Assembly: GCA_964513385.1 (NCBI GenBank)
Contig: CAZEMC010000007.1
Span: forward strand, 21,552-85,551
From: an uncultured Candidatus Saccharibacteria bacterium
Lineage (GTDB): Bacteria > Patescibacteriota > Saccharimonadia > Saccharimonadales > UBA4665
Direction: 5' to 3'
Length of the DNA stretch: 64,000 nt
Part shown: positions 1 to 64,000 of the stretch, piece by piece
How positions within the stretch are numbered: position 1 is the first letter of the stretch
Layout of the letters: every line of letters starts with the position of its first letter
The notes under the pieces: generated by a model
Databases searched by the model: none
What the model saw: the letters and a program-made list of their open reading frames with translations, nothing else
What the model was told of the DNA's origin: nothing
Translations under genes and position numbers: made by a program

Positions 1-26
1 TTCCTTTGGAATTTAATTTTATTTGC

Positions 27-103
27 GTCATCCTGGACTTGATTCAGGATCTAAAGCTCACAATTACTGAGTGCTGTAGATTCCGGGTCGAGCCCGGAAT
101 GAC
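27..103. repeat. GTCAT...ATGAC hairpin-ended MITE-like element, copy 1
   Basis: GTCATCCTGGACTTGATTCAGGAT ... ATTCCGGGTCGAGCCCGGAATGAC. Each end is itself a stem-loop. The same architecture occurs at 10114, 24463, 25468 and 60262. Confidence 0.7.
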
Positions 104-347
104 ACGGAACGGGAGTACTCGACCTGTACTCGCCGGATGTTACAAAGAGAAAGAGCCTTTGTTTCCAAAGGCTCTCTTACTGAGATTTCGCTCAAAATAC
201 AAAAAGATTTATCGCTGCCTCGGTAGCATTCTTAAGGTCGGTCAGTGAAGTATTTGGTACCTACTTCGGGGACGTACCCGCTACTGTCTTTGGTAACAGA
301 TGTAATTGTAGCAGTATGATGCCTCTAAGTCAACAGAAATTGCGACT

Positions 348-599
348 TTATGCTGCGACTTCAACTAGTTGTGGTGTAGCGACTTCCCCAAGTAAATGTG
401 AGCTCAAAATGTTGAGTTGCGCCTGTACATTTCCATAGTTTTGTCGCATCTGCCTCCGAAACTCATAGTCGGCTGAATCTGGGTCATCCCCATAATCTCC
501 CATCTCAAAAAAGAGCGGAAGATGCATTTTAAACTGATAATCCAGCTCGGCTGTGGCGAGTAAATCGTCAACGTGTTCTTGTCGTGATCGTGTGCTCAT
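348..599 (-). CDS. hypothetical small protein (83 aa)
   Basis: ORF track 348..641. The internal ATG at 597-599 lies 4 nt after the stop (604-606) of the upstream ORF. No recognisable family. Confidence 0.45.
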   Translation of the reverse strand: MSTRSRQEHVDDLLATAELDYQFKMHLPLFFEMGDYGDDPDSADYEFRRQMRQNYGNVQAQLNILSSHLLGEVATPQLVEVAA

Positions 600-603
600 A
601 TAG

Positions 604-846
604 TTAATCCGTGTGGGGTATCTGATCGGCACCAGTGGCATCTGGCTCGTAGTGGGTTACTGCCATAGTCCCGAGTTCACGCTGCGTATCAAGCACGATG
701 AACCCCGCCTCGATGTCTGCTGGGAGCTCCGCCAAGACCGGCTTCATGATAAGACGAAACAGGATGTCTTGTGTACGGGGCGTGTCTTCCACGGGCTGTG
801 TCTCGTACTGAGGTTGCTGTATGTGTGTCGGGGTTGGGTAGTTCAT
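604..846 (-). CDS. hypothetical small protein (80 aa)
   Basis: ORF track. Tightly coupled to the downstream ORF and starts just after the terminator at 865-902. Confidence 0.45.
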   Translation of the reverse strand: MNYPTPTHIQQPQYETQPVEDTPRTQDILFRLIMKPVLAELPADIEAGFIVLDTQRELGTMAVTHYEPDATGADQIPHTD

Positions 847-864
847 AGTATCTTTCTGTTCAAA

Positions 865-902
865 TAAAAAAGTAGGCTTCTGGTTGAAGCCTACTTGGTT
901 TT
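865..902. terminator. bidirectional intrinsic terminator
   Basis: 10-bp stem AGTAGGCTTC (871-880) / GAAGCCTACT (886-895), with an A-run upstream and a T-rich tract downstream. Confidence 0.65.
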
Positions 903-1057
903 CTCTGGGACTGTGCTGTGCGGATTAGTTGTACCTTTTCCGCGAGGCTTCAACCGGAACGAAGCACAGCCCCTTGTGGCCGAGAATGACGAGGACGAAT
1001 TGCTTCATTACAGTTTTCACAACCTCTATTTTACGCCCGCTCCGCCGCCGCGTCAAG

Positions 1058-1366
1058 CTAAGGATGGCGTCTCGGCTGCACGATGCTATACCCTCTGTCG
1101 CCCTGGCCGGTCAGCCGGTAGGTTTCTGCTCCGACCTTTAGTGTTACGATAGGCTCCCCGGAAGATGGAAAGCGCTGGTGAAGGTCACCAGGCGCCACAT
1201 CTCCGGTGTCGAGGGCGGCGTTGACGACGTCTGCTATATACGGCCAGGAGGATTTCTCTCCTCGCCCAATCGCATCAACATGTGCGACCGCTAGTCTGCC
1301 GATTACTCCGTCTGGTGCACCGAGTGGTGTTATGGGTGCCCGTTCGTTTCTGAATGCTTGTGACAT
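1058..1366 (-). CDS. hypothetical protein (102 aa)
   Basis: ORF track. SD-like AAAGGAA upstream of the ATG. Confidence 0.5.
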   Translation of the reverse strand: MSQAFRNERAPITPLGAPDGVIGRLAVAHVDAIGRGEKSSWPYIADVVNAALDTGDVAPGDLHQRFPSSGEPIVTLKVGAETYRLTGQGDRGYSIVQPRRHP

Positions 1367-1385
1367 GATAGTTCCTTTCGGTGGG

Positions 1386-1970
1386 TTAGTTTAGGGTCGG
1401 TAGGTTGGCGTAGGGTGTCGTCCACGCTTGAGCTTCGATAAGCGGGTGGTTGCGTGCTAACGGAAGGAAGAATGGCTTGCCTGCGATAGCGTACGCCTGA
1501 TTCCCTTCGCAGTCGAACTGGTCAGCTGGATTGGTATCGGGTGGTAACGCGGCTACTTCTATGCCGATTTGCCCGAGTAAATGCGCGAACACGGCGGCCC
1601 GCTCTTTGCTTTTCGCATCCGGTGTATGGTGATTGATAGCCCTGACGGTGTCCAGGACGGAGGTACCGAACGGTTTCGTATCTTTCCGGATGGCGGCTTG
1701 TATATTGCCGAACCGTGTCATAAGGTGCGGATGGTTCCTCCCTGTTATATCACCGGTTATATCATGTACGGCGGTACTGATTTTGTGCGGTGATAAGATG
1801 GCATGCACGTATCGGTTGTCTGTTTTGCCGGCTGCAAGCAGCCGCTCCCTAACGGAGTGAACTTGTGCTGTCCAGGTCTCGATATTCTTCTTACCGGGTA
1901 CGACCGTCCGTCCGATTTGGGTAATGAGCTCTTCGTCGAGGGACGCTCGGGTAATGGTTTCTGCTGTCAT
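1386..1970 (-). CDS. hypothetical protein (194 aa)
   Basis: ORF track. SD-like GAAAGGA upstream. No recognisable motif. Confidence 0.55.
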   Translation of the reverse strand: MTAETITRASLDEELITQIGRTVVPGKKNIETWTAQVHSVRERLLAAGKTDNRYVHAILSPHKISTAVHDITGDITGRNHPHLMTRFGNIQAAIRKDTKPFGTSVLDTVRAINHHTPDAKSKERAAVFAHLLGQIGIEVAALPPDTNPADQFDCEGNQAYAIAGKPFFLPLARNHPLIEAQAWTTPYANLPTLN

Positions 1971-1994
1971 GGTACTGTCCTTTCTGTGGTCACT

Positions 1995-2024
1995 AAAAAA
2001 CCGCTAGATGGGTTCATCTAGCGG
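1995..2024 (-). terminator. intrinsic terminator on the minus strand
   Basis: Stem CCGCTAGATG (2001-2010) / CATCTAGCGG (2015-2024). The A6 run at 1995-2000 gives a U-tract on the minus strand. It closes the roughly 510-nt ORF-poor stretch downstream of tmk-thyX. Confidence 0.65.
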
Positions 2025-2029
2025 TCTAT

Positions 2030-2533
2030 GTGCGTTCGTTATGTTTTACATTGTTTCGGCGGCAATAGCACTGCTAGATGTAGCGGGGCACATCATGCAG
2101 CAGGCTTGGATTGCGGCGAACGAAACCATGCGCCCTATTGTATGAGGTAGTGGGCTGGCTTGTCAATGGACACTCTGCTTAGTCTTGCTGGTGTTCCACA
2201 CGAGCAGGATTCATCTTTTTCGCAAAAACACCAATGACACTTTTGAATCGCAAAAGTGCCCAAAACTCCCCGGCCAGGCTCCAGTCGCTCGGTGGGTGTT
2301 GTCAAAGCCGACAACCGTTTTGACAACTAGCGACGGGGAGTCGCGTCGGACAGTCAAAACGTTCCTACGCCTCCGGCTTGGAAAAGTTGTCGTTTCGACC
2401 AACACCCAGCCGGGCTCCTTCCGAATGGCCGGCAACTAGTTGCACGGCTCTTGCGAGCCGCTATTTGAAGACGTCTCCGTATCCGCGGAATGACATGACG
2501 GCGTCAGAAAGGTGCACTGTCGGTGCGGCCAGG
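2030..2533 (-). ncRNA. ORF-poor structured transcript or long 3' UTR; weak RNase P RNA-like motifs (unresolved)
   Basis: Only short overlapping ORFs. Minus strand has a GNRA hairpin GGCTC-GCAA-GAGCC (2446-2459), a long-range helix 2294-2301/2400-2407, a nested helix 2316-2324/2353-2361, AGATGAAT (2209-2216) and TGTCCAttGACAAGCCAGCCCA (2151-2172). The last resembles the RNase P CR-IV/CR-V region. Canonical GGAAAGTCCGG and GGTGAAA boxes are absent. Confidence 0.25.
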
Positions 2534-4945
2534 TCAGCTGCCGTTTAGTTGTTCTAGTTTGAACTGGGTGTATTTTTCGGCGGCGAGGCGGGCTAGTTCG
2601 GGGTCTTCTCCCTGGTTCATGAAGCTCATGGCTTCGGCGAGCAATGGGTGGACTTCGGCGATTTTGGCGTGCATCTGCTGGGCGATTTTGCGGTAGGTGG
2701 GGTGGCCCTGCGGCGACGAGCGCAGCTCGAGCATCTGGAAGGCTTCGCGGCCGTTGATGGTTACCTTCCAGCGGACATTGTTACCGTGGAGGACGGCGTA
2801 TTGGGCGATGACCGGCCCTTTGGCTGCCTGCAGCGCACTGTATAGCTCAAGGCTGAGGTCGAAACACTGTTCGAACTGCTCGGTCAGGCCGGCCTCTTCG
2901 ACCAGCTTCGGTACATCGTAGCCGAGGCGCGGGCTAAAGGTCTGCCACTGCAGGTCGTCGACCATGCGGTGGCGCTGTAGGTCTTTGAACGCGCCGTATT
3001 TGCCGACTAGGTCGAAACTGTAATGGATTTTTTCGAGGGCCCTGCCCGGCCGCTGGCGGCGGTTGAGGCGCTCGCCCATGGAGGCCTTGAAGACATCGGC
3101 TTTCTGCTGGTACGGCCAGGTTTGCACGACTTGCTGGAGCGCTTCGAGCGACAAATCGCTGTGTTCGTAGAGCATGTCGGGTACGATATCGAGTTCGTTG
3201 CGCGGGGTGTAAGCGACCAGCTGGACCGGGTCGGCTGCTGCACCGGTGTGGTTCGGCGGCAGCAGCTCGTCTGCCAGCTTGCGGACAGCGTCGTACGTAT
3301 TGGAACGGTAAGCGATGGTGGCGCCGCCGCGGTCGGGCTTGTCGGCGCGCTCCAGAAACACGGGGATGATTTTGCGGCCTTCTTCCAGCATGGCTTGGCC
3401 GGTTTGCCGGGCCTCTTCGAGCTCGTCGCCGAGCAAGTGCATGATAAGGCTTTCGAGCGCCTGGCCAGAGGCGAAGATGCCGACGGTGGCTTTGGTGGAA
3501 AGCGGCAGCAGGTCGCGGATAGCGTCGCAGGCCTGGGCTTTGGTGGCGGCGCGCCAGGCGGCGTCCTGCTCGGCCTTCGGTACGGTAGAGGTGGCACGGA
3601 CGTGCCCGGTCATTTTCTGGACCAAGTCGGAATAAATGTCGAAAATCTTGTTAGTAGTACGGATGTACTGGCTGCGGATTTTGCCCTTCAGCTCCGGCGG
3701 GACATAGTAGCGGTAACGGCCCTCGGCGTCCTTTTGGTCGAAGTAGATGTAGCGGCTGGACTGCTCCAGGTAAGCTGCCAGGCGGCCCCGCTCCAGCTTT
3801 TTGGTCAGCAGTATACTGGCGCCTTCGACCACGAAATGCTGGCCGACCAGCTGCTGGACCGAATCGTCGCCGTACGCGGTAATGACCCGGTGCAACAGCT
3901 GTGCGTCTTTGTCGACTTTGCCGATGAATTCGTCGAGCAGCGTGACGCGCATGTCGTCGCCGCGGCGGCTGAGCCGGGCCATGGCAGCGGCGGCCGTAAC
4001 CGGCGAAAGTGCCGGCGTAAAGCTGTAGACCGAACCTTCGGTGTTAGTGATGTATTTGGCGATTTCGGCGTTGCCAGCGGGCGTGATGCTGGTAGAACCG
4101 TTTTCGTTCTTCTGTATCCATGGTTCGCTTTGCTCCGGCGATGTTGCTGTCTCTGTCAGCTTGAGCTTGTCGAGAGATTCCGTCGGTGCCGTAATAGAAC
4201 GAGATTCCTCGGCTTCGCTCGGAATGACAGACAAGGGTGGTTCGACGGGACTGGTCTGGGTTGGGGGCTTGGCGGCCAGGACTTCGGCGACCGAGGTGGT
4301 CTGGCTGGGAGCGCCATCGCGCGTGGCCAGCGTATCGGCGACGTGTTTCCAGACTTGTTTGAAGACTTCGTCCACGCTCTCGGTAGCGTAAATGACCGGC
4401 AGGTTGCGCTGCTTGGCTTCCCAGAGGTAGCCTGCACGGACACGCTCTAGGAACGATTCGTCGAGGTTGTCGAATCGCTCGCCATTGTAGCGGTGTTTGA
4501 CACGCTCGCGCAGCGTGTTCACCGGCGCATCGAGCACTACCATGAGGTCGGGCTGCATGTCGCCGACGGCGAAGCCGATGATGTCGTTGATTTTTTCGTA
4601 ATCGGTTACGTCGCCCCGGCCGTAATACTGGATGGCGAGCGTGGTCAGATAGCTGCGGTCGACCAGGCAGTAGACGCCATTGACAGTCGCCTCACGTATA
4701 ATCTCGAGCGATTGTGAACGGGCGGCGTTGTACAGCAGCACTTCGGTGCGGGTGTTCATGGGGTAACGTGGGTCTTGGGTCAGGCGGCGGATGGCCCGGG
4801 CGGTCATGTCGTTCTGGCTTTCGGGCTCGCGCATGATTTTTACCGGCAGCCCAGCTGCCTGCAGGTGCTGGCCTATCATCTGGACCATCGTGGTTTTGCC
4901 GACACCCTCTGCGCCCTCTATGACGATGTATTTACCCCTATTCAT
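2534..4945 (-). CDS. tmk-thyX: thymidylate kinase fused to a two-domain FAD-dependent thymidylate synthase (ThyX)
   Basis: N-terminus has the P-loop IVIEGAEGVGKTT (Tmk). A low-complexity S/T/P/E linker follows. The C-terminal ~520 aa carry ThyX motifs RGRLAAYLEQSSRY, LQRHRM and ELRSSPQGH. Start taken at ATG 4943-4945 (GGGAG SD), because the ORF-track N-terminus runs into a repeat. Confidence 0.85.
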   Translation of the reverse strand: MNRGKYIVIEGAEGVGKTTMVQMIGQHLQAAGLPVKIMREPESQNDMTARAIRRLTQDPRYPMNTRTEVLLYNAARSQSLEIIREATVNGVYCLVDRSYLTTLAIQYYGRGDVTDYEKINDIIGFAVGDMQPDLMVVLDAPVNTLRERVKHRYNGERFDNLDESFLERVRAGYLWEAKQRNLPVIYATESVDEVFKQVWKHVADTLATRDGAPSQTTSVAEVLAAKPPTQTSPVEPPLSVIPSEAEESRSITAPTESLDKLKLTETATSPEQSEPWIQKNENGSTSITPAGNAEIAKYITNTEGSVYSFTPALSPVTAAAAMARLSRRGDDMRVTLLDEFIGKVDKDAQLLHRVITAYGDDSVQQLVGQHFVVEGASILLTKKLERGRLAAYLEQSSRYIYFDQKDAEGRYRYYVPPELKGKIRSQYIRTTNKIFDIYSDLVQKMTGHVRATSTVPKAEQDAAWRAATKAQACDAIRDLLPLSTKATVGIFASGQALESLIMHLLGDELEEARQTGQAMLEEGRKIIPVFLERADKPDRGGATIAYRSNTYDAVRKLADELLPPNHTGAAADPVQLVAYTPRNELDIVPDMLYEHSDLSLEALQQVVQTWPYQQKADVFKASMGERLNRRQRPGRALEKIHYSFDLVGKYGAFKDLQRHRMVDDLQWQTFSPRLGYDVPKLVEEAGLTEQFEQCFDLSLELYSALQAAKGPVIAQYAVLHGNNVRWKVTINGREAFQMLELRSSPQGHPTYRKIAQQMHAKIAEVHPLLAEAMSFMNQGEDPELARLAAEKYTQFKLEQLNGS

Positions 4946-4962
4946 ATCTAGACTCCCAGGGG

Positions 4963-5126
4963 GAATGACCAAACCCCAAGCACCAATTACCAAGCAATGA
5001 CTGAATGACCGAAGGTCCGGATGACCGATTTTGGTCATTTGTGTATTTGGACATTGGTGCTTGATTGGTCACCCGCCTGTCTGGCCGACAGGACGGACAG
5101 GTTGCGATTTGGTGCTTGGTTATTTT
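4963..5126. repeat. ACCAA/TTGGT-word palindromic element, copy 1
   Basis: AATGACCAAACCCCAAGCACCAATTACCAAGCAATGAC ... TTGGTCATTTGTGTATTTGGACATTGGTGCTTGATTGGTCA. Homologous to 13969-14146 and 22982-23140. Fills the dcd/tmk spacer. Confidence 0.7.
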
Positions 5127-5130
5127 TCGT

Positions 5131-5844
5131 CTATTCATAGCTGAGTCCTTCGACTTTGGTGGGCAGTTCGCGGGTGTCTTTGTACGCTTGCGGCAGCATA
5201 AGGCTCGGCGACCACGTCTTGATAAGCGTTTCGAGGTCGGTCCCCGTCTGGTATTTGCCGCTAAAACCTTCGTCGCGGCCGCTGCCGTAGTTGCCGTCGA
5301 CCTCGCCGGTTTCGTGGAAGACTATTTGGGCGATGCGTTCGCCTACTGGCAGCAGTACGGTTTCGTTCTGGTTGAGGTTGTAGATTTCGAGCGTCAGGCG
5401 GTTTATGTAGCCGGGGTCTATCCAGCCGGCATCGAAGCAGACGGCGACACCGTTGCGGCCCCAGCTGCTGCGGCTTTTGACTTCGCAAGCGCCGGGCGGC
5501 AAAATGCCGAAAAATTCGTGGGTGTGCGCCAGAATCCGCTCGCCGGGCTTGAGCGCGATGACCGGGTGGTCGTCGGGGATGCCGACTACCGGCTTCATGC
5601 CGTTCAGGTCGCACCACTGCTTGTGCGGCATGGCTTTGTACGGGCCGTCGAAGTAGCGCTCGACGTCTTCGCGGTCGAACGGGTTGTAGATGGTGCGTTC
5701 GTTGGCGAGCTCTGTCCGGTAGTAGTAATACCCCAGTGTCACATCTAGCGAGGCGTGGCTGACATGCTTGTCGTTGAACGGGTGACAGACGATGTGCCCA
5801 CTAGCAATAGCCTGTCGGATTTGTGTGTTACTAAACACGCCCAT
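5131..5844 (-). CDS. dcd: dCTP deaminase family protein
   Basis: Motifs SSWGRNGV, DAGWIDPGY, LTLEIYN and AQIVF. Start at ATG 5842-5844 (MGVFSNTQIRQAI). Confidence 0.85.
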   Translation of the reverse strand: MGVFSNTQIRQAIASGHIVCHPFNDKHVSHASLDVTLGYYYYRTELANERTIYNPFDREDVERYFDGPYKAMPHKQWCDLNGMKPVVGIPDDHPVIALKPGERILAHTHEFFGILPPGACEVKSRSSWGRNGVAVCFDAGWIDPGYINRLTLEIYNLNQNETVLLPVGERIAQIVFHETGEVDGNYGSGRDEGFSGKYQTGTDLETLIKTWSPSLMLPQAYKDTRELPTKVEGLSYE

Positions 5845-6189
5845 ACGTGTAAAACTCCCCTTCTTAGTACATCGCTCCCGACCAGCTCTGTTACGTACTA
5901 TTGTACGGTTATGCTCTAGCACCTTGCAATACTGCCCACACAATTTTACAACTGTATTTGGCGACGACTGGGCGTCCCAGCTCCGGGCCAACCGACACGC
6001 CCAACTGGCCAAATAGCGGTTGCTGCAGACGGCCTGGAATTTAGTAAGATAGCTGCTTGACCGCTTATGGCAGAAATGTGAAGATACTGAGCGTACTCAT
6101 TGTCGAGTGAAAGGATTTCTGGAACTCCGAGGCAGTACATGGAGAGTTTCGGCACTGGGTCGGACTCACGAAACGAAGGTGGAATGTGC

Positions 6190-6465
6190 ATGAGTGTTCC
6201 GATGGACTACGCGACGTATCTGCTCCAGGTATCGATTGTGGTGCCGAGCGATGGTGAGACAATCGTCGAGTATAGCCGCTCGAATCCTAACCCCGCGCCG
6301 GTTTCTCGTGACGAGCTGGATACAGCGTTGTTGCAGGTTTTTGGCGAGGAAGTAATCGGGTATGAGTTCGAGGACGGCGTGCTGCATGTAATGGTTGCCG
6401 AAATGCCTCAACAAGAGGACCTCGAAACGGCAATCGACCAGCTCTTCAAGCAGTTCACACACTAG
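6190..6465 (+). CDS. hypothetical small acidic protein (91 aa)
   Basis: ORF track 6100..6465. ATG at 6190 lies 7 nt after the SD-like GAAGGTGG. Confidence 0.4.
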   Translation: MSVPMDYATYLLQVSIVVPSDGETIVEYSRSNPNPAPVSRDELDTALLQVFGEEVIGYEFEDGVLHVMVAEMPQQEDLETAIDQLFKQFTH

Positions 6466-6598
6466 GTGGGGCGTGCCTGACGCACCCTCTGTGCCCGGGC
6501 GGGGTTCGCTGGTTGAACCTGACACTGTCAGACGATACACTAGCGAACCCCGCCGCCCGCCGAAACTCTCCCTTACCCTGATACTATCTTCCTTGTTT

Positions 6599-6630
6599 AA
6601 AAAAACAGCGCCGGAAGTGGCGCTGTTTTT
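6599..6630. terminator. bidirectional intrinsic terminator
   Basis: A7, then ACAGCGCC (6605-6612), loop GGAAGT, GGCGCTGT (6619-6626), then T5. Lies between rplA (minus) and the plus-strand small ORF. Confidence 0.75.
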
Positions 6631-6710
6631 ATGTGGTTTGTCATACTCAACTGGATTAAGAATCCAGGTAATTCTGGACCCGCCGCGGCGGGTGACAACA
6701 CGGGTAGAAG

Positions 6711-7652
6711 CTACTCGTTGGTGGAAACGGTGACGCTGGGGCCCATGGTGGTCGTAGCGTGGACGGCTTTGATGTAGTTGCCCTTGACGCTAGCAGGCTT
6801 GGCAGCACGAATGCTGTTCATGACTGCGTTTGCGTTTTCGAGCAGCTTAGCGCCACCGAAGCTTACTTTACCAACGGCGAGGTGGACGATGCCGGTGCTA
6901 TCGACACGGTACTCAACCTTACCAGCTTTGCTTTCTTTGACAGCCTTGGCGACATCGTTCGTGACGGTACCGCTCTTTGGGTTTGGCATCAGACCGCGTG
7001 GGCCGAGCAAACGAGCGTACTTACCGAGCTTAGCCATGTTGGCGGGAGTCGAAACGAGTACGTCAAAGTTGATAGCGCCCTTTTCGAGTTCTTTGATGAT
7101 GTTGTCGACGCCAGAAAGGTCTGCGCCTTCGGCTTTGTCGTCTGCAAAGACAGCGACACGGACAGTCTTACCAGTACCCTGTGGCAGGACCAGGTTGGCA
7201 CGGATGTTCTGGTCGGCCTGGCGTGGGTCAACAGCGAGGTTGACGTGCAGTTCGACGCTAGCGTCGAACTTGACGCTGCTAGTCTTGGTAGCGAGGTCCA
7301 TAGCTTCTTTCAAAGTGTAGGTCTTACCTGCTTCGACTAGTTCTGCGCTCTTGCGGTAGCCCTTGCTGCGGCGCACGAGGCGGCTGCGGGTTGGGTTCTG
7401 GTGCTGCTTTGGCTTGCTTTCTTTTTCTTCGGCTTCTACTTCGGCGCGGTGCTGCTGGGCCTCGATTTTCTCGGCTTTAGCTTCGGCTTCTTCGATTCCC
7501 TTTACGCTACGCTTACCAGCCTTGGCTGGGGCTTTCTTGGTAGTGCTAGTCTCTAGCTTTTCTTCTACGACTTCCACAGCTTCTGCTGCGACTTCCGCTT
7601 CTACTACAGCGGCTTCTTCTATGACTTCGTCTTGTTTCTTGGCTGCTGCCAT
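6711..7652 (-). CDS. rplA: 50S ribosomal protein L1 with a ~90-aa N-terminal Ala/Glu/Lys-rich extension
   Basis: L1 core begins at [24 protein letters not shown]...[13 protein letters not shown]. Start at ATG 7650-7652 preceded by AAGGAG. Confidence 0.9.
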
Positions 7653-7719
7653 AATCTTATCTCCTTCGTGGTGCAAACCCCAACTCTTCACTGAAGTGTC
7701 AGGTCCCACAATATTAAAG

Positions 7720-7929
7720 TTAAATCTCTTGAGGTGGTTGCCAAGCTGTGTCGGCTCGGCGCTCTAATTCATCTTGTGCCTCGTAGACTAAGGCTACTTC
7801 CGTATCGGTACTGATGCCTCGCACCTCTATCAGCCTTTGCAGAGCTGGAGTACTGAGGCTTGCTACGATACCTCGACGGAAATCTGCTAAATCATCGTGC
7901 CCTGGTGTTTCTCCTGAAAAATGTGGCAT
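7720..7929 (-). CDS. hypothetical small protein (69 aa) between rplK and rplA
   Basis: In-frame ATG at 7927-7929 preceded by GAGGAA. It occupies the unusually long 310-bp rplK-rplA spacer. Confidence 0.4.
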   Translation of the reverse strand: MPHFSGETPGHDDLADFRRGIVASLSTPALQRLIEVRGISTDTEVALVYEAQDELERRADTAWQPPQEI

Positions 7930-7963
7930 AACGATTCCTCTGTTTCTCCGGACTATGTGCCGG

Positions 7964-8392
7964 TTAGGCCTCGACCTCGACGCCCATGCTGCGGGCGGTG
8001 CCGGCAACCATTTTCATGATAGCTTCGACGTCGTCGGCGTTCATGTCGGCGGCTTTTTCTTCGGCAATTTTGCGCAGGTCTGCTTGGCTCAGCTTTTTAG
8101 CGATTTTTTCGCTGTTTGGGCGGCCAGAACCTTTTTGGATACCGAGGGCTGCACGGATGCGGTCGTCGGTTGGTTCTGCTACGACACGGAAAGCCATCGT
8201 ACGGTCATCGTAAATGGTGATGTGTGCTGTGACGGTCTTGCCCATCATGTCTTTGGTGGCGTCGTTGAACGGCTGGATGAAATCCATCATGTTCACACCG
8301 TACTGACCGAGGGTCGAACCGACCGGAGGCGCAGCACTGGCTTGACCGCCTTTAATCTTCATTTTTAGGTTTGCTTTGACGACTTTTGCCAT
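7964..8392 (-). CDS. rplK: 50S ribosomal protein L11
   Basis: MAKVVKANLKMKIKGGQASAAPPVGSTLGQYGVNMMDF is a typical L11 sequence. Confidence 0.95.
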   Translation of the reverse strand: MAKVVKANLKMKIKGGQASAAPPVGSTLGQYGVNMMDFIQPFNDATKDMMGKTVTAHITIYDDRTMAFRVVAEPTDDRIRAALGIQKGSGRPNSEKIAKKLSQADLRKIAEEKAADMNADDVEAIMKMVAGTARSMGVEVEA

Positions 8393-8489
8393 CTTGTAAC
8401 TCCTTTATTACGAAGTTTCGCCGCTCCCGTTAGTTCGGGGTTTGAAGCGCGGGTACTCATTCTCCTACCTTTAAGTAGTGCGTAACAGA

Positions 8490-8846
8490 TTAGATTATAT
8501 CAGTTTGCTTCTTACTTGTCGAGCTGTGTAGGCCGCGAATGACATTGCGCCCAAGGCGTTGTGCGCGCTCTCTCAGATTTCCGTTGGCGGCACGGTTGAA
8601 TTCCTTTGGATCGGACAACCGTAATTCGCAAAAGTTCTGGTAGCCCATACATATCGGAGGATTAGGAAAAATCATCAGATCCTTCACCGTGCAGCCCGTG
8701 CCATCAGTCCCCTCGTAGCCACATTCTACTTCCGGGGCACTCAGTGCATGGACGCCTTCTAAATCTGCAGGATCAGCATCAAGCGCAGCTCTATAGGCCT
8801 GCGCTATCAGACAAGGTTGCGGTTGAATAGCTTCTGAAAATGACAT
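8490..8846 (-). CDS. hypothetical Cys-containing protein (118 aa) inserted between nusG and rplK
   Basis: ORF track. Six Cys. No SD; the start codon lies inside an AT-rich palindrome (8841-8863). Confidence 0.5.
   Translation of the reverse strand: MSFSEAIQPQPCLIAQAYRAALDADPADLEGVHALSAPEVECGYEGTDGTGCTVKDLMIFPNPPICMGYQNFCELRLSDPKEFNRAANGNLRERAQRLGRNVIRGLHSSTSKKQTDII
8494..8522 (-). promoter_or_regulatory. sigma70-like promoter for rplK
   Basis: Minus strand reads TCGACA (8517-8522), N17, TATAAT (8494-8499), about 95 nt upstream of the rplK ATG. Confidence 0.4.
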
Positions 8847-8888
8847 AATACATAATTATGTCATAAGTGCTTGCTAGAAGCAATCTCT

Positions 8889-9434
8889 TTAGACGCGCTT
8901 GACTTGCAAGCTGTCGAGCTCGACAGGCGTTTCGCGGCCGAACATGTTGACGAGGACTTTGAGCTTGCCCTTTTGCGGGTCGATTTCGTTTATGGAACCG
9001 TCGAAGCCCTTGAACGGACCGTCGGTGATGTTCACGACTTCGCCGATAGCGTAGTCTATCTTGTGCTTCGGCTGCTCTAAGCCCATGCGCTTCTGAATTT
9101 TTTCGATTTCGTCTTGGTCGACCGGAGTCGGTTCGGTGCCGCTGCCGACGAAGCCGGTTACGCTCGGCGTGTTGCGGACGATGTACCAAGCGTCTTCGCT
9201 CATCTTCATCTGTACGAGGACGTAGCCTTGGAAGATTCGCTTTTCAACCACGCGGCGCTTGCCGTTCTTGATTTCAATCTGCTTTTCCTTAGGTACCAAA
9301 GCCTGGAAAATCTTGTCTTTCATGTCCAGGGAATCTGCGCGCTGGCGGATGCTTTCGGCGACCTTTTCTTCGTATCCGCTGTAGGTGTGGATGGCGTACC
9401 ACTGCTTGCTGGTGTCGTATCGTTTGCTTGCCAT
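8889..9434 (-). CDS. nusG: transcription termination/antitermination factor NusG
   Basis: WYAIHTYSGYEEKV (NGN domain) and a C-terminal KOW (GEVVNITDGPFKGFDGSINEID). Confidence 0.95.
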   Translation of the reverse strand: MASKRYDTSKQWYAIHTYSGYEEKVAESIRQRADSLDMKDKIFQALVPKEKQIEIKNGKRRVVEKRIFQGYVLVQMKMSEDAWYIVRNTPSVTGFVGSGTEPTPVDQDEIEKIQKRMGLEQPKHKIDYAIGEVVNITDGPFKGFDGSINEIDPQKGKLKVLVNMFGRETPVELDSLQVKRV

Positions 9435-9456
9435 AGTTGTTCTCCTTTGTCGAACG

Positions 9457-9534
9457 GAGGGCTAAGGGTTTAGGGCAAAGGGCTGAGTTCGTCGGTGGAG
9501 CGTACTTTGCCCTTTGCCCTCCTTGCTTTGCCCT
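9457..9534. repeat. word-tract hairpin (GGGCAAA / TTTGCCC)
   Basis: 11-bp core stem GGGCAAAGGGC (9473-9483) / GCCCTTTGCCC (9509-9519), flanked by more GGGC/GCCC words. Lies in the secE-nusG spacer. Confidence 0.55.
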
Positions 9535-9910
9535 ACTTTAGTAAAATTTGCTTAAATAATTTGTCGAGTCCGTAGTCGGCTGCAGCGACCAGTGCCCCGA
9601 AGATGACCGAAAAGATGATAACTGCGCCAGTCAAACGGCGGCTTTCTTTCCAGGTCGGCCAGGTGACCTGACGGAGTTCGCGCCAGCTGCTAGCCAGGTA
9701 GCCGAAGCCCAGAATTTTACCGATGAATCGGATAGGCTTGAGGCGGAAGAACCAACGGAACGCGTGTCCTATCTGCTTGAGCGGCGGGTGATGCGCCAGC
9801 CAGGCCAGGCCTTTGCCAATCATCCGGACCGGCCAGAAAAAGCCACGGAAAAATACCCTTACGAGCGATTCGTCGTCGCCATTTGTCTTCGGCTGTTGTT
9901 TCTTTGCCAC
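9533..9910 (-). CDS. secE: preprotein translocase subunit SecE (N-terminally extended)
   Basis: C-terminus LRQVTWPTWKESRRLTGAVIIFSVIFGALVAAADYGLD is SecE-like. Synteny with nusG. Confidence 0.8.
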   Translation of the reverse strand: MAKKQQPKTNGDDESLVRVFFRGFFWPVRMIGKGLAWLAHHPPLKQIGHAFRWFFRLKPIRFIGKILGFGYLASSWRELRQVTWPTWKESRRLTGAVIIFSVIFGALVAAADYGLDKLFKQILLK

Positions 9911-10113
9911 GTGTGCACCTACCTCTTACGTCTTATCCATTCGACACTGTCTGCAGGAATCGCTCCCAACAAAAAAGCCTACAGTGTTTTGTAGGCGTTC
10001 GTGTCAATAGTACCTTACGTACCTCTTGGCGTCAAGCAGAAGATAGGGCAGAGTTTTCAGGTCAGAGAGAGCAGGATTAGAACCGGCGGGGAGTAAGGCG
10101 AACTCTATTCGGT

Positions 10114-10214
10114 GTCATTCCGGCCGGAGCCTGTCCTGAACTTGATTCAGGAAGCCGGAATCTACAGCGTGATGATACGTAAAGCGTTAGATTCCGGGTC
10201 AAGCCCGGAATGAC
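10114..10214. repeat. GTCAT...ATGAC MITE-like element, copy 2, with a nested hairpin unit
   Basis: GTCATTCCGGC[CGGAGCCTGTCCTGAACTTGATTCAGGAA]GCCGGAAT ... ATTCCGGGTCAAGCCCGGAATGAC. Confidence 0.7.
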
Positions 10215-10274
10215 GCGGGGCAAACGTTGCCCTTTGTCCTCCTTGCTTCTAACTCGTCTGCTATAGTAGGTAGT

Positions 10275-11798
10275 ATGATGTTTGCGCTGGGCCTGTGGCT
10301 GTTCGCGGCCGCAAGCGAATTGCTGCTGTATAAGGTGTTGCCGGGTAGGAAAGCACGGGTAGCCTGGGCGGGTATAACCGCAGGACTGCTTATGGCTAGT
10401 AGCGTATGGCTTACGGCTTACCATTGGCAAATCTGGCTGGGGGCGTCGCTCATCGGGTTGTACAAGCTGGTGTCGTTGGCGCGGGCGGCGATGGGCCGTT
10501 TGCCGCGCCGCGAGCTCCAACGGATTTCGGTGCGGGCGTATGCTTGGCTGCTCCTTGCGCAGGTACTGTTTATCGGCTTCGGCTGGCTGGCTGAGCATGA
10601 ACGCTCGGTAGCGATATATGCGTTCGATATCCTCGTCGCGCTCCAGGTGCTGGCGGCACTGATACTGGTGCGTGTCACGGTAAATACCTGGCGGCATACC
10701 CGGCCTGGCCCACTCGAGACGTCCATGACGGACAAAGAACTGCCGGCTGTCAGCGTGCTTATACCGGCGCGTAACGAAACCGATGCCCTCCAGCGCTGCC
10801 TGGAGACGTTGGTTGCGAGCGACTATCCTAAGCTCGAAATAGTGGTGCTGGATGACTGCTCGGCAAACCGCCGGACGCCCGAAATCATCCGGGGTTTCGC
10901 CCACGACGGCGTACGGTTCATACAAGGTGCCGAACCGGACGAGGCAAACTGGTTGGCGAAGAACCAGGCGTATGCGCGTCTGAGTGAAGAATCCAGTGGT
11001 GACGTATTGGTATTTTGCGGGGTGGATGTGGAGTTCTCGCCCCATACCATACGCTGTCTGGTAGAACTCATGCACCGCCGCGACAAAGACATGGTAAGCG
11101 TTATGCCGTTGCGTGCCCAGAGAGTCTGGGCGGAGGGTTCGCTGCTGCAGCCCATGCGGTACTTCTGGGAAATCTGTTTGCCACGCCGCTTTTTCAAGCG
11201 GCCGCCGGTGCTCAGTACCCTCTGGGCTATACGGGCCGAGGCCTTGCGGCGGGACGGTGGCTTTGAGGCGGTTGCGCGCTCGGTGACGCCCGAGGCGCAC
11301 TTTGCGCGCAAAGCTGTCGCAAGTGACCGCTACAGTTTTATACGCTCCAACTTGGGCTTCGGTCTGTATAGCACCAAGCCGGCCAGTGAGCAGTACGAGA
11401 CTACTGTCCGCACGCGCTACCCGCAGCTGCACCGGCGGTTGGAACTGGTGGCGGTGACGACTGTGCTGGAGCTGGTGTTTCTCATAGGCCCCTTCGTGGG
11501 GCTGTTATTGCTCTGGGCGCTGCCGCACCAGATTATCCTCGGTGTCATCTGGCTGTGTACCATCGTGGCGCTGGAGTTCACATACTACAAAGTCGCGGTC
11601 AAAACCAAGCTAAATAATCCGGCGTTCGCTTGGATGCTCTTCCCGGTCGCTGTGCTGACAGACCTGGTCATGCTGCACGTTTCGCTGTATAAATATGAAT
11701 TCGATACGGTCGACTGGAAGGGCCGCAACGTCTGCATCCCGGTCATGCGGGTCGAACCGCACCTACCTGAACTACCGCCTGTCGAGAGTCATAAATAG
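10275..11798 (+). CDS. membrane-bound family 2 glycosyltransferase
   Basis: VSVLIPARNE, VVLDDCS and CGVDVEF, flanked by multiple TM segments. Start taken at ATG 10275. The antisense 451-aa ORF is Arg-rich shadow. Confidence 0.85.
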   Translation: MMFALGLWLFAAASELLLYKVLPGRKARVAWAGITAGLLMASSVWLTAYHWQIWLGASLIGLYKLVSLARAAMGRLPRRELQRISVRAYAWLLLAQVLFIGFGWLAEHERSVAIYAFDILVALQVLAALILVRVTVNTWRHTRPGPLETSMTDKELPAVSVLIPARNETDALQRCLETLVASDYPKLEIVVLDDCSANRRTPEIIRGFAHDGVRFIQGAEPDEANWLAKNQAYARLSEESSGDVLVFCGVDVEFSPHTIRCLVELMHRRDKDMVSVMPLRAQRVWAEGSLLQPMRYFWEICLPRRFFKRPPVLSTLWAIRAEALRRDGGFEAVARSVTPEAHFARKAVASDRYSFIRSNLGFGLYSTKPASEQYETTVRTRYPQLHRRLELVAVTTVLELVFLIGPFVGLLLLWALPHQIILGVIWLCTIVALEFTYYKVAVKTKLNNPAFAWMLFPVAVLTDLVMLHVSLYKYEFDTVDWKGRNVCIPVMRVEPHLPELPPVESHK

Positions 11799-12022
11799 TG
11801 AGTATTTACGAGAGATTCACCGGTTTTGCGCGGGACGTGAGGAATGTATCACTCGGTGCGGCGGCGTTGGCATATATGCCTGCTTTTGAAGCCCCTGGCA
11901 CCTCGCTGGAGGCAGAACTGGCCAGTGTGTCTGCGGCCTTTTTGGTTACTGCTGTCGGTATGCGGGTTTTGGAGTGTTGCGCCCGGCAGCTGGACGAACA
12001 GTCTACTGCAGATTCGGGATGA
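11798..12022 (+). CDS. possible small protein (74 aa)
   Basis: GTG overlaps the GT2 stop by 1 nt. Overlaps the 3' end of the convergent kinase gene. Weak support. Confidence 0.2.
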   Translation: MSIYERFTGFARDVRNVSLGAAALAYMPAFEAPGTSLEAELASVSAAFLVTAVGMRVLECCARQLDEQSTADSG

Positions 12023-13118
12023 AGATGATGAAGGTCGAGCCCTGGTTGAGTTCGCTGGCGACGGTTATGTCGGCGTGTAGCAGGCGCGCCAGCTTGGTCG
12101 TCACGTACAGTCCCAAGCCGGTGCCATTGGTATGACGGGTGCGGAAATCTTCGCTGCGGAAGAATTTGTCGAAGACCTTTTCCTGGTCGGCTTTGCTGAT
12201 GCCGATGCCGGTATCGGTCACGGTGAACCGGACGCCTTTGGGGTCGGCATATGCGGCAACGGTCACGCTGCCTGTCTCGGTGTATTTTATGGCGTTCGTG
12301 ACGAAATTCTGCAGGATTTCTCGAACATACAGCGCACTGGAATGCAGGCTTTCGAGGTGTGGGTCGAATTCGGTCAGGAGCTCCAAGCCTTTTTCTGCGG
12401 CGTCGCTCCGGTAGCTGGCGGCCAAATCCTCGACCAGCTGGTGCGGATTTATGGGTTCGATTTCCAGTTCTATAGCGCCCCGCTCGGCGCGCGAGAGCGT
12501 CGCCAGGTCGTTCACGAGGCCCGAGAGAAAGAGTATCTGGTCGTGCGCGCTCTTGAGCGCCTCGCGGATTTGGGCTACGTCGCCGGTATGCTGGGCGATA
12601 TACTGGGCGTTGCTGATGTTCCCCTCTGTTATGGCGATGGGCGTGCGCAGTTCGTGGCTGACGACGCTGATGAACTCATCCCGCTCCTCTTCGAGCGATT
12701 TTTCGCGGGTAATATCGCGGATAAGCAACACATGTCCCTGGTCGCCGCCGGCGCCGTATCCGAGGTGGACTGGCGCGATGGAAAGATACAAGTTGGCGCG
12801 GCTGCCGTCGCCATAGTGCAGCAGCAGGTCGCGGCTGGTGGTGGGGATTTTGGTCTCGTGCACCATGGTTTCTATATCGACGGCCTGGCCGTTGGTGTCG
12901 AACGGTCGCAGCACCCGGCGCAAGTGGCGGCCCCGTATGCTGCCGTTCAGGTCGAGGATGTTTAGGGCGGCACCATTGTACATGACGACTTCTATGTGGT
13001 CGTCAACGGCGATGACGCCATCGGCCATGCTGCCGATGAGGCTGTTCAGGCGTTCGTGCTCTAGTGCGGCCGTCTGGACGGCTGGAGCTGCAGTGTGTTT
13101 CCTGGATACTTTAGGCAT
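12003..13118 (-). CDS. cytoplasmic PAS-domain sensor histidine kinase
   Basis: H-box SHELRTPIAIT and HATPase motifs (NAIKYT, DTGIGI, GTGLGL). No TM segment. No response regulator in the window. Confidence 0.85.
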   Translation of the reverse strand: MPKVSRKHTAAPAVQTAALEHERLNSLIGSMADGVIAVDDHIEVVMYNGAALNILDLNGSIRGRHLRRVLRPFDTNGQAVDIETMVHETKIPTTSRDLLLHYGDGSRANLYLSIAPVHLGYGAGGDQGHVLLIRDITREKSLEEERDEFISVVSHELRTPIAITEGNISNAQYIAQHTGDVAQIREALKSAHDQILFLSGLVNDLATLSRAERGAIELEIEPINPHQLVEDLAASYRSDAAEKGLELLTEFDPHLESLHSSALYVREILQNFVTNAIKYTETGSVTVAAYADPKGVRFTVTDTGIGISKADQEKVFDKFFRSEDFRTRHTNGTGLGLYVTTKLARLLHADITVASELNQGSTFIIFIPNLQ

Positions 13119-13132
13119 AAGCCTAGTATAGC

Positions 13133-13227
13133 GAAAGGAGAATTAAGAAGATAGAAGGAAGAATGAAGGGCTTTAAAAGAATGAAAGGCGAAGCCCCCTA
13201 CCTTCTATCTTCCTCCTTCTTTATTCT
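13133..13227. repeat. word-tract hairpin (GAAGRA / TYCTTC)
   Basis: 12-bp core GAAGATAGAAGG (13147-13158) / CCTTCTATCTTC (13201-13212) within a C-free left tract and a G-poor right tract. Confidence 0.55.
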
Positions 13228-13930
13228 AGTTGCCGACGGTGGGTTGGTGGTTCCGGAGTTGACGGCTGATATCGCGGGCGCGTGGGTTCAGCTGCGTAAG
13301 GAGCTTCCAGAACTCTGGACCGTGATTCATGTGCACGGTGTGGGTTAGTTCGTGGCAGATGACATAGTCGATGTATTCCCACGACAAATCCATAAGATAT
13401 AGGTTGAAGACAATGTTCTTTTGGCTGTCGCAGCTGCCCCAGCGGCGCTTGAGCGATTTGACGCTGACACTTTTGTAGCCAAGCCCATGTTTTTCGGACA
13501 GGGCCCGCAAACGCGGTGGCAGCAATTGCTCGGCCTCGCGTTTGAGCGCCCGGGCGGCGGCCGTGACAGCCCTTTGCTGCACATCTGGGTCTTCTATGTG
13601 CTCGCTGGGCTGCAACCGTACCACGACTTCTGTGCCGGTTACGCGGCTGGTCGGCGGTTTGTCATCCAGAATTTGCTCGAACCGCAGGTAGTGCAGCTTG
13701 CCGATACGCTGGCCGGCCTCCAGCTGAGCCGTAGGCCGTTTTGCCAGCTCGCGCGAAATCCACTCCGCGTGGTGCTCCGCAAAGGCCTTGCCGGCACTGA
13801 ACGGTGTCCAGCGTGGCATGCTGACGCGTATGCCATTTGCGGTCACAGTCAGGCGCAGGCTGCGGTTCTGCGCCGACTTGACGAGTGTTACCGGCCCAAC
13901 ACCCTCAAGCTCGATTTTTTTCGTTGCCAT
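13226..13930 (-). CDS. DUF45/YgjP-like (M48-type) zinc metallohydrolase
   Basis: WGSCDSQKNIVFNLYL and HELTHTVHMNHGPEFW (HExxH). Confidence 0.8.
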   Translation of the reverse strand: MATKKIELEGVGPVTLVKSAQNRSLRLTVTANGIRVSMPRWTPFSAGKAFAEHHAEWISRELAKRPTAQLEAGQRIGKLHYLRFEQILDDKPPTSRVTGTEVVVRLQPSEHIEDPDVQQRAVTAAARALKREAEQLLPPRLRALSEKHGLGYKSVSVKSLKRRWGSCDSQKNIVFNLYLMDLSWEYIDYVICHELTHTVHMNHGPEFWKLLTQLNPRARDISRQLRNHQPTVGN

Positions 13931-13968
13931 ATGTCGCTTCTTATTATACTACTTGGCCGAAAGCCTAT

Positions 13969-14146
13969 TAATGACCAAGCACCAAATCCCAATAACCAAT
14001 CAATGTCTGAATTCACGAATGACGGAATGACTCAACGGACGTGGTCATTTGGTCATTTAAGCATTTGTGAATTGCTTGGGTATTGGTGCTTGCGGCTTGG
14101 TTATTACTGCTTCACCTGGCCATTGCGATTTGGTGCTTGGTGCTTC
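13969..14146. repeat. ACCAA/TTGGT-word palindromic element, copy 2
   Basis: About 90% identical to copy 3 over ACCAAGC.CAAATCCCAAT.ACCAATCAATG.C.GAATTCACGAATGAC. The right half is TTGGT-rich. Confidence 0.7.
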
Positions 14147-14158
14147 CCCGTCAGGGTG

Positions 14159-14824
14159 CTAGCGGATGTTGATGTTACGGCGAGACAGGTCGACACGCCC
14201 AGCCATAGGGTTCGGGATAAGATTTACGAGGCCTGGTTTGATAACTTGCGCAGCAGAGTTCGGGTCCAGGTTTATGAGTTTGAGCTCTTGCAAGCGGCGC
14301 AAGATGGCGCTGCGTTGCGTCGTAAAGTTGTGTTTGCCGCTGACGACGATGTACTGCTCGGTGCCGCTGGGGTTCTGCATGCCGGTGCTGAGCTGCTCGA
14401 ACCGGCCGCGGTCGATGGCCGGGCTGTAGCGGTCGTCTGCTTTACGCTTGTCGCGCTTGCTAGCACGCCCTAGGGCTGTGTCTGGGTCTATTTGCAGCCA
14501 TATGAGAACCGACTCGGCCTTGGCTTTCAGTGCAAGGTTGCGCAGGCCGATGCGCTGGCTGGCGCGGAGGGCGTTGGTGTCGAACACGACGCTGACGCCG
14601 GCGTTCAGGAATTCGGTCGTCATGTAGGTCATAAGACTATTGACGACGTGGTTTTCCTGCTTGCTGTAGCTGGGGTTTTCGAAGAGTTCGGTGCGTATGC
14701 GGTCGTCTTGGATGTGTGCGGCCTGAATGGTGTCGCATAGCTGGCGTGCTACATAGCTTTTGCCCGACCCGGGGTACCCGTAGAGCATGACGAGCAGCGG
14801 CTTGTGAGGAATTATTTTTGCCAT
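14159..14824 (-). CDS. P-loop ATPase/kinase (AAA_33 / polynucleotide-kinase-like)
   Basis: Walker A LYGYPGSGKSYV. Size and layout match small NTP-dependent kinases. Confidence 0.7.
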   Translation of the reverse strand: MAKIIPHKPLLVMLYGYPGSGKSYVARQLCDTIQAAHIQDDRIRTELFENPSYSKQENHVVNSLMTYMTTEFLNAGVSVVFDTNALRASQRIGLRNLALKAKAESVLIWLQIDPDTALGRASKRDKRKADDRYSPAIDRGRFEQLSTGMQNPSGTEQYIVVSGKHNFTTQRSAILRRLQELKLINLDPNSAAQVIKPGLVNLIPNPMAGRVDLSRRNINIR

Positions 14825-14894
14825 CGTCTACTATGTATACCAAAATTCCAGTCTTCACGCAACGCGTAACAGATGTGGCTTATGGTTTTATATA

Positions 14895-14917
14895 ACAAAA
14901 ACCGGTCAAATGACCGG
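14895..14917 (-). terminator. intrinsic terminator after the tRNA-Val/Leu pair
   Basis: Minus strand reads CCGGTC-ATTT-GACCGG followed by TTTTTG. Confidence 0.65.
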
Positions 14918-14928
14918 CTCTCTAAATC

Positions 14929-15013
14929 TGGTGCGGACGAGAGGACTTGAACCTCCAAGCCTTGCGGCACATGCACCTCAAGCATGCGCGTATACCAATT
15001 CCGCCACGTCCGC
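14929..15013 (-). tRNA. tRNA-Leu (anticodon GAG), CCA encoded
   Basis: Cloverleaf read by hand: acceptor GCGGACG/CGTCCGC, anticodon arm CATGC-TTGAGGT-GCATG, long variable arm, T-arm GGAGGTTCAAGTCCTC. Confidence 0.92.
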
Positions 15014-15022
15014 AATTCTCTA

Positions 15023-15099
15023 TGGTGGGTTGTGAGGGACTCGAACCCCCGACCCTCTGTGTGTAAAACAGATGCTCTAGCCAGCTGAGCTAACAACCC
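15023..15099 (-). tRNA. tRNA-Val (anticodon TAC), CCA encoded
   Basis: GGGTTGTTAGCTCAGCTGG...TCTGT-TTTACAC-ACAGA...GGTTCGAGTCC...ACAACCCACCA. Confidence 0.92.
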
Positions 15100-15154
15100 T
15101 AGCTCATCAATAGTATCTGTTTGTATCTGATTTTTCAATATGTAAAATATAGAA

Positions 15155-15877
15155 TTGAACCACCAAGCCATTTACCCCATAATACTTCCTGTGAAATTGA
15201 ACGAGAAAATTCAAGCGAGAGAACTACGTACGGCAGGACTCTCCATAAAAGATATTGCCGAGCGTTTGCAGGTTGCAAAAAGTAGTGTGAGCATATGGGT
15301 ACGCGATATCGAACTCAGCCCAACTCAACAAGATATGTTAGCGTCCAAGCCTTTTGCAAAGTCTGCAGTCGAAAAGCGACGCATAACCCGACTTGCCAAT
15401 GAAGCTGCAAAGCGGAGAGAGATTCAATTGCAGGCAAAATCCACAGTGTCTGCTATTTCAAAGCGGGAAATCTGGCTTATGGGAGTCATGTTGTACTGGG
15501 CGGAGGGCGGTAAAACGCAACGATTAGTACGTTTTTCGAATGGTGACCCAGAGATGATTACGCTAATGATGAGATTTTTCCGTGAAGTTTGTGCAGTGCC
15601 TGAACCTAAATTTAGGGGGTATATACATATTCATCCACATCTTGACCATAGACGTGCAGAGAAGTATTGGTCTGATGTTTCCTCAATTCCTATTGGACAA
15701 TTCTTTAAGACATACCACAAAACCAATATCTCCAGTCAAAATAAAAAGAACTCCCTACCATATGGTGTATTCGATATCTATGTGCTTGACACGAAGCTTT
15801 TTCTGACGATTTGCGGATGGGCTGAGGGTATTTTTGATTGCACCCAGCCTGACGACGATAAAAGACAGCGAGGTTAA
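15155..15877 (+). CDS. HTH-domain protein with a LAGLIDADG-like (LYWAEGGK) motif; possible free-standing homing endonuclease
   Basis: N-terminal HTH (LSIKDIAERLQVAKSSVSIWV) and a GVMLYWAEGGK motif. Visibly AT-richer than neighbours. Start uncertain (TTG 15155 or GTG 15191). Confidence 0.55.
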   Translation: MNHQAIYPIILPVKLNEKIQARELRTAGLSIKDIAERLQVAKSSVSIWVRDIELSPTQQDMLASKPFAKSAVEKRRITRLANEAAKRREIQLQAKSTVSAISKREIWLMGVMLYWAEGGKTQRLVRFSNGDPEMITLMMRFFREVCAVPEPKFRGYIHIHPHLDHRRAEKYWSDVSSIPIGQFFKTYHKTNISSQNKKNSLPYGVFDIYVLDTKLFLTICGWAEGIFDCTQPDDDKRQRG

Positions 15878-15898
15878 CAGCGCCAAAGCTTGCTCATA

Positions 15899-17545
15899 CT
15901 AGCTGCGGGGCATGTGGTCGTAGAGGTGGTCCATGGTGTAGGTGTTACGAACCAGGGGCTTTATGTCGTCGAGGGTGACGTCTATTTTGACGCCGGGGTT
16001 CAGAGTAGCGTACGGGTCGAAAATGTGCCTGACGCGCTTGAGGAGGGCGTAACCTTCGGGGCCGTATAGCAGGGGGAGGTAGGGTGCGCGCAGGCGGCCG
16101 TCGCCGTGCTCGCCGCTGGTGGTGCCACCGAGCGAAATGACTAGTTTATAGTATTCGTCGATGAGTTTGAAGGCCTTCTGGCGGTCGCCGAGCTGGCTCA
16201 GGTCCAGAAACGGCTGCATGTGCAGGTTCCCGTCGCCGGCGTGTCCCCAAACGGCGACCTGCAGCTTGGCGGCGGCGAAGAGTTTATAGACACCGGTAAC
16301 GTAGGTTTCGAACTTGTCGGCCGGCACGACGCCGTCTTCTATTATCGGCACGGCTTTGAGCTGGCCTTCGCTGTGCGCGACGACGCTGGCCGAGGCGTGA
16401 CGGATTTTCCAGAGACGTGATTGGGCTTCGGGGTCTTCTTCGTGCACGAATGTCTGGCTGTATTCGTCGAGAATCTTTTCGGCCTGCTTGAGCGTTTTCT
16501 TGAGCTTGCGGTCCCCTGCCCCTTCAAACTCCACTAGCAAGACGACTTTGGCGAACGGCGTGCCGACGATGCCCTTCAGCTGGTTCGGGTTCAGCCGGTG
16601 GACGAGTTCCAGCAACTGGCCGTCTACCATTTCTATGGCTGAAGGCAGGTCTTTGAGCCCGCGCAGCTGCATTATGGCCTGCTCGGCTTTGGTCAGGCTG
16701 TCGAACTCGGCCATGTAGAGCACGGTATCGGGGTTGTAGCTTTCGGTTTCCAGCGTCGCTTCGGTGATGATGCCGAGCGTGCCCTGGCTGCCCACGAGCA
16801 GCGGCGTGAGGTCAAAGCTGCCGTCGGGGTCCTTGACGCTCGCCAGCGCGTAGCCCGCGGTGTTTTTGGAAACATCCAGGCGGAGTTTTTCGACGGCATC
16901 GCGGTTTTCTTCTATAAGGGTGTCGAGGGCACGGTAGATTTCGCCCTCGAACGTGCTGAGGCCGAGTTTTTTGCTGAGTTCGCGCTTGCTGAGCCGGAAC
17001 GTCTCCACGACTTCGCCGTTCGCGAGCACGACGCGCAAGGACTTCACGAAGTCACGAGTCGAGCCGTATTTGTGGCTCTTTTCGCCGCTGGCATTGTTCG
17101 CCAGCGCGCCGCCGATGGTACTGTATTCGTAGCTGGCCGGGTATGGCGGCAGAAAACGGTCGTGCGTGTGCAGCGTCTGCTCCAGGCGGCCGTAGTTCAG
17201 GCCGGGTTCTACGGCGACCACACCACTCTTCGGGTCAAGCTCGACGATGCGGTTCATGTGGGCCGGGAAGACCATCATGATGCCCTCGCCCAGTGCTGCG
17301 CCGCCTTGGTCGGTGCCGCTGCCTCGGCACGTGATGGGGATTATTCGGCCGCGTTCGGCCAGCTGCCAGGCGAAGCGGGCGGTTTTGCGGACATCGTTTT
17401 CGTTGCGGGGGTACAGCACGATGCTTGGTGTGACGGTAAAAATGCTGCCGTCGGTTGCGAAGTACTTGCGCGCGTCGGCGCTCGTCATGACCTCTCCCAG
17501 CAAATGTTCCTGCAGATAATGCGCGACTTTACTCACCGTAACCAC
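15899..17545 (-). CDS. FAD-binding oxidase (GlcD / D-lactate dehydrogenase family)
   Basis: FAD_binding_4-type motifs (RGSGTDQGGAALG, GGALANNASG) and a C-terminal GEHGDGRLR. Confidence 0.85.
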   Translation of the reverse strand: MVTVSKVAHYLQEHLLGEVMTSADARKYFATDGSIFTVTPSIVLYPRNENDVRKTARFAWQLAERGRIIPITCRGSGTDQGGAALGEGIMMVFPAHMNRIVELDPKSGVVAVEPGLNYGRLEQTLHTHDRFLPPYPASYEYSTIGGALANNASGEKSHKYGSTRDFVKSLRVVLANGEVVETFRLSKRELSKKLGLSTFEGEIYRALDTLIEENRDAVEKLRLDVSKNTAGYALASVKDPDGSFDLTPLLVGSQGTLGIITEATLETESYNPDTVLYMAEFDSLTKAEQAIMQLRGLKDLPSAIEMVDGQLLELVHRLNPNQLKGIVGTPFAKVVLLVEFEGAGDRKLKKTLKQAEKILDEYSQTFVHEEDPEAQSRLWKIRHASASVVAHSEGQLKAVPIIEDGVVPADKFETYVTGVYKLFAAAKLQVAVWGHAGDGNLHMQPFLDLSQLGDRQKAFKLIDEYYKLVISLGGTTSGEHGDGRLRAPYLPLLYGPEGYALLKRVRHIFDPYATLNPGVKIDVTLDDIKPLVRNTYTMDHLYDHMPRS

Positions 17546-17615
17546 TCCTCACCAGTGTCAGTTTCTGCTGTTTCATGTCTAGAGCCTATGATAGCATAAA
17601 CGCTTTCGAAGCACG

Positions 17616-17640
17616 AAAAAACCGAGCCATTTTGCTCGGT
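17616..17640 (-). terminator. intrinsic terminator (minus strand)
   Basis: ACCGAGC (17621-17627) / GCTCGGT (17634-17640). The A5 upstream gives a U-run on the minus strand. Confidence 0.5.
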
Positions 17641-17779
17641 TTAGAAACCTGGGAAGTCGGGTAATTGCAGTCAGTCGTCGGGTGGGGCTAGGGTTGGCGT
17701 ATACGCCGGGGCAGTGTCGGAAAACTTGTTCGCTGAGCCAGCGCAAATTTCGTTTCCGAATTACCCCCTCCGCTAGAAG

Positions 17780-18016
17780 CTAAATCTCCAAGATAGCTTC
17801 CATCGCTCCGACCGCACGCGCGTATGCAGGAACTTCTTTTGCAAACTCTTCCGGGGGGACCATCAGAGATTTGTTGTTGAGTTCATCTTGCATACGTAGT
17901 GCAATCACTCGTGCCGCCTCAATACGACCAACGTGAATGAGCGCTAACGCCACATCCATTTGACCGATGAAGCGCTCGATGCGATTCCTTGCTCCACTAT
18001 GTAACTGTGTGCCCAT
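17780..18016 (-). CDS. hypothetical small protein (78 aa)
   Basis: Strong SD AAGGAGGTGA immediately upstream of the ATG. Confidence 0.6.
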   Translation of the reverse strand: MGTQLHSGARNRIERFIGQMDVALALIHVGRIEAARVIALRMQDELNNKSLMVPPEEFAKEVPAYARAVGAMEAILEI

Positions 18017-18159
18017 GCTTCACCTCCTTTCAGGGGGTGACTCGCTCCAAGCTAACGGACTTTCCGCCAGCGATCGAGATTGGCTCGGTAGTACAACTGC
18101 AATTACCCTCTCCATCTATGATGGATTGTAATATTATACCACATTTGTCAATGTCCCCC

Positions 18160-18188
18160 TTGAAAATAGAACTGAAAACAGATAGAAT
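18160..18188 (+). promoter_or_regulatory. sigma70-like promoter upstream of tRNA-Leu(CAG)
   Basis: TTGAAA (18160-18165), N17, TAGAAT (18183-18188). Implies a ~200-nt hairpin-rich leader before the tRNA. Confidence 0.4.
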
Positions 18189-18393
18189 AGCGGAGTTGAT
18201 ACCAGGCTTTCTTCCCGAGTGAGGGAAAAGAGCAGCCCCCGACGTACGTCGGGGCGCGATGAGAAAAACCGTCAGGTTTGTCTCATCACCTTGCGGATGT
18301 GGCGGCTGCGTAACGCAAATTAATCGTAGACGCGCTAACGCGTTCGGAAACCTGGTCCGGGACGACCTAAAACTAAGTGCACTTTACATCTAT

Positions 18394-18481
18394 GCGGACG
18401 TGGCGGAATTGGTAGACGCGCTAGTTTCAGGTACTAGTGAGCTTTAAACTCGTGGAGGTTCAAGTCCTCTCGTCCGCACCA
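18394..18481 (+). tRNA. tRNA-Leu (anticodon CAG), CCA encoded
   Basis: GCGGACG...CTAGT-TTCAGGT-ACTAG...long variable arm...GGAGGTTCAAGTCCTC...CGTCCGCACCA. Confidence 0.95.
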
Positions 18482-18517
18482 AGAAAATACCCCAGGCAAT
18501 GTTTGGGGTATTTTCTT
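18481..18517 (+). terminator. intrinsic terminator after tRNA-Leu
   Basis: 14-bp stem AAGAAAATACCCCA / TGGGGTATTTTCTT; the right arm supplies the T-tract. Confidence 0.7.
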
Positions 18518-18539
18518 GGCTTGAACTAGTAGATGTACT

Positions 18540-18896
18540 TCCAGAAAACCTTTCACGGTTCCGGCCAACTTTTCACGGGGCGTTTGTCAGCCCAGCTTCC
18601 GCTGGGCTGACGAGCCTAGGGTACGTCCGGACGGTTCTTGGCTTGGTGCGTTGGCTGGATATCCGTGCACAGGGATGAGTGTGAAGCCTGCAAACGATTC
18701 CACATCCGTGATGACTTCCCACGTAGGCGTCTTATGGTCTGACCAGGGAAACCCGCGGGTTTCCCTACGCTCGGTAGCATCCTTGCTTCGCGGATGCTAG
18801 CCGGGCTACCTTTCCGGTCTGCAGACCGGGGATTAGAGAGACTCGCTGGTCGCGAGTCGCAACGGAATCTGCGACTAGCGTTGGTGACTCACCCAC
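18540..18896. other. ORF-free cluster of GC-rich perfect hairpins (candidate structured RNA or hairpin array)
   Basis: Hairpins at 18586-18611 (11 bp; the loop reads GGAA on the minus strand), 18746-18765 (20-nt perfect palindrome), 18777-18797, 18814-18829, 18840-18858 and 18856-18875. No ORF of 60 aa or more on either strand. Confidence 0.4.
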
Positions 18897-18995
18897 TGCG
18901 CGTTAGTGCACGAGGCGATAGCTGAGCTTTAGGGGATGGGAGACATGCTTCGAGTTCATTTCGAAGCATGTTGGGAAGGGTGAGCCCTTCCCTAA
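18897..18995 (+). repeat. modular V-element, copy A (5' box + variable hairpin + G-rich hairpin)
   Basis: GCGTTAGTGCACGAGGCGATAGCTGAGCTTTAGGGGATGGGAG, then ACATGCTTCGA-GTTCATT-TCGAAGCATGT, then GGGAAGGG-TGAG-CCCTTCCC. Confidence 0.7.
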
Positions 18996-20785
18996 TTACT
19001 AACTTTGGCGGTGTGCGTTTCCCACGCGGCGACCGAGTTGTACCGGTCGGTGTCGGTGTTCAAAGCATGTTCTTCCAGGTTGTAGACCGGGCCGCGGGTT
19101 ATGTAGAGGAAGCGCGGCTGGTAGAGGCCGAGCGCGGGTGCGTCAGTCTGCCAGGCTTGCAAAAACGGCCGGTATTTTATGACGCGCAGGGCCGGGTCGG
19201 TGCGGGTGCGGCCGGCTTCGAGGGCGGTGTCCGCAGTAGTCGACCGGTATTCCGAAAAATTCAGCCGGCTCGTGGAGCGGATATCTGCCTGCGTGCTATC
19301 CCAGTAGGCGTAGACGTCGGGGTCGACGCCGATGGAAATGCCGTACAATAGCGCATCGTACGTATGGAACTCAAGCGTGGTCTGGAAGTCTGACGCCTGC
19401 TGCGAAATCGGCACGACATCGGCGCCGATAGCTCGCCAGTCGCTGACCAACCGGCGGACGACATAGTCATTTTCGGGTGTTTCCTGCGTGTACAAGCGGA
19501 ATGTCAGCCGCTGTCCGTTTTTGGTACGGATGCCGTTCGAACCGACGGCCCACCCAGCTGCGTCGAGCTGCGCCTTGGCGGCTGTCGGGTCGTAGCCGGC
19601 CTGGTAGTATTTGCTGTCGTACGCCAGCTGACCTATGAGCAGCGGTTCGCGCACGGCGTGGGTCTGGTACGACAGGCCCTCTATGATTCCCTGCGTATCG
19701 GCGCCTTTGACCAGCGCCTGGCGGACGGCCGTATCGCTCAGGACGCCGCTGGAAGTTTTGAAGAATGACATCAGCGCGGCGGTCGATGTAAAGCTGGTGA
19801 CATGTATGTCGGAGCCGGTGCCGATTTCTTTCGGAACTTCGTTCAGCCCGGCCATGGCGTTGACTTCGTGTGCGTTGAACGCGGCGACCAGCCGGTCACG
19901 GGTAGAGTAGGCGCGGATGACGAACCGGCTGAGCTTGGGGCTGCCGCCGACGTAGTTGTCGAACGGTTGGAGAGCGATGAAGGTGGTCGATTTGTCGGGG
20001 CTGCCGCCGTCGTTCGTTTCTATGGTGCGCCATTTGAACGGGCCGGCGCCGATGGGGTGGATAGTGTTGAAGTTGTTCGAGCGCAGCTGTTCGGCCGGTA
20101 CGTTGCCCAGGAGGTGCTCCGGGATGATGCCGGTCGTCAGGCTGTAGGGGAACGACGCGAGCGTGCTCGGCAGGTCGAACCGTACGGTCGCCGGGTTTAT
20201 GGCGCTGATACTGATTCCCTGCCAGGCTGCCTGCAGCGCCGAGTTCGCGTCGGGGTTCTGTATGGTGTGGTAGGTGAACACGACGTCGTTCGCCGTCAAC
20301 GGTTTGCCATCTTGCCAAGTTAGGTTGGGCTTGAGGGTGACAGTGTACTGCCGGCCGCTGGCATCGACGCTGAAGCCGCTGGCCAGGTCGCCGGTGAGTG
20401 AATTGTGGTTGTCGTATTTCAAGAGGCCGGCGAAAATCAGGCGCGACACTGCGGAATCGACGCTCCCGGTGGCGTAGATAGGGTTGGCGTTGCTGTAGCT
20501 GCCCACCATGCCTTCGTTGTAAGCGCCGCCACCGACAGGCTGCGTGGTCTGGTAGAACGTACTGAGCGCCATAGTCTGCGCCACGGTGCATCCGACCAGT
20601 AGTGCGACGAGCAGGAGCCAGCCGAATGCGAAGCGCTTAACATGTAATAGCCGGTCGAACCGGGCGATGAGGTTGTTTTCGAACTGTGCCTCGGCCTCTT
20701 GCGCGGCTGTTTCGACTTGCCGTTGCCGCCGGCGAAACAGCCGTCGGACCCGTAGGCGTGCTGCGCGGTCAAAAGAAAGTGCCAT
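18992..20785 (-). CDS. ABC transporter substrate-binding protein, family 5 (peptide/nickel type), membrane-anchored
   Basis: N-terminal TM segment and a typical SBP_bac_5 region (TVTLKPNLTWQDGKPLTANDVVFTY). No permease or ATPase gene adjacent. Confidence 0.85.
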   Translation of the reverse strand: MALSFDRAARLRVRRLFRRRQRQVETAAQEAEAQFENNLIARFDRLLHVKRFAFGWLLLVALLVGCTVAQTMALSTFYQTTQPVGGGAYNEGMVGSYSNANPIYATGSVDSAVSRLIFAGLLKYDNHNSLTGDLASGFSVDASGRQYTVTLKPNLTWQDGKPLTANDVVFTYHTIQNPDANSALQAAWQGISISAINPATVRFDLPSTLASFPYSLTTGIIPEHLLGNVPAEQLRSNNFNTIHPIGAGPFKWRTIETNDGGSPDKSTTFIALQPFDNYVGGSPKLSRFVIRAYSTRDRLVAAFNAHEVNAMAGLNEVPKEIGTGSDIHVTSFTSTAALMSFFKTSSGVLSDTAVRQALVKGADTQGIIEGLSYQTHAVREPLLIGQLAYDSKYYQAGYDPTAAKAQLDAAGWAVGSNGIRTKNGQRLTFRLYTQETPENDYVVRRLVSDWRAIGADVVPISQQASDFQTTLEFHTYDALLYGISIGVDPDVYAYWDSTQADIRSTSRLNFSEYRSTTADTALEAGRTRTDPALRVIKYRPFLQAWQTDAPALGLYQPRFLYITRGPVYNLEEHALNTDTDRYNSVAAWETHTAKVSN

Positions 20786-20821
20786 TATACCCTCGAACCA
20801 CCCCTTATTCCTTAGTACTTC

Positions 20822-21037
20822 TTACGCCGCAATAATACCCGCCAAAATAGACAGTACGAACACCGTAGCCGTAACGATAGTAATCTGATAAATGGTTTTT
20901 TCGGTGCCGCGGCGTTCGGTGTTGACCTCGCCGCTGCTGCCGATACCGGCGCCAAGACTGGCTCCGCGGGTCTGCACCAGGATAAGCAATGTCATGAACA
21001 GCATAGAAGCAATAGTGACGTAATTGTAAATACTCAT
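20822..21037 (-). CDS. secG: preprotein translocase subunit SecG
   Basis: 71 aa, two TM segments, LLILVQTRGASLGAGIG motif. Start at ATG 21035-21037. Confidence 0.75.
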   Translation of the reverse strand: MSIYNYVTIASMLFMTLLILVQTRGASLGAGIGSSGEVNTERRGTEKTIYQITIVTATVFVLSILAGIIAA

Positions 21038-21090
21038 CGTTCTTCTAGTATAGCATGGGACTTTCGCAGAATGGCACATTCTGGAAAGCC

Positions 21091-21217
21091 GTTTACCATT
21101 TACCCTTCACCGTTTACCGTGCGTTACCCATTCACCATTTATCGTGCGGGCGTTATTCTTCATGGTAAACGGTTCACAGTGCATGTATGGTGAATGGAAA
21201 ATGGTGAACGGTGAATA
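21091..21217. repeat. complementary word tracts (TTTACC/TTCACC vs GGTAAA/GGTGAA)
   Basis: Left tract 21091-21140, right tract 21164-21217. Several alternative registers of pairing are possible. Confidence 0.55.
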
Positions 21218-21302
21218 GTTTGGCCGGTGGTGGCTTCTGGGCTTTCCTGTCTGCCGGTAGGCAGGTCTAAGAACTATCCGACTAAGAACTTTATATTCAT
21301 GG

Positions 21303-21725
21303 TTATTTCTGGCGTTCTTCGAGAATGGCGGTAACCAGGTAATTTACCAAGCCTATGATAAGCCCCGTGCCCATAGCCGCCCAGAAATTCGTGACCTCGA
21401 AGGGTTTGTAGAGCACGCTGGCGAGCCATACCGTCAGCCCGTTGACGACCAGCATGAACAAGCCGAGCGTTACCAGTATGGCCGGGAGGCTGGCGAGTAC
21501 CAGGATGGGTTTGATGACGGCGTTTATGGCCGCCAGTATAAGCCCGGCGATGATGATAACGATGAACCGGTCGTCATATGACACACTGCTACTGAGCAGC
21601 CCGGCGGCTATCCAAAGCCCCAGCGAACAGACGAGCCACCGGAGTGCAAACCGTACCGCAAAGCCCGGCGCCGGGTTTTGGCCTGGTTGGTTCGCGACTT
21701 GTTTGCTGTGAGTTTTTGTGCTCAT
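21303..21725 (-). CDS. DUF360 / phage-holin-family-4-like membrane protein
   Basis: INAVIKPILVLASLPAILVTLGLFMLVVNGL motif. Start at ATG 21723-21725. Confidence 0.7.
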   Translation of the reverse strand: MSTKTHSKQVANQPGQNPAPGFAVRFALRWLVCSLGLWIAAGLLSSSVSYDDRFIVIIIAGLILAAINAVIKPILVLASLPAILVTLGLFMLVVNGLTVWLASVLYKPFEVTNFWAAMGTGLIIGLVNYLVTAILEERQK

Positions 21726-21745
21726 GTGGCTAGCTATAATTGTAG

Positions 21746-22978
21746 TTAAAATGCCTGCCGCGGGCAAGCCGCACTCAGCACTTCGCATCCATCTTTCGTG
21801 ATAAGGATGTCGTCTTCTATTCGTACGCCGATGCCTTCTTCTGGTATATAAATCCCCGGTTCGCAGGTAATGACCATATTTGCCTGCCATGGTTCGCGGT
21901 AATCACCGGCGTCATGCAGGTCCAGCCCGAGGAAGTGCGACGTTGCATGCGGGAAATAGCGCCGGATATTCTCCCGGGTCGCTTCCCGTATGACGCCAAG
22001 TTCGAGGAGTTTGGCGCCCATGTATGTCTCGACCTGCTTTTCGTAATCTAGTGGCTGCACGCCGGGTCTGATGAGGCCGAGCGCATATGCCTGCACGTCT
22101 GCCACGGCATTCCAGAGCTCGGCTTTCCGGCCTTCTAGCGGGCGATTGCTGATGGTGCGGGTGATATCCGCCGCATAGTGTTCTACACTAGCACCGATAT
22201 CGATGACAATAAAGTCGCCAGCTGCGATTTCCCCGTCGTTTTCCTGGTGATGCAGCGTGGTGCTGTGCTTGCCTGCGCCGACGATTGAAAAGAAGGCCGG
22301 CCCGTCCGTGCCGCGCTTGCGGAAACCATAGGTTATAGCGGCTTCAATCTCGTATTCATACCGAACCGTGTTCAAGAACTCCGGCTGGCGAATATCGGCT
22401 ATGGTCTCGACGGTACTGTCTATGGCCCGCTGCAGCGCCTGAAGTTCTTCGGGCTGCTTGACGCAGCGCAGCCGGGCGATTTCCTCCCGGATGTCCTGGA
22501 CGGCAACATCGCGGTCGAGGCGCTTGAGTTTTTCAATCAACCGTCTTCGGTATGGAAGCGTATGGAGCCCATGCCGCTTCATATATGACGGCGCGCTGAG
22601 CGGCGTGGCGACCGTATGCGTCCGGGCTAGCTCGTCGCGTACCTTTTTCCAGCCGGTCGTACTGTCTACTATCTGTGTGATTCCTGAAGTGGCGGTAAAG
22701 GCGGCGAAATCGTGTGCTCCGTCGAACGCCTCGCGTTCGAATGAGAGCGTTGGGGCGATGAGGTACGTTTCTCGGGCAGTGATTACCAGCACCAAATCTG
22801 GCGTGCTCAGCCCGGTCAGGTACCAGAAACTACTGTCCTGGTGAAATGGGAACGCTTCGTCGGCGCCCTTCTGCATGGTGCCGTTGCCGGTGATGATGAT
22901 GGGGGTGTCGCTGGCGATGGCTGCGCGGAGTTTGGCGCGGTTGCCGGCGAAGAAGTCGGAAGTAAAAAAACTTTGCAT
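21746..22978 (-). CDS. pepP: Xaa-Pro aminopeptidase (M24B)
   Basis: M24 metal-ligand context (DFIVIDIGASVEHYAADITRT, HATSHFLGLDLHD, ITCEPGIY, VRIEDDI). Start at ATG 22976-22978, downstream of the repeat. Confidence 0.85.
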   Translation of the reverse strand: MQSFFTSDFFAGNRAKLRAAIASDTPIIITGNGTMQKGADEAFPFHQDSSFWYLTGLSTPDLVLVITARETYLIAPTLSFEREAFDGAHDFAAFTATSGITQIVDSTTGWKKVRDELARTHTVATPLSAPSYMKRHGLHTLPYRRRLIEKLKRLDRDVAVQDIREEIARLRCVKQPEELQALQRAIDSTVETIADIRQPEFLNTVRYEYEIEAAITYGFRKRGTDGPAFFSIVGAGKHSTTLHHQENDGEIAAGDFIVIDIGASVEHYAADITRTISNRPLEGRKAELWNAVADVQAYALGLIRPGVQPLDYEKQVETYMGAKLLELGVIREATRENIRRYFPHATSHFLGLDLHDAGDYREPWQANMVITCEPGIYIPEEGIGVRIEDDILITKDGCEVLSAACPRQAF

Positions 22979-22981
22979 CCC

Positions 22982-23140
22982 ACCAAGTATAGCAAATAAC
23001 CAAGCGTCAAATCCCAATGACCAATCAATGGCCGAATTCACGAATGACCAAATATCCGTACGGCTTGGGGTCATGCACGCATTTGGACATTCGGGCATTC
23101 GTGCATTGATTGGTCATTAGTGCTTGTGACTCGGTCATTC
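22982..23140. repeat. ACCAA/TTGGT-word palindromic element, copy 3
   Basis: AACCAAGCGTCAAATCCCAATGACCAATCAATGGCCGAATTCACGAATGACC ... CATTGATTGGTCATTAGTGCTTG. Confidence 0.7.
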
Positions 23141-23142
23141 TC

Positions 23143-24372
23143 CTAGTGGCGGGTGAGGCGCCACCAGAAGCTGGGTTCGGCGAGTGGTTTTTCGAGTACG
23201 ACTGCCACTTGCCCGCTGGTCTTCGGCGTGCGGGCGTACAATGTCCCGACTGATTCCGGTCGCGTTCCAGCTGTGATTTCACTCAGGGCCGCATGCACCG
23301 AAGCAAGTTGGCCGTTCCAGCGGGTAGCTGTAAGGTCTGCGGCTGCTACGGCTGTTGCGGTCGCACCCCATGGTGCCCGGTAGGTCGCAACGGTCTGGCC
23401 TTTGGCCGCCAAGAAGACCGGTGCGAAGTTCGGCGGCACCGATGCAAGCAGCGCGACGGTATCATTCAGTGCTTGCCACAGTGTGCTGGCGCCCATGACC
23501 GCACCGGTTACGGTAACGGACTTGCCGTTTACAGGTACATCGGCGGCGAAGAGGAACGCGCCGGGGTTCTGGTCGTTATTGCCCGTTTTTATGCCACGGA
23601 TTCCCTGCTCGCCCAGGGCAAAGTTATAATTCGTCACAGTACCAGTAAGCGGGAGCTCGGCACTTTTCTGTCCGGCTATTTCCATCAGCACTGGCTGCGC
23701 AACTGCGAGGCTGCCGAGTTTCGCCAAGTCGTTCGCGGTACTGACGGTGGCGCCGTCTAGTCCGCTGGCGTCGACCGCGACCCTGGTGCTCGACATGCCG
23801 TTGCGCGCCAGGAACTGGTTCGCGTACGCGAAGTATGCCTTCAGGCTGCCGAAGGCCCATACCGCCAACGTGTCAGAAAAATTATTGGCGCTGGGCAACA
23901 TAAGACCCTCGAGTAGCTGGTATTCGGAGATAGTTTCGCCGACTTCGACGTACGCCACCGAGCCGTCGTTCGCGACGTAGTGGTCGTAGATGTCGATATC
24001 GGCCTGCGTGAGGGTTATGGTCGGTCCCTGCCCACCTGGCTTCAGTGGTCGCTTCTCGAGTACGCACAGAGCGGTAATGACCTTGGCGATGCTGGCTGTG
24101 GCAAGCGGTTTCTGTTCGCCATGGGTCGCCAGCAGCGTCCCGTCGGCTAGCGCCAACGACGACTGCCCGTAGTCTGGCCAGGCCAACGAAACACTTGCCG
24201 GTGAGACGTGTGTTCCGGATATACCTGTTGCCTCGACCATTGGTAGTGGGCGGAGGTAGTTTATTGTTCCGGCTATGGTTACCAGTAAGAAGACGCCTAG
24301 CAAAACCAGAGCGGCTCGGCGGCCGGTGTGCCGCTTTGGCTGAGGGGGCGGTTTGACGGGGATGACACGCAT
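23143..24372 (-). CDS. serine-type D-Ala-D-Ala carboxypeptidase (PBP5/6-like)
   Basis: SxxK (SIAK), SxN (SANN) and KTG (KTGN) boxes. N-terminal TM segment. Start at ATG 24370-24372; the ORF-track N-terminus translates repeats. Confidence 0.85.
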   Translation of the reverse strand: MRVIPVKPPPQPKRHTGRRAALVLLGVFLLVTIAGTINYLRPLPMVEATGISGTHVSPASVSLAWPDYGQSSLALADGTLLATHGEQKPLATASIAKVITALCVLEKRPLKPGGQGPTITLTQADIDIYDHYVANDGSVAYVEVGETISEYQLLEGLMLPSANNFSDTLAVWAFGSLKAYFAYANQFLARNGMSSTRVAVDASGLDGATVSTANDLAKLGSLAVAQPVLMEIAGQKSAELPLTGTVTNYNFALGEQGIRGIKTGNNDQNPGAFLFAADVPVNGKSVTVTGAVMGASTLWQALNDTVALLASVPPNFAPVFLAAKGQTVATYRAPWGATATAVAAADLTATRWNGQLASVHAALSEITAGTRPESVGTLYARTPKTSGQVAVVLEKPLAEPSFWWRLTRH

Positions 24373-24462
24373 ACGATTAGCCCTTATTATACTCCTTGCC
24401 TGTCCAGGTAAATCCCGGAACTGACCCACATGCACTTTTCTAAAGACAAACATTTCCTCTCT

Positions 24463-24546
24463 GTCGTTCCGAACTCGTTTCGGAATCCATACGGTAGCAC
24501 GGACGTCCATCTCAACGCATGGATACTGAAACAAGTTCAGCATGAC
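24463..24546. repeat. GTCAT...ATGAC MITE-like element, copy 3
   Basis: Roughly 85% identical by eye to the reverse complement of copy 5 (60262-60345), including the core CCATACGGTAGCACGGACG. Sits inside the 15-bp inverted repeat 24425-24439 / 24548-24562. Confidence 0.75.
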
Positions 24547-24593
24547 AAAAAGTGCATGTGGGCAAGGTCCCGGAAGGATACAAGATGTGTAAG

Positions 24594-24775
24594 TTCCAAA
24601 ATCCAAATCACAAATTCCAAACAATACCAAAATTCCAAAAAACAAATGCCGCCCCGTTATTACTACGCGGTTGCCCTGTGTGAACCGACTCATAATCACG
24701 GTATGAAGCCGTTTGTAATGTAAGCTATTGGAATTTGTTTGTGATTTGGAGCTTGGAATTTGGAATTTTGGATTC
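24594..24775. repeat. large inverted repeat of TTCCAAA / TTTGGAA word tracts
   Basis: G-free left arm 24594-24641 and C-poor right arm 24727-24775, separated by about 85 nt. Confidence 0.65.
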
Positions 24776-24894
24776 TCTCCTGTATGCGAATTGTATGCCA
24801 AAATGACCAGAGTGACCCACGCTGCTATCTACTCGCATACTGCTGCGCTTTCCGCTATACTGAAACGTAGGTAATTCTAAGGAGAACTTGCTAC

Positions 24895-25461
24895 ATGACA
24901 ATCATTCTTATCATCGTCGGCGTCGTGGTCGTGCTGGGCATCGTCGTGGCGGCGCTGTACAACAGCCTGGTGACGTTGAACGTCCGGGCCAACGAAGCCT
25001 GGAGCGACATCACGGTCCAGCTGAAGCGCCGCGCCGACCTCATACCGAACCTCGTGAACACCGTCAAAGGCTACGCCACGCACGAAAGCGGCGTATTCGA
25101 AAAAGTCACTGCTGCGCGTGCCGCTACCCTGAATGCCCAGACGCCGGAACAAGCCGCCAAAGCCGAGGGCGATTTCCAGGCGACCATGAAGAGCCTGTTC
25201 GCTGTCGCCGAGGCGTACCCCGACCTGAAAGCCAGCCAGAACTTCCAGCAGCTGCAGGCCGACCTGACCGACACCGAAGACAAAATCCAAGCCAGCCGCC
25301 GTTTCTACAACGGCGTTGTCCGCGACTTCAACACCAAGCGCACCGTGTTCCCGACCAACATCTTTGCCAAAATGCTCGGGTTCAAAGAAGACAAGCAGTT
25401 CTTCGAAGTTTCCGACGCAGAAAACGCTACTATCCAGGCCCCCGTCGAAGTCAAATTCTAA
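24895..25461 (+). CDS. lemA: LemA family protein
   Basis: N-terminal TM segment, then LYNSLVTLNVRANEAWSDITVQLKRRADLIPNLV. SD AAGGAGA upstream. Confidence 0.9.
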   Translation: MTIILIIVGVVVVLGIVVAALYNSLVTLNVRANEAWSDITVQLKRRADLIPNLVNTVKGYATHESGVFEKVTAARAATLNAQTPEQAAKAEGDFQATMKSLFAVAEAYPDLKASQNFQQLQADLTDTEDKIQASRRFYNGVVRDFNTKRTVFPTNIFAKMLGFKEDKQFFEVSDAENATIQAPVEVKF

Positions 25462-25467
25462 TCTTTC

Positions 25468-25535
25468 GTCATTCCGAACTTGATTCGGAATCTTCTAAAG
25501 AGTCGTAAAAGATCCTGAATCAAGTTCAGGATGAC
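25468..25535. repeat. GTCAT...ATGAC MITE-like element, copy 4
   Basis: GTCATTCCGAACTTGATTCGGAAT-22 nt-CCTGAATCAAGTTCAGGATGAC. Fills the lemA-htpX spacer. Confidence 0.7.
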
Positions 25536-25560
25536 GAATCAGGAAGTCCAGTCAGTATTT

Positions 25561-26425
25561 ATGTACAGTGAAATAGCCAGTAATAAGCGGAAAACGGTGT
25601 TTATAATGCTGGGGTTCCTGGTGTTTGCCGGGGCTCTCGCGTGGTTGCTTGGCGCTCTCTACGGCCAGAGCGCTATGTATGGAGTGCTCGTTTTCGCATT
25701 ATGCTATACGGCTATCATGTATTTTGCCGGTTCGCGGTTGAGTCTGGCGGTGAACGGCGCACGTGAGATACAGAAAAGTGATAATCCACGGTTGTGGCGT
25801 ACGGTAGAGAACCTGGCGATTACCGAGGGGCTGCCGATGCCGAAGGTGTATATAATGGACGACCCGGCGCCGAACGCCTTCGCCACCGGCCGGAATCCTA
25901 GCAACAGCGCCGTATGTGCCACGCAGGGCCTGCTCGACCTCATGGACGACCAAGAGCTGCAGGGTGTGATGGCGCACGAACTCGGCCACATAAAGAACTA
26001 CGATATGCGCGTCAGTATGATAGCCTTCGCCCTGAGCGCGGTCATCGCTGTTTTGGCAGATTTCATTTTGCGTATGACCTGGTTCCGTGACCGCGACAGC
26101 GAAAACAACAACCAAGTGTTGATGCTGGCCGGTATCGCCGCCGCCATCATCGCACCGCTCGTCGCCACCATGATTCAGTTGGCCGTGAGTCGCAAGCGCG
26201 AGTTCCTAGCCGACGCTACCGGTGCGCTTACGACGCGCTATCCGGAAGGCCTCGAGAGCGCGCTGGCAAAAATCGGCCAGGCCGGCAGCGCGACGAAGAA
26301 GCAGAATACGTCGACCGCACACTTCTTTTTCGCGAATCCACTCAAGGGTAAAAGTATCAACAGCCTGTTCAGTACGCATCCGCCTATCGCAGAGCGTATC
26401 AAGCGGCTGCAGGAGATGGGGACAC

Positions 26426-26433
<8 letters not shown>
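25561..26433 (+). CDS. htpX: HtpX-like M48 zinc metalloprotease
   Basis: HELGHIKNYD and multiple TM segments. The start may instead be ATG 25531, which lies inside the repeat. Confidence 0.85.
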
Positions 26434-29445
<3,012 letters not shown>

Positions 29446-29493
29446 CATCTCGCGTGATTGTGAGAGACTGGGTAATCATAACAGGAGGTTGGT

Positions 29494-29688
29494 ATGGCAG
29501 TAGAGACAACAAACCGGATTGACATTGGTGAATACGCTCAGCAAAACCCTGACTCTGAACTTTTGCGGCAACTTGGTGTGGCTGCGGAAGACGGCGCTAG
29601 CCCGTATTACAGTGAGTGGTGGAATGATTTACGCGCGGAATATGTAGCGGGTACTTTGCCGTTGGATGCCGCCACGGCAGCAATATAA
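29494..29688 (+). CDS. hypothetical small acidic protein (64 aa)
   Basis: Strong SD AGGAGG 6 nt upstream of the ATG. Confidence 0.5.
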   Translation: MAVETTNRIDIGEYAQQNPDSELLRQLGVAAEDGASPYYSEWWNDLRAEYVAGTLPLDAATAAI

Positions 29689-29816
29689 GTGTTATACGGT
29701 GTGTCGACACGAGCCGCGCAAGCGAAGAATGGGTTGCCAGCCGAGCGCGTGGGCTTGTTGCGGGCCAGAAGGTCGCTGTACTCGATGGTCATAGCCTTGA
29801 CCCGCAGCAAAGCGGT

Positions 29817-30449
29817 GTGCTTGCTGCACCCGCGACAGCTGTCTTTGGCCACCCATACAACCCTGACAATACTGAGTATCCTTGTATTCAATATGGTTTA
29901 CAGTTTGAAGATCGGAAAGGTGTACAACCAGTTGAAGTAACTAGGGCACTGCTCATCGGCGAAGAAGAGATTGTCGATTATTATGAAGAGTTTGTCGGGG
30001 CGTCAAACAATACAATCCGCCCCAATGACAGGTATGTTCCGAAAGATGTGCTAGTGACTGCCGCAACGGTTGAAAAGCTAAACCTAACAGAAAGCAAATC
30101 CCGTTTTGAAAAAGTGCGTGACCAGCTGGTTATGCTTACGCATCGGCTCGTGCTGCCGGAGCGGGTTTGGCATGCTCCACTCGATAGCTACAGCGAGGGT
30201 TGGAACTACTTAAGCATAGTAGAGCTGTTGCCGGCTATGCACATTCTCGACCCGTCGGGTACTGATGAGGTTATTCGCCAGTTTGCGACATACGGTGGCT
30301 TTTTGTCCAAGGAATACGAAAGTGTCCTGGTCGACGCTCTGGCGGCCATACGAAGTCCAAAAGCTCTCGACAGTCTCAGCCCAGACGAGCAGCAGATGTG
30401 GAAGCACTTGGCAGGGGCCGAAGTATATCAGATGAGAATCGACGCCTAA
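29817..30449 (+). CDS. hypothetical protein (210 aa)
   Basis: Long ORF with only a TTG start available and no in-frame ATG near the 5' end. No recognisable motif. Confidence 0.45.
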   Translation: MLAAPATAVFGHPYNPDNTEYPCIQYGLQFEDRKGVQPVEVTRALLIGEEEIVDYYEEFVGASNNTIRPNDRYVPKDVLVTAATVEKLNLTESKSRFEKVRDQLVMLTHRLVLPERVWHAPLDSYSEGWNYLSIVELLPAMHILDPSGTDEVIRQFATYGGFLSKEYESVLVDALAAIRSPKALDSLSPDEQQMWKHLAGAEVYQMRIDA

Positions 30450-30555
30450 GAAGCGGACGATGAGGCCGATATGATAGACCGAGCAGCTGCTAGTATTCGC
30501 GAGTCGCTTTAAATAGGGTTACGAACCGGGACATTTGGGGTAAAATAGCCCTGTA

Positions 30556-32361
30556 ATGGCAGAGACGGAAAAGAGAAGTTTGACGCTGCGGGAGCAGGTG
30601 CGGGCGGTTGCCGGTGTGGCGAAGCTGAGTTTTAAGACTGCTCCGGGAGCTGTCATATTCAAGTTAGTCGGTGCGATTATAGATGCGCTCCTCCCGATAG
30701 CGACGACATACTTTGCCGCCAAGACGACTACTGCGCTCGCCGACGCGTATAATGGCGTGCTGGGCGCTAAAGAGCATATCTTCACATACATCCTTATTAC
30801 GGCAGGCTTAGGGCTCGTCATGACCGTGTGGAGCAGCTTTGACTCATTGGTGCAGTCAAAGATGCGCTACGTCGTGGAAACGAAGGTTAGCAACAAGATG
30901 TTTGAGCATTTTCTGTCGCTCGACTTCTGGCGGTACGACGACAAAGAGACGGCCGACCTGTACGACCGGGCGCAGAAGTTTTCACAGTTCTTTGCCTGGG
31001 TGTTCGACCGCATCGCGTCCATTGTATCGCAATTGATTACGACAGTGAGCGCTGTCGTCGCCCTCGCTTTTGTCAACAAAGGCCTAGCGCTCGTAATCTT
31101 GCTTGCGATTGTGCCGGGCGTATATGTGCAATTCCGTATCTCTCGCCAGCAGATTAAACACTGGAACGAAAACGTAGAGACACGTCGTATGCTGAACCTT
31201 GTGGAATGGGACATGCTCCAACCCCGTTTCATCAGCGAGCTGCGTCTGTACAACGTTGTAAACCATTTGCTTCGGCTTCGTATAAAACTTCGTGATAAAG
31301 ACCAGAAACAGCAGCTGGAGATAGATAGGAGAGGTATACCGCTCCGTCTGCTTTCCGATGTGCTTGAGGCGTTGGCGGAGGTCGGTTCTCTGCTGTGGAT
31401 AAGTATGCAGATTATCGCCCACAAGCAGCCGATAGGACAGTTCATCTATGTGCAGCAGATTGTTTCACGCGCTATCAGCAGCGCGAACGCTCTCGTTTCT
31501 ACCCTGGCAAGTATAGACGAGGATGTAGCCAACTTGTTTGATTACGAGCGGTTTATGCAGCTGCCCCGTCGTCCGGCGCATGGCAGGCGTATCGAATCCG
31601 TGCCGGAATCGATACGATTTACCAATGTTTCGTTTGCCTACCCCGGTAGCGAAACAAAGTACGTTTTGCAGAATGTAAACCTTGAAATAAAGCGCGACCA
31701 ACACATAGCGATAGTAGGCGAAAACGGCGCTGGTAAGTCGACGTTCATAAAACTGCTGACCGGATTGTACGAACCGACCTCCGGCACCATACGGCTGGAC
31801 GGGACAGCACTGAATGACATAGACATCGTGTCGTGGCACCGGCAGCTTGGCGTGCTGCAGCAGGATTTCATATCGTATGGTTTTGCTACAGCCCGCGAGA
31901 ATGTTGAGTTCGGCGATGTAGATGCTCCGAAGGATGAAGCTAAGTTTCAGGAGGCGCTGCGCGACGCCGAGGCAGCTGAGTTTTTGCGTAAACTGCCGAA
32001 AGGTGCCGATTCCTACGTCAACAACTGGATGGAGGATGACGATGGCAACAAAGGCACTGACCTTTCCGGCGGGCAGTGGCAGCGGCTGGCGCTGGCGCGT
32101 GATTTCTACCGCGCTGCACCCATTATTATCCTCGACGAACCGACATCGGCCATAGACGCACTGGCAGAAGCACGGATTTTCGAGCGATTGTTCAAGGGCC
32201 GGCAGCGGACGGTTATAACCATCAGCCACCGCCTATCGACTATCAAAAAAGCGGATGTTATATATATGCTCGAAGACGGCAAACTGGTCGAAACCGGTAC
32301 GTACGAAGAGCTTGTCTCCAAAAAAGGCAGCTTCTACACTATGTTCAAATCGCAGCTATAA
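30556..32361 (+). CDS. ABC exporter, fused permease/ATPase (MsbA-like)
   Basis: Six-TM N-terminal domain, Walker A GENGAGKST, signature LSGGQWQR, Walker B IIILDEPTS. Confidence 0.9.
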   Translation: MAETEKRSLTLREQVRAVAGVAKLSFKTAPGAVIFKLVGAIIDALLPIATTYFAAKTTTALADAYNGVLGAKEHIFTYILITAGLGLVMTVWSSFDSLVQSKMRYVVETKVSNKMFEHFLSLDFWRYDDKETADLYDRAQKFSQFFAWVFDRIASIVSQLITTVSAVVALAFVNKGLALVILLAIVPGVYVQFRISRQQIKHWNENVETRRMLNLVEWDMLQPRFISELRLYNVVNHLLRLRIKLRDKDQKQQLEIDRRGIPLRLLSDVLEALAEVGSLLWISMQIIAHKQPIGQFIYVQQIVSRAISSANALVSTLASIDEDVANLFDYERFMQLPRRPAHGRRIESVPESIRFTNVSFAYPGSETKYVLQNVNLEIKRDQHIAIVGENGAGKSTFIKLLTGLYEPTSGTIRLDGTALNDIDIVSWHRQLGVLQQDFISYGFATARENVEFGDVDAPKDEAKFQEALRDAEAAEFLRKLPKGADSYVNNWMEDDDGNKGTDLSGGQWQRLALARDFYRAAPIIILDEPTSAIDALAEARIFERLFKGRQRTVITISHRLSTIKKADVIYMLEDGKLVETGTYEELVSKKGSFYTMFKSQL

Positions 32362-32362
32362 G

Positions 32363-33856
32363 CTAGCCTGCTAGTGTACCATAGACCTTTATGGGGTATG
32401 GGTTACCGTTGGCGTCGAAGGCTTGGATGTCGGCAAGCTTCTGTTTGGTAGCGCCGTAAGACTGGATATTCACGGCGCCGGGTGTCGGGCCGGTGTCGAA
32501 ATCGACTCCGCGGTAGGTCAGTTTTACGGAGCCGCCCTCGGCGTAGATACCGGTATGTAATGTGTTGAGCGCTTGCGAGTCGCTGGGACGCCCTGGTTTG
32601 CCACCCTGCCCCATGTAGTCGGACCAGTTCGAGCCGCCTATCCACTCGACCTCCATACCGGCCTGGCACTTTTCGAGGTTCAGGCCAGAACCGCGGTTCC
32701 AACGGCAATTGACATTCTTGAGCGTGTGCTTGCCTGAGCTGTTCCATATGGTAAGCATGCCGGCATAGGTTTCGCTGGCATCGGTGTTTTCTATAAGCCC
32801 GCCACCGGTACTACTGTTTATCATTATCGGCGAAGTACCAGTGCGCGCACCGGTGCTGTCGCGGGTGCCAAGTACGCAATTACTTATAGTGTAGTAGCCT
32901 GTTCCGCCACTACAGACTCCGCCCGCCTCGCCGTTCGGCACGCCCTGGAAGCCATGCCAGGCCCCTGTCATGTTCAGTCGTTCGAAAACCGGTGCTCCTT
33001 TGCTGGCGACGATGCCCGAGTATGCCACTCCGCCTAAACTATGCGAACGCATGGTAAAGTTACCGAAGTAAGGGTCGTTCACGACGCTTTCGATGACCTT
33101 TTCCTGACAGCCTACCAGCTCGCTCTGCACAACCCCGCTCGTATTCGTCCAGTAGCGGCCGGGCGAGACCCACCCGTCTGATTGTACACTGCCCTTGTCT
33201 TCGATTTGTGGTTCCTGCGTCCAGGAAGATTGACTTATTTCTATGACCGCTCCTGGGCCGAGGCCCACTATACCGCGGCGTGCCCGGGCCATAGCGAACC
33301 AGGTGCGGGCGGTACGGATGTTCTTATAGCGGTTTACGATGGTGAGCTGGCCGTTGCGGCCGGTAACCGAAGCGACGCCGGCAGCTCGGAAGCCTTCTGA
33401 CGAATCGATGACATAGGGCTGTGCTCGCTCGGGTAGGACTAAAATGTCGTTATCGCCGAGTTCGAGCGCGAAGATGTCTTCCAAATCTCGTGTTGCTGGC
33501 CACGCATTGTTCCACATAACGTAGTTGGCGGTTGCGGGCGTTCGCAGGTTGGCGCGGGCAGTTGCTAAGTCAGGGTAGCTTATGGGCCCGCGGGCTGCCG
33601 AGCTGCTACCGAACTGCACAGCTTGACCACCGGAGGCACCCGTGTCGGCTACGGTGGCAGCACTGCCAGACGGCGTTCCCTCTTCTGGCTCAATGTCCGT
33701 TGCGGGTGTGCTTGCTTTGGATGCAAGCTGACGCGCTACGCCTACAATACCGAAAACTGACATTACGGCCAGCAGGCCGTATACCAAGAATTCTTTGCGC
33801 GTCATCTCTCGCGACAGTAGTTTCCCCAGGTGTTTGCTCATAGCATTTCTGCTCAT
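32363..33856 (-). CDS. secreted right-handed beta-helix-like protein
   Basis: N-terminal TRKEF motif plus hydrophobic segment and an IEPEEGTPSG module shared with the GH16 gene. Gly/Asn/Thr-rich repeats are consistent with a parallel beta-helix. Confidence 0.55.
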   Translation of the reverse strand: MSRNAMSKHLGKLLSREMTRKEFLVYGLLAVMSVFGIVGVARQLASKASTPATDIEPEEGTPSGSAATVADTGASGGQAVQFGSSSAARGPISYPDLATARANLRTPATANYVMWNNAWPATRDLEDIFALELGDNDILVLPERAQPYVIDSSEGFRAAGVASVTGRNGQLTIVNRYKNIRTARTWFAMARARRGIVGLGPGAVIEISQSSWTQEPQIEDKGSVQSDGWVSPGRYWTNTSGVVQSELVGCQEKVIESVVNDPYFGNFTMRSHSLGGVAYSGIVASKGAPVFERLNMTGAWHGFQGVPNGEAGGVCSGGTGYYTISNCVLGTRDSTGARTGTSPIMINSSTGGGLIENTDASETYAGMLTIWNSSGKHTLKNVNCRWNRGSGLNLEKCQAGMEVEWIGGSNWSDYMGQGGKPGRPSDSQALNTLHTGIYAEGGSVKLTYRGVDFDTGPTPGAVNIQSYGATKQKLADIQAFDANGNPYPIKVYGTLAG

Positions 33857-33940
33857 AGTTTAGCATAAGGTCGTTAACCTACGAGGAGCCGGATAACTTA
33901 TGACTGGCGCCTTCCAGGGCGGTGGCCTATACTGGCAATA

Positions 33941-34504
33941 ATGCGGACACCTCTCTTTATAACCGGAAACCAGAACAAGGCGGATTTCTTGGCGAAATGG
34001 CTTGGCATACCCCTGGACCACCAAAAGGTCGAGCTCGACGAGCTGCAATCGCTGGACCTGCACGAGATTGTCGAACATAAAGCCCGGCAGGCGTACGAAA
34101 TCGTGCAGCGGCCGGTGCTAGTTGAAGACGCCGGACTGACGATTAGTGCCCTAGGCAGGTTGCCAGGCCCATTTGTGAAATGGTTTCTAGAAGAGCTTAC
34201 GCTTGAGCAACTGTGTAACCTTGTTCCCAAAGGTGTCAGCAGAAACGCCACCGCAATGGTAGATTTCTGTTGGTTCAATGGCGCGGAGATTCGGTTTTTT
34301 GACGGTGCGGTAGATGGCCTGCTGGCTCCGTTGCCACGTGGTACGGCGGGTTTCGGATTCGACCCGATATTTATACCTGGAGGTAGCCAGCACACGTATA
34401 GCGAAATGACTGACGATGAGCTGGCGGCGTTCGGGGTGCGTACCACCAAGGTCTTTCCGCAGCTCCGCGAGTTTTTTCGGGGTCTTGACAACACAGCAAA
34501 ATAG
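33941..34504 (+). CDS. rdgB: non-canonical purine NTP pyrophosphatase (RdgB/HAM1)
   Basis: FITGNQNKADF, LVEDAGL and FGFDPIF. Confidence 0.85.
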   Translation: MRTPLFITGNQNKADFLAKWLGIPLDHQKVELDELQSLDLHEIVEHKARQAYEIVQRPVLVEDAGLTISALGRLPGPFVKWFLEELTLEQLCNLVPKGVSRNATAMVDFCWFNGAEIRFFDGAVDGLLAPLPRGTAGFGFDPIFIPGGSQHTYSEMTDDELAAFGVRTTKVFPQLREFFRGLDNTAK

Positions 34505-34610
34505 CTTATGATTAAAGTAATTCGTGCGTCGCATGGCGGCGCGTGAAACAAAAACATTTCAAACAAAAATGTCCCTCACCCGTCGCCGGGTGGGCACGCA
34601 CGAAAGAAAA

Positions 34611-34634
34611 GACTGGGTTTCCGCCCGGTCTTTT
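34611..34634. terminator. bidirectional terminator between convergent genes
   Basis: GACTGGG-TTTCCG-CCCGGTC followed by TTTT, with an A-rich tract upstream. Confidence 0.6.
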
Positions 34635-34647
34635 CATATGGTTCGCT

Positions 34648-35502
34648 TTAGGGCCCAGGCGCTGTGTATGTGACAGGGTTAGAGCTCGCGGATGCAGTGC
34701 TGCCGTCGGAGCCGATGCTGATAATCTGGTAGGTGTACGGAGTATCGGCCGCAACGGAGTCGTCGAGATAGGTCGTACCCGAGTAATTGTCCTCTAATGT
34801 TGTGCCGCCGCGTACTATCCGGTATGCGGTGGCGGACCCGTCGGCAGGAGCGCTCCAGCTTACCGATATCTCGGGCGTACTATCTGAGGCGGTGGCTACT
34901 ACGTTTGTCGGCGGGCTGGCGGGCTGCGCGGTCGTACCGGAACCTGGGTTCGGGTCTGAGCTTCCCTGTTGGGTTTGGCCGCTGTTGCCACTAGCTGTGC
35001 TACCAGTGGTGGCTGGCGGAGTGGTTGCTATGGCGTCGGTGCTCGGTTTGGTGCCGGGCGTGACGGTCGAAACGAAGTCCGCCGGAGGTGTGTTTTGCGT
35101 GTCGGCGTCGGTGTACACCTTGGCGACCACTTGATGTGTGCCGGGCTGGAGGCTCTTTTCGTCTATGCTGACCGTGAACGGCTCGCTGTATGCCGCGCCA
35201 ACCAACCGGTTGCTGACGTAGAACTCCACCTTTTGGACCTTGGCGGTTTTCTTGGGCGTGACCGTGAACCTAACCTTACCTGGCAGCTTTTCTACTAGGG
35301 GCATGGCCAGCGTGTCGGCTGCGACTGCAGTCTGCTGCACCGGTTTGGCACTGGTGACCACTGGGGTTGTGGTGTGGGTGGTTTCGGCTACGGCGGTTTC
35401 TTCGGCACGATGCGTCGCGGCGTACCACACACCGCCAACTACCGCCACTATGACCAGCGGTGGAAAGATACGGTTCGTCCAGCGGTGATTCACAACGCGC
35501 AC
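34648..35502 (-). CDS. membrane-anchored surface protein with Ig-like and fibronectin type III domains
   Basis: N-terminal TM segment. Ig-like segment KVEFYVSNRLVGAAYSEPFTVSID. FN3-like C-terminus (PTNVVATASDSTPEISVSWSAP...YTYQIISI). Confidence 0.7.
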   Translation of the reverse strand: MRVVNHRWTNRIFPPLVIVAVVGGVWYAATHRAEETAVAETTHTTTPVVTSAKPVQQTAVAADTLAMPLVEKLPGKVRFTVTPKKTAKVQKVEFYVSNRLVGAAYSEPFTVSIDEKSLQPGTHQVVAKVYTDADTQNTPPADFVSTVTPGTKPSTDAIATTPPATTGSTASGNSGQTQQGSSDPNPGSGTTAQPASPPTNVVATASDSTPEISVSWSAPADGSATAYRIVRGGTTLEDNYSGTTYLDDSVAADTPYTYQIISIGSDGSTASASSNPVTYTAPGP

Positions 35503-35584
35503 TCCTTACGTACAATTATCTTCACTATACATAAGCATACTTACAGCTGCAAGCGTACCACAGCAATAATTCTTACAGATACGA

Positions 35585-35614
35585 TTGAGTTTTCCTGCCC
35601 CTTTCAGGTATAAT
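35585..35614 (+). promoter_or_regulatory. sigma70-like promoter upstream of tRNA-Trp
   Basis: TTGAGT (35585-35590), N18, TATAAT (35609-35614). Confidence 0.35.
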
Positions 35615-35653
35615 TCCCCTGTCGTACGGTAGTCGTATAGTTGAATAGTCTTA

Positions 35654-35721
35654 TTGTCGGATAGTCTTATTTGAACTGTCTTCGACAATACGACAATCCA
35701 GACTGTCAGACTATCCGACAA
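35654..35721. repeat. 14-bp perfect inverted repeat in TAGTC-word leader
   Basis: TTGTCGGATAGTCT (35654-35667) / AGACTATCCGACAA (35708-35721). The right arm ends 3 nt before the tRNA-Trp 5' end. Confidence 0.6.
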
Positions 35722-35724
35722 CAC

Positions 35725-35800
35725 AGGGGCGTAGCTCAGTTGGTAGAGCACCGGTCTCCAAAACCGGGTGTCGTCAGTTCGAGTCTGGCCGCCCCTGCCA
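35725..35800 (+). tRNA. tRNA-Trp (anticodon CCA), CCA encoded
   Basis: AGGGGCGTAGCTCAGTTGGTAGAGCA-CCGGT-CTCCAAA-ACCGG...GTTCGAGTC...CGCCCCTGCCA. Confidence 0.93.
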
Positions 35801-35816
35801 TGAATACAAAGTGTAA

Positions 35817-35840
35817 AGTCCGCAAATTGCGGACTTTTTT
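35817..35840 (+). terminator. intrinsic terminator after tRNA-Trp
   Basis: AGTCCGC-AAATT-GCGGACT followed by TTTTTT. Confidence 0.75.
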
Positions 35841-35861
35841 GTAAGGGAGTTTATGAATCAT

Positions 35862-36428
35862 TCAGAGCTTGTATGTGGTGAGGCTAGGTGGGTTTACTGA
35901 TGCGTGGGGTGTATCATCGATGCTTGAGACGACAAGCTGAGTTACCATACCGGTACATACATGGTTCGGGGGTATTTGGCGTATAGCTTCTTGGAACGCC
36001 CCTTCGGCGAGCTCTCTGCCGATGGTTATGTGGGGCTTGAAGTCGTGTTCGTACCCGTATGATGCAGGGTTTTCGTAGTCACTGAAATCTTTCAGCGCTT
36101 CACGAATGGCCGTTTGGAACTGCAGCAAGCGCGTATCCGGCTGGCTGGCGAACAGATATATCCAGCCAGTGCCGTCGAAACTGTCGTGTTCGTCCAGCTG
36201 CAAATCGTCAAATTCGACGGTAATACCATGTAGTTTCTCTTGCCATTCGTGCAGAACGGTTTTGGTAAGCTGTCGGATTACCGGTAGCTGCTTGTCCCCC
36301 ACCCGTGCGGCCTGTTTCAGTGTCAGATGAAACGGATAGGGTTTGTCGTATTTATCGCGGAACGTCGCTAACCACTCGGGTGTTTCAGCAAGTCGTACTT
36401 CACAGTAAACGGCAAATATTTTTTCCAT
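35862..36428 (-). CDS. 2H phosphoesterase superfamily protein (LigT / 2'-5' RNA ligase-like)
   Basis: Two HxT/S motifs: FHLTLK and PHITIG. Confidence 0.7.
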   Translation of the reverse strand: MEKIFAVYCEVRLAETPEWLATFRDKYDKPYPFHLTLKQAARVGDKQLPVIRQLTKTVLHEWQEKLHGITVEFDDLQLDEHDSFDGTGWIYLFASQPDTRLLQFQTAIREALKDFSDYENPASYGYEHDFKPHITIGRELAEGAFQEAIRQIPPNHVCTGMVTQLVVSSIDDTPHASVNPPSLTTYKL

Positions 36429-36562
36429 AGATTTATCCTAGCAGATAGGAATCCCTATTTGGATTATTTGTTTTTACGACAGTATTGTAACGGGCCCATG
36501 ACGAGAAAATGTTTACGTTTGTGGGGCTTAGCGGTACTATATGGGTAACGTAAGATTTATAC

Positions 36563-37648
36563 ATGCCGAAGCAATACTTTCAAAGACTCATGGACAAAGA
36601 CCTTACTCGTAAAGAGTTTATCGGACTCATCGGGTTGGCTGTCGCCACGCTGACTGGAATTACGGGGCTTATCAGGCAACTCGAATCCCACGCTGCTACG
36701 CCCACTGCGAGCATAGAACCGGAAAACGGCACCCTAAGCGGCGGTGCGGCAGCGGTGACCGATGCGACGGCGTCTGGCGGCAAGGCAGTCAAATTCAGCT
36801 CTGGGACAAGCACGGGAGGAGTGTCTGATGCGACTTTGAATGCGCTGATTGCGTCGGTACCGCCAACTACCGCCAGTCCTGCCCCGTCTGGCTCTACGGT
36901 CGGTCAGGCTGGGCAGTTCGACACGGGGACGCTTGCTACCAACGAAATCTGGGACAACTTTGACGGCACGACGCTCGACAGCCGTCTGTGGCAGCAAGAT
37001 ACCATCAACCAAGGTGGCACTCAAGTGTACCAAAGCGCGAATTTTGCGCTTGACGGTAACGGACATGCGGTTATGACGTGTACCAAGAGCGGCAGCACGA
37101 TTTATTCGGGGCGCTTTACATCTCGCCAGAAATTCAACATGAAGTATGGATGGCTCGCGTCTAGCATTAAAATGCCTATGTCAAAGAATGGTGTGGGTGG
37201 AGCTTGGTTTCCAGCCTTCTGGCTGCTGCTGGTCGGCTACAACACCAGTCCAAACTACTGCGAGATTGACATCATGGAGCAGTTTGGCAACTCTACTGAG
37301 TATTCAACGCACTTATACGCTTTCCAAACCGACTCCCCCGACAATAAGGAATCGTATGTCGATGTGCCTGCATCCCAAAGCAGCGACGCCAGCCAAGCTT
37401 ATCACACATACTGGATGCTATGGGAAGATAACCGCATCCGCATCGGTGTCGACCAGGTCCGGATGGGGGACTGGAAATCAACCGACTTTTCGGCCGGTAT
37501 CTGGGCAGCACACTTCCAGCAACCGATGTACTACATCTTTAACTTCGCAGCCGCGCCAGACTGGCTCCCCGCACCCAAAGCTTCCGACTTCCCCGCAACG
37601 ATGTCGGTCGACTGGGCCTGGTACAAACCCCTCTCCGCTATTTCGTAG
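36563..37648 (+). CDS. secreted glycoside hydrolase family 16 (beta-glucanase-like)
   Basis: Catalytic EIDIME motif. The N-terminal TRKEF leader and IEPENGTLSG module are shared with 32363-33856. Confidence 0.85.
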   Translation: MPKQYFQRLMDKDLTRKEFIGLIGLAVATLTGITGLIRQLESHAATPTASIEPENGTLSGGAAAVTDATASGGKAVKFSSGTSTGGVSDATLNALIASVPPTTASPAPSGSTVGQAGQFDTGTLATNEIWDNFDGTTLDSRLWQQDTINQGGTQVYQSANFALDGNGHAVMTCTKSGSTIYSGRFTSRQKFNMKYGWLASSIKMPMSKNGVGGAWFPAFWLLLVGYNTSPNYCEIDIMEQFGNSTEYSTHLYAFQTDSPDNKESYVDVPASQSSDASQAYHTYWMLWEDNRIRIGVDQVRMGDWKSTDFSAGIWAAHFQQPMYYIFNFAAAPDWLPAPKASDFPATMSVDWAWYKPLSAIS

Positions 37649-37797
37649 ACAGCGTGGCTGGATAAAATTCCTTGGACCGATATTTCAAGGGTACGCCTTG
37701 GTTCAAGGAGAATTTTCCCAAGACAGGGCTTTTTCTCAAGTGATTTCCAGGTTTATGGGTGACTTACTGTAACCCCAGCTCGCCATAAACACCCCAG

Positions 37798-37905
37798 TGA
37801 GCGCCGTCAGGCGCAAGCAAGCGTAAGCGAAGCCTTTAGGGGTGGGGGCTAGCTATGCCGGATTTATTCCGGCATAGCTAGCGGGGAGGGTAAACCCTCC
37901 CCTTA
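37798..37905 (+). repeat. modular V-element, copy B
   Basis: TGAGCGCCGTCAGGCGCAAGCAAGCGTAAGCGAAGCCTTTAGGGGTGGGG, then GCTAGCTATGCCGGA-TTTAT-TCCGGCATAGCTAGC, then GGGGAGGG-TAAA-CCCTCCCC. Confidence 0.7.
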
Positions 37906-37930
37906 TGAGCTCGGCGGTGATGCCGAGTTC

Positions 37931-38968
37931 ATGTTAATGTATACTACAAGCAATATGGATACAAATAACAACACACCCGACACGACACAAAGTAACCAGC
38001 CTGGGGCAGTACCGCCGCCCGAACCGCCCACGGTGCCAACGCCACCCGTTACTCCTCTTGCTCCTAGTCCCGTGCAGCCCATACCCGCCGCTCCCCCGCC
38101 GCCACCTCCACCTGCGCAGCCGGGTGATTTCCCGGGCCGCACGCTCGGTATAGTCGGCTTCGTGCTGGCGTTCTTTTTCCCGTTGGCCGGCCTGATTCTT
38201 AGCATCGTAGCTAGCAAAAAAGCCAAACAAGCCGGCGTCAAGTTTGGCCTCGCGACGGCAGGAATCATACTGAATGCTGTATTCTTGGCCTTAGGCGCAC
38301 TATTCTGGGCGCTAGTAATTGTCGCAGCCGTAAAGGGCGGACAAAATTGTGTCAGCTTCGGTGAAGGCCCTGCGGCGCACTGTACCAGCGACAGCCAAGG
38401 CGGCACGCAGACGGGCTCCAGTAGTACGGCTACCAAGACATATACCGCCTCGACTCTCTCTTTTCAGTATCCCGGCAACTGGACGCAGACCGATACGTCC
38501 AACGCGCACTACTTCGCTCCAGATGGCGCATACGATACTTACGACCTGTTTTACTCCCCGGCTACAATCGGTTCGGCGGATAAGCCTGCAGGTATAATTG
38601 TTTACTCAGTTCAGAAGGCCGAAGGCTCTGCGTCCGCTTCGACTATTCACGCTACCGCAGTCGCGGCCATGAAAGCCAATGTCGAGAAGATGAAGACATG
38701 GGACGGCAACGGCCGCGATACCGGCCATGGGTGTGCGTCGAACTGGAAGCTGACGGAGGGCCCGACGTATCAGGAAAAGGACCAACTCGTCGGCATGACC
38801 TATAGCTACACTTGCAAGAGCCCGTACGACGGACAGATACATGGAAGCTCCGGTGTATGGTATGACCAGTACGGTTCGACAAACCGGCTGGATGTGACCG
38901 CGGTCGACAGTTACTACAACGCGAATTCGCAGGCGATTAACGCCATCGTCCCCTCGGTTCACCAATAG
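37931..38968 (+). CDS. DUF4190-like membrane protein with a proline-rich N-terminus and an extracellular C-terminal domain
   Basis: P-rich tract, then GIVGFVLAFFFPLAGLILSIVASKKAK and GLATAGIILN. Confidence 0.7.
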   Translation: MLMYTTSNMDTNNNTPDTTQSNQPGAVPPPEPPTVPTPPVTPLAPSPVQPIPAAPPPPPPPAQPGDFPGRTLGIVGFVLAFFFPLAGLILSIVASKKAKQAGVKFGLATAGIILNAVFLALGALFWALVIVAAVKGGQNCVSFGEGPAAHCTSDSQGGTQTGSSSTATKTYTASTLSFQYPGNWTQTDTSNAHYFAPDGAYDTYDLFYSPATIGSADKPAGIIVYSVQKAEGSASASTIHATAVAAMKANVEKMKTWDGNGRDTGHGCASNWKLTEGPTYQEKDQLVGMTYSYTCKSPYDGQIHGSSGVWYDQYGSTNRLDVTAVDSYYNANSQAINAIVPSVHQ

Positions 38969-38982
38969 TCTCTTGGTTGGCC

Positions 38983-39624
38983 TTATGCGGGGGTGACGGT
39001 TGCGAGGATTGTCGCTATCATAATCAGTAAAATGCTGATAACTATCGAGACTACGACGATTTGAGAGGTCATGTATTTATCGGTCCGAATCCGTATGGCA
39101 ACCCCACGGGATTGCAAGTAAGCAGCCCACCGGTACGCCGCGTAGAACGATATACGCTGGGCTTTTGTCATGGAGTAAGCGCCCGAGATTTCACCTATCG
39201 CCCCCAGAATGTCACCAGAACTACTACCGCCCATGCTCGAAGCGGTCGCAATGACATTTGAGCCGATATATACATTCAAACCGCCGAGTGCTTGGTCGTG
39301 CTCCCGCTCGCCAGTCTTCCCGGCCAGCTCCGCCCTCTGTAGTTGGGTGAACTTTCCAGCATTCCCGGGCACGTATGCGCCCGTGAGGAAGCGGTATTTC
39401 TGGCCGGTGCTCCGAATGTGTATGGTGAGGGTCGCATAAATACTGAGCTTGGCTTCGACATCAGAGATGTCGGCGTTGAAAAGTTCGGCCTTGGCCGTTC
39501 GGAACCGCAGGTTGCGGCCTTCGAGCGTCATGATGCCCGGTGTGGATTTGATGCCTTTGCGCCAATATATGCCGGCTTTTCCTATGTCTGTGGGTGTTGG
39601 TTGGGTTCCGCTAGTCGGTTGCAT
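38983..39624 (-). CDS. hypothetical C-terminally anchored protein (213 aa)
   Basis: ORF track. A single C-terminal TM segment (IVVVSIVISILLIMIATILATV). Confidence 0.55.
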   Translation of the reverse strand: MQPTSGTQPTPTDIGKAGIYWRKGIKSTPGIMTLEGRNLRFRTAKAELFNADISDVEAKLSIYATLTIHIRSTGQKYRFLTGAYVPGNAGKFTQLQRAELAGKTGEREHDQALGGLNVYIGSNVIATASSMGGSSSGDILGAIGEISGAYSMTKAQRISFYAAYRWAAYLQSRGVAIRIRTDKYMTSQIVVVSIVISILLIMIATILATVTPA

Positions 39625-39734
39625 GGCCCTAGTATAGCGTATCGGAGCAGATGCGTGGTGCCTATGTATAGTAGCTGGGTGTCACGGGCTTCCTGCCCTA
39701 TGGTGTTGCAGAACGCTTTTGGTATACTGCAGGT

Positions 39735-40352
39735 GTGCACGCAACACAAACACTGCTTGGTCAAATCGCTGCTCTGTTTGCCATCGTGCAGGTCGTTCCG
39801 TATGTCCGCAGTATATTGAAAGGAAAAACCCGTCCGTCCCGCACCAGCTACGGCATATGGGCGGTGGTAGATACCATCGGCGCCATAGGTTATGTAAACG
39901 CTGGTGCGACCACGACGGCATGGGTCATGATTGTGTTGGCTATAAATGCTATCGGCATCTATGCACTTTCGCTAAAATATGGCATGCGCGGACATACGAA
40001 GGTTGATGTTCCTTGTCTGATTATCGCCGGCCTGGCTGTCGCCGTGTGGCTGGCGACGAACAATCCGGCGCTCGCGGTGTATATGAGTGCGCTCGCCGGG
40101 TTCTTGGGCTACTTGCCGACCATCCGCAAATCGTACCTGTGGCCGCACAGCGAAAGCACCTTGTCGTGGAGTATGTATGCAGTCGCGGCCGCGCTGAACA
40201 TGTGCGCCCTGACCCAACTTTCGCCAGCTATCATCTTGCTGCCTTTTCTGAGTTTGTGCATGGCATTTACTGTCGCGGGCCTGCTAGTCTTCCCTCGCTG
40301 GAAATTCCGTGGCCGTCGTCGCTTCCGTTCTGCTATCCCGGCGCACCTATGA
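39735..40352 (+). CDS. multi-pass membrane protein, function unknown
   Basis: ORF track. About 6 hydrophobic segments. Confidence 0.6.
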   Translation: MHATQTLLGQIAALFAIVQVVPYVRSILKGKTRPSRTSYGIWAVVDTIGAIGYVNAGATTTAWVMIVLAINAIGIYALSLKYGMRGHTKVDVPCLIIAGLAVAVWLATNNPALAVYMSALAGFLGYLPTIRKSYLWPHSESTLSWSMYAVAAALNMCALTQLSPAIILLPFLSLCMAFTVAGLLVFPRWKFRGRRRFRSAIPAHL

Positions 40353-40407
40353 TGGTTACTGGTTTGTGGGCTATGATTAGGCTATGACACAGCGGAATCG
40401 GCATGTA

Positions 40408-40573
40408 GTGAACCCATCGCAAAACCCCATTCCGGCCAAAACCCGCAGTCTTGCACGCTGGAGCGCTCAGGCCACTCGTCGCGGTAACTACGGTTACGCC
40501 TCCTCCCGTCCTGAACACTCCAGCCCACAATCTGCAGGTTTTGACTCGAAAGCGGGTTTCGCAATGGGTTCAC
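40408..40573 (+). repeat. 165-nt rod-like hairpin element, copy 1
   Basis: Terminal stem GTGAACCCATCGCAAAACCC / GGGTTTCGCAATGGGTTCAC. Internal helices AAACCCGCAG/CTGCAGGTTT, CTGGAG/CTCCAG and GTAAC/GTTAC. Homologous to 56384-56548 in the opposite orientation. Confidence 0.75.
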
Positions 40574-41352
40574 TGCAAAGACTGGGGCGGTTGCCTGGTG
40601 GAAATTTCTGGGTGTTTGCGGTAACGCAAGCCTGGGCTGGGCTGTTCGGTTTGCTCCTGCTTGGCGCTGTGTGGGTGACGCAGTCTGTCACGTTGCCTTG
40701 GTTCGGGCGGTATGATTGGCTGCTTATCTTCGCCGTGATGATTCAGGCGATTATGCTGCTGGCGCGGCTACAAAAGCCGACCGAGCTTCTTATCGTGGCC
40801 GTATTCTATCTGCTCGGGCTTGGTATAGAGGTATTCCAGACGTCAAGCGCCGTGCAGGCTTGGGCGTATCCAGACTCGGGTTCGTTAGTGCTCGGCAATG
40901 CGCCGCTGTTCGCAGGGTTCCTGTACGCGGCTATCGGTAGCTACATCTTCCGGTTGTGGCGCATCACGCGGATGGAGTTTACGAACTATCCTCGCCAACG
41001 ATATGCTGCGCTGCTTGCGCTTGCGATATACATCAATTTCTTTACCGCGCACGTCCTATACGATGTAAGCTACCTGCTACTTCTTGCAGCTCTCATTCTT
41101 TTCTGGCGGACACGTGCGTCGTATGTAAACAACGGTAAAAAGCGTCATATGCCATTCCTCTTGCCAGTACTTATCGCTCCCCTGCTGATACTGCTTGCTG
41201 AAAAATTCGCTGCCTTTGCACAGCTCTGGGTCTACACCGAAGAACCGAACTCACTGAGCAAAATCCTCACCTGGCTCCTCCTTCTGCTCTTCAGCTGCAT
41301 TATCGTCGACCTGCTCCGTTCTCATAGCGGTCCAAGCAGCACGACTAGATAA
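40564..41352 (+). CDS. DUF817 family membrane protein
   Basis: Typical DUF817-like TM pattern (FAVTQAWAGLFGLLLLG...YDWLLIFAVMIQ). ATG 40564 lies inside the right arm of the rod element. Confidence 0.7.
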   Translation: MGSLQRLGRLPGGNFWVFAVTQAWAGLFGLLLLGAVWVTQSVTLPWFGRYDWLLIFAVMIQAIMLLARLQKPTELLIVAVFYLLGLGIEVFQTSSAVQAWAYPDSGSLVLGNAPLFAGFLYAAIGSYIFRLWRITRMEFTNYPRQRYAALLALAIYINFFTAHVLYDVSYLLLLAALILFWRTRASYVNNGKKRHMPFLLPVLIAPLLILLAEKFAAFAQLWVYTEEPNSLSKILTWLLLLLFSCIIVDLLRSHSGPSSTTR

Positions 41353-41394
41353 TTCCTGTGCTCCGTTGACGCCCGGGCGTATACTATAAACACT

Positions 41395-42969
41395 ATGACG
41401 ATGACGCCCGAACGCTTGGGCATAGAGTCCGTAGACCAAGCCCCTGCGGTTGCCGAAACAAACACAGTTGTAGACCCATGTGCCGTATCCCGAAGAGGGT
41501 TGCTTCGTAGATTTCTAAGCGGCCCAGCTTCAAGCAACGTGGTAGATATGGCGGATGAGGTGCTTGAGCTACCGGAACCTGCAGAAGAAATTTGCCCCGA
41601 AGACCCGACCATAACCGAGCTCAGTGAGCGTTACCAACAAGCGGTGTTGGCTGCATTTGCACGCACTTGTGACATTGACCCGGGGCAGACGGCCGCAAAG
41701 CAGAACTACGTCGTAGACCGTGTCTTGGTCGCACAGTTGGACCGAGAAGGGGACGGTATGGCGGAGGTTATCGCAGGACGACATGGAGTAACTAGGCGCC
41801 AAGCTTTACGATTTATTAGAAACACGGCAATCACAGTGGGCTCTGTGGCGGCCACCGCAAAGTTGGCACTGACTTTCGACCAATATGCCAGCCTGCTGGT
41901 CTGGGGTGAAAACAACCCCGATACTTATCCGGACATCAAAGACGTCACCCCGCCGGAAGTTGTCGCCACAAGCCCCACGCATGGCACCTTTGTGTTCGGC
42001 GGGTTCGGGGTCAAGGACGCTTCGCCGATTGCCGAAGCGCTTTCCGAGTCGCTGGCGACTCAGGGGCGAGCGTTCGGCATCAACTACGACAACATCGTCG
42101 GTATACAGATTTCGCACCTGGCGCAGGTGGTCAGCCGGCAAATTACCGAAAAAGGGCTCACCGAAGTTTCGTTCTACGGCCACAGTATGGGTGGTGATGT
42201 GTCGCTGCGTGTCGCGGCAGAGGTCTTAAAGCTTCACCCGGAGGTCCAATTGCGCAATGTGACTATAGACTGTACGCCGGACGGATTCAATTCGGTTCGT
42301 AGCCAAAGTAAGAACCAAGTCGGACTCGTGAAAAAGATTATGGCGGATTTAAACGTCGAAGATGGCGGCCCCGGCACCCGTGTGCTCGTAGAACTGCCGA
42401 ACTCTCCAAATGCCGACTTCGTTTCGTTCTCTCCCCGCCCGCCATATATTGATGCTTCGCGGCTGTTTGACCGGATACGGGTGCTAAAGGACGAAAAGCT
42501 GAACACCTTTGCCGCATCGAACAGACTGGTGATACAGCAGATGGATACCATTATTTCTACAGACATCCGGGCGACCTTCGCAGAACTGCACGAACTCACG
42601 AAACACCAACTGTTCGCTCCGGTAGTCACTATGTTCCGTCCCCGTGATGGTAGCAAAGATAGGACAGTGGATGTCGATCAGGCAGAGCAGAATTTCCGGG
42701 ACGCAGCCGCCGAAGTCGGCCTGAATTTCGCAACACATATGTTGGATGGCGACGATGTACACCACGCCGACCCGAGAGCGCTCAGCGGCATCTATAACCA
42801 AGGGCTATCCGCGATGTTCTGCTCGCAGGCCGAAAGCAGACGCATGCAGCTCGAAGCCCTTCGGGAAGAGCGGCTACTGGCATATCTCGCTATACTGAGC
42901 GTCATGGCAAAGAGAAAGAAACAGGCCGAACTGCAAAACCTGGCGCTACAGGCGCCCGGCCCACGTTAA
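41395..42969 (+). CDS. alpha/beta hydrolase (GHSMGG nucleophile elbow) with a long N-terminal region
   Basis: YGHSMGGDVS motif. Two twin-arginine-like motifs (SRRGLLRRFL, TRRQALRFI). The true start may be the internal M122 (41758). Confidence 0.65.
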   Translation: MTMTPERLGIESVDQAPAVAETNTVVDPCAVSRRGLLRRFLSGPASSNVVDMADEVLELPEPAEEICPEDPTITELSERYQQAVLAAFARTCDIDPGQTAAKQNYVVDRVLVAQLDREGDGMAEVIAGRHGVTRRQALRFIRNTAITVGSVAATAKLALTFDQYASLLVWGENNPDTYPDIKDVTPPEVVATSPTHGTFVFGGFGVKDASPIAEALSESLATQGRAFGINYDNIVGIQISHLAQVVSRQITEKGLTEVSFYGHSMGGDVSLRVAAEVLKLHPEVQLRNVTIDCTPDGFNSVRSQSKNQVGLVKKIMADLNVEDGGPGTRVLVELPNSPNADFVSFSPRPPYIDASRLFDRIRVLKDEKLNTFAASNRLVIQQMDTIISTDIRATFAELHELTKHQLFAPVVTMFRPRDGSKDRTVDVDQAEQNFRDAAAEVGLNFATHMLDGDDVHHADPRALSGIYNQGLSAMFCSQAESRRMQLEALREERLLAYLAILSVMAKRKKQAELQNLALQAPGPR

Positions 42970-43829
42970 ACCACTTGGATTTCGGTGGCGTCGAGGAAGT
43001 CTTCTATAGAACCGGGCAGCTTGCGGTCTTTGTGCCAGAAGGCGTATATGGGGCGGTAGAGCGGCTTGCGCAGGTCTATTTCCGCCAATTTGCCGCCGAT
43101 GTGCTGCCCCGCAAAGGCCAGTGGCAGCGCAGTAATGCCTTTGCCTTGTTGCGCTAACCCGGCCAACACTGACGGGTTGGTCGAGTATAATGTAGGTTCC
43201 GTGACGATGCGGTTTTGCCCCAGTTGGCTTTCGAGCAGGCGGTAGGTCGTCGATTCGTGGTTGTAGGCCAGGAAGTTGTGGAGCGTGCCTGCTTTTGCCT
43301 CGACTGCATACTGCTCGGCTTCGGACTTGCGGCAGACGAGTGCGAACTTTTCATCGCCAAGGAACCGCTCGGTGTAGTCGGGCAAGCGTTGTGACTGCTC
43401 GACTATGATAGCCATGTCCAGCCTGCCCTGTTTTAGCTCTTCGAGAAGTACGGCGGAGTTCTGTACTATAAGCGAGACTTCGGAGTCCGCTTCGAGTATC
43501 GGCAGCAGCTTTGCTTGCACCATAGTGAGTGCGATGCTGTCTATGCAGCCGAGGACGAACGGTTGTTTCTTTCCTGCTAGCGCTCCAAGTTCGGACTGCA
43601 GATTTTGTTCTTCTCGGAGAAGCTGCTGACCGTGCGCGTAGACTACTTCACCTTCCCTGGTCATCTGAAGTGTACGCGAACCCCGTACCAGGAGGGGTGA
43701 TTTGATTTCCCGTTCTAGCTTCTGTACGGCGGTCGTAAGAGCCGGCTGCGAAGTGTGGAGCTGCTTCGCGGCGGCGGTGTAGGTGCCGGCGTCGATGAGG
43801 GTTACGAATTTCTTTATGCGGTCTTCCAT
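42966..43829 (-). CDS. LysR family transcriptional regulator
   Basis: N-terminal HTH (TYTAAAKQLHTSQPALTTAVQKLE) plus a LysR substrate-binding domain. Divergent from ino1. Confidence 0.9.
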   Translation of the reverse strand: MEDRIKKFVTLIDAGTYTAAAKQLHTSQPALTTAVQKLEREIKSPLLVRGSRTLQMTREGEVVYAHGQQLLREEQNLQSELGALAGKKQPFVLGCIDSIALTMVQAKLLPILEADSEVSLIVQNSAVLLEELKQGRLDMAIIVEQSQRLPDYTERFLGDEKFALVCRKSEAEQYAVEAKAGTLHNFLAYNHESTTYRLLESQLGQNRIVTEPTLYSTNPSVLAGLAQQGKGITALPLAFAGQHIGGKLAEIDLRKPLYRPIYAFWHKDRKLPGSIEDFLDATEIQVV

Positions 43830-43838
43830 ACTATCGGT

Positions 43839-43955
43839 AACTAGGAATTAGCAATTTGCAACTGGCAGGCGTATTGACACGGAGAGCTGGCGATAGCTGC
43901 GCTAAACTTTACATATCGTGTAGCGGCTAGTTTCTAGTTCCCAGTTGCTAGTTGC
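43839..43955. repeat. complementary word tracts (AACTAG/GCAACT vs CTAGTT/AGTTGC)
   Basis: GCAACTGG (43858-43865) pairs with CCAGTTGC (43941-43948). AACTAG (43839-43844) pairs with CTAGTT (43948-43953). Lies in the lysR/ino1 divergent region. Confidence 0.5.
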
Positions 43956-44072
43956 TGATGGCTAGATTTCTCACTATAACATTTACCTATACATATATAA
44001 CACAAATATATTTGAAAACTATAAGCTTGTTACTGTATGCTTGCCTGGTAACAAGTGGAGGTGTGAAGGCTC

Positions 44073-45173
44073 ATGGCAAAAGAAAAAGAAATTCGTGTGG
44101 CGATAGTGGGTGTTGGTAACTGTGCTTCGTCGCTGGTGCAAGGTATCGAGTACTATAAAGATGCGAAGGATGACGAATTCATCCCCGGTGTCATGCATAC
44201 TCGTTTTGGCGGCTACCACATTCGCGACATCAAAGTCGTTGCGGCGTTTGATGTGAACAGCAACAAAGTCGGCCAAGATGTAGCTGACGCCATTTACGCA
44301 GCGCCAAATAACACGGTAGTATTCGCTAAAGTACCAAAAACCGGCGTCAAAGTATCTCGTGGGCCACGTCTGGACGGTGTCAATAAGTACACCGAAGTCC
44401 TCGTGCCGGTCGATGACAAACAGAAAGCGGTCGACGTCGTACAGGTTCTAAAAGATGCCAAAGTCGATGCAGTTATAAACTACCTGCCCGTCGGCTCGCA
44501 AGAGGCTACTGAATTCTATGCCCAGGCAGCCATCGACGCTGGCGCAGGTTTTGTAAACTGTATTCCAGTATTCATCGCCAGCACACCGAAGTGGGCGAAG
44601 AAGTTCGAAGATGCCGGCCTCCCGGTCATCGGCGACGACATCAAAGCCCAAGTCGGCGCGACTATAACCCACCGCACACTCGTGAACCTCTTCTTGGACC
44701 GCGGCATGAAGATAGATCGTACGTACCAGCTAAACACCGGTGGTAACACCGACTTTCTGAACATGTTGGAACGTGACCGCCTGAAATATAAAAAGATTTC
44801 GAAGACTGAAGCGGTGACTTCGCAAATCGAGGCTCGCGGCCAAACCATCGCCGACGAAAACGTCCATGTCGGCCCCAGCGACTACGTGCCCTGGCAGAAA
44901 GACAAGAAAATCTGCTTCCTGCGCATAGAAAGCAAGCACTTTGGTGATGTTCCGATGAACCTCGAACTGCGCCTTGAAGTGGAAGATTCGCCGAACTCAG
45001 CTGGTGTTGCCATCGACAGCATACGCTGCCTGAAGCTCGCCAAAGACCATGGGCTCAAGGGCGCCATCATCGAACCGGCTGCCTACTTCCAAAAGCACCC
45101 GCCAAAGCAAATCGAAGACCGTACCGCCCGCCAGCTCGTCGAAGACTTCATCGAAGCCAACAAAGCCGTCTAG
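44073..45173 (+). CDS. ino1: myo-inositol-1-phosphate synthase
   Basis: [23 protein letters not shown] and a typical bacterial/archaeal MIPS layout over the full length. Confidence 0.9.
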
Positions 45174-45205
45174 TTCGCACACCAGGCCGCTGCTATAGTA
45201 CTGTC

Positions 45206-46258
45206 ATGGATATTGCTCGGGAGCGGCTTTTGGCGCAGGGGATTTTGGAACCGCGGACAGATGATGTGGCGGAGATTGTGCGGCGTTTGGGGGCGATGCA
45301 GGCGCAGGATTATGCGGGGGCGCTTTGGTCGATTGGGCTCAGGATGAAACATCCGAGCTTGAAGGCAGTCGAGAAAGCGATTGGGGATAGGAAAATCGTG
45401 CGGACGTGGCCGATGCGGGGTACGCTGCATTTTCTGGCTGCCGAAGATGTGCACTGGATACTCAAACTCCTGGCGCCACGGGCCACGCAGGTCGCCAAGA
45501 GCCGGCGGATAAACCAGTTGGGGCTGACCGATGCGGTGGTGGACGAGGCCGAAAAAGCGCTGCGGGCCGTGCTGAAAGGCGGTAAAAGCATTCAGCGCAA
45601 CCACGTCGCTTCGCTGCTAGCTGCCAAAGTCAAAGGTCTCAAGATAGACAATCAGCACACGCAGCACCTCATGCGGAACTTCGGCGAGCGCGGCATCATC
45701 TGCTTCGGCCCGCACGAAGGCAAACAGCCCACGTTTGTGCTACTGGATGAATGGGTCAAGCCGGGGCCGAAGAAGGACCGTGACGAAGCCCTGAAAGAAC
45801 TGGCGCTCCGCTATTTCACCAGTCACGGTCCGGCTACCCTGAAAGACTTCGCTGGCTGGGGTTTTATGACCATGCGTGACGCGAAAAATGCCCTAGAACT
45901 GGCTAGGCTAGAGCTGCAAGAGACAGTAGTATCCGACACTGCTTACTACCGTGCGCCCACCCTAGGGCCTGTAGATGTGTCAAGCGCGTTCCTGCTGCCC
46001 GGATTCGATGAATATCTGCTAGGGTACAAAGACCGCTCAGCTGTTCTCGCCCCCGAACACGCCGGCAAAATCGTCCCTGGCGGCAACGGCATGTTCCTCC
46101 CTACATTGGTGCGGAACGGCCAGGTCATTGGTACCTGGAAACGGTACGTAAAAAGGTCTGGCGTGAGTATAGACTACCTGCCTTTCGAAGTGAAGCGTTT
46201 TGATGAAGGGCTTTTCATGCCAGCCGCAGAGCGGTACCAGAACTTCCTGAGTACTTAG
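45206..46258 (+). CDS. winged-helix DNA glycosylase-like protein (AlkZ/YcaQ, DUF1006)
   Basis: LGAMQAQDYAGALWSIGLR and RTWPMRGTLHF motifs. Confidence 0.75.
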   Translation: MDIARERLLAQGILEPRTDDVAEIVRRLGAMQAQDYAGALWSIGLRMKHPSLKAVEKAIGDRKIVRTWPMRGTLHFLAAEDVHWILKLLAPRATQVAKSRRINQLGLTDAVVDEAEKALRAVLKGGKSIQRNHVASLLAAKVKGLKIDNQHTQHLMRNFGERGIICFGPHEGKQPTFVLLDEWVKPGPKKDRDEALKELALRYFTSHGPATLKDFAGWGFMTMRDAKNALELARLELQETVVSDTAYYRAPTLGPVDVSSAFLLPGFDEYLLGYKDRSAVLAPEHAGKIVPGGNGMFLPTLVRNGQVIGTWKRYVKRSGVSIDYLPFEVKRFDEGLFMPAAERYQNFLST

Positions 46259-46620
46259 TTATTGCGGGAGCGCAGCGGCAAGCGGATGCTATGGATGATG
46301 CCGTGGCGCGGATTGCGCACGATTGCGGCCTCTTGTTTCCCGGCGGCGATGACCATGCCTGCGGTCAGCTCTTCGAGTTCGGTTATGGTTAGGCTGTCGA
46401 CTTCACGTATCCGCTCCGGCGTGAGTTCGGGGAGTATCGTCGTGCCGTTCAGTTTAGCCGAGCCGAGGCTCGGGCCGCCAGACCGCCCGGCAAAGACTAT
46501 GCCTTGCAGCCGGTCCGTCCGGGGAGCCTGTTTCTTGAGTGCCGGGCGTGCCTTGTCGACGAAAAATAGCGTCTCCGGGCGGCGTACCAGTATGCCTTGT
46601 ATGGGGTCGTTCAGTGTCAT
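46255..46620 (-). CDS. hypothetical protein (121 aa)
   Basis: ORF track. Its start overlaps the stop of the upstream ORF by 4 nt. Confidence 0.5.
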   Translation of the reverse strand: MTLNDPIQGILVRRPETLFFVDKARPALKKQAPRTDRLQGIVFAGRSGGPSLGSAKLNGTTILPELTPERIREVDSLTITELEELTAGMVIAAGKQEAAIVRNPRHGIIHSIRLPLRSRNN

Positions 46621-47372
46621 GCTTTGTTCGCTCCTTTCGTGCGTTTCGTGGCCTTCGCTTCATGGATAAGCACGCTTGGGTAGTAGTAGTTCATGCCTAG
46701 GAAACCGGCCGAGTCGTCGACGCTGAACTGCAACCGGTCGTCGATGAGTCGGGCGCACGGGATTTCGTGCGGCGAGGCCATGTCGGCCAACAGCAGATTC
46801 CAGGTGCCGATTTCGACCAGGGGTACGCCTTGTAGGTAGGCGGCGGCGACCAATTGTGCGCTAGTGTTGAGTGTGAAAAATGACTTGTCTTTGGCCGGGT
46901 ATTTCTGTAGAAAATCCTGGACGTCTTCGACGTGTTGGCGGCCGGCGGGATTCTGTACGACGGCACAGCGCCAAGCCTGGTTCGGTTTGACCCTGAGGTC
47001 TTTGTAGCTCTGTATGTCTACGGTCGGCGCCGGAATGTGCTGCATGGCTTTCAGCAAGGTGCGCTGCGGTGGTATGAGGACGATTTCCATGCCCGGCTCC
47101 ATGATGTCCTGGTGTTCGGTCACGAAATCGAGTGCGGCTGCGAGTTTCGGCTGCAGGACGCCGAACTTCGGTATGTCTACGCCCACTGCCGCCCAGCATT
47201 TCTGGAGCTTTTTGTGGCAGCTAGTGGCCGAAAGCGGCGCCTGTTCGGAGACGGCGGTGGCGGGAGCTTTCATAATCAGCGCGCGTTCGTCGTACAGCGC
47301 CGAGAGACGCTTCAACTGACGGATGATATCCTGGTCGATGGCGTTCAAACGGACTAAATCGTTATATAACAT
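46617..47372 (-). CDS. hypothetical protein (251 aa)
   Basis: ORF track 46617..47444. ATG at 47370-47372 is preceded by GAGGAA. Confidence 0.55.
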   Translation of the reverse strand: MLYNDLVRLNAIDQDIIRQLKRLSALYDERALIMKAPATAVSEQAPLSATSCHKKLQKCWAAVGVDIPKFGVLQPKLAAALDFVTEHQDIMEPGMEIVLIPPQRTLLKAMQHIPAPTVDIQSYKDLRVKPNQAWRCAVVQNPAGRQHVEDVQDFLQKYPAKDKSFFTLNTSAQLVAAAYLQGVPLVEIGTWNLLLADMASPHEIPCARLIDDRLQFSVDDSAGFLGMNYYYPSVLIHEAKATKRTKGANKA

Positions 47373-47503
47373 GGTTTCCTCTTGCCGAGTGCTCCGAACC
47401 TCTGTAAGTACTAAAATAGTATAATACATATGTAACAGAGTCAATAAGATTATATAGCATTTGGCTTACGCTTTATGCCCCTCCTCCAGCCCCCTTCCGG
47501 CCA

Positions 47504-47702
47504 TGAGCGTAGCGAACAAGGCGACCGCCATACTTCAGGGAATAGGAAACTACTGAGCGTAGCGAACAAGGCGACCGCCATACTTCAGGGAATAGGAAAC
47601 TACTGAGCGCAGCGCACGAGGCGATAGCCGAGCTTCAGGGGGAGGGGAACCTATCTCGAAGTGAATTCGAGATAGGTTCGGGAGGGGCGAGCCCCTCCCT
47701 TA
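47504..47702 (+). repeat. modular V-element, copy C, with its 5' box tandemly triplicated
   Basis: Two identical 50-nt units (47504-47553, 47554-47603), then a full element: TGAGCGCAGCGCACGAGGCGATAGCCGAGCTTCAGGGGGAGGGG, then AACCTATCTCGAA-GTGAA-TTCGAGATAGGTT, then GGGAGGGG-CGAG-CCCCTCCC. Confidence 0.8.
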
Positions 47703-47771
47703 GACTACAGCAAGCCCCTCCCTGATAGATAGAGCTCGACATGCCTGTCGAGCTCGGGGTATACTAAGCAT

Positions 47772-48449
47772 ATGAAGTTCATCATGGAGGGGCCGGAGGC
47801 TGCCGCAAAGGCGGTCGCCGCACAACTTATCACCGCTGTCAAAGCGACAAAACCGACCATCTGGCTGGTGTGCGGAGGTTCGAATATACCGACCGAGGTC
47901 GAAATCATGAATCAGCTGCGCGAGGCGGCGCCGGACAGCTTGGGGAGCCTGCTTATTTTGCCGATGGACGAGCGATATGGCCCGCCCGGCCACGCCGACA
48001 GCAACTACAAGCAGCTGCAAGACGCTGGGTTCGACCCAGGCAAGGCACTGTGGATGGACGTGCTGGAACGTAACTTGCCCCTGCCCGAGACCGTCGATTA
48101 CTACGGCGGTCTGGTGGAAGCGGCGTTCGCTTCCGCACAGGTTGTCGTTGGCCTCTTCGGCCTCGGCACCGATGGCCACACGGCCGGCGTACTGCCTGGC
48201 AGCCCGGCGGTGACAGAAGCAGCCACTACCGTGGTCGGGTACGATTCCCCGCCATTCGTCCGTCTGACGCTTACGCCTGGCCAGCTCGTCAAGACCACGG
48301 CTGCGTTCGTGTTGGCGTATGGCGAAGCCAAAAAAGAGCCGCTGGAACGGCTCCGGGCTAACCAAGAAGACTTGCAGCAGCTTCCTTCCAAGCTACTCTA
48401 CGACATCCCCGAAGTCTCCGTCTATAACGACCAGCTGGGAACAGAATGA
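47772..48449 (+). CDS. pgl: 6-phosphogluconolactonase
   Basis: LVCGGSN, LPMDERYG and GLGTDGHTAG motifs. Confidence 0.85.
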   Translation: MKFIMEGPEAAAKAVAAQLITAVKATKPTIWLVCGGSNIPTEVEIMNQLREAAPDSLGSLLILPMDERYGPPGHADSNYKQLQDAGFDPGKALWMDVLERNLPLPETVDYYGGLVEAAFASAQVVVGLFGLGTDGHTAGVLPGSPAVTEAATTVVGYDSPPFVRLTLTPGQLVKTTAAFVLAYGEAKKEPLERLRANQEDLQQLPSKLLYDIPEVSVYNDQLGTE

Positions 48450-48452
48450 AAA

Positions 48453-48526
48453 AGTTTATAGTTGATAGTTTACAGTTTGTAGTTAGCACGGGTGAACTAG
48501 CAACTAACAACTATAAACTATTTACT
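48453..48526. repeat. word-tract hairpin (TAGTT / AACTA)
   Basis: GTTTATAGTTG (48454-48464) pairs with CAACTATAAAC (48508-48518). The arms are nearly C-free and G-free respectively. Confidence 0.55.
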
Positions 48527-48543
48527 ACAACCGGAGGTCGTGT

Positions 48544-49467
48544 ATGAAAATAGCTATTCAGGGCTTGGGGCGCATGGGCATGCAGATAGCCCGCAAACTG
48601 GCCGAAAGCGGCGAGCATACGGTCATCGCGCATAACCGCAGTCATGAGCCTATCGACGAAGCTGTGGGCTATGGCGCGGTCAGGGCATACGAAAAGCAAG
48701 ACGTGCTGGACGCGTTCGGGGGTGACCAGGTCGTGCTGTGGATAATGCTCCCCGCCGAAATCGTCGATGCCCAGGTCGACGAGTGGCTTACGCTGCTGCC
48801 GAAAGGCTCCATCATCATCGATGGCGGTAACTCCGACTTCCGGAGTACTAAAAAACTGAACGAAACGGTAACGGCTGCCGGTATGCAGCTGCTCGATGCC
48901 GGTGTTTCGGGCGGAGTCTGGGGCTACCAAAACGGTTTTCCTATAATGTGCGGCGGCGACAGCGTCGAGGCATTCGCGGTACTTGAACCGGCCCTCAAGA
49001 CGTTGGTGCAGCCGGGCGGTATGTACTACCACTTCGGCCCAAGCGGTGCGGGCCACTACGTCAAGATGGTGCACAACGCCATAGAGTACGGCATGATGCA
49101 GTCGCTCGGCGAAGGCTTCCGTATGCTGCACGACGGCCCATACCAAGGCTTGGATTTGGCACAGGCGGCCGACCTCTGGCAACACCACAGTGTCATTACC
49201 AGCTGGCTAACCGAACTCAGCCGCGATGCGTTTGCAGAAAACCCCGAACTGGAAGGTATTTCCGGGTATGTGGCCGAAAGCGGCGAAGCCCGCTGGACAC
49301 TGGAGGTTGCTAAAGACAGGGGCATTACCCTGCCCTCTATACAGGCGGCGTTCGATGTTCGCGTGGCGAGTCAAAACGGCGAAACCAATTTCGCCACCAA
49401 AGTCGTCGCCGCCCAGCGCAACAAATTCGGCGGACACAACCTGAATGGCGAAGGCGCAGCCAAGTAA
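48544..49467 (+). CDS. gnd: 6-phosphogluconate dehydrogenase, short (YqeC-like) form
   Basis: N-terminal Rossmann GLGRMG and HYVKMVHNAIEYGMMQ. Confidence 0.85.
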   Translation: MKIAIQGLGRMGMQIARKLAESGEHTVIAHNRSHEPIDEAVGYGAVRAYEKQDVLDAFGGDQVVLWIMLPAEIVDAQVDEWLTLLPKGSIIIDGGNSDFRSTKKLNETVTAAGMQLLDAGVSGGVWGYQNGFPIMCGGDSVEAFAVLEPALKTLVQPGGMYYHFGPSGAGHYVKMVHNAIEYGMMQSLGEGFRMLHDGPYQGLDLAQAADLWQHHSVITSWLTELSRDAFAENPELEGISGYVAESGEARWTLEVAKDRGITLPSIQAAFDVRVASQNGETNFATKVVAAQRNKFGGHNLNGEGAAK

Positions 49468-49470
49468 CCG

Positions 49471-50832
49471 ATGGAACAGCTTACGCGGCCGCTCGTCCTG
49501 ACTATCTTCGGCATCACCGGTGACCTTGCCCAGCGCTACATTCTGCCGGCGCTCTATGAACTCGCCGCCGTCCATGTGCTACCAGAGCAACTCCGGATAG
49601 TCGGGGTTAGCCGCCGAGACATTACGAAGGACGAAGTATATGGTCAGCTACAGGAGTTCGTAAAGTCCGAAGGCTTTGACGAAGGCGTCAAACAGCGGTT
49701 GCTCGAGGCGACCGAAATGCGCCAGATGGACCTCGAGAGTGCCGCCGACTACACCACGCTGCTCGAGCACCTCCACGAAGTTGAGCGTGAGTTCGGCGGT
49801 GATGTGAGCCGGCTGTACTATCTGTCTATCCCGGCCCAGTCGTTCGCCGGCGTCGTCCATCTGCTCGGCCAGACCGGCCACAACGAACCGTCGCACGAAG
49901 GCGCGCAGTTACCACGGTTGCTTATAGAAAAGCCGTTCGGCTATGACCTGGCATCGGCCGAAGAGCTTATAAACGCCGTCAAAGAACACTTCAGCGAAGC
50001 CCAGGCTTATCGCATAGACCACTACTTGGCAAAGGAGACGGCGCAAAATATCCTGACCTTTCGGTTTAAAAACCCGTTGTTCGACGCCGTGTGGGATAAC
50101 CAGCACATCGAAAGCATAGAAATAGCTGCACGCGAACAGCTAGACATAGAAGGCCGCGCAAACTTCTACGAACAGACCGGCGCACTCCGGGACCTTATAC
50201 AGAGCCACCTCATGCAGCTGCTGGCGATAACGACCATGCAGAAGCCGGCCGCTATGGATAGCGACAGCATACATGCCGCCAAGCTGGAGCTGCTCAAGCT
50301 GGTAGAGCCGGCCGACCCGGCCCAAGCGGTCCGGGGACAGTACGAGGGTTACCGCACCGAGGTCGAACACCCGGAATCACCTGTCGAAACCTTTGCACGT
50401 GTACGCTTGAATATCGGTGGCAAATGGGCGGGCGTGCCGGTCACGCTCGAAACCGGCAAAGCGCTCCAGGCCAAGCGCACGGAGATTACCGTCTGCTTCA
50501 AACCTACAGAGGATGACCTGCGGAACAAGCTCCTGTTCCGCATACAGCCGGCCGAAGGTATTACACTCCAACTCCAGGCCAAACGCCCTGGCATAGATAA
50601 CACCACCGAGACTGTCGATATGGATTTTGACTACGTCGACTCATTCGATGAACGGCAGCCGGGGGCGTACGAACGGGTCATCGTGGACGCCATCCGTGGC
50701 GACCAAACTTTGTTCGCGAGTAGCGCGGAGGTGTTAGCTTCGTGGCACATCATCGCTCCAGTGCTTCAAAAGTGGTCTGAAAGTGGCGAAGACCTCCTTA
50801 CCTACGCCAAAGGCACCCCTGGCCCCAGGTAA
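49471..50832 (+). CDS. zwf: glucose-6-phosphate dehydrogenase
   Basis: FGITGDLA, EKPFG and RIDHYLAKE motifs. Confidence 0.95.
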   Translation: MEQLTRPLVLTIFGITGDLAQRYILPALYELAAVHVLPEQLRIVGVSRRDITKDEVYGQLQEFVKSEGFDEGVKQRLLEATEMRQMDLESAADYTTLLEHLHEVEREFGGDVSRLYYLSIPAQSFAGVVHLLGQTGHNEPSHEGAQLPRLLIEKPFGYDLASAEELINAVKEHFSEAQAYRIDHYLAKETAQNILTFRFKNPLFDAVWDNQHIESIEIAAREQLDIEGRANFYEQTGALRDLIQSHLMQLLAITTMQKPAAMDSDSIHAAKLELLKLVEPADPAQAVRGQYEGYRTEVEHPESPVETFARVRLNIGGKWAGVPVTLETGKALQAKRTEITVCFKPTEDDLRNKLLFRIQPAEGITLQLQAKRPGIDNTTETVDMDFDYVDSFDERQPGAYERVIVDAIRGDQTLFASSAEVLASWHIIAPVLQKWSESGEDLLTYAKGTPGPR

Positions 50833-50841
50833 CCTCTGCAA

Positions 50842-50940
50842 TGAGCGGAGCGAACAAGGTGAAAGCCGAACTTCAGGGGATGGGAGCTTTCTTTTGCATT
50901 CATTTCAAAAGAAAGTGGGAGGGGTGAGCCCCTCCCTTTA
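50842..50940 (+). repeat. modular V-element, copy D
   Basis: TGAGCGGAGCGAACAAGGTGAAAGCCGAACTTCAGGGGATGGGAG, then CTTTCTTTTG-CATTCATTT-CAAAAGAAAG, then GGGAGGGG-TGAG-CCCCTCCC-TTTA. Confidence 0.75.
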
Positions 50941-51038
50941 GCGTTCGGCATTCCGCCGAACGCGGCATAAAATAGTTGTGCTTACATCGGCAGTTCGTAT
51001 ATACTGAGGACAAACCGTAAGCAGAGACAAAAGGTAGC

Positions 51039-52244
51039 ATGAAAATACTGATGCTCGGGTGGGAATTGCCGCCGCATAACAGCGGCGGGTTGGGCGTCGC
51101 TTGCTATGGCTTGTGCCGGGCTTTGGCACACCGTGGCGTCGACATCGAGTTCGTGGTGCCCTATCACGAGCAGCATGACATCGACTTTATGAAGATTACG
51201 CCGGCGCACCAACAGGGCGCCAAAGTGGTGCTGGAAAGCGGCGGCGCCTACGACAGCCGCCTGTACATCCACCCCGATGGCCGCGAGGAGCGCTTGGACA
51301 TCTACGGCCAGGTCAAGGCGTACGAGCATGCGGTGGCCCGCTTGGCGACCGAAACCGAGTTCGATATTATCCACGCTCACGACTGGCTAACCTTCCGCGC
51401 CGGTTTGCGCGCCAAAATGTCATCCGGTGCTCCGCTTATCCTGCATGTCCACTCCATAGAACGTGACCGCGCTGGCGGCACGCCCGGCAACCCGCTGGTG
51501 CGCGATATCGAAGAGACCGTTATGATGATGGCCGATGGTATCTGTGCTGTCAGTCAACTGACGAAAGACGCCATCGTAGCCGATTATGGCATCCCGGCCG
51601 ACAAGATTCACGTCATTCACAACCACTTGAACGACCTGCCCGAAGCGCATGCAAGCGACGACACGATGTACCCATACATCGCCGCCATGCGCGGCCAGGG
51701 CTACAAGGTCGTGACGAACGTCGGCCGCCTGACGGTGCAAAAGGGGCTGCCGAACCTGCTGCGCGCTGCCCGCATCGTTGTCGACCACGAGCCCAAGACA
51801 CTGTTCCTTATTGTCGGCGGCGGTGACATGCTTCACGAGCTTATCCAGCTTTCGGCAGATTTAGGCCTCAGCAAAAACGTTCTCTTTACCGGCTTCCAGC
51901 GCGGCCAGGCTTGGCGCGATGCGTTCGCACTGGCCGACCTGTTCGTCATGCCATCGGTTTCGGAACCGTTCGGCCTGACACCACTGGAGAGCATCGGCTT
52001 CGGCACGCCGGCGCTCATAAGCAAACAATCGGGCGTGAGCGAAGTGCTGCAGAACGCGCTGAAGGTCGACTTCTGGGATATCACTAAGATGGCCGACCAG
52101 ATTACGTCCGTCATACAGAACCCTGCGCTGCCTGAAACGCTGCAGCACAATGCCATCCGCGAGCTGCGGGGTATGCATTGGGGGCAGTCGGCCGAAAAGG
52201 TCACGAACCTGTATCAGCAGTACGCCGCCGGAGTCACGACATGA
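51039..52244 (+). CDS. glycogen/alpha-glucan synthase-like glycosyltransferase (GT4/GT5)
   Basis: KILMLGWELPPHNSGGLGVACYGL N-terminus and the PSVSEPFGLTPLE motif. Confidence 0.8.
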   Translation: MKILMLGWELPPHNSGGLGVACYGLCRALAHRGVDIEFVVPYHEQHDIDFMKITPAHQQGAKVVLESGGAYDSRLYIHPDGREERLDIYGQVKAYEHAVARLATETEFDIIHAHDWLTFRAGLRAKMSSGAPLILHVHSIERDRAGGTPGNPLVRDIEETVMMMADGICAVSQLTKDAIVADYGIPADKIHVIHNHLNDLPEAHASDDTMYPYIAAMRGQGYKVVTNVGRLTVQKGLPNLLRAARIVVDHEPKTLFLIVGGGDMLHELIQLSADLGLSKNVLFTGFQRGQAWRDAFALADLFVMPSVSEPFGLTPLESIGFGTPALISKQSGVSEVLQNALKVDFWDITKMADQITSVIQNPALPETLQHNAIRELRGMHWGQSAEKVTNLYQQYAAGVTT

Positions 52245-52249
52245 GTAGC

Positions 52250-52340
52250 GGTAATAAGAAAAAAGTAATAAGTAATAAGGGGCAAGCTTCGCTTGCTGCA
52301 GTCAAAACCCTTTTTACCTTTTACCTTTTACCTTTTACCT
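52250..52340. repeat. complementary word tracts (GTAATAA vs four tandem CCTTTTA)
   Basis: C-free left tract 52250-52282. The right tract 52308-52340 is a 7-nt tandem array. Complementarity is imperfect. Confidence 0.5.
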
Positions 52341-52358
52341 TTGGAACGGAGTTTCAAT

Positions 52359-53570
52359 ATGTCTAAAAAGGCCATCGTCCTCTACCTCCACGTCCACCAG
52401 CCATACCGCGTGCGCAACTACACCATCCTCGATGCCGGCCACCGGCACGACTACTTCGATGCGCCCTACGAAGACCGCACCAGCAACGAACGTATTATCC
52501 ACAAAGTGGCCGAAAAGTCGTACCTGCCGACCAACAAAGTGCTGCTGGAGCTGCTGCACAAACACCCCGAGTTCAAACTCAGCATGTCCATAACCGGTAC
52601 CATCCTCGACCAGCTGGAGCAGTGGTCGCCCGAAGCGCTTCGGTCGTTCCAGGAACTCGTTCAGACCGGCCGGGTCGAAATCGTCGCCGAAACGTATCAC
52701 CACAGCCTGGCGTTTTTCTACTCCCGCCAGGAGTTCGAAGCCCAGGTACAGATGCACCGTGAAAAGGTTCAGCAGCTCTTCGGTGTTACGCCGACAGCTT
52801 TCCGCAACACCGAGCTGTCGTATAACAACGATGTCGCATACTGGGCCGACAAAGCCGGCTACAAAGTCGTCTTGAGCGAGGGCTGGGACCCGATACTTAA
52901 ATGGCGCAGTCCGAACTATGTCTACCGTCCTAGCTATACCGAAAACATCAAGCTGCTCATGAAGAACTACAAGCTCAGCGATGATGTCGCGTTCCGCTTT
53001 GGCAATCACGCTTGGAGCGAGTGGCCGCTGACTGCCGACAAGTACACTCACTGGCTCAGCGAGACGGGCGATGCGACTAACTTCAACCTGTTCATGGATT
53101 ACGAAACCTTCGGTGAGCATCAGTGGGACGAATCGGGTATTTTCGATTTCCTCCGGCACCTGCCCGGTGAATGGCTCAAGGGCCATGACCATACGTTCAT
53201 GACGGTCAGTGAAGCTGCCGACGCGTTCGAACCCGTCGATACCGTCGATACGCCATACACGGTCACCTGGGCCGACACCGAACGCGACCTGTCTGCGTGG
53301 CTGGGCAACAGCATGCAAGATTCCTCCATCCATGCCCTGTACGAACTCGAAGACGCCGTGAAAGGTTCCGGCGACCTGGCGCTGATAGAAGATTGGCGCC
53401 GGCTGACTACCAGTGACCACTTCTACTACATGTGTACCAAATGGTGGAGCGACGGTGACATCCACGCCTACTTCAGCCCGTACGAAACACCGTACGAAGC
53501 GTTTGTGGCGTTCATGAATGCCTGGCATGACCTGCAGTTCCGCCTTGTCGAAAAAGGAGCAACCGTATGA
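52359..53570 (+). CDS. glycoside hydrolase family 57 (alpha-glucan acting)
   Basis: LHVHQPYR, FRNTELSYN and MDYETFGEH motifs. Start at ATG 52359. Confidence 0.85.
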   Translation: MSKKAIVLYLHVHQPYRVRNYTILDAGHRHDYFDAPYEDRTSNERIIHKVAEKSYLPTNKVLLELLHKHPEFKLSMSITGTILDQLEQWSPEALRSFQELVQTGRVEIVAETYHHSLAFFYSRQEFEAQVQMHREKVQQLFGVTPTAFRNTELSYNNDVAYWADKAGYKVVLSEGWDPILKWRSPNYVYRPSYTENIKLLMKNYKLSDDVAFRFGNHAWSEWPLTADKYTHWLSETGDATNFNLFMDYETFGEHQWDESGIFDFLRHLPGEWLKGHDHTFMTVSEAADAFEPVDTVDTPYTVTWADTERDLSAWLGNSMQDSSIHALYELEDAVKGSGDLALIEDWRRLTTSDHFYYMCTKWWSDGDIHAYFSPYETPYEAFVAFMNAWHDLQFRLVEKGATV

Positions 53571-53640
53571 CGTATGACGTATCCCGTATAACGTATGAAG
53601 AAGCACCCCGAAATACGAAATACTTTATACGGTATACTGT
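53565..53640. repeat. word-tract hairpin (CGTATGA / TATACG words)
   Basis: CCGTATAACGTAT pairs with ATACTTTATACGG with one mismatch. Overlaps the GH57 stop. Confidence 0.5.
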
Positions 53641-53657
53641 GAAATCGGAGATTTCAC
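53639..53657 (+). promoter_or_regulatory. SD-occluding hairpin directly upstream of the GH15 start codon
   Basis: GTGAAATC (53639-53646), loop GGA, GATTTCAC (53650-53657). The GGAG SD (53647-53650) lies in the loop and stem; ATG at 53658. Confidence 0.45.
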
Positions 53658-55598
53658 ATGGGTAGGCCAGTTATCTTAGGTAACGGTAGTCTGACGGTGG
53701 GCCTGAACGAACAGGGCCTGGTGCATGATTTCTACTACCCATACGTCGGGCTCGATAACCTGACGACCGCCCGCAGCACCGACCACAAAATAGGTGTGCA
53801 TGTCGACGGCAGGTTCTCGTGGATCGACGATGGAACGTGGAACGTGTCCGTGGAGTTCGAGCAGGACGCACTGGTCAGCAATGTCACCATGCAGCACGAC
53901 GACCTACGGTTGCGGCTGCATTTCAGCGACTTTGTCGACCACACGCTGAACGTCTTTTGCCGCCGGGTAACCGTGCAGAACCTGGCGGACCACGAGCGGA
54001 CTGTCCGGCTGTTTTTCCACCAGGTTTTCCAGATTTCGCGTGGCGGCCGGGGTGATACAGCCCTGTTCGTACCGGAAGCGAACTACCTGTTGGACTATAA
54101 AGGGCGCTGCGCACTGCTCATTTTCGGCCAGGCGGGCAACCATAACGCCCTCTTCGACCAGTACTGCGTCGGTAACTACGGCATAGAGGGCAAGGAAGGC
54201 ACCTGGCGCGATGCCGAAGACGGCGAGCTGAGCGGCAACCCGGTAGAGCATGGTGGCGTCGATTCGGTTTTGCGACTGACGCTGGAGCTGGGCGGCAACG
54301 AAGGCCAAACGGCCGACTACTGGGTCATAGCGGCCGATTCTCAATTCTCGGCCGAGAAGGTCCACCGCAAGCTGCTGACCGACGGGCTGCAGGACCGGCT
54401 CGACAAAACGCGCAAACATTGGTACGAATGGCTCGACATCGCTCGGGACGAAATGGGCGGCATGAATGAGGGCGAACGGGCCATGATAAAGAAATCGCTC
54501 ATGGTCATAAAGGCACATACCGATAAGCGCGGCGGCATTATCGCCAGCTGCGATTCGTCTATTTATAACTATGGCCGCGACTACTACAGCTACGTCTGGC
54601 CACGCGACGGCGCCTACGCCATGTGGCCGCTCATACGGCTCGGCTACACCGAGGAACCAAGGAAATTCTTCGAATTCTGCCGCGATATACTCCACCCCGA
54701 CGGTTACCTGCTGCACAAATACCAGCCCGACCGCGCCATCGGCAGCACCTGGCATCCGCTGGTGCACGGCAAGCACGCAGAACTGGCGATACAGGAAGAC
54801 GAAACGGCCATTGTGCTCTACATGCTCGGCGAGTATTTCGAGGAAAGCAAAGACAGAGACTATGTCAGCAGCTTGTACGTGACTCTGGTGCAACCGGCAG
54901 CGAACTTTTTAGCGGGGTTCCGTGACGAGCAGACAGGTCTGCCCCATGCCAGCTACGACCTCTGGGAAGAAAAATTCGCGACGCATACCTACACTGTTTC
55001 TGTGACCTATCAGGCGCTGCTGACGGCCGCCCAGTTCGCTGACCTGTTCGAGTACCCTGACGATGCGGTGGCCTGGCGCGCGGCTGCCGGCGAAATCGCC
55101 AAGGGCGTCCAAATACTGTTCGACCCCGGTCGCGGTACGCTCCGCAAGGGCTTTTTGCTGCAAGATGACGGCTCACTCCAGTTCGACAACACACTGGATG
55201 TTTCCAGCCTGTTCGCCGTCTCTACGTTCGGGCCCAAGGAATTCGGCAAGGAGCAACTGCTGAGCACGGTGGCCGCTATAGAGTCGACACTGCTCGAGCA
55301 GTCGCCGTCGGGCGGTTCGCCGCGCTACGAGCACGATACGTATTTTGCCGGTCAATCCACCTACACGGGCAATCCGTGGTTCGTAACGACGCTATGGATA
55401 GCGCAGTACTACATACAACACGGCAACAGAGAACGCGGCAAACAGCTTATAGACTGGACGATTGCGCATGCCTTGCCAAGCGGTGTCCTGAGTGAGCAGG
55501 TAGACCCCGGAACCGGCGCACCGTTGTCTGTGGCGCCACTTGTGTGGAGTCATGCGGAGCTTATCAATACGCTGCTTGACCTGCACATCGAACAGTAG
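53658..55598 (+). CDS. glycoside hydrolase family 15 (glucoamylase-like)
   Basis: SYVWPRDGAYAMW and the C-terminal (alpha/alpha)6 motifs NPWFVTTLW and PLVWSHAE. Confidence 0.85.
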   Translation: MGRPVILGNGSLTVGLNEQGLVHDFYYPYVGLDNLTTARSTDHKIGVHVDGRFSWIDDGTWNVSVEFEQDALVSNVTMQHDDLRLRLHFSDFVDHTLNVFCRRVTVQNLADHERTVRLFFHQVFQISRGGRGDTALFVPEANYLLDYKGRCALLIFGQAGNHNALFDQYCVGNYGIEGKEGTWRDAEDGELSGNPVEHGGVDSVLRLTLELGGNEGQTADYWVIAADSQFSAEKVHRKLLTDGLQDRLDKTRKHWYEWLDIARDEMGGMNEGERAMIKKSLMVIKAHTDKRGGIIASCDSSIYNYGRDYYSYVWPRDGAYAMWPLIRLGYTEEPRKFFEFCRDILHPDGYLLHKYQPDRAIGSTWHPLVHGKHAELAIQEDETAIVLYMLGEYFEESKDRDYVSSLYVTLVQPAANFLAGFRDEQTGLPHASYDLWEEKFATHTYTVSVTYQALLTAAQFADLFEYPDDAVAWRAAAGEIAKGVQILFDPGRGTLRKGFLLQDDGSLQFDNTLDVSSLFAVSTFGPKEFGKEQLLSTVAAIESTLLEQSPSGGSPRYEHDTYFAGQSTYTGNPWFVTTLWIAQYYIQHGNRERGKQLIDWTIAHALPSGVLSEQVDPGTGAPLSVAPLVWSHAELINTLLDLHIEQ

Positions 55599-55665
55599 CG
55601 TAGAACGACGAATGAAGAAAGACGAAGATGGATGTGCCTCTTCGTTCTTCATTCATCGTTCTACG
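55599..55665. repeat. long word-tract hairpin (GAAGAA/CGAA vs TTCGTTCTTC), terminator-like without a U-tract
   Basis: Left arm 55599-55627 and right arm 55640-55665 form about 26 bp with one mismatch and a 3-nt bulge. Starts 1 nt after the GH15 stop. Confidence 0.65.
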
Positions 55666-55731
55666 TTCGGAGGCGACATCTAAAAATTCCAGCACGACGG
55701 CCGGAATCTCTAATACACCAAAATACAGAAC

Positions 55732-55938
55732 CTAGTGTTTTCGGGGCTTGACTTCGTTGCGGCCAAGATTTTTCTTGGTCTCTACGAACAGCACGTGCTT
55801 GCGCAGCTTGGGGCTGTACTTTTTCAAACTCAACTTTTCGGTTGTGTTCTGCGTGTTCTTGCTTGTGTAGTAAATGCGCTCGCCGGACTCTTCGCTTACG
55901 AGCCCGACTAGTTTGCGCTTGTCACCTTTTTTCGCCAT
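55732..55938 (-). CDS. rpmG: 50S ribosomal protein L33 (Cys-less form, C-terminally extended)
   Basis: [33 protein letters not shown] matches the L33 core. Confidence 0.85.
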
Positions 55939-56144
55939 ATCCCAAGTAGTCTAACAGATGCGGAAGGTTTTGTAAACAGTTTTCAGACTAAAATACAAAA
56001 ATACCGACTGATCAGGTCGGTAAATTTGTACTTCTTGCAAGAAGAGATGAGATGCATAGATGTTCGCTTATTTTTTCACGTTCATCTACTTTTGTAAGTG
56101 TTCGTTTTTTCCGTACTCTTACTACTCAGATAGTATCAAGCCGC

Positions 56145-56357
56145 TTATGCTTTGTCAACAGGTTTTTCCGGAACGACCACCCAACAGATAATGTATGCCA
56201 GAAATGCAGGAAAGAAACCGAAGAGGAGCAGCGCCACTGCTATAAGCCGTACGACGACAGGGTCGATGGCGAAGTATTCCGCTACCCCGCCACATACGCC
56301 GGCAATCATTTTGTTTGTCGTAGAACGATATAAGCGCTTGGGTTCTTGTTGTGTCAT
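56145..56357 (-). CDS. PspC domain-containing membrane protein
   Basis: KMIAGVCGGVAEYFAIDPVVVRL followed by one TM segment. Confidence 0.8.
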   Translation of the reverse strand: MTQQEPKRLYRSTTNKMIAGVCGGVAEYFAIDPVVVRLIAVALLLFGFFPAFLAYIICWVVVPEKPVDKA

Positions 56358-56383
56358 ACCTTTAGTATACGCTCTTTCGTAAA

Positions 56384-56548
56384 TGAACTCATTTCAAAAC
56401 TCGCTTCCTAGGCTGAAACTTGCAGATTGTGGGCTGGAGTGTTTGGAGCGGGAGGAAGCGTAACGGTGTTTACGGTGACGAGTGCTCCGGGCGCTCTGGC
56501 CTGCAAGGCTGCGGGTTTTAGGCGGAATGGAGTTTTGAAATGAGTTCA
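56384..56548 (-). repeat. 165-nt rod-like hairpin element, copy 2
   Basis: Perfect 19-bp terminal stem TGAACTCATTTCAAAACTC / GAGTTTTGAAATGAGTTCA. The interior aligns with the reverse complement of 40408-40573. Confidence 0.75.
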
Positions 56549-56550
56549 AT

Positions 56551-56576
56551 AAAAAACCTAGCCATTTCCGGCTAGG
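56551..56576 (-). terminator. intrinsic terminator after the tRNA-Thr/Tyr/Thr cluster
   Basis: Minus strand reads CCTAGCC-GGAAAT-GGCTAGG followed by TTTTTT. Confidence 0.75.
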
Positions 56577-56588
56577 TTCGGTATTCTG

Positions 56589-56663
<75 letters not shown>

Positions 56664-56666
56664 GCT

Positions 56667-56751
56667 TGGTGCAGGGTGTAGGATTCGAACCTACGAACTC
56701 GGAGAGGGCAGATTTACAGTCTGCTGTGTTTGACCGCTTCACTAACCCTGC
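56667..56751 (-). tRNA. tRNA-Tyr (anticodon GTA), long variable arm, CCA encoded
   Basis: GCAGGGT...GCAGA-CTGTAAA-TCTGC...GGTTCGAATCC...ACCCTGCACCA. Confidence 0.9.
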
Positions 56752-56763
56752 ATTTAAATATTC

Positions 56764-56840
56764 TGGAGCCGCCTGTCGGATTCGAACCGACGACCCGATG
56801 CTTACAAAGCAACTGCTCTGGCCAACTGAGCTAAGGCGGC
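56764..56840 (-). tRNA. tRNA-Thr (anticodon TGT), CCA encoded
   Basis: GCCGCCTTAGCTCAGTTGGCCAGAGCA-GTTGC-TTTGTAA-GCATC (one U-U mismatch)...GGTTCGAATCC...GGCGGCTCCA. Confidence 0.88.
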
Positions 56841-56841
56841 A

Positions 56842-57279
56842 CTACTGATTCTTCATGTATTTATTGCGTCGCCATATTCTCCCATTCCCCTTATTCAGGT
56901 TACGAAAATTGGCAGTTAGCGCATGACAATTGGGGCATATTAGACGTAAGTTTTCCTCTACGTTATTATTGGGATTGCCATCTACATGGTCGATTTCTAG
57001 TGGCACTCGGCCTGTAGTAATGTTGACTTCGTTCCAGCCGCATTGCGAACATCGCTCTCCATATTTCTGCGCGATGTACCTTCGTACATGTCCTGATACT
57101 CCTTGAGCACGAATACCCATGCCGCCACTTACCTTGCCTTGCTTCCAGAGCGCGATGAATTGCTTATACTGGAATTCGTGCTGACATACGTAACGGCAAT
57201 AGATTGCTGCCTTGCGTTTGACCGGAGCTCCACAATTTTGACATGGCTTCACGATTGCAATTATATACCAAATTTTCAA
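56842..57279 (-). CDS. HNH endonuclease
   Basis: LEIDHVDGNPNNNVEENLRLICPNCHA plus CxxC pairs. AT-richer than neighbours. The stop codon ends 1 nt from the tRNA-Thr(TGT) 5' end. Confidence 0.85.
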   Translation of the reverse strand: MKIWYIIAIVKPCQNCGAPVKRKAAIYCRYVCQHEFQYKQFIALWKQGKVSGGMGIRAQGVSGHVRRYIAQKYGERCSQCGWNEVNITTGRVPLEIDHVDGNPNNNVEENLRLICPNCHALTANFRNLNKGNGRIWRRNKYMKNQ

Positions 57280-57363
57280 CGTTCTGTCTAAACCAGCCTA
57301 CAGATAAAGAGTGTACCAAAACAGGGGTAAAAACTCAAGTCATTATCCTGTTATACTGCTTGT

Positions 57364-57834
57364 ATGGATAAGATTTTTCGTCTCCAGCCCTGGACGCCAC
57401 AATTAAGACATACCGCAGAGGATGTTATAGGGCGTATCCATGGAGCCATACCTGAATGCGAAGTGCTGTTTATGGGGGCGGCTGCGCTAGGGTTGCCAGG
57501 TAAAAACGATATCGACCTTGATATACTATGCGACGTTTCTGACATCGACCGCTACACAGAACTACTCACTCCTATACTCGGTGAGCCGAAAGATAACAAA
57601 GACTCTCTGACCACGTGGGAATGTGCCCAAGACGGGTACGAAATAGATGCGATACTTTCCGACCCCAGGACATCTCACGTCCCTCGGCAACGTGCTGTTT
57701 TCGAAAAACTGAAGTCTGACCCAGCATCGCAAGCGATATATTTACGGCTCAAGCAGGAGTGCGACGGCCTACCCTATGAAGTGTATGAACGGCGGAAGAA
57801 GGAATTCTTTACTATGTTACTTACCGGTGGTTAG
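57364..57834 (+). CDS. nucleotidyltransferase-fold protein (GrpB-like)
   Basis: FMGAAALGLPGKNDIDLDI resembles the GS...DxD nucleotidyltransferase/GrpB motif. Confidence 0.5.
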   Translation: MDKIFRLQPWTPQLRHTAEDVIGRIHGAIPECEVLFMGAAALGLPGKNDIDLDILCDVSDIDRYTELLTPILGEPKDNKDSLTTWECAQDGYEIDAILSDPRTSHVPRQRAVFEKLKSDPASQAIYLRLKQECDGLPYEVYERRKKEFFTMLLTGG

Positions 57835-58484
57835 ATGACCACTTTGCGGGGGCGGAGGATGCGGCGCGGGTGACCGGCCGGGACGATGAGTTTTTTGAGT
57901 TTTTCGTCTATCATGTCGGCTTCTTTTTCCATGCCGCGCTCTTCATAGGCCTTTTGCAACAAGCTGTAGGTTTCTTTGTTCGGTTCGAGTTCGACGGCAC
58001 GTTCCAGGGCTTTGAACATCAGTTTTTCGTTGCCGAGTTTTTCGTTCACCTTGGCGTAAGCAATGTGGCGGGCGGCAAGTGATTCCTCAAGACGCAAGGC
58101 TTGTTCGAAGGCGATGCCGGCCTTTTCGTAGTTTTCGGTTTCGTAATAAATAAGCCCTAAGTTATGCAAACTTGAGGGCGTGGCTTCGATGGAACTGGCG
58201 ATTTCGAAACAATCTATAGCGTCGCGGTATTCTTTCTGTTTGGCGTAGAGTATACCCAGACGGTTATAAGCAGCAGCGTTCTTTTCATCGATTTTCAGGA
58301 TGGTCAGAAGCGCCTTCTCGGCGCGCAAGAAGCGGTTTTCGCGCATGCCCTGGTGTGCGATGTCCCAGAGCTTGCCTATGCGGTCACCGACTTTGCGGGA
58401 GACGTCCGCGAATTCATCGGCGTGGAGCTTCACATTTATCAAACTTAAAACGCCAAAGGCGCCAACCACAATAAGTCCATACAT
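57831..58484 (-). CDS. membrane-anchored tetratricopeptide repeat protein
   Basis: N-terminal TM segment and at least 4 TPR units (e.g. AAAYNRLGILYAKQKEYRDAIDCFEIA). Confidence 0.75.
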   Translation of the reverse strand: MYGLIVVGAFGVLSLINVKLHADEFADVSRKVGDRIGKLWDIAHQGMRENRFLRAEKALLTILKIDEKNAAAYNRLGILYAKQKEYRDAIDCFEIASSIEATPSSLHNLGLIYYETENYEKAGIAFEQALRLEESLAARHIAYAKVNEKLGNEKLMFKALERAVELEPNKETYSLLQKAYEERGMEKEADMIDEKLKKLIVPAGHPRRILRPRKVVI

Positions 58485-58580
58485 CGGTACCCTTCAGTAT
58501 AGCATAGGCAGAACGGTGTACGAAGGGCTGACCGAAACATGCGCAATGAACCGAAGATAGAGGCACGGCTTTGCTATATA

Positions 58581-59222
58581 ATGAGGCTTATGAAGAAGCC
58601 TGTCGTCATCGCAGCAGCGGTCGTCACCGGATTAGTGGTACTTGGCATGTATCTATACCTCTTCCCGGCGCCCTGGAAACCTGCTTTCTTGCGGAACCCT
58701 GTGGAACGGCAGGTTCAGACGCAACTCAACGCGTCACATGACCCGGTGTACTTACCGGGAACTGGACAGACGGCCACTGCGGGCGGCATGACCTACCACA
58801 ACAGGTTCACGACCTACAGCACTTGGCAAGACGCCTACTACGTGCAGGCGATTCTGAAGGGATTTTACTATCAGGTGTCGCCGCGTTCGGTAATAAGCAC
58901 GGGTAACGACGGGCCCGAAGCGTCCATCGTCGACTTCTTGAACAACGTCAAAAATGGCAAGGTGTGCATCGCTACGGACAGGCAGGTTACCGACTGTTCC
59001 TTCACGGAAGCGGGGCTTGGCGAGCGGAAGTTTAAGGCTTACGGGATAGATGGCTATACGCTTGTGGCGGAGATTACCCAGGCCAACTACAGTTTCTCGG
59101 GCAAAGCGAGCCTGAGGACTTTCAACGATAGCGAAACGAAGCAAGTAGAGCAGATGCTGACCGATGCATCGCCGGTTCCGCTCGCCGAAGCCCGCAAATC
59201 GCAGTTCGCCTACAATATCTAG
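58581..59222 (+). CDS. hypothetical membrane-anchored protein
   Basis: MRLMKKPVVIAAAVVTGLVVLGMYLY signal/anchor. No other motif. Confidence 0.5.
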   Translation: MRLMKKPVVIAAAVVTGLVVLGMYLYLFPAPWKPAFLRNPVERQVQTQLNASHDPVYLPGTGQTATAGGMTYHNRFTTYSTWQDAYYVQAILKGFYYQVSPRSVISTGNDGPEASIVDFLNNVKNGKVCIATDRQVTDCSFTEAGLGERKFKAYGIDGYTLVAEITQANYSFSGKASLRTFNDSETKQVEQMLTDASPVPLAEARKSQFAYNI

Positions 59223-59396
59223 TACTGCCTGCTACCGCGGTTTACTTACGCTATAGTCGGTATTAAATAATACCTCACCCGATTGTAGAAGTGAGCCAAA
59301 TACTAGGGCTGCCTGAAGTTCTGGAGTCATTGGGGTTTGAAGCCGATATCTCGTCATAATTATAAGTATCCTGCCAAATGTCGGGGGTGTCAACTG

Positions 59397-60248
59397 CTAC
59401 AAAGACAGCATCAGGTCGGTGAGGACTAGTTTGGTATTGCCGTTTTTTTCGAGGGCGTCTTGGGCGGTCACGCCGGCTTGTAACACGGATTGCCAGCGCG
59501 GCAGGGTGGCTGGGTTTTGGGCGGCGGCTCGTTCCAGGCTTACGGTGGCGACGCGCACCAGGTTATCGACGAACGCATTAGCAGCCTCTTTGTCTTTGGC
59601 CATGGCGTCGACGTGCAGCAACCGGTCGTAGGTGTTGCCCGCTAGGACGGCTCGCACCGTGTCTATATCGGCGTTGCTTTCACCGCTCAGTATCGCTTCC
59701 ATTTGGCGGATTGAGCCTTCGGTCATCAAGTGGGCGCGTTCTATATCTGTCGGCGCGTAGCCTTTTACGACGAACCAGCCAGCGATTTGCCGCTTGCTTG
59801 GCGTTGTTACGGCCAACTCGGTTGTCCGTGAACGGATGGTAGCGAGCAGGCGTTTCGAATCATGCGAGACTAGCACGAGGACACTGCCCTGCGGTGGTTC
59901 TTCGAGCGTTTTTAGAAGCGCGTTCTGAGCTTCGGTAGAAAGCGTGTCGGCGTCGTCTAGTACTACGACGCGTTTTACCACCGCATTGCCGGGCACCGTC
60001 AGTGCGAAGAAGCTTTGCAGCCCACGAACAGACTCTATGGGTATGGTTCCCTTTTCTGGTGCCAGAAGTCGGAAGTACTGCTCATTCTCGAGGTTTTTGC
60101 TGCCAAGCAGTTCTTTGGCGAGCACGTTCGCGATGGTGCTGAGGCCTATTCCCCGCTGCCCTGTCAGCAGTACCGCATGTGCAGGCTTGTCCAGAAATGC
60201 CTGTAGCGATGTTCTCGCATCCTTGCTCAGGAGCAGTTCATCGAACAT
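59397..60248 (-). CDS. holB: DNA polymerase III subunit delta'
   Basis: HAVLLTGQRGIGLST and VVVLDDADTLSTEAQNALLKTLEEPP. Confidence 0.85.
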   Translation of the reverse strand: MFDELLLSKDARTSLQAFLDKPAHAVLLTGQRGIGLSTIANVLAKELLGSKNLENEQYFRLLAPEKGTIPIESVRGLQSFFALTVPGNAVVKRVVVLDDADTLSTEAQNALLKTLEEPPQGSVLVLVSHDSKRLLATIRSRTTELAVTTPSKRQIAGWFVVKGYAPTDIERAHLMTEGSIRQMEAILSGESNADIDTVRAVLAGNTYDRLLHVDAMAKDKEAANAFVDNLVRVATVSLERAAAQNPATLPRWQSVLQAGVTAQDALEKNGNTKLVLTDLMLSL

Positions 60249-60261
60249 GACTCACCTCGTT

Positions 60262-60345
60262 GTCATGCTGAACTTGTTTCAGCACCCATGCGTTCATATG
60301 AGCGTCCGTGCTACCGTATGGGTCCTGAAACAAGTTCAGGATGAC
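60262..60345. repeat. GTCAT...ATGAC MITE-like element, copy 5
   Basis: GTCATGCTGAACTTGTTTCAGCA-core-CCTGAAACAAGTTCAGGATGAC. Reverse-complement homologue of copy 3. Confidence 0.75.
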
Positions 60346-60356
60346 AAGACCACGAC

Positions 60357-61238
60357 TCACTTTAGAAGCTCCTGGAATTCCGGGGGGATGGGAGCGTGGA
60401 AGACCTTGCGTTCACTATTCGCCGGCACGGTTATCTCTAGCTCTTCGGCGTGCAAATAGAGCCTGTCGGCTTCTTTGCCATTGTACATATGGTCGCCGAC
60501 GATGGGATGGCCAAGGTGGTTCAAGTGGACGCGTAGCTGGTGAGTGCGGCCAGTGGTAGGTTTGAGTTCGAGCAATGAGTACTTGTCGTTCTGTGCAATG
60601 ACTTTATAGTGCGTTACGGCGCTTTTGCCCTGAGCGCCGACGCGAAAGGTAGCTGGGGCTCGAGGGTTTCGTTCTATGGGCATATCTATGACTGCCTCTG
60701 GTGGGTTCAAATGCCCTGTGACTACTGCGGCGTAGGTCTTTTTGGTTTTACGCTGGGCGAACTGCTTTTGCAGCCACGCGAGGGCTTTCGGTGTCTTGGC
60801 ACATATCATCACACCAGATGTAGCGCGGTCTAGACGGTGGACAATTCCTGCACGGTTGTTCAGGCTGTTTTTATCCTGGTCGAGCAGCACCTCGTCTTGT
60901 ATACGGCCGTGGAGCCAGGTGGCAACACTTGGTTCGGGGTTGAAGGCGCCTTTGCTGTGTGTCAGTAGCCCGACCGGCTTTACGATGACCACGCAGTCAT
61001 CGTCTTCGTACAGAATAGGCAGTTCAATACCGGGGATGGTAAATGCTTCGGGATCGTAATCCACGACAACTTCGTCTGAAATGCGGATTTTAGTACCAGC
61101 CTTAGTAGCGACTTCGCCGTTTATGGTAACCTTCCCTTCGTCTATCAGCCGCACAGCAAACGACCGGCTCAGCGTCGGCAGCAAACTAACCACCCGCTGG
61201 TCCAACCGTTCGCCTCTACTTAGTTCTATATTGCTCAC
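60357..61238 (-). CDS. rluD: RluA-family 23S rRNA pseudouridine synthase (RluD-like)
   Basis: N-terminal S4 domain and catalytic HRLDRATSG. Confidence 0.9.
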   Translation of the reverse strand: MSNIELSRGERLDQRVVSLLPTLSRSFAVRLIDEGKVTINGEVATKAGTKIRISDEVVVDYDPEAFTIPGIELPILYEDDDCVVIVKPVGLLTHSKGAFNPEPSVATWLHGRIQDEVLLDQDKNSLNNRAGIVHRLDRATSGVMICAKTPKALAWLQKQFAQRKTKKTYAAVVTGHLNPPEAVIDMPIERNPRAPATFRVGAQGKSAVTHYKVIAQNDKYSLLELKPTTGRTHQLRVHLNHLGHPIVGDHMYNGKEADRLYLHAEELEITVPANSERKVFHAPIPPEFQELLK

Positions 61239-61609
61239 AATTCTTGTTTATCTAGCTCGCTTAGCTCATCAATTTTATAAAGAAACACCGTATCTCCATC
61301 TTCATTCACACTTATGGTGCTATCACCTGAAACTTGCTGATTCCCAGACTTTTCGCGAGCTTGAACGAAATGACCTCTACGCCCCTGTATTAAATCAGTA
61401 AAATACTTTTCTATGGCATCCACACTTTCGACATAATCTTCTGCATAGAGATAATACAGACCATTCGTGAGCCTCAGCTTCCATAAAAATGCATCCGGTG
61501 AAAGCATTTGAAACAACTTCACGTCAACCAGCACACTCTCACCTATTTCAAATTGATTTAGGCAATCTACGAGATCCTTTGTTCCGTACGCATATGTTTG
61601 TGCAATCAT
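61235..61609 (-). CDS. hypothetical protein (124 aa), AT-rich
   Basis: ORF track. 4-nt overlap with the rluD start. Clearly lower GC by eye than the flanking genes. Confidence 0.5.
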   Translation of the reverse strand: MIAQTYAYGTKDLVDCLNQFEIGESVLVDVKLFQMLSPDAFLWKLRLTNGLYYLYAEDYVESVDAIEKYFTDLIQGRRGHFVQAREKSGNQQVSGDSTISVNEDGDTVFLYKIDELSELDKQEL

Positions 61610-61613
61610 ATTT

Positions 61614-61652
61614 TCAGGCTCTCAGGCTCTCAGGCTCTCAGGCTCTCAGGCC
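61614..61652. repeat. 8-nt tandem repeat (TCAGGCTC x4.9)
   Basis: Read directly. Overlaps the trpS stop and its last 4 codons (GLRA). Confidence 0.9.
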
Positions 61653-62678
61653 GACGGCTTTTTGGACTTTAAGGAGAGTTGCGTTGGCGACTTCGTTCAT
61701 TTTGGCTTCGTCGGCGGCGAGTTTGGCCATAAGTTCAGCTTCGTTCACTTGATTCAGGCGTTGTTGGAAGTCTGTCAGGAATGCCTGCACCGCTTCGGCG
61801 ACAGCAGTCTTAAGCGGGCCATATTGCTCCTGGCCGACGTATTCGGCTACGACGTCGGGGTATGGCCGGTCGGTCAACAGCGCGAGTATTTGCAGCAGGT
61901 TACGTATGCCTGGTTGGTCCTGCGCGCTCGGGTCTATTTTGCCGAAGCTATCGGTTGCGGCACTTTTAATCTTCTTTGCGGCTTCTTCCGGCTTATCACC
62001 CAGGAATAGTACACTTTTACCACTGTCGTCGCTTTTACTCATTTTCTTAGACGGGTCTTGGAGGTCTTTAATCCTGAGCCCTTGCTCATTACCAAAGAAT
62101 GCATGTTGCGCCTTCATGGTTTCGGGGACAACAAACAACTCTCCGAACTTATTATTCAACCGCTCGGCAATGGCACGCGTATATTCTATGTGTTGCCTCT
62201 GGTCGTCACCAACAGGTACATACGTGGCGCCATACAGCAGGATATCCGCCGCCATAAGGGGAGGATAGTTAAATTGCCCTACGCCGATATGCTCAGAGCC
62301 AAGCCTAGCCGACTTGTCCTTGAATTCGGTCATGCGGCTTAACTCTCCAAAACCCGTAAAACAGTCCAGTATCCACGCAAGCTCGCTGTGGGCAGGGATG
62401 TAGCTTTGGCGGTAGATGTGGATGTTCGGGTGGTCGAGCGGCAAACCGGCAGCCACGAAGAGCTTTAGGTTGTGCAGAATCTGAGCTTGCAGCTGCGAGT
62501 GGTCTATGGGTGTCGTAAAGCTGTGCAGGTCGGGCACGAACAGGTTTATGTGGTAGTCGTCGGCATGGCTTTTGGCCATGTCTATCAGCGGCAGCAGCGC
62601 GCCGAAGTAGTTGCCGATATGCAGGTCGTTATTCGCCCGAAGGCCAGTCAAAATTACAGGTTTACTCATATAGTTCAT
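61638..62678 (-). CDS. trpS: tryptophan--tRNA ligase
   Basis: HIGNYFG (HIGH) and KMSKSD (KMSKS) motifs. Class Ic size. Confidence 0.95.
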   Translation of the reverse strand: MNYMSKPVILTGLRANNDLHIGNYFGALLPLIDMAKSHADDYHINLFVPDLHSFTTPIDHSQLQAQILHNLKLFVAAGLPLDHPNIHIYRQSYIPAHSELAWILDCFTGFGELSRMTEFKDKSARLGSEHIGVGQFNYPPLMAADILLYGATYVPVGDDQRQHIEYTRAIAERLNNKFGELFVVPETMKAQHAFFGNEQGLRIKDLQDPSKKMSKSDDSGKSVLFLGDKPEEAAKKIKSAATDSFGKIDPSAQDQPGIRNLLQILALLTDRPYPDVVAEYVGQEQYGPLKTAVAEAVQAFLTDFQQRLNQVNEAELMAKLAADEAKMNEVANATLLKVQKAVGLRA

Positions 62679-62710
62679 AGTATACCTTTTCTTCCTTTTG
62701 TTGTCTGCTG

Positions 62711-63106
62711 CTACACAATGCGCCCATCGACGACGCGCGGATCGACGCCAGCTTCTGCAAGCATGTGACGTACAACCGTTACATCTTCGGGCGGATAGAA
62801 ACCCTGTACGGCACGAAACACGTGGAAATTTAGCCCGCCCTCAAAGCCGATATCTTGTACCGGGTATTCCTCGGGCTCTTTGTACGCCACTCCTCCGTGC
62901 TCGTCACAATGCGTAGGGATGACCCGTATTCGTTGTACGCGGGCGGCATCTAGGATGTGTCGCGGCAACCCCCTTCTGTGCTTCGAGGCTTGCCTATCCT
63001 GCGTATATGTCACTAACGTGCGCGTACATTCCTGGCCGATACAACGGTATATGGCCGTAACATCCGATAGGTTATCGGGGTTATTCAAGATGTTATACTC
63101 TTTCAT
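62711..63106 (-). CDS. hypothetical protein (131 aa)
   Basis: ORF track. AAGGAG SD upstream. Confidence 0.5.
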   Translation of the reverse strand: MKEYNILNNPDNLSDVTAIYRCIGQECTRTLVTYTQDRQASKHRRGLPRHILDAARVQRIRVIPTHCDEHGGVAYKEPEEYPVQDIGFEGGLNFHVFRAVQGFYPPEDVTVVRHMLAEAGVDPRVVDGRIV

Positions 63107-63123
63107 AGTTTCTCCTTATAGTT

Positions 63124-63155
63124 AAAAGTCCGTCACAGGTTGTTCGTGACGGACT
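63124..63155 (-). terminator. intrinsic terminator (minus strand)
   Basis: AGTCCGTCAC (63127-63136) / GTGACGGACT (63146-63155). TTTT follows on the minus strand. Confidence 0.6.
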
Positions 63156-63291
63156 GATCAGTAGTTCCGAGTTAGTTATGAAGTTATAGACACACAGAAC
63201 AAGCCGCCACGTTTCGTGCGGCTTTGCCAGGACTTGTCCTGTGGGATGTGTCTGTGAGTGTATTTGAATTGCATGATTTACTTTTTACGCG

Positions 63292-63456
63292 CTAGGCTGT
63301 TGGTTCTTGCTCTGGTTCTTTATGAAATTGTATTGCTGCGCCCCATACGCCATCGGCCAATGCGGCTCTTTGTGTCCGCGTTGCCCTCAGCCACTCTTCG
63401 TATTGCTTTGCGTAGTCTTCGACTGGGGTTTCGTTTTGGCTTATTTCTCGTTCCAT
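63292..63456 (-). CDS. possible small protein (54 aa)
   Basis: Hand-translated: MEREISQNETPVEDYAKQYEEWLRATRTQRAALADGVWGAAIQFHKEPEQEPTA. AAAGGA upstream. Bracketed by terminators. Below the ORF-track size cutoff. Confidence 0.35.
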   Translation of the reverse strand: MEREISQNETPVEDYAKQYEEWLRATRTQRAALADGVWGAAIQFHKEPEQEPTA

Positions 63457-63482
63457 GAGGATCCTTTCTCGGAAGTGATATT

Positions 63483-63509
63483 AAAAAACCGCCGGGTGGC
63501 GGTTTCTTC
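63483..63509. terminator. bidirectional intrinsic terminator
   Basis: A6, then AACCGCC-GGGT-GGCGGTT, then TCTTCT. Confidence 0.7.
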
Positions 63510-63683
63510 TCTGGGTTCAATGTAGTTTAGCTTGAGCGCACAGAACAAACCGCCACGGGGGCGTCGTAAAGTACAACCAATAGTTGTTCTGCGTCATGCT
63601 TGACATACCGTGTAATATACACCTTTTGTCAAGATGGGGCAATAGTTTACGTAATCCGTGCAGAAAGAGTATAATCCTGGCCC

Positions 63684-64000
63684 ATGGAGCAGTACGAGAG
63701 CGCGGCGTGCCAAGCGATAGCACAACCGATTGAAGCGGCCTGGCGAGTAAGTCCATACGAACTGCTGAAACTCAAGACCGTATGGTACTATGCAATTTTG
63801 GATCCATATGCCGTTACGGCTGTTTTTGAGCCAGAAACGCGTGACGAGGTATCATGGACGTTCAGTCGGGAGCTCCTGCATGCGGCGCTCACTGCTCAGC
63901 AGCTAGGCGTGGTAACTTTAGGGGACGTGCGACTGGCAGCCGGAGGGCTATTTTCTACGGAGGACTTAACCGATAGCGCATGGAAATCTGGGGTGCAGAT
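63684..64000 (+). CDS. SsgA/SsgB-like (SALP family) protein, 3'-truncated by the window end
   Basis: Hand-translated open frame with no stop to 64000. LDPYAVTAVFEPETRDEVSWTFSRELLHAAL...LGDVRL resembles the SsgB core DPYAV..F......V.W.F.R.LL..L....GDVR. TATAAT lies 8 nt upstream of the ATG. Confidence 0.55.
   Translation, partial: MEQYESAACQAIAQPIEAAWRVSPYELLKLKTVWYYAILDPYAVTAVFEPETRDEVSWTFSRELLHAALTAQQLGVVTLGDVRLAAGGLFSTEDLTDSAWKSGVQ

What the first reader, a model, noticed from the sequence alone, without database searches (positions are those of the whole stretch)
18897..18995. Four-copy modular element: conserved 5' box, hypervariable perfect hairpin, covarying G-rich hairpin
Copies lie at 18897-18995, 37798-37905, 47604-47702 and 50842-50940, all in the same orientation. 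Each has three parts. (a) A ~40-nt box with approximate consensus TGAGCG.AGCG.AC.AGG.GA.AGC.GA.CTT.AGGGG..GGG. (b) A perfect 10-15 bp stem-loop whose sequence is unrelated between copies: ACATGCTTCGA, GCTAGCTATGCCGGA, AACCTATCTCGAA, CTTTCTTTTG. (c) An 8-bp G-rich hairpin that differs only by compensatory pairs (GGGAAGGG/CCCTTCCC, GGGGAGGG/CCCTCCCC, GGGAGGGG/CCCCTCCC twice), followed by TTA. Fixed flanks around a sequence-free but always perfectly paired stem do not fit ordinary terminators (no U-tract), REP decay or coding sequence. Three copies sit 25-100 nt upstream of plus-strand genes (DUF4190 gene, pgl operon, glucan synthase). One abuts the 3' end of a minus-strand gene. Possible explanations are a family of small RNAs with a variable specificity stem, a protein-recognised hairpin landmark, or the footprint of a hairpin-targeting mobile element.
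Basis: seen in the sequence. Interest (0 to 1): 0.78.

Follow-up and report, generated by a model that had tools for sequence, protein, structure and literature searches.

The report
Modular hairpin repeat of Saccharibacteria genomes
The four look-alike 100-base stretches are real copies of an apparently undescribed family of hairpin-rich repeated DNA found only in Saccharibacteria (TM7), which comes and goes at gene boundaries between sister genomes, so it behaves like a small mobile repeat rather than a set of small-RNA genes.

Summary
Four full copies lie on the + strand at 18897, 37798, 47604 and 50842, plus two box-only copies at 47504 and 47554.

A pattern scan and a covariance model found about 45 more copies. 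All are in Candidatus Saccharibacteria/Saccharimonadales MAGs. None are in viral, phage or plasmid collections, and no Rfam family matches.

The unit has three modules:
- **A:** a 45-nt conserved box holding two mini-hairpins.
- **H:** a hairpin with a variable lower stem but a conserved top, TTTYGAA-TTCAY-TTCRAAA.
- **G:** a G-rich hairpin.

So the middle stem is not sequence-free. Both H and G show strong covariation. The modules form a mosaic: A-only repeats, A-G, an optional 90-nt three-hairpin insert X, and tandem arrays.

Sister genomes differ in presence or absence at orthologous sites. One site was hit twice independently. One copy has persisted across species with compensatory changes. 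The G end abuts convergent stop codons (12/17 against 3/18 for the A end).

There are no inverted terminal repeats, no target duplications, no conserved upstream promoter and no U-tract.

Best reading: a new REP/BIME/BOX-like mobile intergenic repeat. Its mobilising enzyme and its effect on RNA are unknown.

The parts
18897..18942 (+). Copy 1, A box. Variant type TGCGCG..AGTGCAC, whose first mini-hairpin is GCGC-GTTA-GTGC.
18943..18971 (+). Copy 1, H hairpin: 11-bp stem, loop GTTCATT.
   Evidence: The orthologue in L041 differs by two compensatory pair changes.
18973..18992 (+). Copy 1, G hairpin GGGAAGGG-TGAG-CCCTTCCC. Its last base is the first base of the reverse-strand stop codon of the SBP gene (18992-20785, minus strand).
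37798..37847 (+). Copy 2, A box. Divergent type: first mini-hairpin expanded to GCGCC-GTCA-GGCGC, second is GC-GTAA-GC.
   Evidence: 70 bits
37848..37882 (+). Copy 2, H hairpin: 15-bp stem, loop TTTAT.
37883..37902 (+). Copy 2, G hairpin GGGGAGGG-TAAA-CCCTCCCC.
47504..47603 (+). Two identical tandem A-box-only units of 50 nt each. Each ends in the linker CTAC.
47604..47646 (+). Copy 3, A box.
   Evidence: 101 bits
47647..47679 (+). Copy 3, H hairpin: 14-bp stem. The loop GTGAA is the reverse complement of the family loop TTCAC, i.e. the hairpin is flipped.
47680..47699 (+). Copy 3, G hairpin GGGAGGGG-CGAG-CCCCTCCC.
47705..47722 (+). CTAC-AGCAAG-CCCCTCCC: an extra 3' arm that looks like a collapsed second unit. 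The same piece follows units in L005 and L039.
50842..50886 (+). Copy 4, A box. It starts 9 nt after the zwf stop codon (8 nt lie between them).
50887..50915 (+). Copy 4, H hairpin: 10-bp stem. The same stem is present in the orthologous copy of the sister genome (L037) and in a non-orthologous copy (L021).
50917..50936 (+). Copy 4, G hairpin GGGAGGGG-TGAG-CCCCTCCC. The sister orthologue has GGGAAGGG/CCCTTCC, a compensatory change.

Best explanation
The four copies are units of a lineage-restricted family of mosaic, hairpin-rich interspersed repeats of Candidatus Saccharibacteria (Saccharimonadales). The unit runs from TGAGCG to CCCTCCC-TNA.

Its modules are:
- **A:** a sequence-conserved box with two mini-hairpins closed by GNA/GNNA loops.
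- **H:** a hairpin with a conserved top and a subfamily-specific lower stem.
- **G:** a G-rich hairpin.
- Optional extras: the insert X, repeated A boxes and an extra 3' arm.

The unit is copied or exchanged as a block of DNA. The ends are conserved and the interior is free to vary, so the ends are what is recognised. It lands at the edges of functional units in a very compact genome: immediately after stop codons, preferentially with the G end against the stop, or about 13-15 nt upstream of a promoter -35 box.

Copies then recombine with each other (gene conversion, module shuffling). Stems stay paired through compensatory change.

**Shown:** the family, its structure and covariation, the mosaic, gain/loss between sister genomes, independent insertions at one site, and the polarity towards stop codons.

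**Inferred:**
- Movement uses a trans-acting enzyme that recognises folded single-stranded ends, as RAYT does for REP or Y1 TnpA for IS200/IS605-type elements. No such gene was found.
- Once in place, the stacked hairpins act on transcripts that read into them, as a 3'-end barrier or insulator. This would explain why some copies are kept for a long time.
For: **Distribution**
- Copies occur only in Saccharibacteria MAGs.
- None in viral contigs, phage or plasmid collections.
- No Rfam family matches.
- None in 85 kb from four other Saccharibacteria species.

**Structure**
- 95% of cells are paired, 20 of 23 pairs have double changes, and 0 of 500 shuffles reach this.

**Mosaic**
- A-only, A-G, A-X-H-G, A-H-G with X in the G loop, and arrays.

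**Block copying**
- Composite units about 200 nt long are 94-98% identical at unrelated loci of one MAG. Similarity stops exactly at TGAGCG and at CCCTCCCT.

**Turnover between sister genomes (zwf and SBP at least 90% identical)**
- The array upstream of pgl is in the window only.
- The unit after the GH15 stop is in the sister only.
- The unit after zwf is in both, with the same H but a different A subtype.

**Independent hits at the zwf end**
- The window copy starts 9 nt after the stop.
- L025's copy lies 6 nt before the ancestral stop and adds MSAANEAKAEL.
- The site is empty in L025's sister L024 and in four outgroups.

**Polarity**
- The G end lies within 16 nt of a convergent stop in 12/17 cases, against 3/18 for the A end (Fisher p = 0.002).

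**Persistence**
- The unit at the SBP stop is present in the window, its sister and a relative with 75% SBP identity. Two compensatory pair changes occur in H and one flipped pair in A.
Against: - This is weak evidence, because the gene could be anywhere in the genome.
- There are no terminal inverted repeats, no target-site duplication and no fixed flanking target, so the mechanism of movement is not demonstrated.
- Long retention with compensatory evolution at the SBP site, and 80-90% conservation of the A box between genomes whose flanking proteins are about 70% identical, look more like host-level selection than a purely selfish element.
- The strand preference of wobble pairs is weak: 14 G-U against 7 A-C after removing misaligned rows. 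It does not show which strand folds.
Confidence: 0.6

Rival explanations
1. The element is primarily a host cis-acting module for RNA 3'-end formation or insulation. It would be a cassette of two strong hairpins plus a protein-recognised box, placed at stop codons and in front of promoters to end or shield transcription units in a compact genome. Spread would be a side effect of recombination between copies.
For: - The copy at the SBP stop codon is kept in three genomes down to 75% protein identity, with compensatory changes, while the DNA beyond it is unrelated.
- The G end sits 0-2 nt after native stop codons.
- In copies 2 and 3, and in the sister's copy 4, the G end lies about 13-15 nt upstream of the -35 box.
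- At the GH15 stop, the window carries another long hairpin where the sister carries the element, as if the two were interchangeable.
Against: - There is no U-tract, and the terminator scan finds nothing at the copies. The genome has ordinary terminators with A/T tracts.
- Copies work against genes in both orientations, yet the A box is strongly orientation-specific and its sequence is conserved.
- Three copies lie between divergent genes, where nothing needs ending.
- Sister genomes do without the copy at pgl and at GH15.
- A hairpin starting at the stop codon would be masked by the terminating ribosome (general knowledge, not tested here).
Confidence: 0.25
2. The copies are a family of trans-acting small RNAs. 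The conserved box and G hairpin would form a scaffold and terminator, and the variable stem would set target specificity.
For: - The architecture is conserved scaffold, variable middle, terminal hairpin.
- Covariation is strong.
- Copy 1 and L005 directly follow a conserved hairpin-rich noncoding stretch, which suggests + strand transcription there.
Against: - Nothing is conserved upstream of the A box.
- Copies start 8-10 nt after an upstream stop codon, or inside the ORF.
- Both arms of the variable part are fully paired to each other, and no complement exists elsewhere in the window.
- There is no U-tract.
- Box-only and box-less derivatives exist.
Confidence: 0.04
3. The element is a DNA-level landmark read by a protein on double- or single-stranded DNA, for example a nucleoid or roadblock protein site, a priming signal or a DNA-uptake signal. 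The hairpins would form as cruciforms or on single strands.
For: - The mini-hairpins GC-GNA-GC and GGC-GNNA-GCC match the very stable DNA mini-hairpin type (general knowledge).
- A DNA-level function would be indifferent to neighbouring gene orientation, as observed.
- The loop of copy 3 is flipped, which is a DNA-level event.
- Some loci lie next to type IV pilus genes.
Against: - The density, about 1 per 16 kb and intergenic only, is far below that of known uptake signals.
- Orientation is not uniform within single contigs (L004, L013, L021), which argues against a replication-linked signal.
- No candidate binding protein was identified.
Confidence: 0.08

Closest known systems
REP / BIME elements of proteobacteria (mobilised by RAYT, a Y1 HUH transposase)
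   Same: - Extragenic, structured, orientation-specific repeats.
- No terminal inverted repeats or target duplications.
- Mosaic arrays.
- Preference for the 3' ends of genes, close to stop codons.
- Stems kept by compensatory change.
- Mixed selfish and host-useful character.
   Different: - The unit is about 100 nt with four hairpins and a 45-nt conserved, mostly unpaired box, not a 20-40-nt palindrome with a GTAG head.
- Copies are mostly single and in one orientation, not inverted doublets.
- No RAYT was found.
- The box is conserved across species whose flanking proteins are only 63-75% identical.
BOX elements of Streptococcus pneumoniae (boxA-boxB(n)-boxC)
   Same: - Modular intergenic repeats with a repeatable internal or terminal module. 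Here the A box is repeated two to three times, and X is optional.
- Stable secondary structure.
- Location next to promoters and gene ends.
- No known own transposase.
   Different: - No sequence relation.
- A different phylum.
- The modules here are bounded by G-rich junctions.
- The variable hairpin with a conserved loop has no counterpart in BOX.
IS200/IS605-derived palindrome-associated elements (PATE)
   Same: - No terminal inverted repeats and no target duplication.
- Subterminal hairpins at both ends.
- Strict polarity.
- A conserved-ends, free-interior pattern, which would fit recognition of folded single-stranded ends.
   Different: - No constant tetra- or pentanucleotide target at one end.
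- No TnpA was found.
- Unit-internal arrays joined by the linker CTAC.
Rickettsia palindromic elements (RPE)
   Same: - Repeats of about 100-150 nt that can fuse in frame with genes. The L025 copy extends zwf by 11 residues.
   Different: - RPEs are mostly inside coding sequences. Apart from that one C-terminal fusion, this family is confined to gene boundaries.

Membership tests
REP/BIME (RAYT-associated) | Short (20-40 nt) imperfect palindrome with a conserved 5' tetranucleotide head (GTAG type). | tested here: not met
   The unit is 100 nt, begins TGAGCG and holds four hairpins.
REP/BIME (RAYT-associated) | A cognate RAYT gene in the genome, typically flanked by inverted REPs. | tested here: inconclusive
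The only gene flanked by inverted copies (L004) is a SpoU-type methyltransferase as judged from its sequence motifs, which I read by eye without a Pfam scan. Whole genomes were not searchable.
REP/BIME (RAYT-associated) | Extragenic location with a bias to gene 3' ends. | tested here: met
   All copies are intergenic or at ORF ends. The G end lies within 16 nt of a convergent stop codon in 12/17 cases.
MITE (cut-and-paste derivative) | Terminal inverted repeats. | tested here: not met
   The 5' end is TGAGCGNAGCG and the 3' end is ..CCCTCCCTNA. They are not complementary.
MITE (cut-and-paste derivative) | Target-site duplication. | tested here: not met
   The flanks of six near-identical copies share nothing. 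Comparison of the filled and empty zwf sites shows no duplication.
IS200/IS605-type PATE | Constant short target sequence abutting one end. | tested here: not met
   The 5' flanks vary (CTAC, CAAA, GCAA, CATA and others). The 3' junction is only T-N-A.
IS200/IS605-type PATE | Subterminal hairpins at both ends and no terminal inverted repeats. | tested here: met
   Mini-hairpins sit in A at the 5' end and the G hairpin at the 3' end.
Intrinsic (Rho-independent) terminator | GC-rich hairpin followed directly by a U-tract. | tested here: not met
   The scan finds no terminator-like site in the regions holding copies 2 and 3. The tails are TAA, TTA or TTT-AG. Only some copies have a T-rich arm after G on the opposite strand.
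TIGR-Tas guide array | 36-nt units with two non-complementary 9-nt spacers, in arrays beside a Nop-domain Tas gene. | tested here: not met
   The units are 100 nt, the arms are complementary and the copies are dispersed. TIGR features taken from PMC12045711.
Integron attC site | Inverse core RYYYAAC and core GTTRRRY at the ends, in cassette arrays beside intI. | tested here: not met
   There is no GTTRRRY at the 3' end, and the copies are dispersed singly.
Any Rfam 15 RNA family | Score at or near a family's gathering threshold. | tested here: not met
   There are no hits at gathering threshold. In E-value mode (up to 10), only noise appears over copies 1, 3 and 4 and over the long variants.
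Independent small-RNA gene | Own promoter upstream and a discrete terminator. | tested here: not met
   The upstream flanks are unrelated. The A box starts 8-10 nt after an upstream stop codon or inside the ORF. Transcripts themselves cannot be tested with these tools.

The most novel reading that the evidence does not exclude
The A-H-G unit could be a self-propagating 3'-boundary cassette of CPR bacteria. Its conserved 45-nt box and folded ends would be read by a still unknown machine that is not a classical transposase encoded in cis, and that may act on single-stranded DNA or on RNA. That machine would place the G end within 0-2 nt of a stop codon. The cell would keep the unit because it shapes transcript ends. 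This would be a new mechanism for targeting gene ends, and a new class of structured nucleic-acid element in reduced genomes.
Probability: 0.2. Interest if true: 0.8.

Novelty: new variant of a known kind. Interest (0 to 1): 0.55.

Why it matters
Saccharibacteria and other CPR bacteria have tiny genomes, about 1 Mb, that are thought to carry little repeated or mobile DNA. Their non-coding repertoire is almost unexplored.

Four searches of the held paper library, three of them specific to Saccharibacteria, found no description of a repeat family in this phylum.

A structured, modular repeat that turns over between sister genomes and sits exactly at stop codons and promoter edges matters in four ways:
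1. It shows active non-coding genome dynamics in an epibiont lineage.
2. It explains some contig breaks and ORF extensions in MAGs, such as the 11-residue tail on zwf in L025.
3. It gives a ready covariance model for annotation and strain typing.
4. It poses a concrete question: which protein recognises the conserved box?

If the hairpins set transcript ends, this would be a first handle on transcription-unit boundaries in this phylum.

Tried and rejected
- **Coding mini-ORF.** ATG-AGC-G..CTT-TAG reads as an 11-codon ORF in many copies, and copies 1 and 4 give 15-residue ORFs across H. Rejected: the first base is A, C, T or G, variation falls on first and second codon positions, there is no ribosome-binding site, and copies 2 and 3 break the frames (read).
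- **Cyanobacterial origin.** Heptamer repeats suggested it. No HIP1 site is present, and homologues are all Saccharibacteria.
- **Hammerhead ribozyme in the stretch 5' of copy 1 (CUGAYGAG).** That motif is inside a covarying stem, and Rfam gives no hit.
- **tmRNA or RNase P identity for that stretch.** No Rfam or ARAGORN support.
- **TIGR array.** Rejected after reading PMC12045711.
- **Antisense targets of the variable arms.** None in the window.
- **The palindrome GAGCTCGRC..GYCGAGCTC as a fourth module.** It stays in the sister genome without the element and overlaps the -35 of the pgl promoter, so it belongs to the promoter.
- **G hairpin as a pre-existing host terminator beside which A-H inserted.** The empty SBP site in L042 has a different hairpin 40 nt away.
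- **Strand call from G-U against A-C.** The first count was inflated by misaligned rows of the X-bearing copies. The corrected count, 14 against 7, is not significant.
- **G-quadruplex across the four G runs.** Not conserved, for example in L011.
- **Y1 transposase search.** Negative but weak.

Full report

Yes.

Each has three parts:
- A 45-nt box that starts TGAGCG (TGCGCG in copy 1) and ends CTTYAGGGG..GGGAG.
- A perfect hairpin of 10-15 bp.
- An 8-bp G-rich hairpin whose differences are compensatory.

Two more box-only units, identical to each other, lie in tandem just upstream of copy 3 at 47504-47603. With filters off, a covariance model finds no other copy in the window.

The window's GC content is 48-60% per 2-kb bin. 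It has no cyanobacterial HIP1 sites. Its proteins have their closest homologues in Candidatus Saccharibacteria MAGs.

**2. Where else does it occur?**

An IUPAC pattern from the box was scanned over one genome per GTDB species. It hit 21 loci. Eighteen are confirmed copies, all in Saccharibacteria/Saccharimonadales or unclassified MAGs. The three other hits (Cloacimonadota L012, Comamonadaceae L016 and an uncultured-bacterium MAG, L018) are the number expected by chance, and none is a confident model match: L016 and L018 score nothing, and L012 scores 22.9 bits (E = 6.5e-4).

The metagenome scan added seven loci. The viral scan found none. BLAST against phage and plasmid collections found none. 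Rfam 15 has no matching family, even at E up to 10.

Four other Saccharibacteria species, with zwf 63-64% identical, have no copy in 85 kb. So the family is restricted to part of the order.

One MAG, GCA_039809105.1 (JBDHUJ01), carries at least 18 copies in the pieces held. It turned out to be a sister of the window's genome: its zwf and SBP proteins fall in the same 90% clusters.

**3. Anatomy**

With about 45 copies aligned, the unit is A-H-G.

- GC-GNA-GC, which becomes GC-GCCA-GC, GCGC-GTTA-GTGC or GCGCC-GTCA-GGCGC in subtypes.
- GGC-GNNA-GCC, with covarying forms AGC/GCT, GGA/TCC, GCC/GGC and GGGC/GCCC.

*H hairpin.* It is not sequence-free. The loop TTCAY and the upper stem TTTYGAA/TTCRAAA are conserved. 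Only the lower 5-8 pairs differ, and they fall into a limited set of variants. In copy 3 the loop reads GTGAA, the exact reverse complement. The palindrome has been flipped, which is a DNA-level event seen in one of about 40 copies.

*G hairpin.* It is GGRRGGG-YRAG-CCYYCC, followed by T-N-A.

*Covariation.* It is strong. 95% of cells are paired, 20 of 23 pairs show changes on both sides, no shuffle out of 500 reaches the observed values, and sliding the partners destroys the signal. That alignment was fitted to the model, so it leans towards the structure. An independent MAFFT/RNAalifold run on 12 copies gave the same helices.

*Which strand folds* is not settled. After removing rows that the model misaligned, there are 14 G-U against 7 A-C pairs.

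**4. Mosaic architecture**

The modules occur in several fixed combinations:
- A alone, repeated, joined by CTAC (window 47504-47603; L021).
- A-G without H (L009, L028).
- H-G with a truncated A (L022 77-177, L004 1933-2032, L021 646-745).
- A-X-H-G, and A-H-G with X inside the G loop. X is a 90-nt three-hairpin insert that itself shows compensatory changes.
- Tandem arrays of different subtypes (L007, L011, L029, L010).

X never occurs outside the element. Junctions are always at G-rich ends (..AGGG / GGGAG), which invites recombination between modules.

**5. Evidence that units move or are exchanged as DNA**

- *Block copying.* In the sister MAG, six composite units of about 200 nt at unrelated loci are 94-98% identical. 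Similarity stops sharply at TGAGCG and at CCCTCCCT, with unrelated flanks, no inverted terminal repeats and no duplication.
- *Differences between the sister genomes.*
  - The A-A-A-H-G array upstream of pgl is present in the window only. The promoter and its palindrome are identical in both. One caveat: the sister contig ends 171 nt upstream.
  - A unit abutting the GH15 stop codon is present in the sister only. The window has a different 27-bp hairpin there, and identity ends 2 nt after the stop.
  - The unit after zwf is present in both, with the same H stem and a compensatory change in G. But the A box is of a different subtype, which indicates conversion from another copy.
- *Independent insertions at the zwf-GT spacer.*
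  - The tree is (window, (L024, L025)), with four outgroups.
  - The element is present in the window, starting 9 nt after the stop.
  - In L025 it lies 6 nt before the ancestral stop, which is still visible downstream. The zwf ORF now ends in element-encoded MSAANEAKAEL.
  - The site is empty in L024 and in all four outgroups.
  - The different junctions point to two independent insertions at nearly the same place.

**6. Evidence for long retention**

The unit whose G end touches the stop codon of the peptide-binding protein gene (copy 1) is at the same place in three genomes: the window, its sister (L039) and a genome whose protein is 75% identical (L041).

Copy 1 and L041 share the G hairpin. 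They differ in H by two compensatory pair changes and in the second A mini-hairpin by a flipped pair. The DNA beyond the element is unrelated.

A genome without the family (L042) has the same C-terminus and stop codon, but a different hairpin 40 nt further on.

So some copies are old and structure-constrained, or else are continually refreshed from other copies.

**7. Position and polarity**

Copies are found in convergent, tandem and, rarely, divergent spacers.
- The G end lies within 16 nt of the stop codon of a convergent gene in 12 of 17 such cases, often 0-2 nt.
- The A end is that close to an upstream stop in only 3 of 18 cases (Fisher p = 0.002).
- When the next gene is co-oriented, the G end lies about 13-15 nt upstream of the -35 box. 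This holds for copies 2 and 3, and for the sister's copy 4.

Part of this follows from compactness: the empty zwf-GT spacer has only about 16 nt between the stop and the -35 box. Compactness does not explain the G-against-A asymmetry.

**8. What it is not**

- *Not an ordinary terminator.* There is no U-tract, and the window's ordinary terminators have A/T tracts.
- *Not coding.* The variable positions are not synonymous and the frames are inconsistent.
- *Not a set of sRNA genes.* There is no conserved upstream sequence, and some copies start inside or right after ORFs. The variable arms have no complement elsewhere in the window.
- *Not a TIGR array.* Features checked in PMC12045711.
- *Not attC, a MITE with inverted ends, or classical REP.* See the membership table.

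**9. Most likely mechanism**

*Shown:* a block bounded by a conserved 5' box and a conserved 3' hairpin, with a free interior, is duplicated to new intergenic boundaries and recombines with its relatives.

*Inferred:*
- The ends are recognised as folded single strands by a trans-acting enzyme of the HUH/Y1 kind, by analogy with REP/RAYT and IS200/IS605. The supporting features are the absence of inverted repeats, the absence of duplications, strict polarity and subterminal hairpins with GNA/GNNA loops.
- Transcribed copies act as hairpin barriers at transcript ends. This would give selection a reason to keep copies such as the one at the SBP gene.

I put 0.6 on the mobile mosaic-repeat reading, 0.25 on a primarily host-functional boundary module, and less than 0.1 each on the DNA-landmark and sRNA readings. 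The first two are not exclusive.

**10. Novelty**

The kind is known: structured interspersed intergenic repeats such as REP/BIME, BOX, RPE and PATE. This family fails the defining features of each named family.

Four searches of the held paper library, three of them naming Saccharibacteria, found no description of such repeats in this phylum.

It also has unusual traits: a 45-nt box conserved across genera, a hairpin with a conserved loop and a subfamily-specific stem, an optional nested three-hairpin insert, and a polarised fit against stop codons. I rate it a new variant of a known kind, with interest 0.55.

**11. Limits**

- No complete genome, no transcript data and no enzyme are available.
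- Gene calls in the context table are longest-ORF heuristics. Stop codons are exact, starts are not.
- Several loci come from one MAG, and three metagenome loci duplicate genome loci (L026 = L004, L030 = L011, L032 = L027).
- The orthologue of copy 2 was not examined.

Noticed in passing
window 18545-18896 (and L005 4450-4100, minus strand): A hairpin-rich noncoding stretch of about 350 nt lies directly 5' of copy 1. It is 74% identical over 411 nt, a span that runs on into the attached A-H-G unit, to a stretch in the sister MAG that also runs into an A-H-G unit but has different neighbours (pilin, PilC). It has several compensatory changes and no Rfam hit at E up to 10. It is absent from the sister's orthologous SBP spacer. 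It may be an unknown structured RNA or a long form of the repeat.
   Followed up: partly
window 18479-18519: A 16-bp perfect hairpin immediately follows tRNA-Leu(CAG). The same hairpin follows the tRNA in L039 and L042.
   Followed up: partly
window 21089-21120, 26442-26472, 43926-43956, 48453-48484, 52251-52279, 52312-52342, 53564-53598: Seven different heptanucleotide tandem repeats (4-5 copies each) occur in the window. By the ORF coordinates, those at 48453 and 52251 begin a few nt after a stop codon (pgl and the glycosyltransferase).
   Followed up: no
window 80-100, 10191-10211, 25471-25491, 25512-25532: A second small hairpin family, ATTCCGGG-tcRag-CCCGGAAT-gac, with two looser relatives.
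   Followed up: no
window 55600-55665: A hairpin of about 27 bp starts 2 nt after the GH15 stop codon. In the sister genome (L037 7862-8060), exactly this place holds an antisense A-H-G unit with X in the G loop.
   Followed up: partly
window 37907-37930 and 47732-47755 (also L022 177-200, L037 about 125-150): The palindrome GAGCTCGRC-N6-GYCGAGCTC overlaps the predicted -35 box of the pgl promoter and also precedes the DUF4190 gene. It is conserved in the sister genome without the element, so it is probably an operator shared by several promoters.
   Followed up: partly
window 50941-50963: A 28-nt hairpin, GCGTTCGGC-attcc-GCCGAACGC, lies between copy 4 and the glycosyltransferase promoter. It is an indel relative to the sister genome.
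   Followed up: partly
window 47760-47774: The pgl start codon lies 7 nt after the -10 box TATACT. The same is true in L024 and L037. This suggests a leaderless or near-leaderless mRNA.
   Followed up: no
window 2534-5038 (minus strand): An 834-residue ORF combines thymidylate kinase and ThyX (Thy1) domains in one protein.
   Followed up: no
window 52606-52679: ARAGORN calls a tRNA-Arg(TCG) here, but the Rfam tRNA model does not. The call lies inside the 52293-53570 ORF, so it is probably a false positive.
   Followed up: no
L025 4127-4162: The A box supplies the last 11 codons and the TAG stop of zwf (MSAANEAKAEL). This is a repeat-derived C-terminal extension in an annotated protein.
   Followed up: yes

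Follow-up and report, generated by a model that had tools for sequence, protein, structure and literature searches.

Tourist-like MITEs of plants, which belong to the PIF/Harbinger group and are related to IS5, are short, non-autonomous elements with terminal inverted repeats that rely on an IS5-related DDE transposase supplied in trans. They produce 3-bp A/T duplications of their targets (TAA/TTA) and insert near genes. Among the repeats of proteobacteria, ERIC and Correia elements have an orientation-dependent effect on neighbouring genes. Within the IS1031 subgroup of insertion sequences, ISLrh of Lacticaseibacillus rhamnosus measures 857 bp, is bounded by the inverted repeats GAACCTGTCTAGTATCT, carries orfA and orfB in overlap and produces 3-bp TNA duplications (PMC12016507). 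Compensated folds at the RNA level have precedents among MITE-like repeats, bcr1 being one (PMC3184786). These ~155-bp MITE-like repeats of the Bacillus cereus group are flanked by direct repeats and their distribution is not conserved between strains; their RNA-level structure is kept by base-pair compensatory changes, and they are known to be transcribed (PMC3184786). Literature searches for MITE or REP elements in Saccharibacteria or other CPR bacteria gave nothing relevant.

Here we describe a family of rod-like palindromes represented by two copies in the window, by which we mean the whole stretch of 64,000 nucleotides that was analysed. The window belongs to a Saccharimonadales (TM7/CPR) genome of 1.42 Mb in 28 contigs with 54.5% G+C, referred to below as G000. 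The initial annotation had reported two ~165-nt rods, and both are present where it placed them. The cores of the two copies and the conserved tips of their rods are as follows:

40410..40571, G-rich (better-folding) strand minus: core of copy 1 of the very probable MITE, GAAC...GTTC, 162 bp (alignment and folding)
40473..40508, minus strand: conserved tip of copy 1 (shared with rods of unrelated stems; its internal pairing covaries)
56385..56547, G-rich (better-folding) strand plus: core of copy 2 of the same element, 163 bp, reversed relative to copy 1
56452..56483, plus strand: conserved tip of copy 2; the minus strand reads ACTCGTCACCGTAAACACCGTTACGCTTCCTC (G000:C7:78003-78034)

The palindrome of copy 1 reaches beyond its core, to 40407-40574, and the two copies are 79-81% identical. 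On the strands first read, each copy forms a single long hairpin: -79 kcal/mol for copy 1 (z -8.4) and -61.7 kcal/mol for copy 2 (z -9.4), against dinucleotide shuffles. The rod as such is confirmed, but the choice of strand is not: the opposite strand of each copy folds better, with -113.5 kcal/mol (z -13.8) for the minus strand of copy 1 and -102.2 kcal/mol (z -13.7) for the plus strand of copy 2. A covariance model, R1, scores copy 1 at 143.7 bits on the minus strand (G000:C7:61955-62126) and copy 2 at 152.4 bits on the plus strand. The core of 162-163 bp contains no transposase ORF, and the ORFs that cross it are read-through. The pseudo-peptides mentioned in the initial annotation are indeed read-through of non-coding DNA; within copy 1, translation is probably confined to the final 8 bases.

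The two copies differ in their terminal stems by compensatory changes, as had been noted: C-G pairs are replaced by U-A at three positions, and other changes of this kind are present. The idea of co-evolving terminal repeats holds as far as covariation is concerned, but the covariation is not restricted to the terminal stem and spans the whole rod. In a structure-blind MAFFT alignment of 12 alignable rods, double changes were found in 32 of the 53 predicted pairs. Pairing cells make up 90.7% in this alignment vs 79.8% in shuffles, none of 500 shuffles being as high, and pairing falls to 28-44% when the partners are slid by 1-3 columns.

The rods are topped by a conserved 32-nt tip, ACTCGTC-NNN-GTAAC-N4-GTTAC-GCYTCCTC, which is found on unrelated stems in G000 and its relatives. 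Most members of the family keep it, and some short forms are without it. In copy 1 the tip reads CACTCGTC-GCG-GTAAC-TACG-GTTAC-GCCTCCTCCCG on the plus strand and GGGAGGAGGC-hairpin-CGCGACGAGTG on the minus strand. The tip of the G-rich strand may be drawn as a continuous helix under a hairpin of 5-6 bp; this putative helix would comprise two 5'-GA-3'/3'-AG-5' tandems with one G-C pair between them. The stem of the hairpin covaries, appearing as GTAAC/GTTAC, ATACC/GGTAT, ATATC/GATAT and ATAGC/GCTAT. The tip position adjoining the hairpin covaries as well (A-U 26, G-C 18, G·U 9, other 9, the last class probably including chance regex matches). The invariance of the tip in the set from the collection scan is partly circular, because these sequences were picked by the tip pattern. 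Most of this worry is removed by the covariance-model matches in the related genome G439, which have the same loop strands and variant hairpins.

Two further features of the rod were observed. In a 'long tip' variant, found at G000 C1:28383-28577 and at loci L087 and L091 of G439, a G+C-rich hairpin (CCCCGG...CCGGGG) and a second small hairpin take the place of the 5-bp apical one. Its presence in two otherwise different subfamilies suggests either that subfamilies have exchanged tip modules or that the variant is ancestral. About 15 bp below the tip, subfamilies with unrelated arms have in common another conserved internal loop, which reads GAGCGAAAA / UUUGCAGCC when the G-rich strand is considered (many rods, for example L049, L052, L054-L061, L065 and L011).

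Using BLAST, we found five close copies in G000. A covariance model built from 40 rods gives nine full copies in this genome, and short tip-less forms lie at C12:19166-19251 and C14:13892-13970. With the same model, 19 of the 81 sampled genomes of the GTDB family have matches, ranging from 1 to 31 per genome. The exact tip pattern occurs at 19 loci in a collection of ~185,000 species genomes, all of them Saccharimonadales / Saccharibacteria MAGs, including the complete genome CP025011.1, and at 19 further loci among unannotated metagenome contigs. No copy of the exact pattern was found in viral contigs, nor across 400 other genomes of the order; the latter result indicates a patchy distribution. 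Variant tips were recovered later by the covariance model. Every full-length locus of the tip scan is a rod of ~165-170 nt, and most of these loci have the termini (TA/TAA)GAACYC...GRGTTC(TA/TTA). The family was found here only in Saccharimonadales (TM7). The 31 rod-model matches in ~1 Mb of G439 (JBBPZG01, bin.36) represent a burst of one subfamily. Several contigs of this assembly end inside rod copies, which indicates that the element fragments assembly.

Comparison with the sister species G001, a congeneric genome, shows that the rod element is mobile and duplicates 2-3 bp of A/T sequence. In G001, the site of copy 2 is cleanly empty, and another locus of that genome carries a copy with 96% identity. 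The filled site, GTA[AAT]GAAC..GTTC[AAT]AAAAAACC, corresponds to the empty site GTAAACAAAAAACC in G001:C42, and this filled/empty comparison defines the flanking duplication:

56382..56384: target-site duplication AAT, left of copy 2
56548..56550: target-site duplication AAT, right of copy 2

The site of another G000 copy, c6, is likewise empty in G001 (GCTATTTG as opposed to the filled GCT[AT]GAAC...GTTC[AT]TTG, with the duplication AT). The reverse case is also observed: the sites of the G001 copies L110 and L104 are empty in G000, and the target duplication of L110 is TA/TTA. Since empty and filled sites are found both ways between the two genomes, the family has moved since the species split. 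Flanking repeats of other copies are TAA/TAA, TTA/TTA, ATA/ATA and TA/TA. The duplications AAT, ATA, TAT, AT and TA also occur, a departure from the uniform TNA that an IS1031-group element would be expected to leave; several older copies have no flanking repeat. At one rod site of G000 (C8:103132-103301), the orthologous spacer of G001 (C9:39066-39473) instead consists of 408 nt of different hairpin repeats, among them the GCGAACGAGG family, which is also present elsewhere in the window. We regard the spacer as a hot spot where small repeats insert.

The rod termini, GAAC(C/T)C..../....G(G/A)GTTC, are conserved across subfamilies. We searched for a partner with the terminal 16-mer in five rod-bearing genomes. 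The search recovered one identical pair of termini 974 bp apart (G001:C11:4269-5242), corresponding to an insertion sequence with the inverted repeats GAACCCATTCCAAATCTCC; the rod termini GAACCCAT.CAAA match the inverted repeats of this 974-bp IS5-family element. Its ORFs overlap, meeting at an A8 run, and match DUF4096 (PF13340, 3e-20) and DDE_Tnp_1 (PF01609, 1e-16). Against the NCBIfam IS5 model NF033580, the halves of the transposase score 89 and 71 bits; as the gene is split, each falls short of the 110-bit cut-off. A second frame change in this element suggests decay or an assembly error. Judged by its ends and domains, the partner is of the IS5 family and appears IS1031-like; the ISL2- or IS427-like subgroup, with duplications of 2-4 bp, may be the alternative.

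The likeness between the insertion sequence and the rod is confined to the terminal 16-19 nt, which leaves a simple internal deletion unsupported as the origin of the rod. Of the 81 genomes sampled, only G001 itself has this transposase or a close relative; G456 has a remnant, and two further genomes have distant matches of the IS5 type. A transposase of this type is absent from G000 and from G439, in whose assembly no matching one is present. Neither PF13359 (Harbinger-type DDE) nor NF033580 has a match in G000. As G000 has no matching transposase, the window copies are probably stranded. The flanks of the G001 insertion sequence have no counterpart in G000. An IS4/IS701-like insertion sequence of G000 was tried as a partner and rejected: its ends are unrelated to those of the rods. 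This element of ~1.07 kb (C10:14698-15769, or L047:1383-2454) has 20-bp inverted repeats ACAGGTATTACGCGTTTGCC and a 336-aa transposase, and it is the sole DDE_Tnp_1 element of G000.

The empty sites, the 2-3 bp duplications, the ends held in common with an insertion sequence and the patchy copy number make it very probable that the element is a MITE, that is, a non-autonomous, gene-less derivative or hitch-hiker of an IS1031-like insertion sequence of the IS5 family. By what is known of this family, a DDE transposase supplied in trans would recognise the terminal inverted repeats of 16-19 bp (GAACCCAT.CAAA...), and the unit of ~163 bp would be inserted into short A/T targets with duplication of 2-3 bp.

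Insertions are found in intergenic spacers, often flush with gene ends, terminator tails or start codons. The features next to the two window copies are:

40564..40566, plus strand: likely start codon ATG of a DUF817 paralogue, within ATGGGTTC, the right terminal repeat of copy 1
40564..41352, plus strand: DUF817 paralogue gene, 262 aa from the proposed start (Pfam and paralogue alignment)
56145..56357, minus strand: probable pspC-domain gene, 70 aa, named by sequence motif alone; it starts 27 nt from copy 2
56554..56579, minus strand: intrinsic terminator at the end of the tRNA cluster; the insertion of copy 2 falls within the T-tail

As first described, copy 1 and the DUF817 gene overlap at the start of the latter, and copy 2 lies between the terminator of the tRNA operon and the probable pspC ORF. 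In the long ORF, which runs from 40384, residue 75 is the first of the Pfam DUF817 domain, i.e. the domain starts after copy 1. The DUF817 paralogue shares 47% identity with another DUF817 gene and lacks an orthologue in G001, and the alignment of its N-terminus fits a start at ATG 40564. As this ATG is part of the right-hand terminal repeat, the gene probably owes its start and its first two or three codons to copy 1. The 60 codons upstream of it (window 40384-40563) are open, in frame through the element. Annotation pipelines probably call a 322-aa DUF817 protein with a spurious N-terminal extension. Rickettsia palindromic elements (RPE) were considered and rejected as a model: the rods lie between genes and not in-frame inside translated genes. 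One rod that seems to lie within an ORF, L040, is in fact placed before the real start, after which a signal peptide is encoded.

The element goes beyond a plain MITE in the conserved tip of most members and in a strong strand asymmetry. On the C-rich strand (the strand of copy 1 that was first read), mismatches between the arms comprise 199 A·C vs 47 G·T, and each A·C mismatch of this strand corresponds to a G·U pair in its G-rich complement. The better fold is that of the G-rich strand in 28 of 28 rods (on average -91.8 vs -63.8 kcal/mol) and in all 18 further full-length rods from metagenomes, bringing the total to 46. Over 42 distinct rods, 344 G·U pairs were counted on the G-rich strand vs 67 on the other; the G-rich strand has 2172 G vs 1304 C, and G·G and A·G predominate among its single mismatches. 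The G-rich strand folds as a continuous rod with ~13% G·U pairs. The orientation of the rods has no significant bias with regard to local GC skew (4 against 5) or to co-directional flanking ORFs (G-rich strand sense in 5, C-rich in 10). As the orientations are mixed, the asymmetry is explained neither by local mutational strand bias nor by read-through transcription.

Two copies are orthologous between G000 and G001. In these, five of the seven substitutions at positions predicted to pair switch between Watson-Crick and G·U pairs on the G-rich strand; of the remaining ones, one breaks a pair and one changes U·G to A·G. Within this tiny sample of two copies, the substitutions are suggestive of constraint after insertion. 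The flank identity of the orthologous copies is itself 83% to 100%, making a comparison of conservation between copy and flank uninformative.

On balance, the strand asymmetry inclines us to the view that a single-stranded form of the G-rich strand may be under selection, most simply as a transcript folding into a closed hairpin. A more specific and doubtful proposal is that of a MITE with a genuine RNA module. Here the G-rich strand would be transcribed to a closed rod of ~75 bp, the purine-rich tip (GGGAGGAGGC / GNNGACGAGUG) would bind a factor of the host or of the element, and the RNA would maintain or spread the family. If such a module exists, it could serve as a decoy for a protein or the ribosome, as a small RNA processed by RNase III, or as a cofactor or antisense of the IS5 transposase. 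No promoter-like site was found in or beside either window copy. Rfam scans of 20 kb and of a 201-nt element returned only tRNAs and sub-threshold plant miRNA precursors.

A strand-specific rod fold would also suit an element of the REPIN or PATE kind whose single-stranded DNA is mobilised by a Y1 (HUH) enzyme of the RAYT or IS200/IS605 type, since movement as a single strand needs only one strand to fold. Y1_Tnp genes are present in G000 (one IS200-like and three RAYT-like), and among the 81 genomes of the family rods occur in 8 of the 10 with a Y1 gene vs 11 of the 71 without (Fisher 8e-5, with kinship and genome size as confounders). Our reading of this co-occurrence is a shared load of mobile DNA in larger genomes. 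However, the short REP hairpins on either side of the RAYT-like genes (TTGAGAGGACTGTCCTCTCAA and others) are unrelated to the rods, and no rod is nearby. The terminal inverted repeats of the rods are genuine ones, the same as in the IS5-family insertion sequence, and the rods have 2-3 bp duplications, whereas Y1 elements have neither. Eleven rod-bearing genomes have no Y1 match, among them the single-contig G012 and the two-contig G013. Taken together, this makes transposition by a Y1 enzyme quite improbable.

The RAYT-like genes of G000 (C4:83837-84064, C4:115513-115734 and C8:41226-41450) correspond to proteins of ~205-230 aa with the motif YHVYARGN...LMPNHFH...ISRYIHLNP. The REP-like hairpins beside them, such as TTGAGAGGACTGTCCTCTCAA, recur elsewhere in G000 and form a separate REP/RAYT system in a 1.4-Mb CPR genome. 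The IS200-type TnpA (C5:65217-65579, 145 aa, 113 bits to Y1_Tnp) has tandem-like repeats just upstream.

Slightly less probable still is a multi-copy structured non-coding RNA gene that is palindromic by chance and maintained by the host, not by transposition. Such a gene would account for covariation over the whole rod, for the conserved tip, whose drawn form would include G·A tandems and has a covarying hairpin, for the enrichment of one strand in G·U pairs and for orthologue substitutions that mostly keep wobble pairing. It does not fit the presence and absence of copies both ways between sister species, with target duplications, nor the ends common to an insertion sequence and a patchy copy number of 1 to 31. 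In addition, short forms without the tip persist, the rods occur in both orientations relative to genes and GC skew, and the element has no promoter-like site or terminator of its own and no Rfam match. The initial annotation had offered a structured RNA or a MITE. The second of these is retained; a free-standing RNA gene is not, given the mixed orientation and the lack of an Rfam match and a promoter-like site.

A chance palindrome or a set of similar ordinary terminators is barely conceivable: copy 2 does abut a terminator, but the z-scores of -8 to -14, the 9 copies in G000 with dozens more in other genomes and the occurrence of rods without a U-tail of their own argue against it. Integron attC sites, retron msd, 6S RNA, bridge RNA and single-strand origins were also considered and set aside, their conserved parts, context or copy number being a misfit. 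No integrase or reverse transcriptase context was seen.

Although the genomes of Saccharibacteria are tiny and streamlined, this one contains at least nine copies of the very probable MITE, and a relative gives about thirty matches. Rods that lie flush with genes may donate start codons (as is likely for the DUF817 paralogue), split terminators from promoters and break assemblies, and they are relevant to annotation and gene regulation in a hard-to-culture group. The combination of features is unusual: a compensated, G·U-rich fold of one strand with a conserved tip, yet in an apparent user of a double-strand DDE transposase. If the fold is that of an RNA, the family offers a tractable case of a mobile element with a structured RNA; otherwise, it is another uncatalogued MITE family.

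Among known systems, the IS1031 subgroup resembles the rods in inverted repeats that start with GAACC (GAACCTGTCTAGTATCT in ISLrh, GAACCTGTCC or GAACCTGTTC in some rods) and in the 3-bp duplications TAA, TTA or ATA found at several rods. Like ISLrh, the partner insertion sequence is small (974 bp) and has two overlapping ORFs with DUF4096 and DDE domains. Unlike in this subgroup, the rod duplications are of 2-3 bp and not always TNA, and the interior of the MITE is unrelated to that of the insertion sequence. A whole-body rod with a conserved tip and a one-strand fold is, to our knowledge, undescribed for the IS1031 group.

The rods are similar to REPINs, which are mobilised by RAYT, in being hairpin-forming, multi-copy and intergenic, and the REPIN fold matters on single-stranded DNA. 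Unlike the rods, REPINs have no target duplication, and conserved REP ends flank the RAYT genes; the RAYT-like genes of G000 carry repeats other than the rods. ERIC and Correia (nemis) elements of proteobacteria share with the rods the form of imperfect intergenic palindromes of ~100-160 bp that give long hairpins at the RNA level, but they differ in hosts, ends and presumed transposases, and Correia elements duplicate TA. In contrast to bcr1, the element here is a single rod with 2-3 bp duplications. We know of no description of a conserved apical module or a G·U strand asymmetry in Tourist-like MITEs. These are eukaryotic, and the rods of Saccharimonadales, if correctly placed with the IS5 family, are their bacterial counterpart.

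What the first reader, a model, noticed from the sequence alone, without database searches (positions are those of the whole stretch)
55599..55665. Genome-wide grammar: each intergenic spacer carries its own pair of complementary low-complexity word tracts
At least eleven spacers contain a left tract of 3-6 degenerate copies of a 5-8 nt word and a right tract of the reverse-complement word. The word differs at every locus. Examples: GGGCAAA (9457-9534), GAAGRA (13133-13227), TTTACC/TTCACC (21091-21217), TTCCAAA (24594-24775), TAGTC (35654-35721), AACTAG/GCAACT (43839-43955), TAGTT (48453-48526), GTAATAA versus four tandem CCTTTTA (52250-52340), CGTATGA (53565-53640), GAAGAA/CGAA (55599-55665, about 26 bp, nearly perfect) and the ACCAA family. 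Each arm is strongly strand-asymmetric and often lacks one nucleotide entirely. Most lie immediately after stop codons and lack U-tracts, so they may be I-shaped terminators or RNA-stability hairpins. The shared grammar with unshared vocabulary suggests local generation (slippage followed by inverted duplication) or selection for structure only.
Basis: seen in the sequence. Interest (0 to 1): 0.68.

Follow-up and report, generated by a model that had tools for sequence, protein, structure and literature searches.

The report
Seven-base-repeat hairpins between genes
Many gaps between genes in this tiny Saccharimonadales (candidate phyla radiation) bacterium hold long imperfect hairpins whose arms are stuttered copies of a seven-base word, often taken from the neighbouring gene end. 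They look like fast-turnover products of replication slippage and strand switching rather than terminators, and in tightly coupled operons a tiny reading frame still carries ribosomes across them.

Summary
An inverted-repeat scan finds 22 repeats (score >=12) in 13.6 kb of non-coding DNA, against 0.36 in shuffles and 1 in 49.7 kb of coding DNA.

The shared "grammar" is a 7-nt period. Self-match in the hairpin regions is 0.46, 0.38 and 0.34 at lags 7, 14 and 21, against about 0.25 elsewhere.

The window comes from a Saccharimonadales (TM7) genome. Heptamer hairpins are patchy across the order and turn over quickly. A sister species (85-92% nt identity) has the same hairpin at one spacer, a different word at two, an unrelated spacer at one, a single unpaired array at one, and overlapping genes at two.

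Several words are copies of the local gene end. One example is CGTATGA, which contains the GH57 stop codon.

At three ancestrally overlapping junctions, a small ORF runs from the old ATG to a stop overlapping the new start. This holds for 46 of 50 expanded spacers across the order, against 6.2 expected. These hairpins are therefore translated and are not terminators.

Hairpins fold worse on the sense strand, and non-heptameric spacers at the same junctions show no excess structure.

Best reading: locally generated slippage plus template-switch quasi-palindromes that are tolerated rather than selected. The closest known cases are cyanobacterial heptamer repeats and the Nostoc trnL P6b hairpin.

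The parts
55599..55665 (.). Focal hairpin between convergent GH15 (+) and rpmG/L33 (-). The left arm 55599-55628 reads CGTAGAA CGACGAA TGAAGAA AGACGAA GA. The right arm 55639-55665 reads TCTTCGT TCTTCAT TCATCGT TCTACG. It starts directly after the GH15 stop codon.
   Evidence: z is -8.5 (+) and -10.5 (-). Arm lag-7 values are 0.65 and 0.75. A weaker homologue is present in L001 and L005, and the window has a 10-nt templated extension.
55672..55712 (-). Canonical intrinsic terminator of rpmG: stem AUUCCGGCC...GCUGGAAU followed by UUUUU. It folds only on the - strand. It shows that ordinary terminators exist beside the heptamer hairpin.
   Evidence: Energies are -15.4 kcal/mol on - and -6.8 on +. 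Relatives have AAAAACTCCAGC...GCTGGAGTTTTT at the same place.
53564..53640 (+). CGTATGA hairpin in the GH57>GH15 spacer. The first unit is the GH57 gene end (..ACC GTA TGA). The left array is CGTATGA x5 and the right arm is its inverted copy.
   Evidence: It is conserved with 2 substitutions in sister species L011. L001 has an ACCAA element there instead.
53567..53665 (+). Relay ORF of 32 codons. Its ATG overlaps the GH57 stop (ATGA) and its TAG overlaps codons 2-3 of GH15 (ATGGGTAG). It reads through the CGTATGA hairpin.
   Evidence: There are 0 stops in this frame and 2 in each of the other two frames.
52250..52342 (+). GTAATAA / CCTTTTA hairpin in the GT5>GH57 spacer. This is a 114-nt insert, where 70 of 74 relatives in the first set have overlap or <=23 nt. 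The right arm (TTTTACC)4.4 is perfect. CCTTTTTAC is the reverse complement of the ancestral GTAAAAAGG.
52241..52366 (+). Relay ORF of 41 codons. It runs from the fossil GH57 start (ATGA with the GT5 stop) to a TAA overlapping the new GH57 start (ATGTCTAA).
   Evidence: The other frames contain 2 and 5 stops.
48449..48530 (+). TAGTT hairpin in the pgl>gnd spacer. The left arm is TTTATAG TTGATAG TTTACAG TTTGTAG and the right arm is AACTAGC AACTAAC AACTATA AACTATT. Sister species L011 has GTGAAAT/CACATTT here instead.
48446..48547 (+). Relay ORF of 33 codons with ATGA overlaps at both ends (pgl stop and gnd start). The in-frame CAG in the third unit replaces a TAG.
   Evidence: The other frames contain 3 and 6 stops.
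9457..9534 (-). GGGCAAA hairpin between secE and nusG. It begins at the secE stop. The sister genome has only the C-type array (CTAAACC CTAGAGC CTAAGCC CTACACC), unpaired.
13133..13227 (-). GAAGRA hairpin between the YgjP-like gene and a histidine kinase. One arm is C-free and the other G-free. It abuts an extended -10 (CGCTATACT, 13125-13133) of the downstream gene.
21089..21217 (-). TTTACC/TTCACC hairpin inside a 265-nt holin>secG spacer. In the sister genome the two genes overlap (ATGA). A direct repeat GAAGAACG flanks the insert.
24591..24775 (.). TTCCAAA hairpin in the divergent spacer between the DD-carboxypeptidase (-) and LemA (+).
43839..43965 (.). AACTAGG/GCTAGTT heptamer hairpin in the divergent spacer between LysR (-) and inositol-1-phosphate synthase (+).
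35640..35721 (.). TAGTC hairpin directly upstream of tRNA-Trp.
13970..14145 (.). ACCAA family copy. It is a dispersed hairpin element with 7-8-nt periodic arms. Other copies are at 4964-5122 and 22995-23139, and one sits in the GH57>GH15 spacer of L001.
26442..26472 (+). Unpaired heptamer array (GAACGAA/GAACGGA x4.4), 8 nt after the M48 peptidase stop. It is an example of an array without an inverted partner.

Best explanation
The spacers carry quasi-palindromes built from degenerate tandem heptanucleotide repeats.

Proposed origin (inferred):
1. A 7-nt stretch at a gene junction is amplified by replication slippage. The stretch is often the very end of the upstream gene or the first codons of the downstream gene.
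2. An inverted copy of the array is made by intramolecular or cross-fork template switching. This is the same process that 'corrects' quasi-palindromes. It yields a direct-inverted-direct layout that leaves a working ribosome-binding site and start codon downstream.
3. The two arms then expand, contract, re-template each other and decay. Words and whole hairpins therefore turn over much faster than the flanking genes.

Selection acts mainly as a filter. The structures persist only in places that do not break expression. At ancestrally overlapping, translationally coupled junctions, only versions that keep an open frame from the old ATG to a stop overlapping the new start survive. These 'relay ORFs' mean that ribosomes read through the hairpins.

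At the RNA level the hairpins are 20-40-bp imperfect stems without U-tracts, lying right after stop codons. They may incidentally slow 3' exonucleases, attract RNase III or modulate coupling, but they are not required terminators.

Shown: the anatomy, the 7-nt period, the local derivation of several words, the rapid turnover, the relay ORFs and the strand asymmetry. Inferred: the slippage and template-switch steps and the near-neutrality.
For: Period 7:
- Lag-7/14/21 self-match is 0.457/0.381/0.335.
- 37 of 62 non-coding tandem arrays in about 265 kb of Saccharimonadales spacers have period 7.
- 24 of those 37 have an inverted partner and 13 do not.

Local origin of the words:
- The CGTATGA array starts with the conserved GH57 C-terminus ..T V stop.
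- In L011 the pgl>gnd array starts ATGAAAA GTGAAAT .., which is the gnd start codon heptamer.
- The GT5>GH57 arms match the ancestral GTAAAAAGG and its reverse complement CCTTTTTAC. The fossil CGGAGTCACGACATGAGTA lies upstream and CGGAGTTTCAATATGTCTA downstream.
- The holin>secG insert is flanked by GAAGAACG.

Stepwise growth:
- The sister genome has a single unpaired array at secE>nusG where the window has both arms.
- The focal hairpin's right arm has a 10-nt insertion that is the reverse complement of the left flank.
- The perfect (TTTTACC)4.4 arm is only 5/7 complementary to its partner. This indicates that one arm expanded independently.

Ancestral state and turnover:
- Median spacer length is -4 to -7, 4, and 4 to 6 nt at GT5>GH57, GH57>GH15 and pgl>gnd over 33-159 genomes.
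- Against the sister species at 85-92% nt identity, the outcome is: same hairpin at 1 spacer, a different word at 2, an unrelated spacer at 1, a single arm at 1, and no spacer at 2.

Not selected for sense-RNA structure:
- Non-heptameric spacers at the same junctions have mean z 0.0, against -2.1 for heptameric ones.
- The sense strand folds worse than the antisense in 12 of 14 window hairpins in tandem spacers (heptameric plus dispersed-family) and in 15 of 18 heptameric spacers in other lineages. The mean difference is +4.9 kcal/mol, p 0.016.

Filtering by expression:
- 46 of 50 expanded spacers are bridged by an ORF, against 6.2 expected.
- The bridging frame has 0 stops, while the other two frames average 2.3.

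Literature: heptameric SSRs are over-represented in bacterial intergenic DNA, and this has been attributed to polymerase slippage (PMC4692102).
Against: - No direct evidence of slippage. No +-7-nt length polymorphism could be examined, because only one strain-level contig was found and it is identical to the window.
- Similar words recur at non-orthologous loci and in different genomes. Examples are GGGCAAA/CCCTAAG in the window, L070, L172 and L173; TTTACC in the window, L084 and L101; and ACCAAGC in the window, L001 and L028. This could mean dispersal rather than local birth.
- Complete replacement of a hairpin between conserved flanks (DDcp>M24) is easier to explain by insertion of a mobile cassette.
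- In several spacers the hairpin sits exactly between a stop codon and an extended -10 promoter. That is where an insulating terminator would be useful.
- Why the unit is 7 nt is not explained by anything tested here.
- Gene calls outside the Pfam-checked genes are from a crude home-made caller.
Confidence: 0.55

Rival explanations
1. The hairpins are selected RNA structures. They would be U-tract-less ('I-shaped') terminators, 3'-exonuclease barriers or RNase III sites. Selection would act on structure only, which lets the sequence drift.
For: - The hairpins begin 0-24 nt after stop codons in tandem spacers and stop short of the next RBS or promoter.
- Several abut an extended -10 of the next gene.
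- The focal hairpin follows the last gene of the glycogen operon, and no other terminator faces GH15.
- A hairpin is present at the same spacer with different words in the window and in L011.
Against: - Three hairpins lie inside translated relay ORFs within an operon, and three lie in divergent spacers.
- They are absent at the same junctions in close relatives, where the genes overlap.
- Non-heptameric spacers at the same junctions have no excess structure.
- Sense-strand folding is systematically weaker than antisense.
- Canonical terminators exist elsewhere in the genome.
Confidence: 0.2
2. The hairpins are copies of many small families of non-autonomous mobile hairpin elements (MITE/REP-like) that target gene ends. 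The heptamer stutter would be secondary.
For: - The window contains real dispersed hairpin families: ACCAA, a GTCATCCTGAAC family, and a 168-nt long-hairpin element that is absent from the orthologous site in two relatives.
- An ACCAA copy occupies the GH57>GH15 spacer in L001, where the window has CGTATGA.
- Words recur between genomes and loci.
Against: - The ten heptamer hairpins are singletons within 64 kb and among about 2 Mb of related loci, apart from their orthologues.
- Several words are continuous with, and copied from, the adjacent coding sequence.
- No conserved termini or target-site duplications were seen.
- Unpaired arrays and a single-arm stage exist.
Confidence: 0.15
3. The bridging frames are genuine micro-protein genes, and the repeats encode repetitive peptides.
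For: - 46 of 50 spacers have an open bridging frame.
- Short versions at GH57>GH15 share an RVG/GW-like motif.
- The window, L028 and L078 share FIV.S.QF...TTNYKL at pgl>gnd.
Against: - Peptides are unrelated between close relatives at the same junction. For example, MKKFIVDSLQ.. in the window corresponds to MKSEIGDMKY.. in L011.
- Lengths range from 7 to 108 codons.
- Most relatives have no spacer at all.
- The shared motifs are equally explained by shared nucleotide seeds.
- Only openness and the two stop/start overlaps are conserved, which fits translational coupling.
Confidence: 0.05
4. The heptamer arrays are multivalent binding sites for a sequence-specific protein, as proposed for the TAACTGA repeats of Beggiatoaceae.
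For: Tandem heptamers near start codons are proposed regulator sites in other bacteria (PMC4679880; bioRxiv 10.1101/2022.06.06.494920).
Against: The word differs at nearly every locus and between orthologous spacers. One protein could not read them all.
Confidence: 0.03

Closest known systems
P6b stem-loop of the tRNA-Leu(UAA) group I intron in Nostoc/Calothrix (PMC4476775)
   Same: The hairpin stem is built from two complementary series of degenerate 7-nt repeats (class I TDNGATT, class II NNTGAGT). Length changes occur by whole 7-nt units on either or both sides of the stem. One word class has been repeatedly replaced by another in related lineages.
   Different: It is a single locus inside a self-splicing intron with only two word classes, and it is cyanobacterial. 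Here there are many loci in intergenic or bridging-ORF positions, a different word at nearly every locus, and the host is a CPR bacterium.
Cyanobacterial STRR heptanucleotide repeats and the general excess of heptameric SSRs in bacterial intergenic DNA (cited in PMC4692102; the original papers are known to me but were not read here)
   Same: These are tandem heptamers concentrated in non-coding DNA, variable between relatives and attributed to polymerase slippage.
   Different: STRR are a few genome-wide consensus heptamers, mostly described as direct arrays. Here the words are locus-specific and about two thirds of the arrays are paired with an inverted copy.
GGGAATC repeats of Xanthomonas and GGGGA(C/T)T repeats of Nostoc PCC 7120 (PMC4692102)
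   Same: These are intergenic heptamer arrays of about 4 units. Length and sequence vary extensively between close species at the same spacers, and some occur as inverted pairs able to form stem-loops.
   Different: They have one G-rich word per genome and G-quadruplex potential. Here there is no common word and G4 motifs are not general.
TAACTGA direct repeats of marine Beggiatoaceae (PMC4679880)
   Same: These are heptamer arrays in spacers close to start codons.
   Different: They are a single conserved word, almost always in direct orientation (169 direct sets against 1 indirect), and were proposed as a regulator-binding site.
Quasi-palindrome template-switch mutagenesis (Ripley; Lovett laboratory; my own knowledge, not tested here)
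   Same: It explains templated insertions and changes that make one arm the exact complement of the other, as seen in the 10-nt extension of the focal hairpin.
   Different: It is known as a point or short-patch mutational mechanism in E. coli and yeast reporters. It has not been described as a genome-wide generator of spacer hairpins.
REP/BIME and MITE-type intergenic palindromes; I-shaped terminators of actinobacteria (my own knowledge)
   Same: These are post-stop intergenic hairpins without U-tracts that can stabilise upstream mRNA.
   Different: REP elements and MITEs have a conserved consensus in many copies. Terminator hairpins are short and GC-rich, and they do not sit inside translated frames.

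Membership tests
Canonical (L-shaped) intrinsic terminator | Short GC-rich stem (about 5-14 bp) and small loop, followed by a U-tract on the transcribed strand | tested here: not met
   Stems are 20-40 bp, loops are 13-130 nt, and the sense-strand tails have 0-4 T in 9 nt. None was flagged by the terminator scan. The neighbouring rpmG terminator does meet the definition.
I-shaped (U-tract-less) terminator / 3' stabiliser | Hairpin at the 3' end of a transcription unit, downstream of the last stop codon | tested here: inconclusive
   Met for the focal hairpin (after GH15, convergent with rpmG) and plausible for those followed by a -10 element. Not met for the three inside relay ORFs or the three in divergent spacers.
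I-shaped (U-tract-less) terminator / 3' stabiliser | Transcripts end or are protected at the hairpin | not testable with these tools
   No transcript 3'-end data are available.
Heptanucleotide SSR / STRR-type repeats | Tandem arrays with a 7-nt unit, concentrated in non-coding DNA | tested here: met
   Lag-7 autocorrelation. TRF calls period 7 for 9 of 15 arrays in the window and 37 of 62 in the order, with 14 in 1.7 Mb of coding DNA.
Heptanucleotide SSR / STRR-type repeats | A few genome-wide consensus heptamers | tested here: not met
   The word differs at nearly every locus and between orthologous spacers.
Nostoc P6b-type heptamer hairpin | Stem formed by two complementary series of 7-nt repeats, with word replacement between lineages | tested here: met
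   Both arms have lag-7 values of 0.45-0.89 (0.37-0.45 in the two longer ACCAA copies) and pair with each other. The word is replaced in the window relative to L011 at pgl>gnd and DDcp>M24.
Nostoc P6b-type heptamer hairpin | Located in the P6b region of the trnL group I intron | tested here: not met
   No intron is present. The hairpins lie between protein-coding genes.
MITE / REP-like mobile hairpin | Many similar copies with conserved termini, and insertion polymorphism | tested here: not met
   The heptamer hairpins are singletons. The feature is met instead by separate families in the window: ACCAA, the GTCATCCTGAAC family, and the 168-nt element at 40406-40575 and 56384-56551.
SSR contingency (phase-variation) locus | Repeat unit not divisible by 3, lying inside a translated frame or promoter | tested here: met
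   Heptamer arrays lie inside relay ORFs at three junctions.
SSR contingency (phase-variation) locus | Unit-number polymorphism within populations that switches expression | not tested
   Only one strain-level contig was found and it is identical to the window. Most arrays are degenerate and have only about 4 units.

The most novel reading that the evidence does not exclude
The heptamer arrays inside relay ORFs could act as a frame-shifting switch for translational coupling. A gain or loss of one 7-nt unit moves the bridging frame by +-1. Ribosomes coming from the upstream gene would then no longer terminate on the downstream start codon. This would give a genome-reduced CPR bacterium a heritable, reversible way to retune the expression of individual genes within an operon. 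The paired inverted array would supply the hairpin that promotes slippage.
Probability: 0.1. Interest if true: 0.8.

Novelty: new variant of a known kind. Interest (0 to 1): 0.6.

Why it matters
Heptamer repeats in bacterial spacers have been noted for over thirty years without an accepted origin or role. This material offers an unusually clear natural experiment on both questions.
- The same operon junctions can be followed across about 160 related genomes from the overlapping state, through a single array, to a full hairpin.
- The repeated word can be traced to the neighbouring codons.
- The constraint that survives, an open bridging frame with stop/start overlaps at both ends, is measurable.

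The data point to replication slippage plus template switching as a generator of new intergenic sequence, new ribosome-binding sites and new tiny ORFs in candidate phyla radiation genomes, which are usually seen as only shrinking.

There is also a warning for annotation. Hairpins that look like terminators can lie inside translated relay frames.

The heptamer hairpins and relay ORFs were not found in the papers searched for Saccharibacteria or Patescibacteria.

Tried and rejected
- Sliding-window MFE does not separate coding from non-coding DNA, because coding DNA is more GC-rich. I replaced it with an inverted-repeat scan with shuffles.
- A first whole-spacer z-score script timed out.
- Rfam gives only tRNAs and an L10 leader at gathering thresholds. 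A relaxed search around 56300-56620 gives chance-level hits only.
- The simple terminator scan finds no more sites than shuffles do, and none at the heptamer hairpins.
- The metagenome scan with GH57 found no relative closer than 81% amino-acid identity, so no strain-level repeat polymorphism could be examined. Exact-protein look-ups gave one identical contig and the sister species only.
- A covariation analysis of the focal hairpin was not pursued. Only three distinct sequences exist, and compensatory changes would not distinguish selection from arm-to-arm templating.
- A sequence-specific heptamer-binding protein was rejected because the words differ between loci.
- G-quadruplex and triplex ideas were not pursued, because most words lack G-runs and only some arms are purine-only.
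- A paper on 3' stem-loops in metagenomes has nothing on Patescibacteria.
Full report
ORGANISM AND LAYOUT

The window has about 55% G+C and carries tRNAs and an L10 leader. The GH15 glucoamylase next to the finding is 98% identical in protein to a Candidatus Saccharimonadales MAG (JBDHUJ01, GCA_039809105.1). It is 60-74% identical to about 80 other Saccharimonadales genomes. That MAG is a sister species, with 85-92% nucleotide identity in the flanking genes.

I built a rough gene map with a codon-usage caller and checked it with Pfam around the hairpins. The relevant arrangements are:
- secE>nusG
- YgjP-like>histidine kinase
- holin>secG
- DD-carboxypeptidase>M24 peptidase
- LemA>M48 peptidase
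- LysR<>Ino1 (divergent)
- the operon pgl-gnd-zwf / GT5-GH57-GH15, which converges on rpmG (L33)

Yes. Every listed site folds into a long imperfect hairpin.

An ungapped inverted-repeat scan finds 22 repeats (score >=12) in 13.6 kb of non-coding DNA. Dinucleotide shuffles give 0.36 (maximum 2 in 200 shuffles), and 49.7 kb of coding DNA holds 1.

The focal hairpin 55599-55665 has z -8.5 on the + strand and -10.5 on the - strand. The arm asymmetry is as described, with some arms lacking C or G entirely. None is followed by a U-tract.

An independent assembly of run SRR16481186 is identical over 52313-55774, so the hairpins are not assembly artefacts. That contig breaks inside the TTTTACC array.

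THE SHARED GRAMMAR IS A 7-NT PERIOD

Self-match in the hairpin regions is 0.457 at lag 7, 0.381 at lag 14 and 0.335 at lag 21. The remaining non-coding DNA is flat. Both arms of all sites except TAGTC are periodic. TAGTC has period 16.

TRF calls period 7 for 9 of 15 non-coding arrays in the window. Across about 265 kb of spacers from roughly 150 Saccharimonadales loci it calls period 7 for 37 of 62 arrays, and the next period (8) has 6. Twenty-four of the 37 period-7 arrays have an inverted partner. Thirteen do not, including 26442-26472 in the window.

The trait is patchy. Most other Saccharimonadales loci show no lag-7 signal, and the window has 1.6 inverted repeats per kb of spacer against 0.70 in the others.

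TURNOVER AND ANCESTRAL STATE

At GT5>GH57, GH57>GH15 and pgl>gnd the usual state in the order is overlap or a few bases. Medians are -4 to -7, 4, and 4 to 6 nt over 33-159 genomes. The window has 114, 87 and 94 nt. Other lineages have expanded the same junctions independently, with heptamer hairpins of their own words. Examples are GGTTAGA, ATTTCGA, CTCCTTA, GTGATTA and CAATAAA.

Comparison with the sister species gives the following:
- GH57>GH15 has the same hairpin with 2 substitutions.
- pgl>gnd has a different word, GTGAAAT/CACATTT.
- DD-carboxypeptidase>M24 has a different hairpin between conserved flanks.
- secE>nusG has only one unpaired array, corresponding to the window's right arm.
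- GT5>GH57 and holin>secG are overlapping genes (ATGA) with no spacer at all.
- The GH15/rpmG spacer is unrelated.

A more distant relative (L001) has a weaker homologue of the focal hairpin. It also has an ACCAA-family element where the window has CGTATGA.

WORDS COME FROM THE LOCAL SEQUENCE

Four junctions show this directly.
- GH57>GH15: the first unit of the CGTATGA array is the end of GH57. The sequence ..ACC GTA TGA encodes the conserved ..T V stop, and it contains the ancestral ATGA overlap.
- pgl>gnd in the sister species: the array begins ATGAAAA GTGAAAT AGGAGAT ATGAAAT. Its first unit is the old gnd start codon heptamer.
- GT5>GH57: relatives read GCATGAGTAAAAAGGC at this junction. 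The window keeps ATGAGTA and then has GTAATAA-type units. Its right arm starts CCCTTTTTACC, and CCTTTTTAC is the reverse complement of GTAAAAAGG. A second copy, CGGAGTTTCAATATGTCTAAAAAGG, supplies the working RBS and start. The result is a direct-inverted-direct layout.
- holin>secG: the insert is flanked by GAAGAACG.

The focal hairpin shows growth of one arm templated on the other. Its right arm has a 10-nt insertion absent from L001 and L005. That insertion is the reverse complement of CGTAGAACG beside the GH15 stop.

These patterns fit heptamer slippage followed by inverted copying through template switching. Both steps are inferred, not observed.

RELAY ORFS

At the three ancestrally overlapping junctions, an open frame starts at the fossil ATG that overlaps the upstream stop. 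It runs through the hairpin and ends at a stop codon overlapping the new start. The coordinates are 48446-48547 (33 codons), 52241-52366 (41 codons) and 53567-53665 (32 codons).

Across the order, 46 of 50 expanded spacers (>=45 nt) are bridged in this way, against 6.2 expected from shuffles. The figures are 17 of 18 for heptameric spacers and 29 of 32 for non-heptameric ones. The bridging frame has no stops, while the other two frames average 2.3.

Degenerate repeat positions avoid in-frame stops. For example, TTTACAG replaces TTTATAG in the third unit in the window, and the third unit likewise reads CAG rather than TAG in L028 and L078.

The peptides are unrelated between close relatives. 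What is conserved is passage of the ribosome, not a protein. These three hairpins are therefore translated and cannot be operon terminators.

Other hairpin spacers in the window are not bridged. These include secE>nusG, YgjP>kinase and holin>secG.

IS THE STRUCTURE SELECTED?

Three results argue against selection on the sense-strand RNA structure.
- Spacers at the same junctions without heptamers have no excess folding (mean z 0.0). Heptameric ones have mean z -2.1 (p 2e-5).
- The hairpins fold worse on the sense strand than on the antisense strand in 12 of 14 window hairpins in tandem spacers. The same holds in 15 of 18 heptameric spacers from other lineages, with a mean difference of +4.9 kcal/mol (p 0.016). 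Non-heptameric spacers show the opposite bias.
- The youngest-looking arm, a perfect (TTTTACC)4.4, is only 5/7 complementary to its partner.

Together these argue against selection for a stable mRNA hairpin. They favour a DNA-level generating process whose products are tolerated.

WHAT REMAINS POSSIBLE

Many genes here have an extended -10 (TGCTATACT-like) ending 6-9 nt before the start codon. There are 25 matches against 8.3 expected, which suggests leaderless mRNAs. Several hairpins sit exactly between a stop codon and such a promoter. The focal hairpin follows the last gene of its operon, while rpmG has its own canonical terminator beside it. A role as a U-tract-less terminator, insulator or 3' stabiliser for this subset cannot be excluded without transcript data.

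Word families also recur at unrelated loci and in different genomes, and true dispersed hairpin families coexist in the window. Some contribution from mobile elements is therefore likely.

COMPARISON WITH KNOWN SYSTEMS

Heptameric repeats are over-represented in bacterial intergenic DNA. They have been described in Calothrix/Nostoc (STRR), Xanthomonas (GGGAATC, with some inverted pairs) and Beggiatoaceae (TAACTGA) (PMC4692102, PMC4679880; also bioRxiv 10.1101/2022.06.06.494920).

The closest structural match is the P6b stem-loop of the Nostoc trnL intron. Its stem is built from two complementary series of 7-nt repeats, and its word class has been replaced repeatedly (PMC4476775).

The present case differs in four ways:
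- The words are locus-specific and traceable to neighbouring codons.
- There are many loci.
- The hairpins invade overlapping gene junctions, with relay ORFs.
- The host is a CPR bacterium.

No paper in the searched library links heptamers with Saccharibacteria or Patescibacteria.

I therefore rate this a new variant of a known kind.

Noticed in passing
window 40406-40575 and 56384-56551: There are two copies (79% identical, opposite orientation) of a ~168-nt element with 19-25-bp perfect terminal inverted repeats (TGAACTCATTTCAAAACTC). The 56384 copy is absent from the orthologous site in L011 and L001. One strand folds into a near-perfect ~75-bp hairpin (-102 kcal/mol, z -13) with 10-12 G-U pairs, and the other strand folds 36-41 kcal/mol worse. 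The well-folding strand is antisense to the flanking genes in both copies. There is no Rfam match.
   Followed up: partly
window 26-52, 24456-24548, 25465-25538, 60255-60347; L001 5985-6069; L168 GH57>GH15 spacer: A dispersed hairpin family has termini TTCGTCATYCC...GGRATGACGAA, and each arm is itself a small palindrome (TTCCGAACTTGATTCGGAA). At 25465-25538 its right end supplies the ATG of the M48 peptidase. At 60249-60356 it is spanned by a bridging ORF.
   Followed up: partly
window 18895-18991, 47500-47700, 50838-50938; L011 7971-8056: A further dispersed intergenic repeat family is present. It includes a 50-nt unit repeated 2.4 times at 47504-47624.
   Followed up: no
window, e.g. 10259-10267, 13125-13133, 21047-21055, 22986-22994, 39631-39639, 39720-39728, 58496-58504: An extended -10-like motif TGCTATACT occurs 25 times with <=1 mismatch, against 8.3 expected. 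It often ends only 6-11 nt before a start codon and has no Shine-Dalgarno sequence, which suggests many leaderless mRNAs in this organism.
   Followed up: partly
window 48524-48543, 52340-52358, 53640-53657, and the same position in L028, L070, L095, L129: A small 6-8-bp stem-loop presents the Shine-Dalgarno sequence (GGAG/GGGGG) in its loop immediately before the start codon of the downstream gene. It recurs after the heptamer hairpins at expanded junctions.
   Followed up: no
GH57>GH15 junction in many loci (e.g. L017, L020, L048, L099, L104, L115): Even short 25-60-nt spacers are bridged by tiny ORFs of 7-25 codons with stop/start overlaps at both ends. They share a loosely conserved RVG/GW motif (nucleotides GGGTGGG). 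Relay ORFs therefore seem to be a general feature of this operon in Saccharimonadales.
   Followed up: partly
window 61614-61651 (- strand): A perfect octamer array (CCTGAGAG) x4.8 starts in the last codons of the Trp-tRNA synthetase gene, contains its stop codon, and runs to the next gene's start. It is the same kind of gene-end stutter but with an 8-nt unit.
   Followed up: no
window 52606-52679: ARAGORN calls a tRNA-Arg(tcg) inside the GH57 coding sequence. Rfam does not report it, so it is probably a false positive.
   Followed up: no
L172 3492-4466 (sister genome, downstream of nusG): An IS1595-family transposase gene sits next to nusG in the sister species, where the window has no such gene. 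The region downstream of nusG therefore differs between the two genomes.
   Followed up: no
window 55612-55683: A 23-codon ORF (MKKDEDGCASSFFIHRSTFGGDI) runs through the focal hairpin. An ORF was also called at the equivalent place in relatives (L002 1148-1312). There is no evidence that it is more than chance.
   Followed up: no
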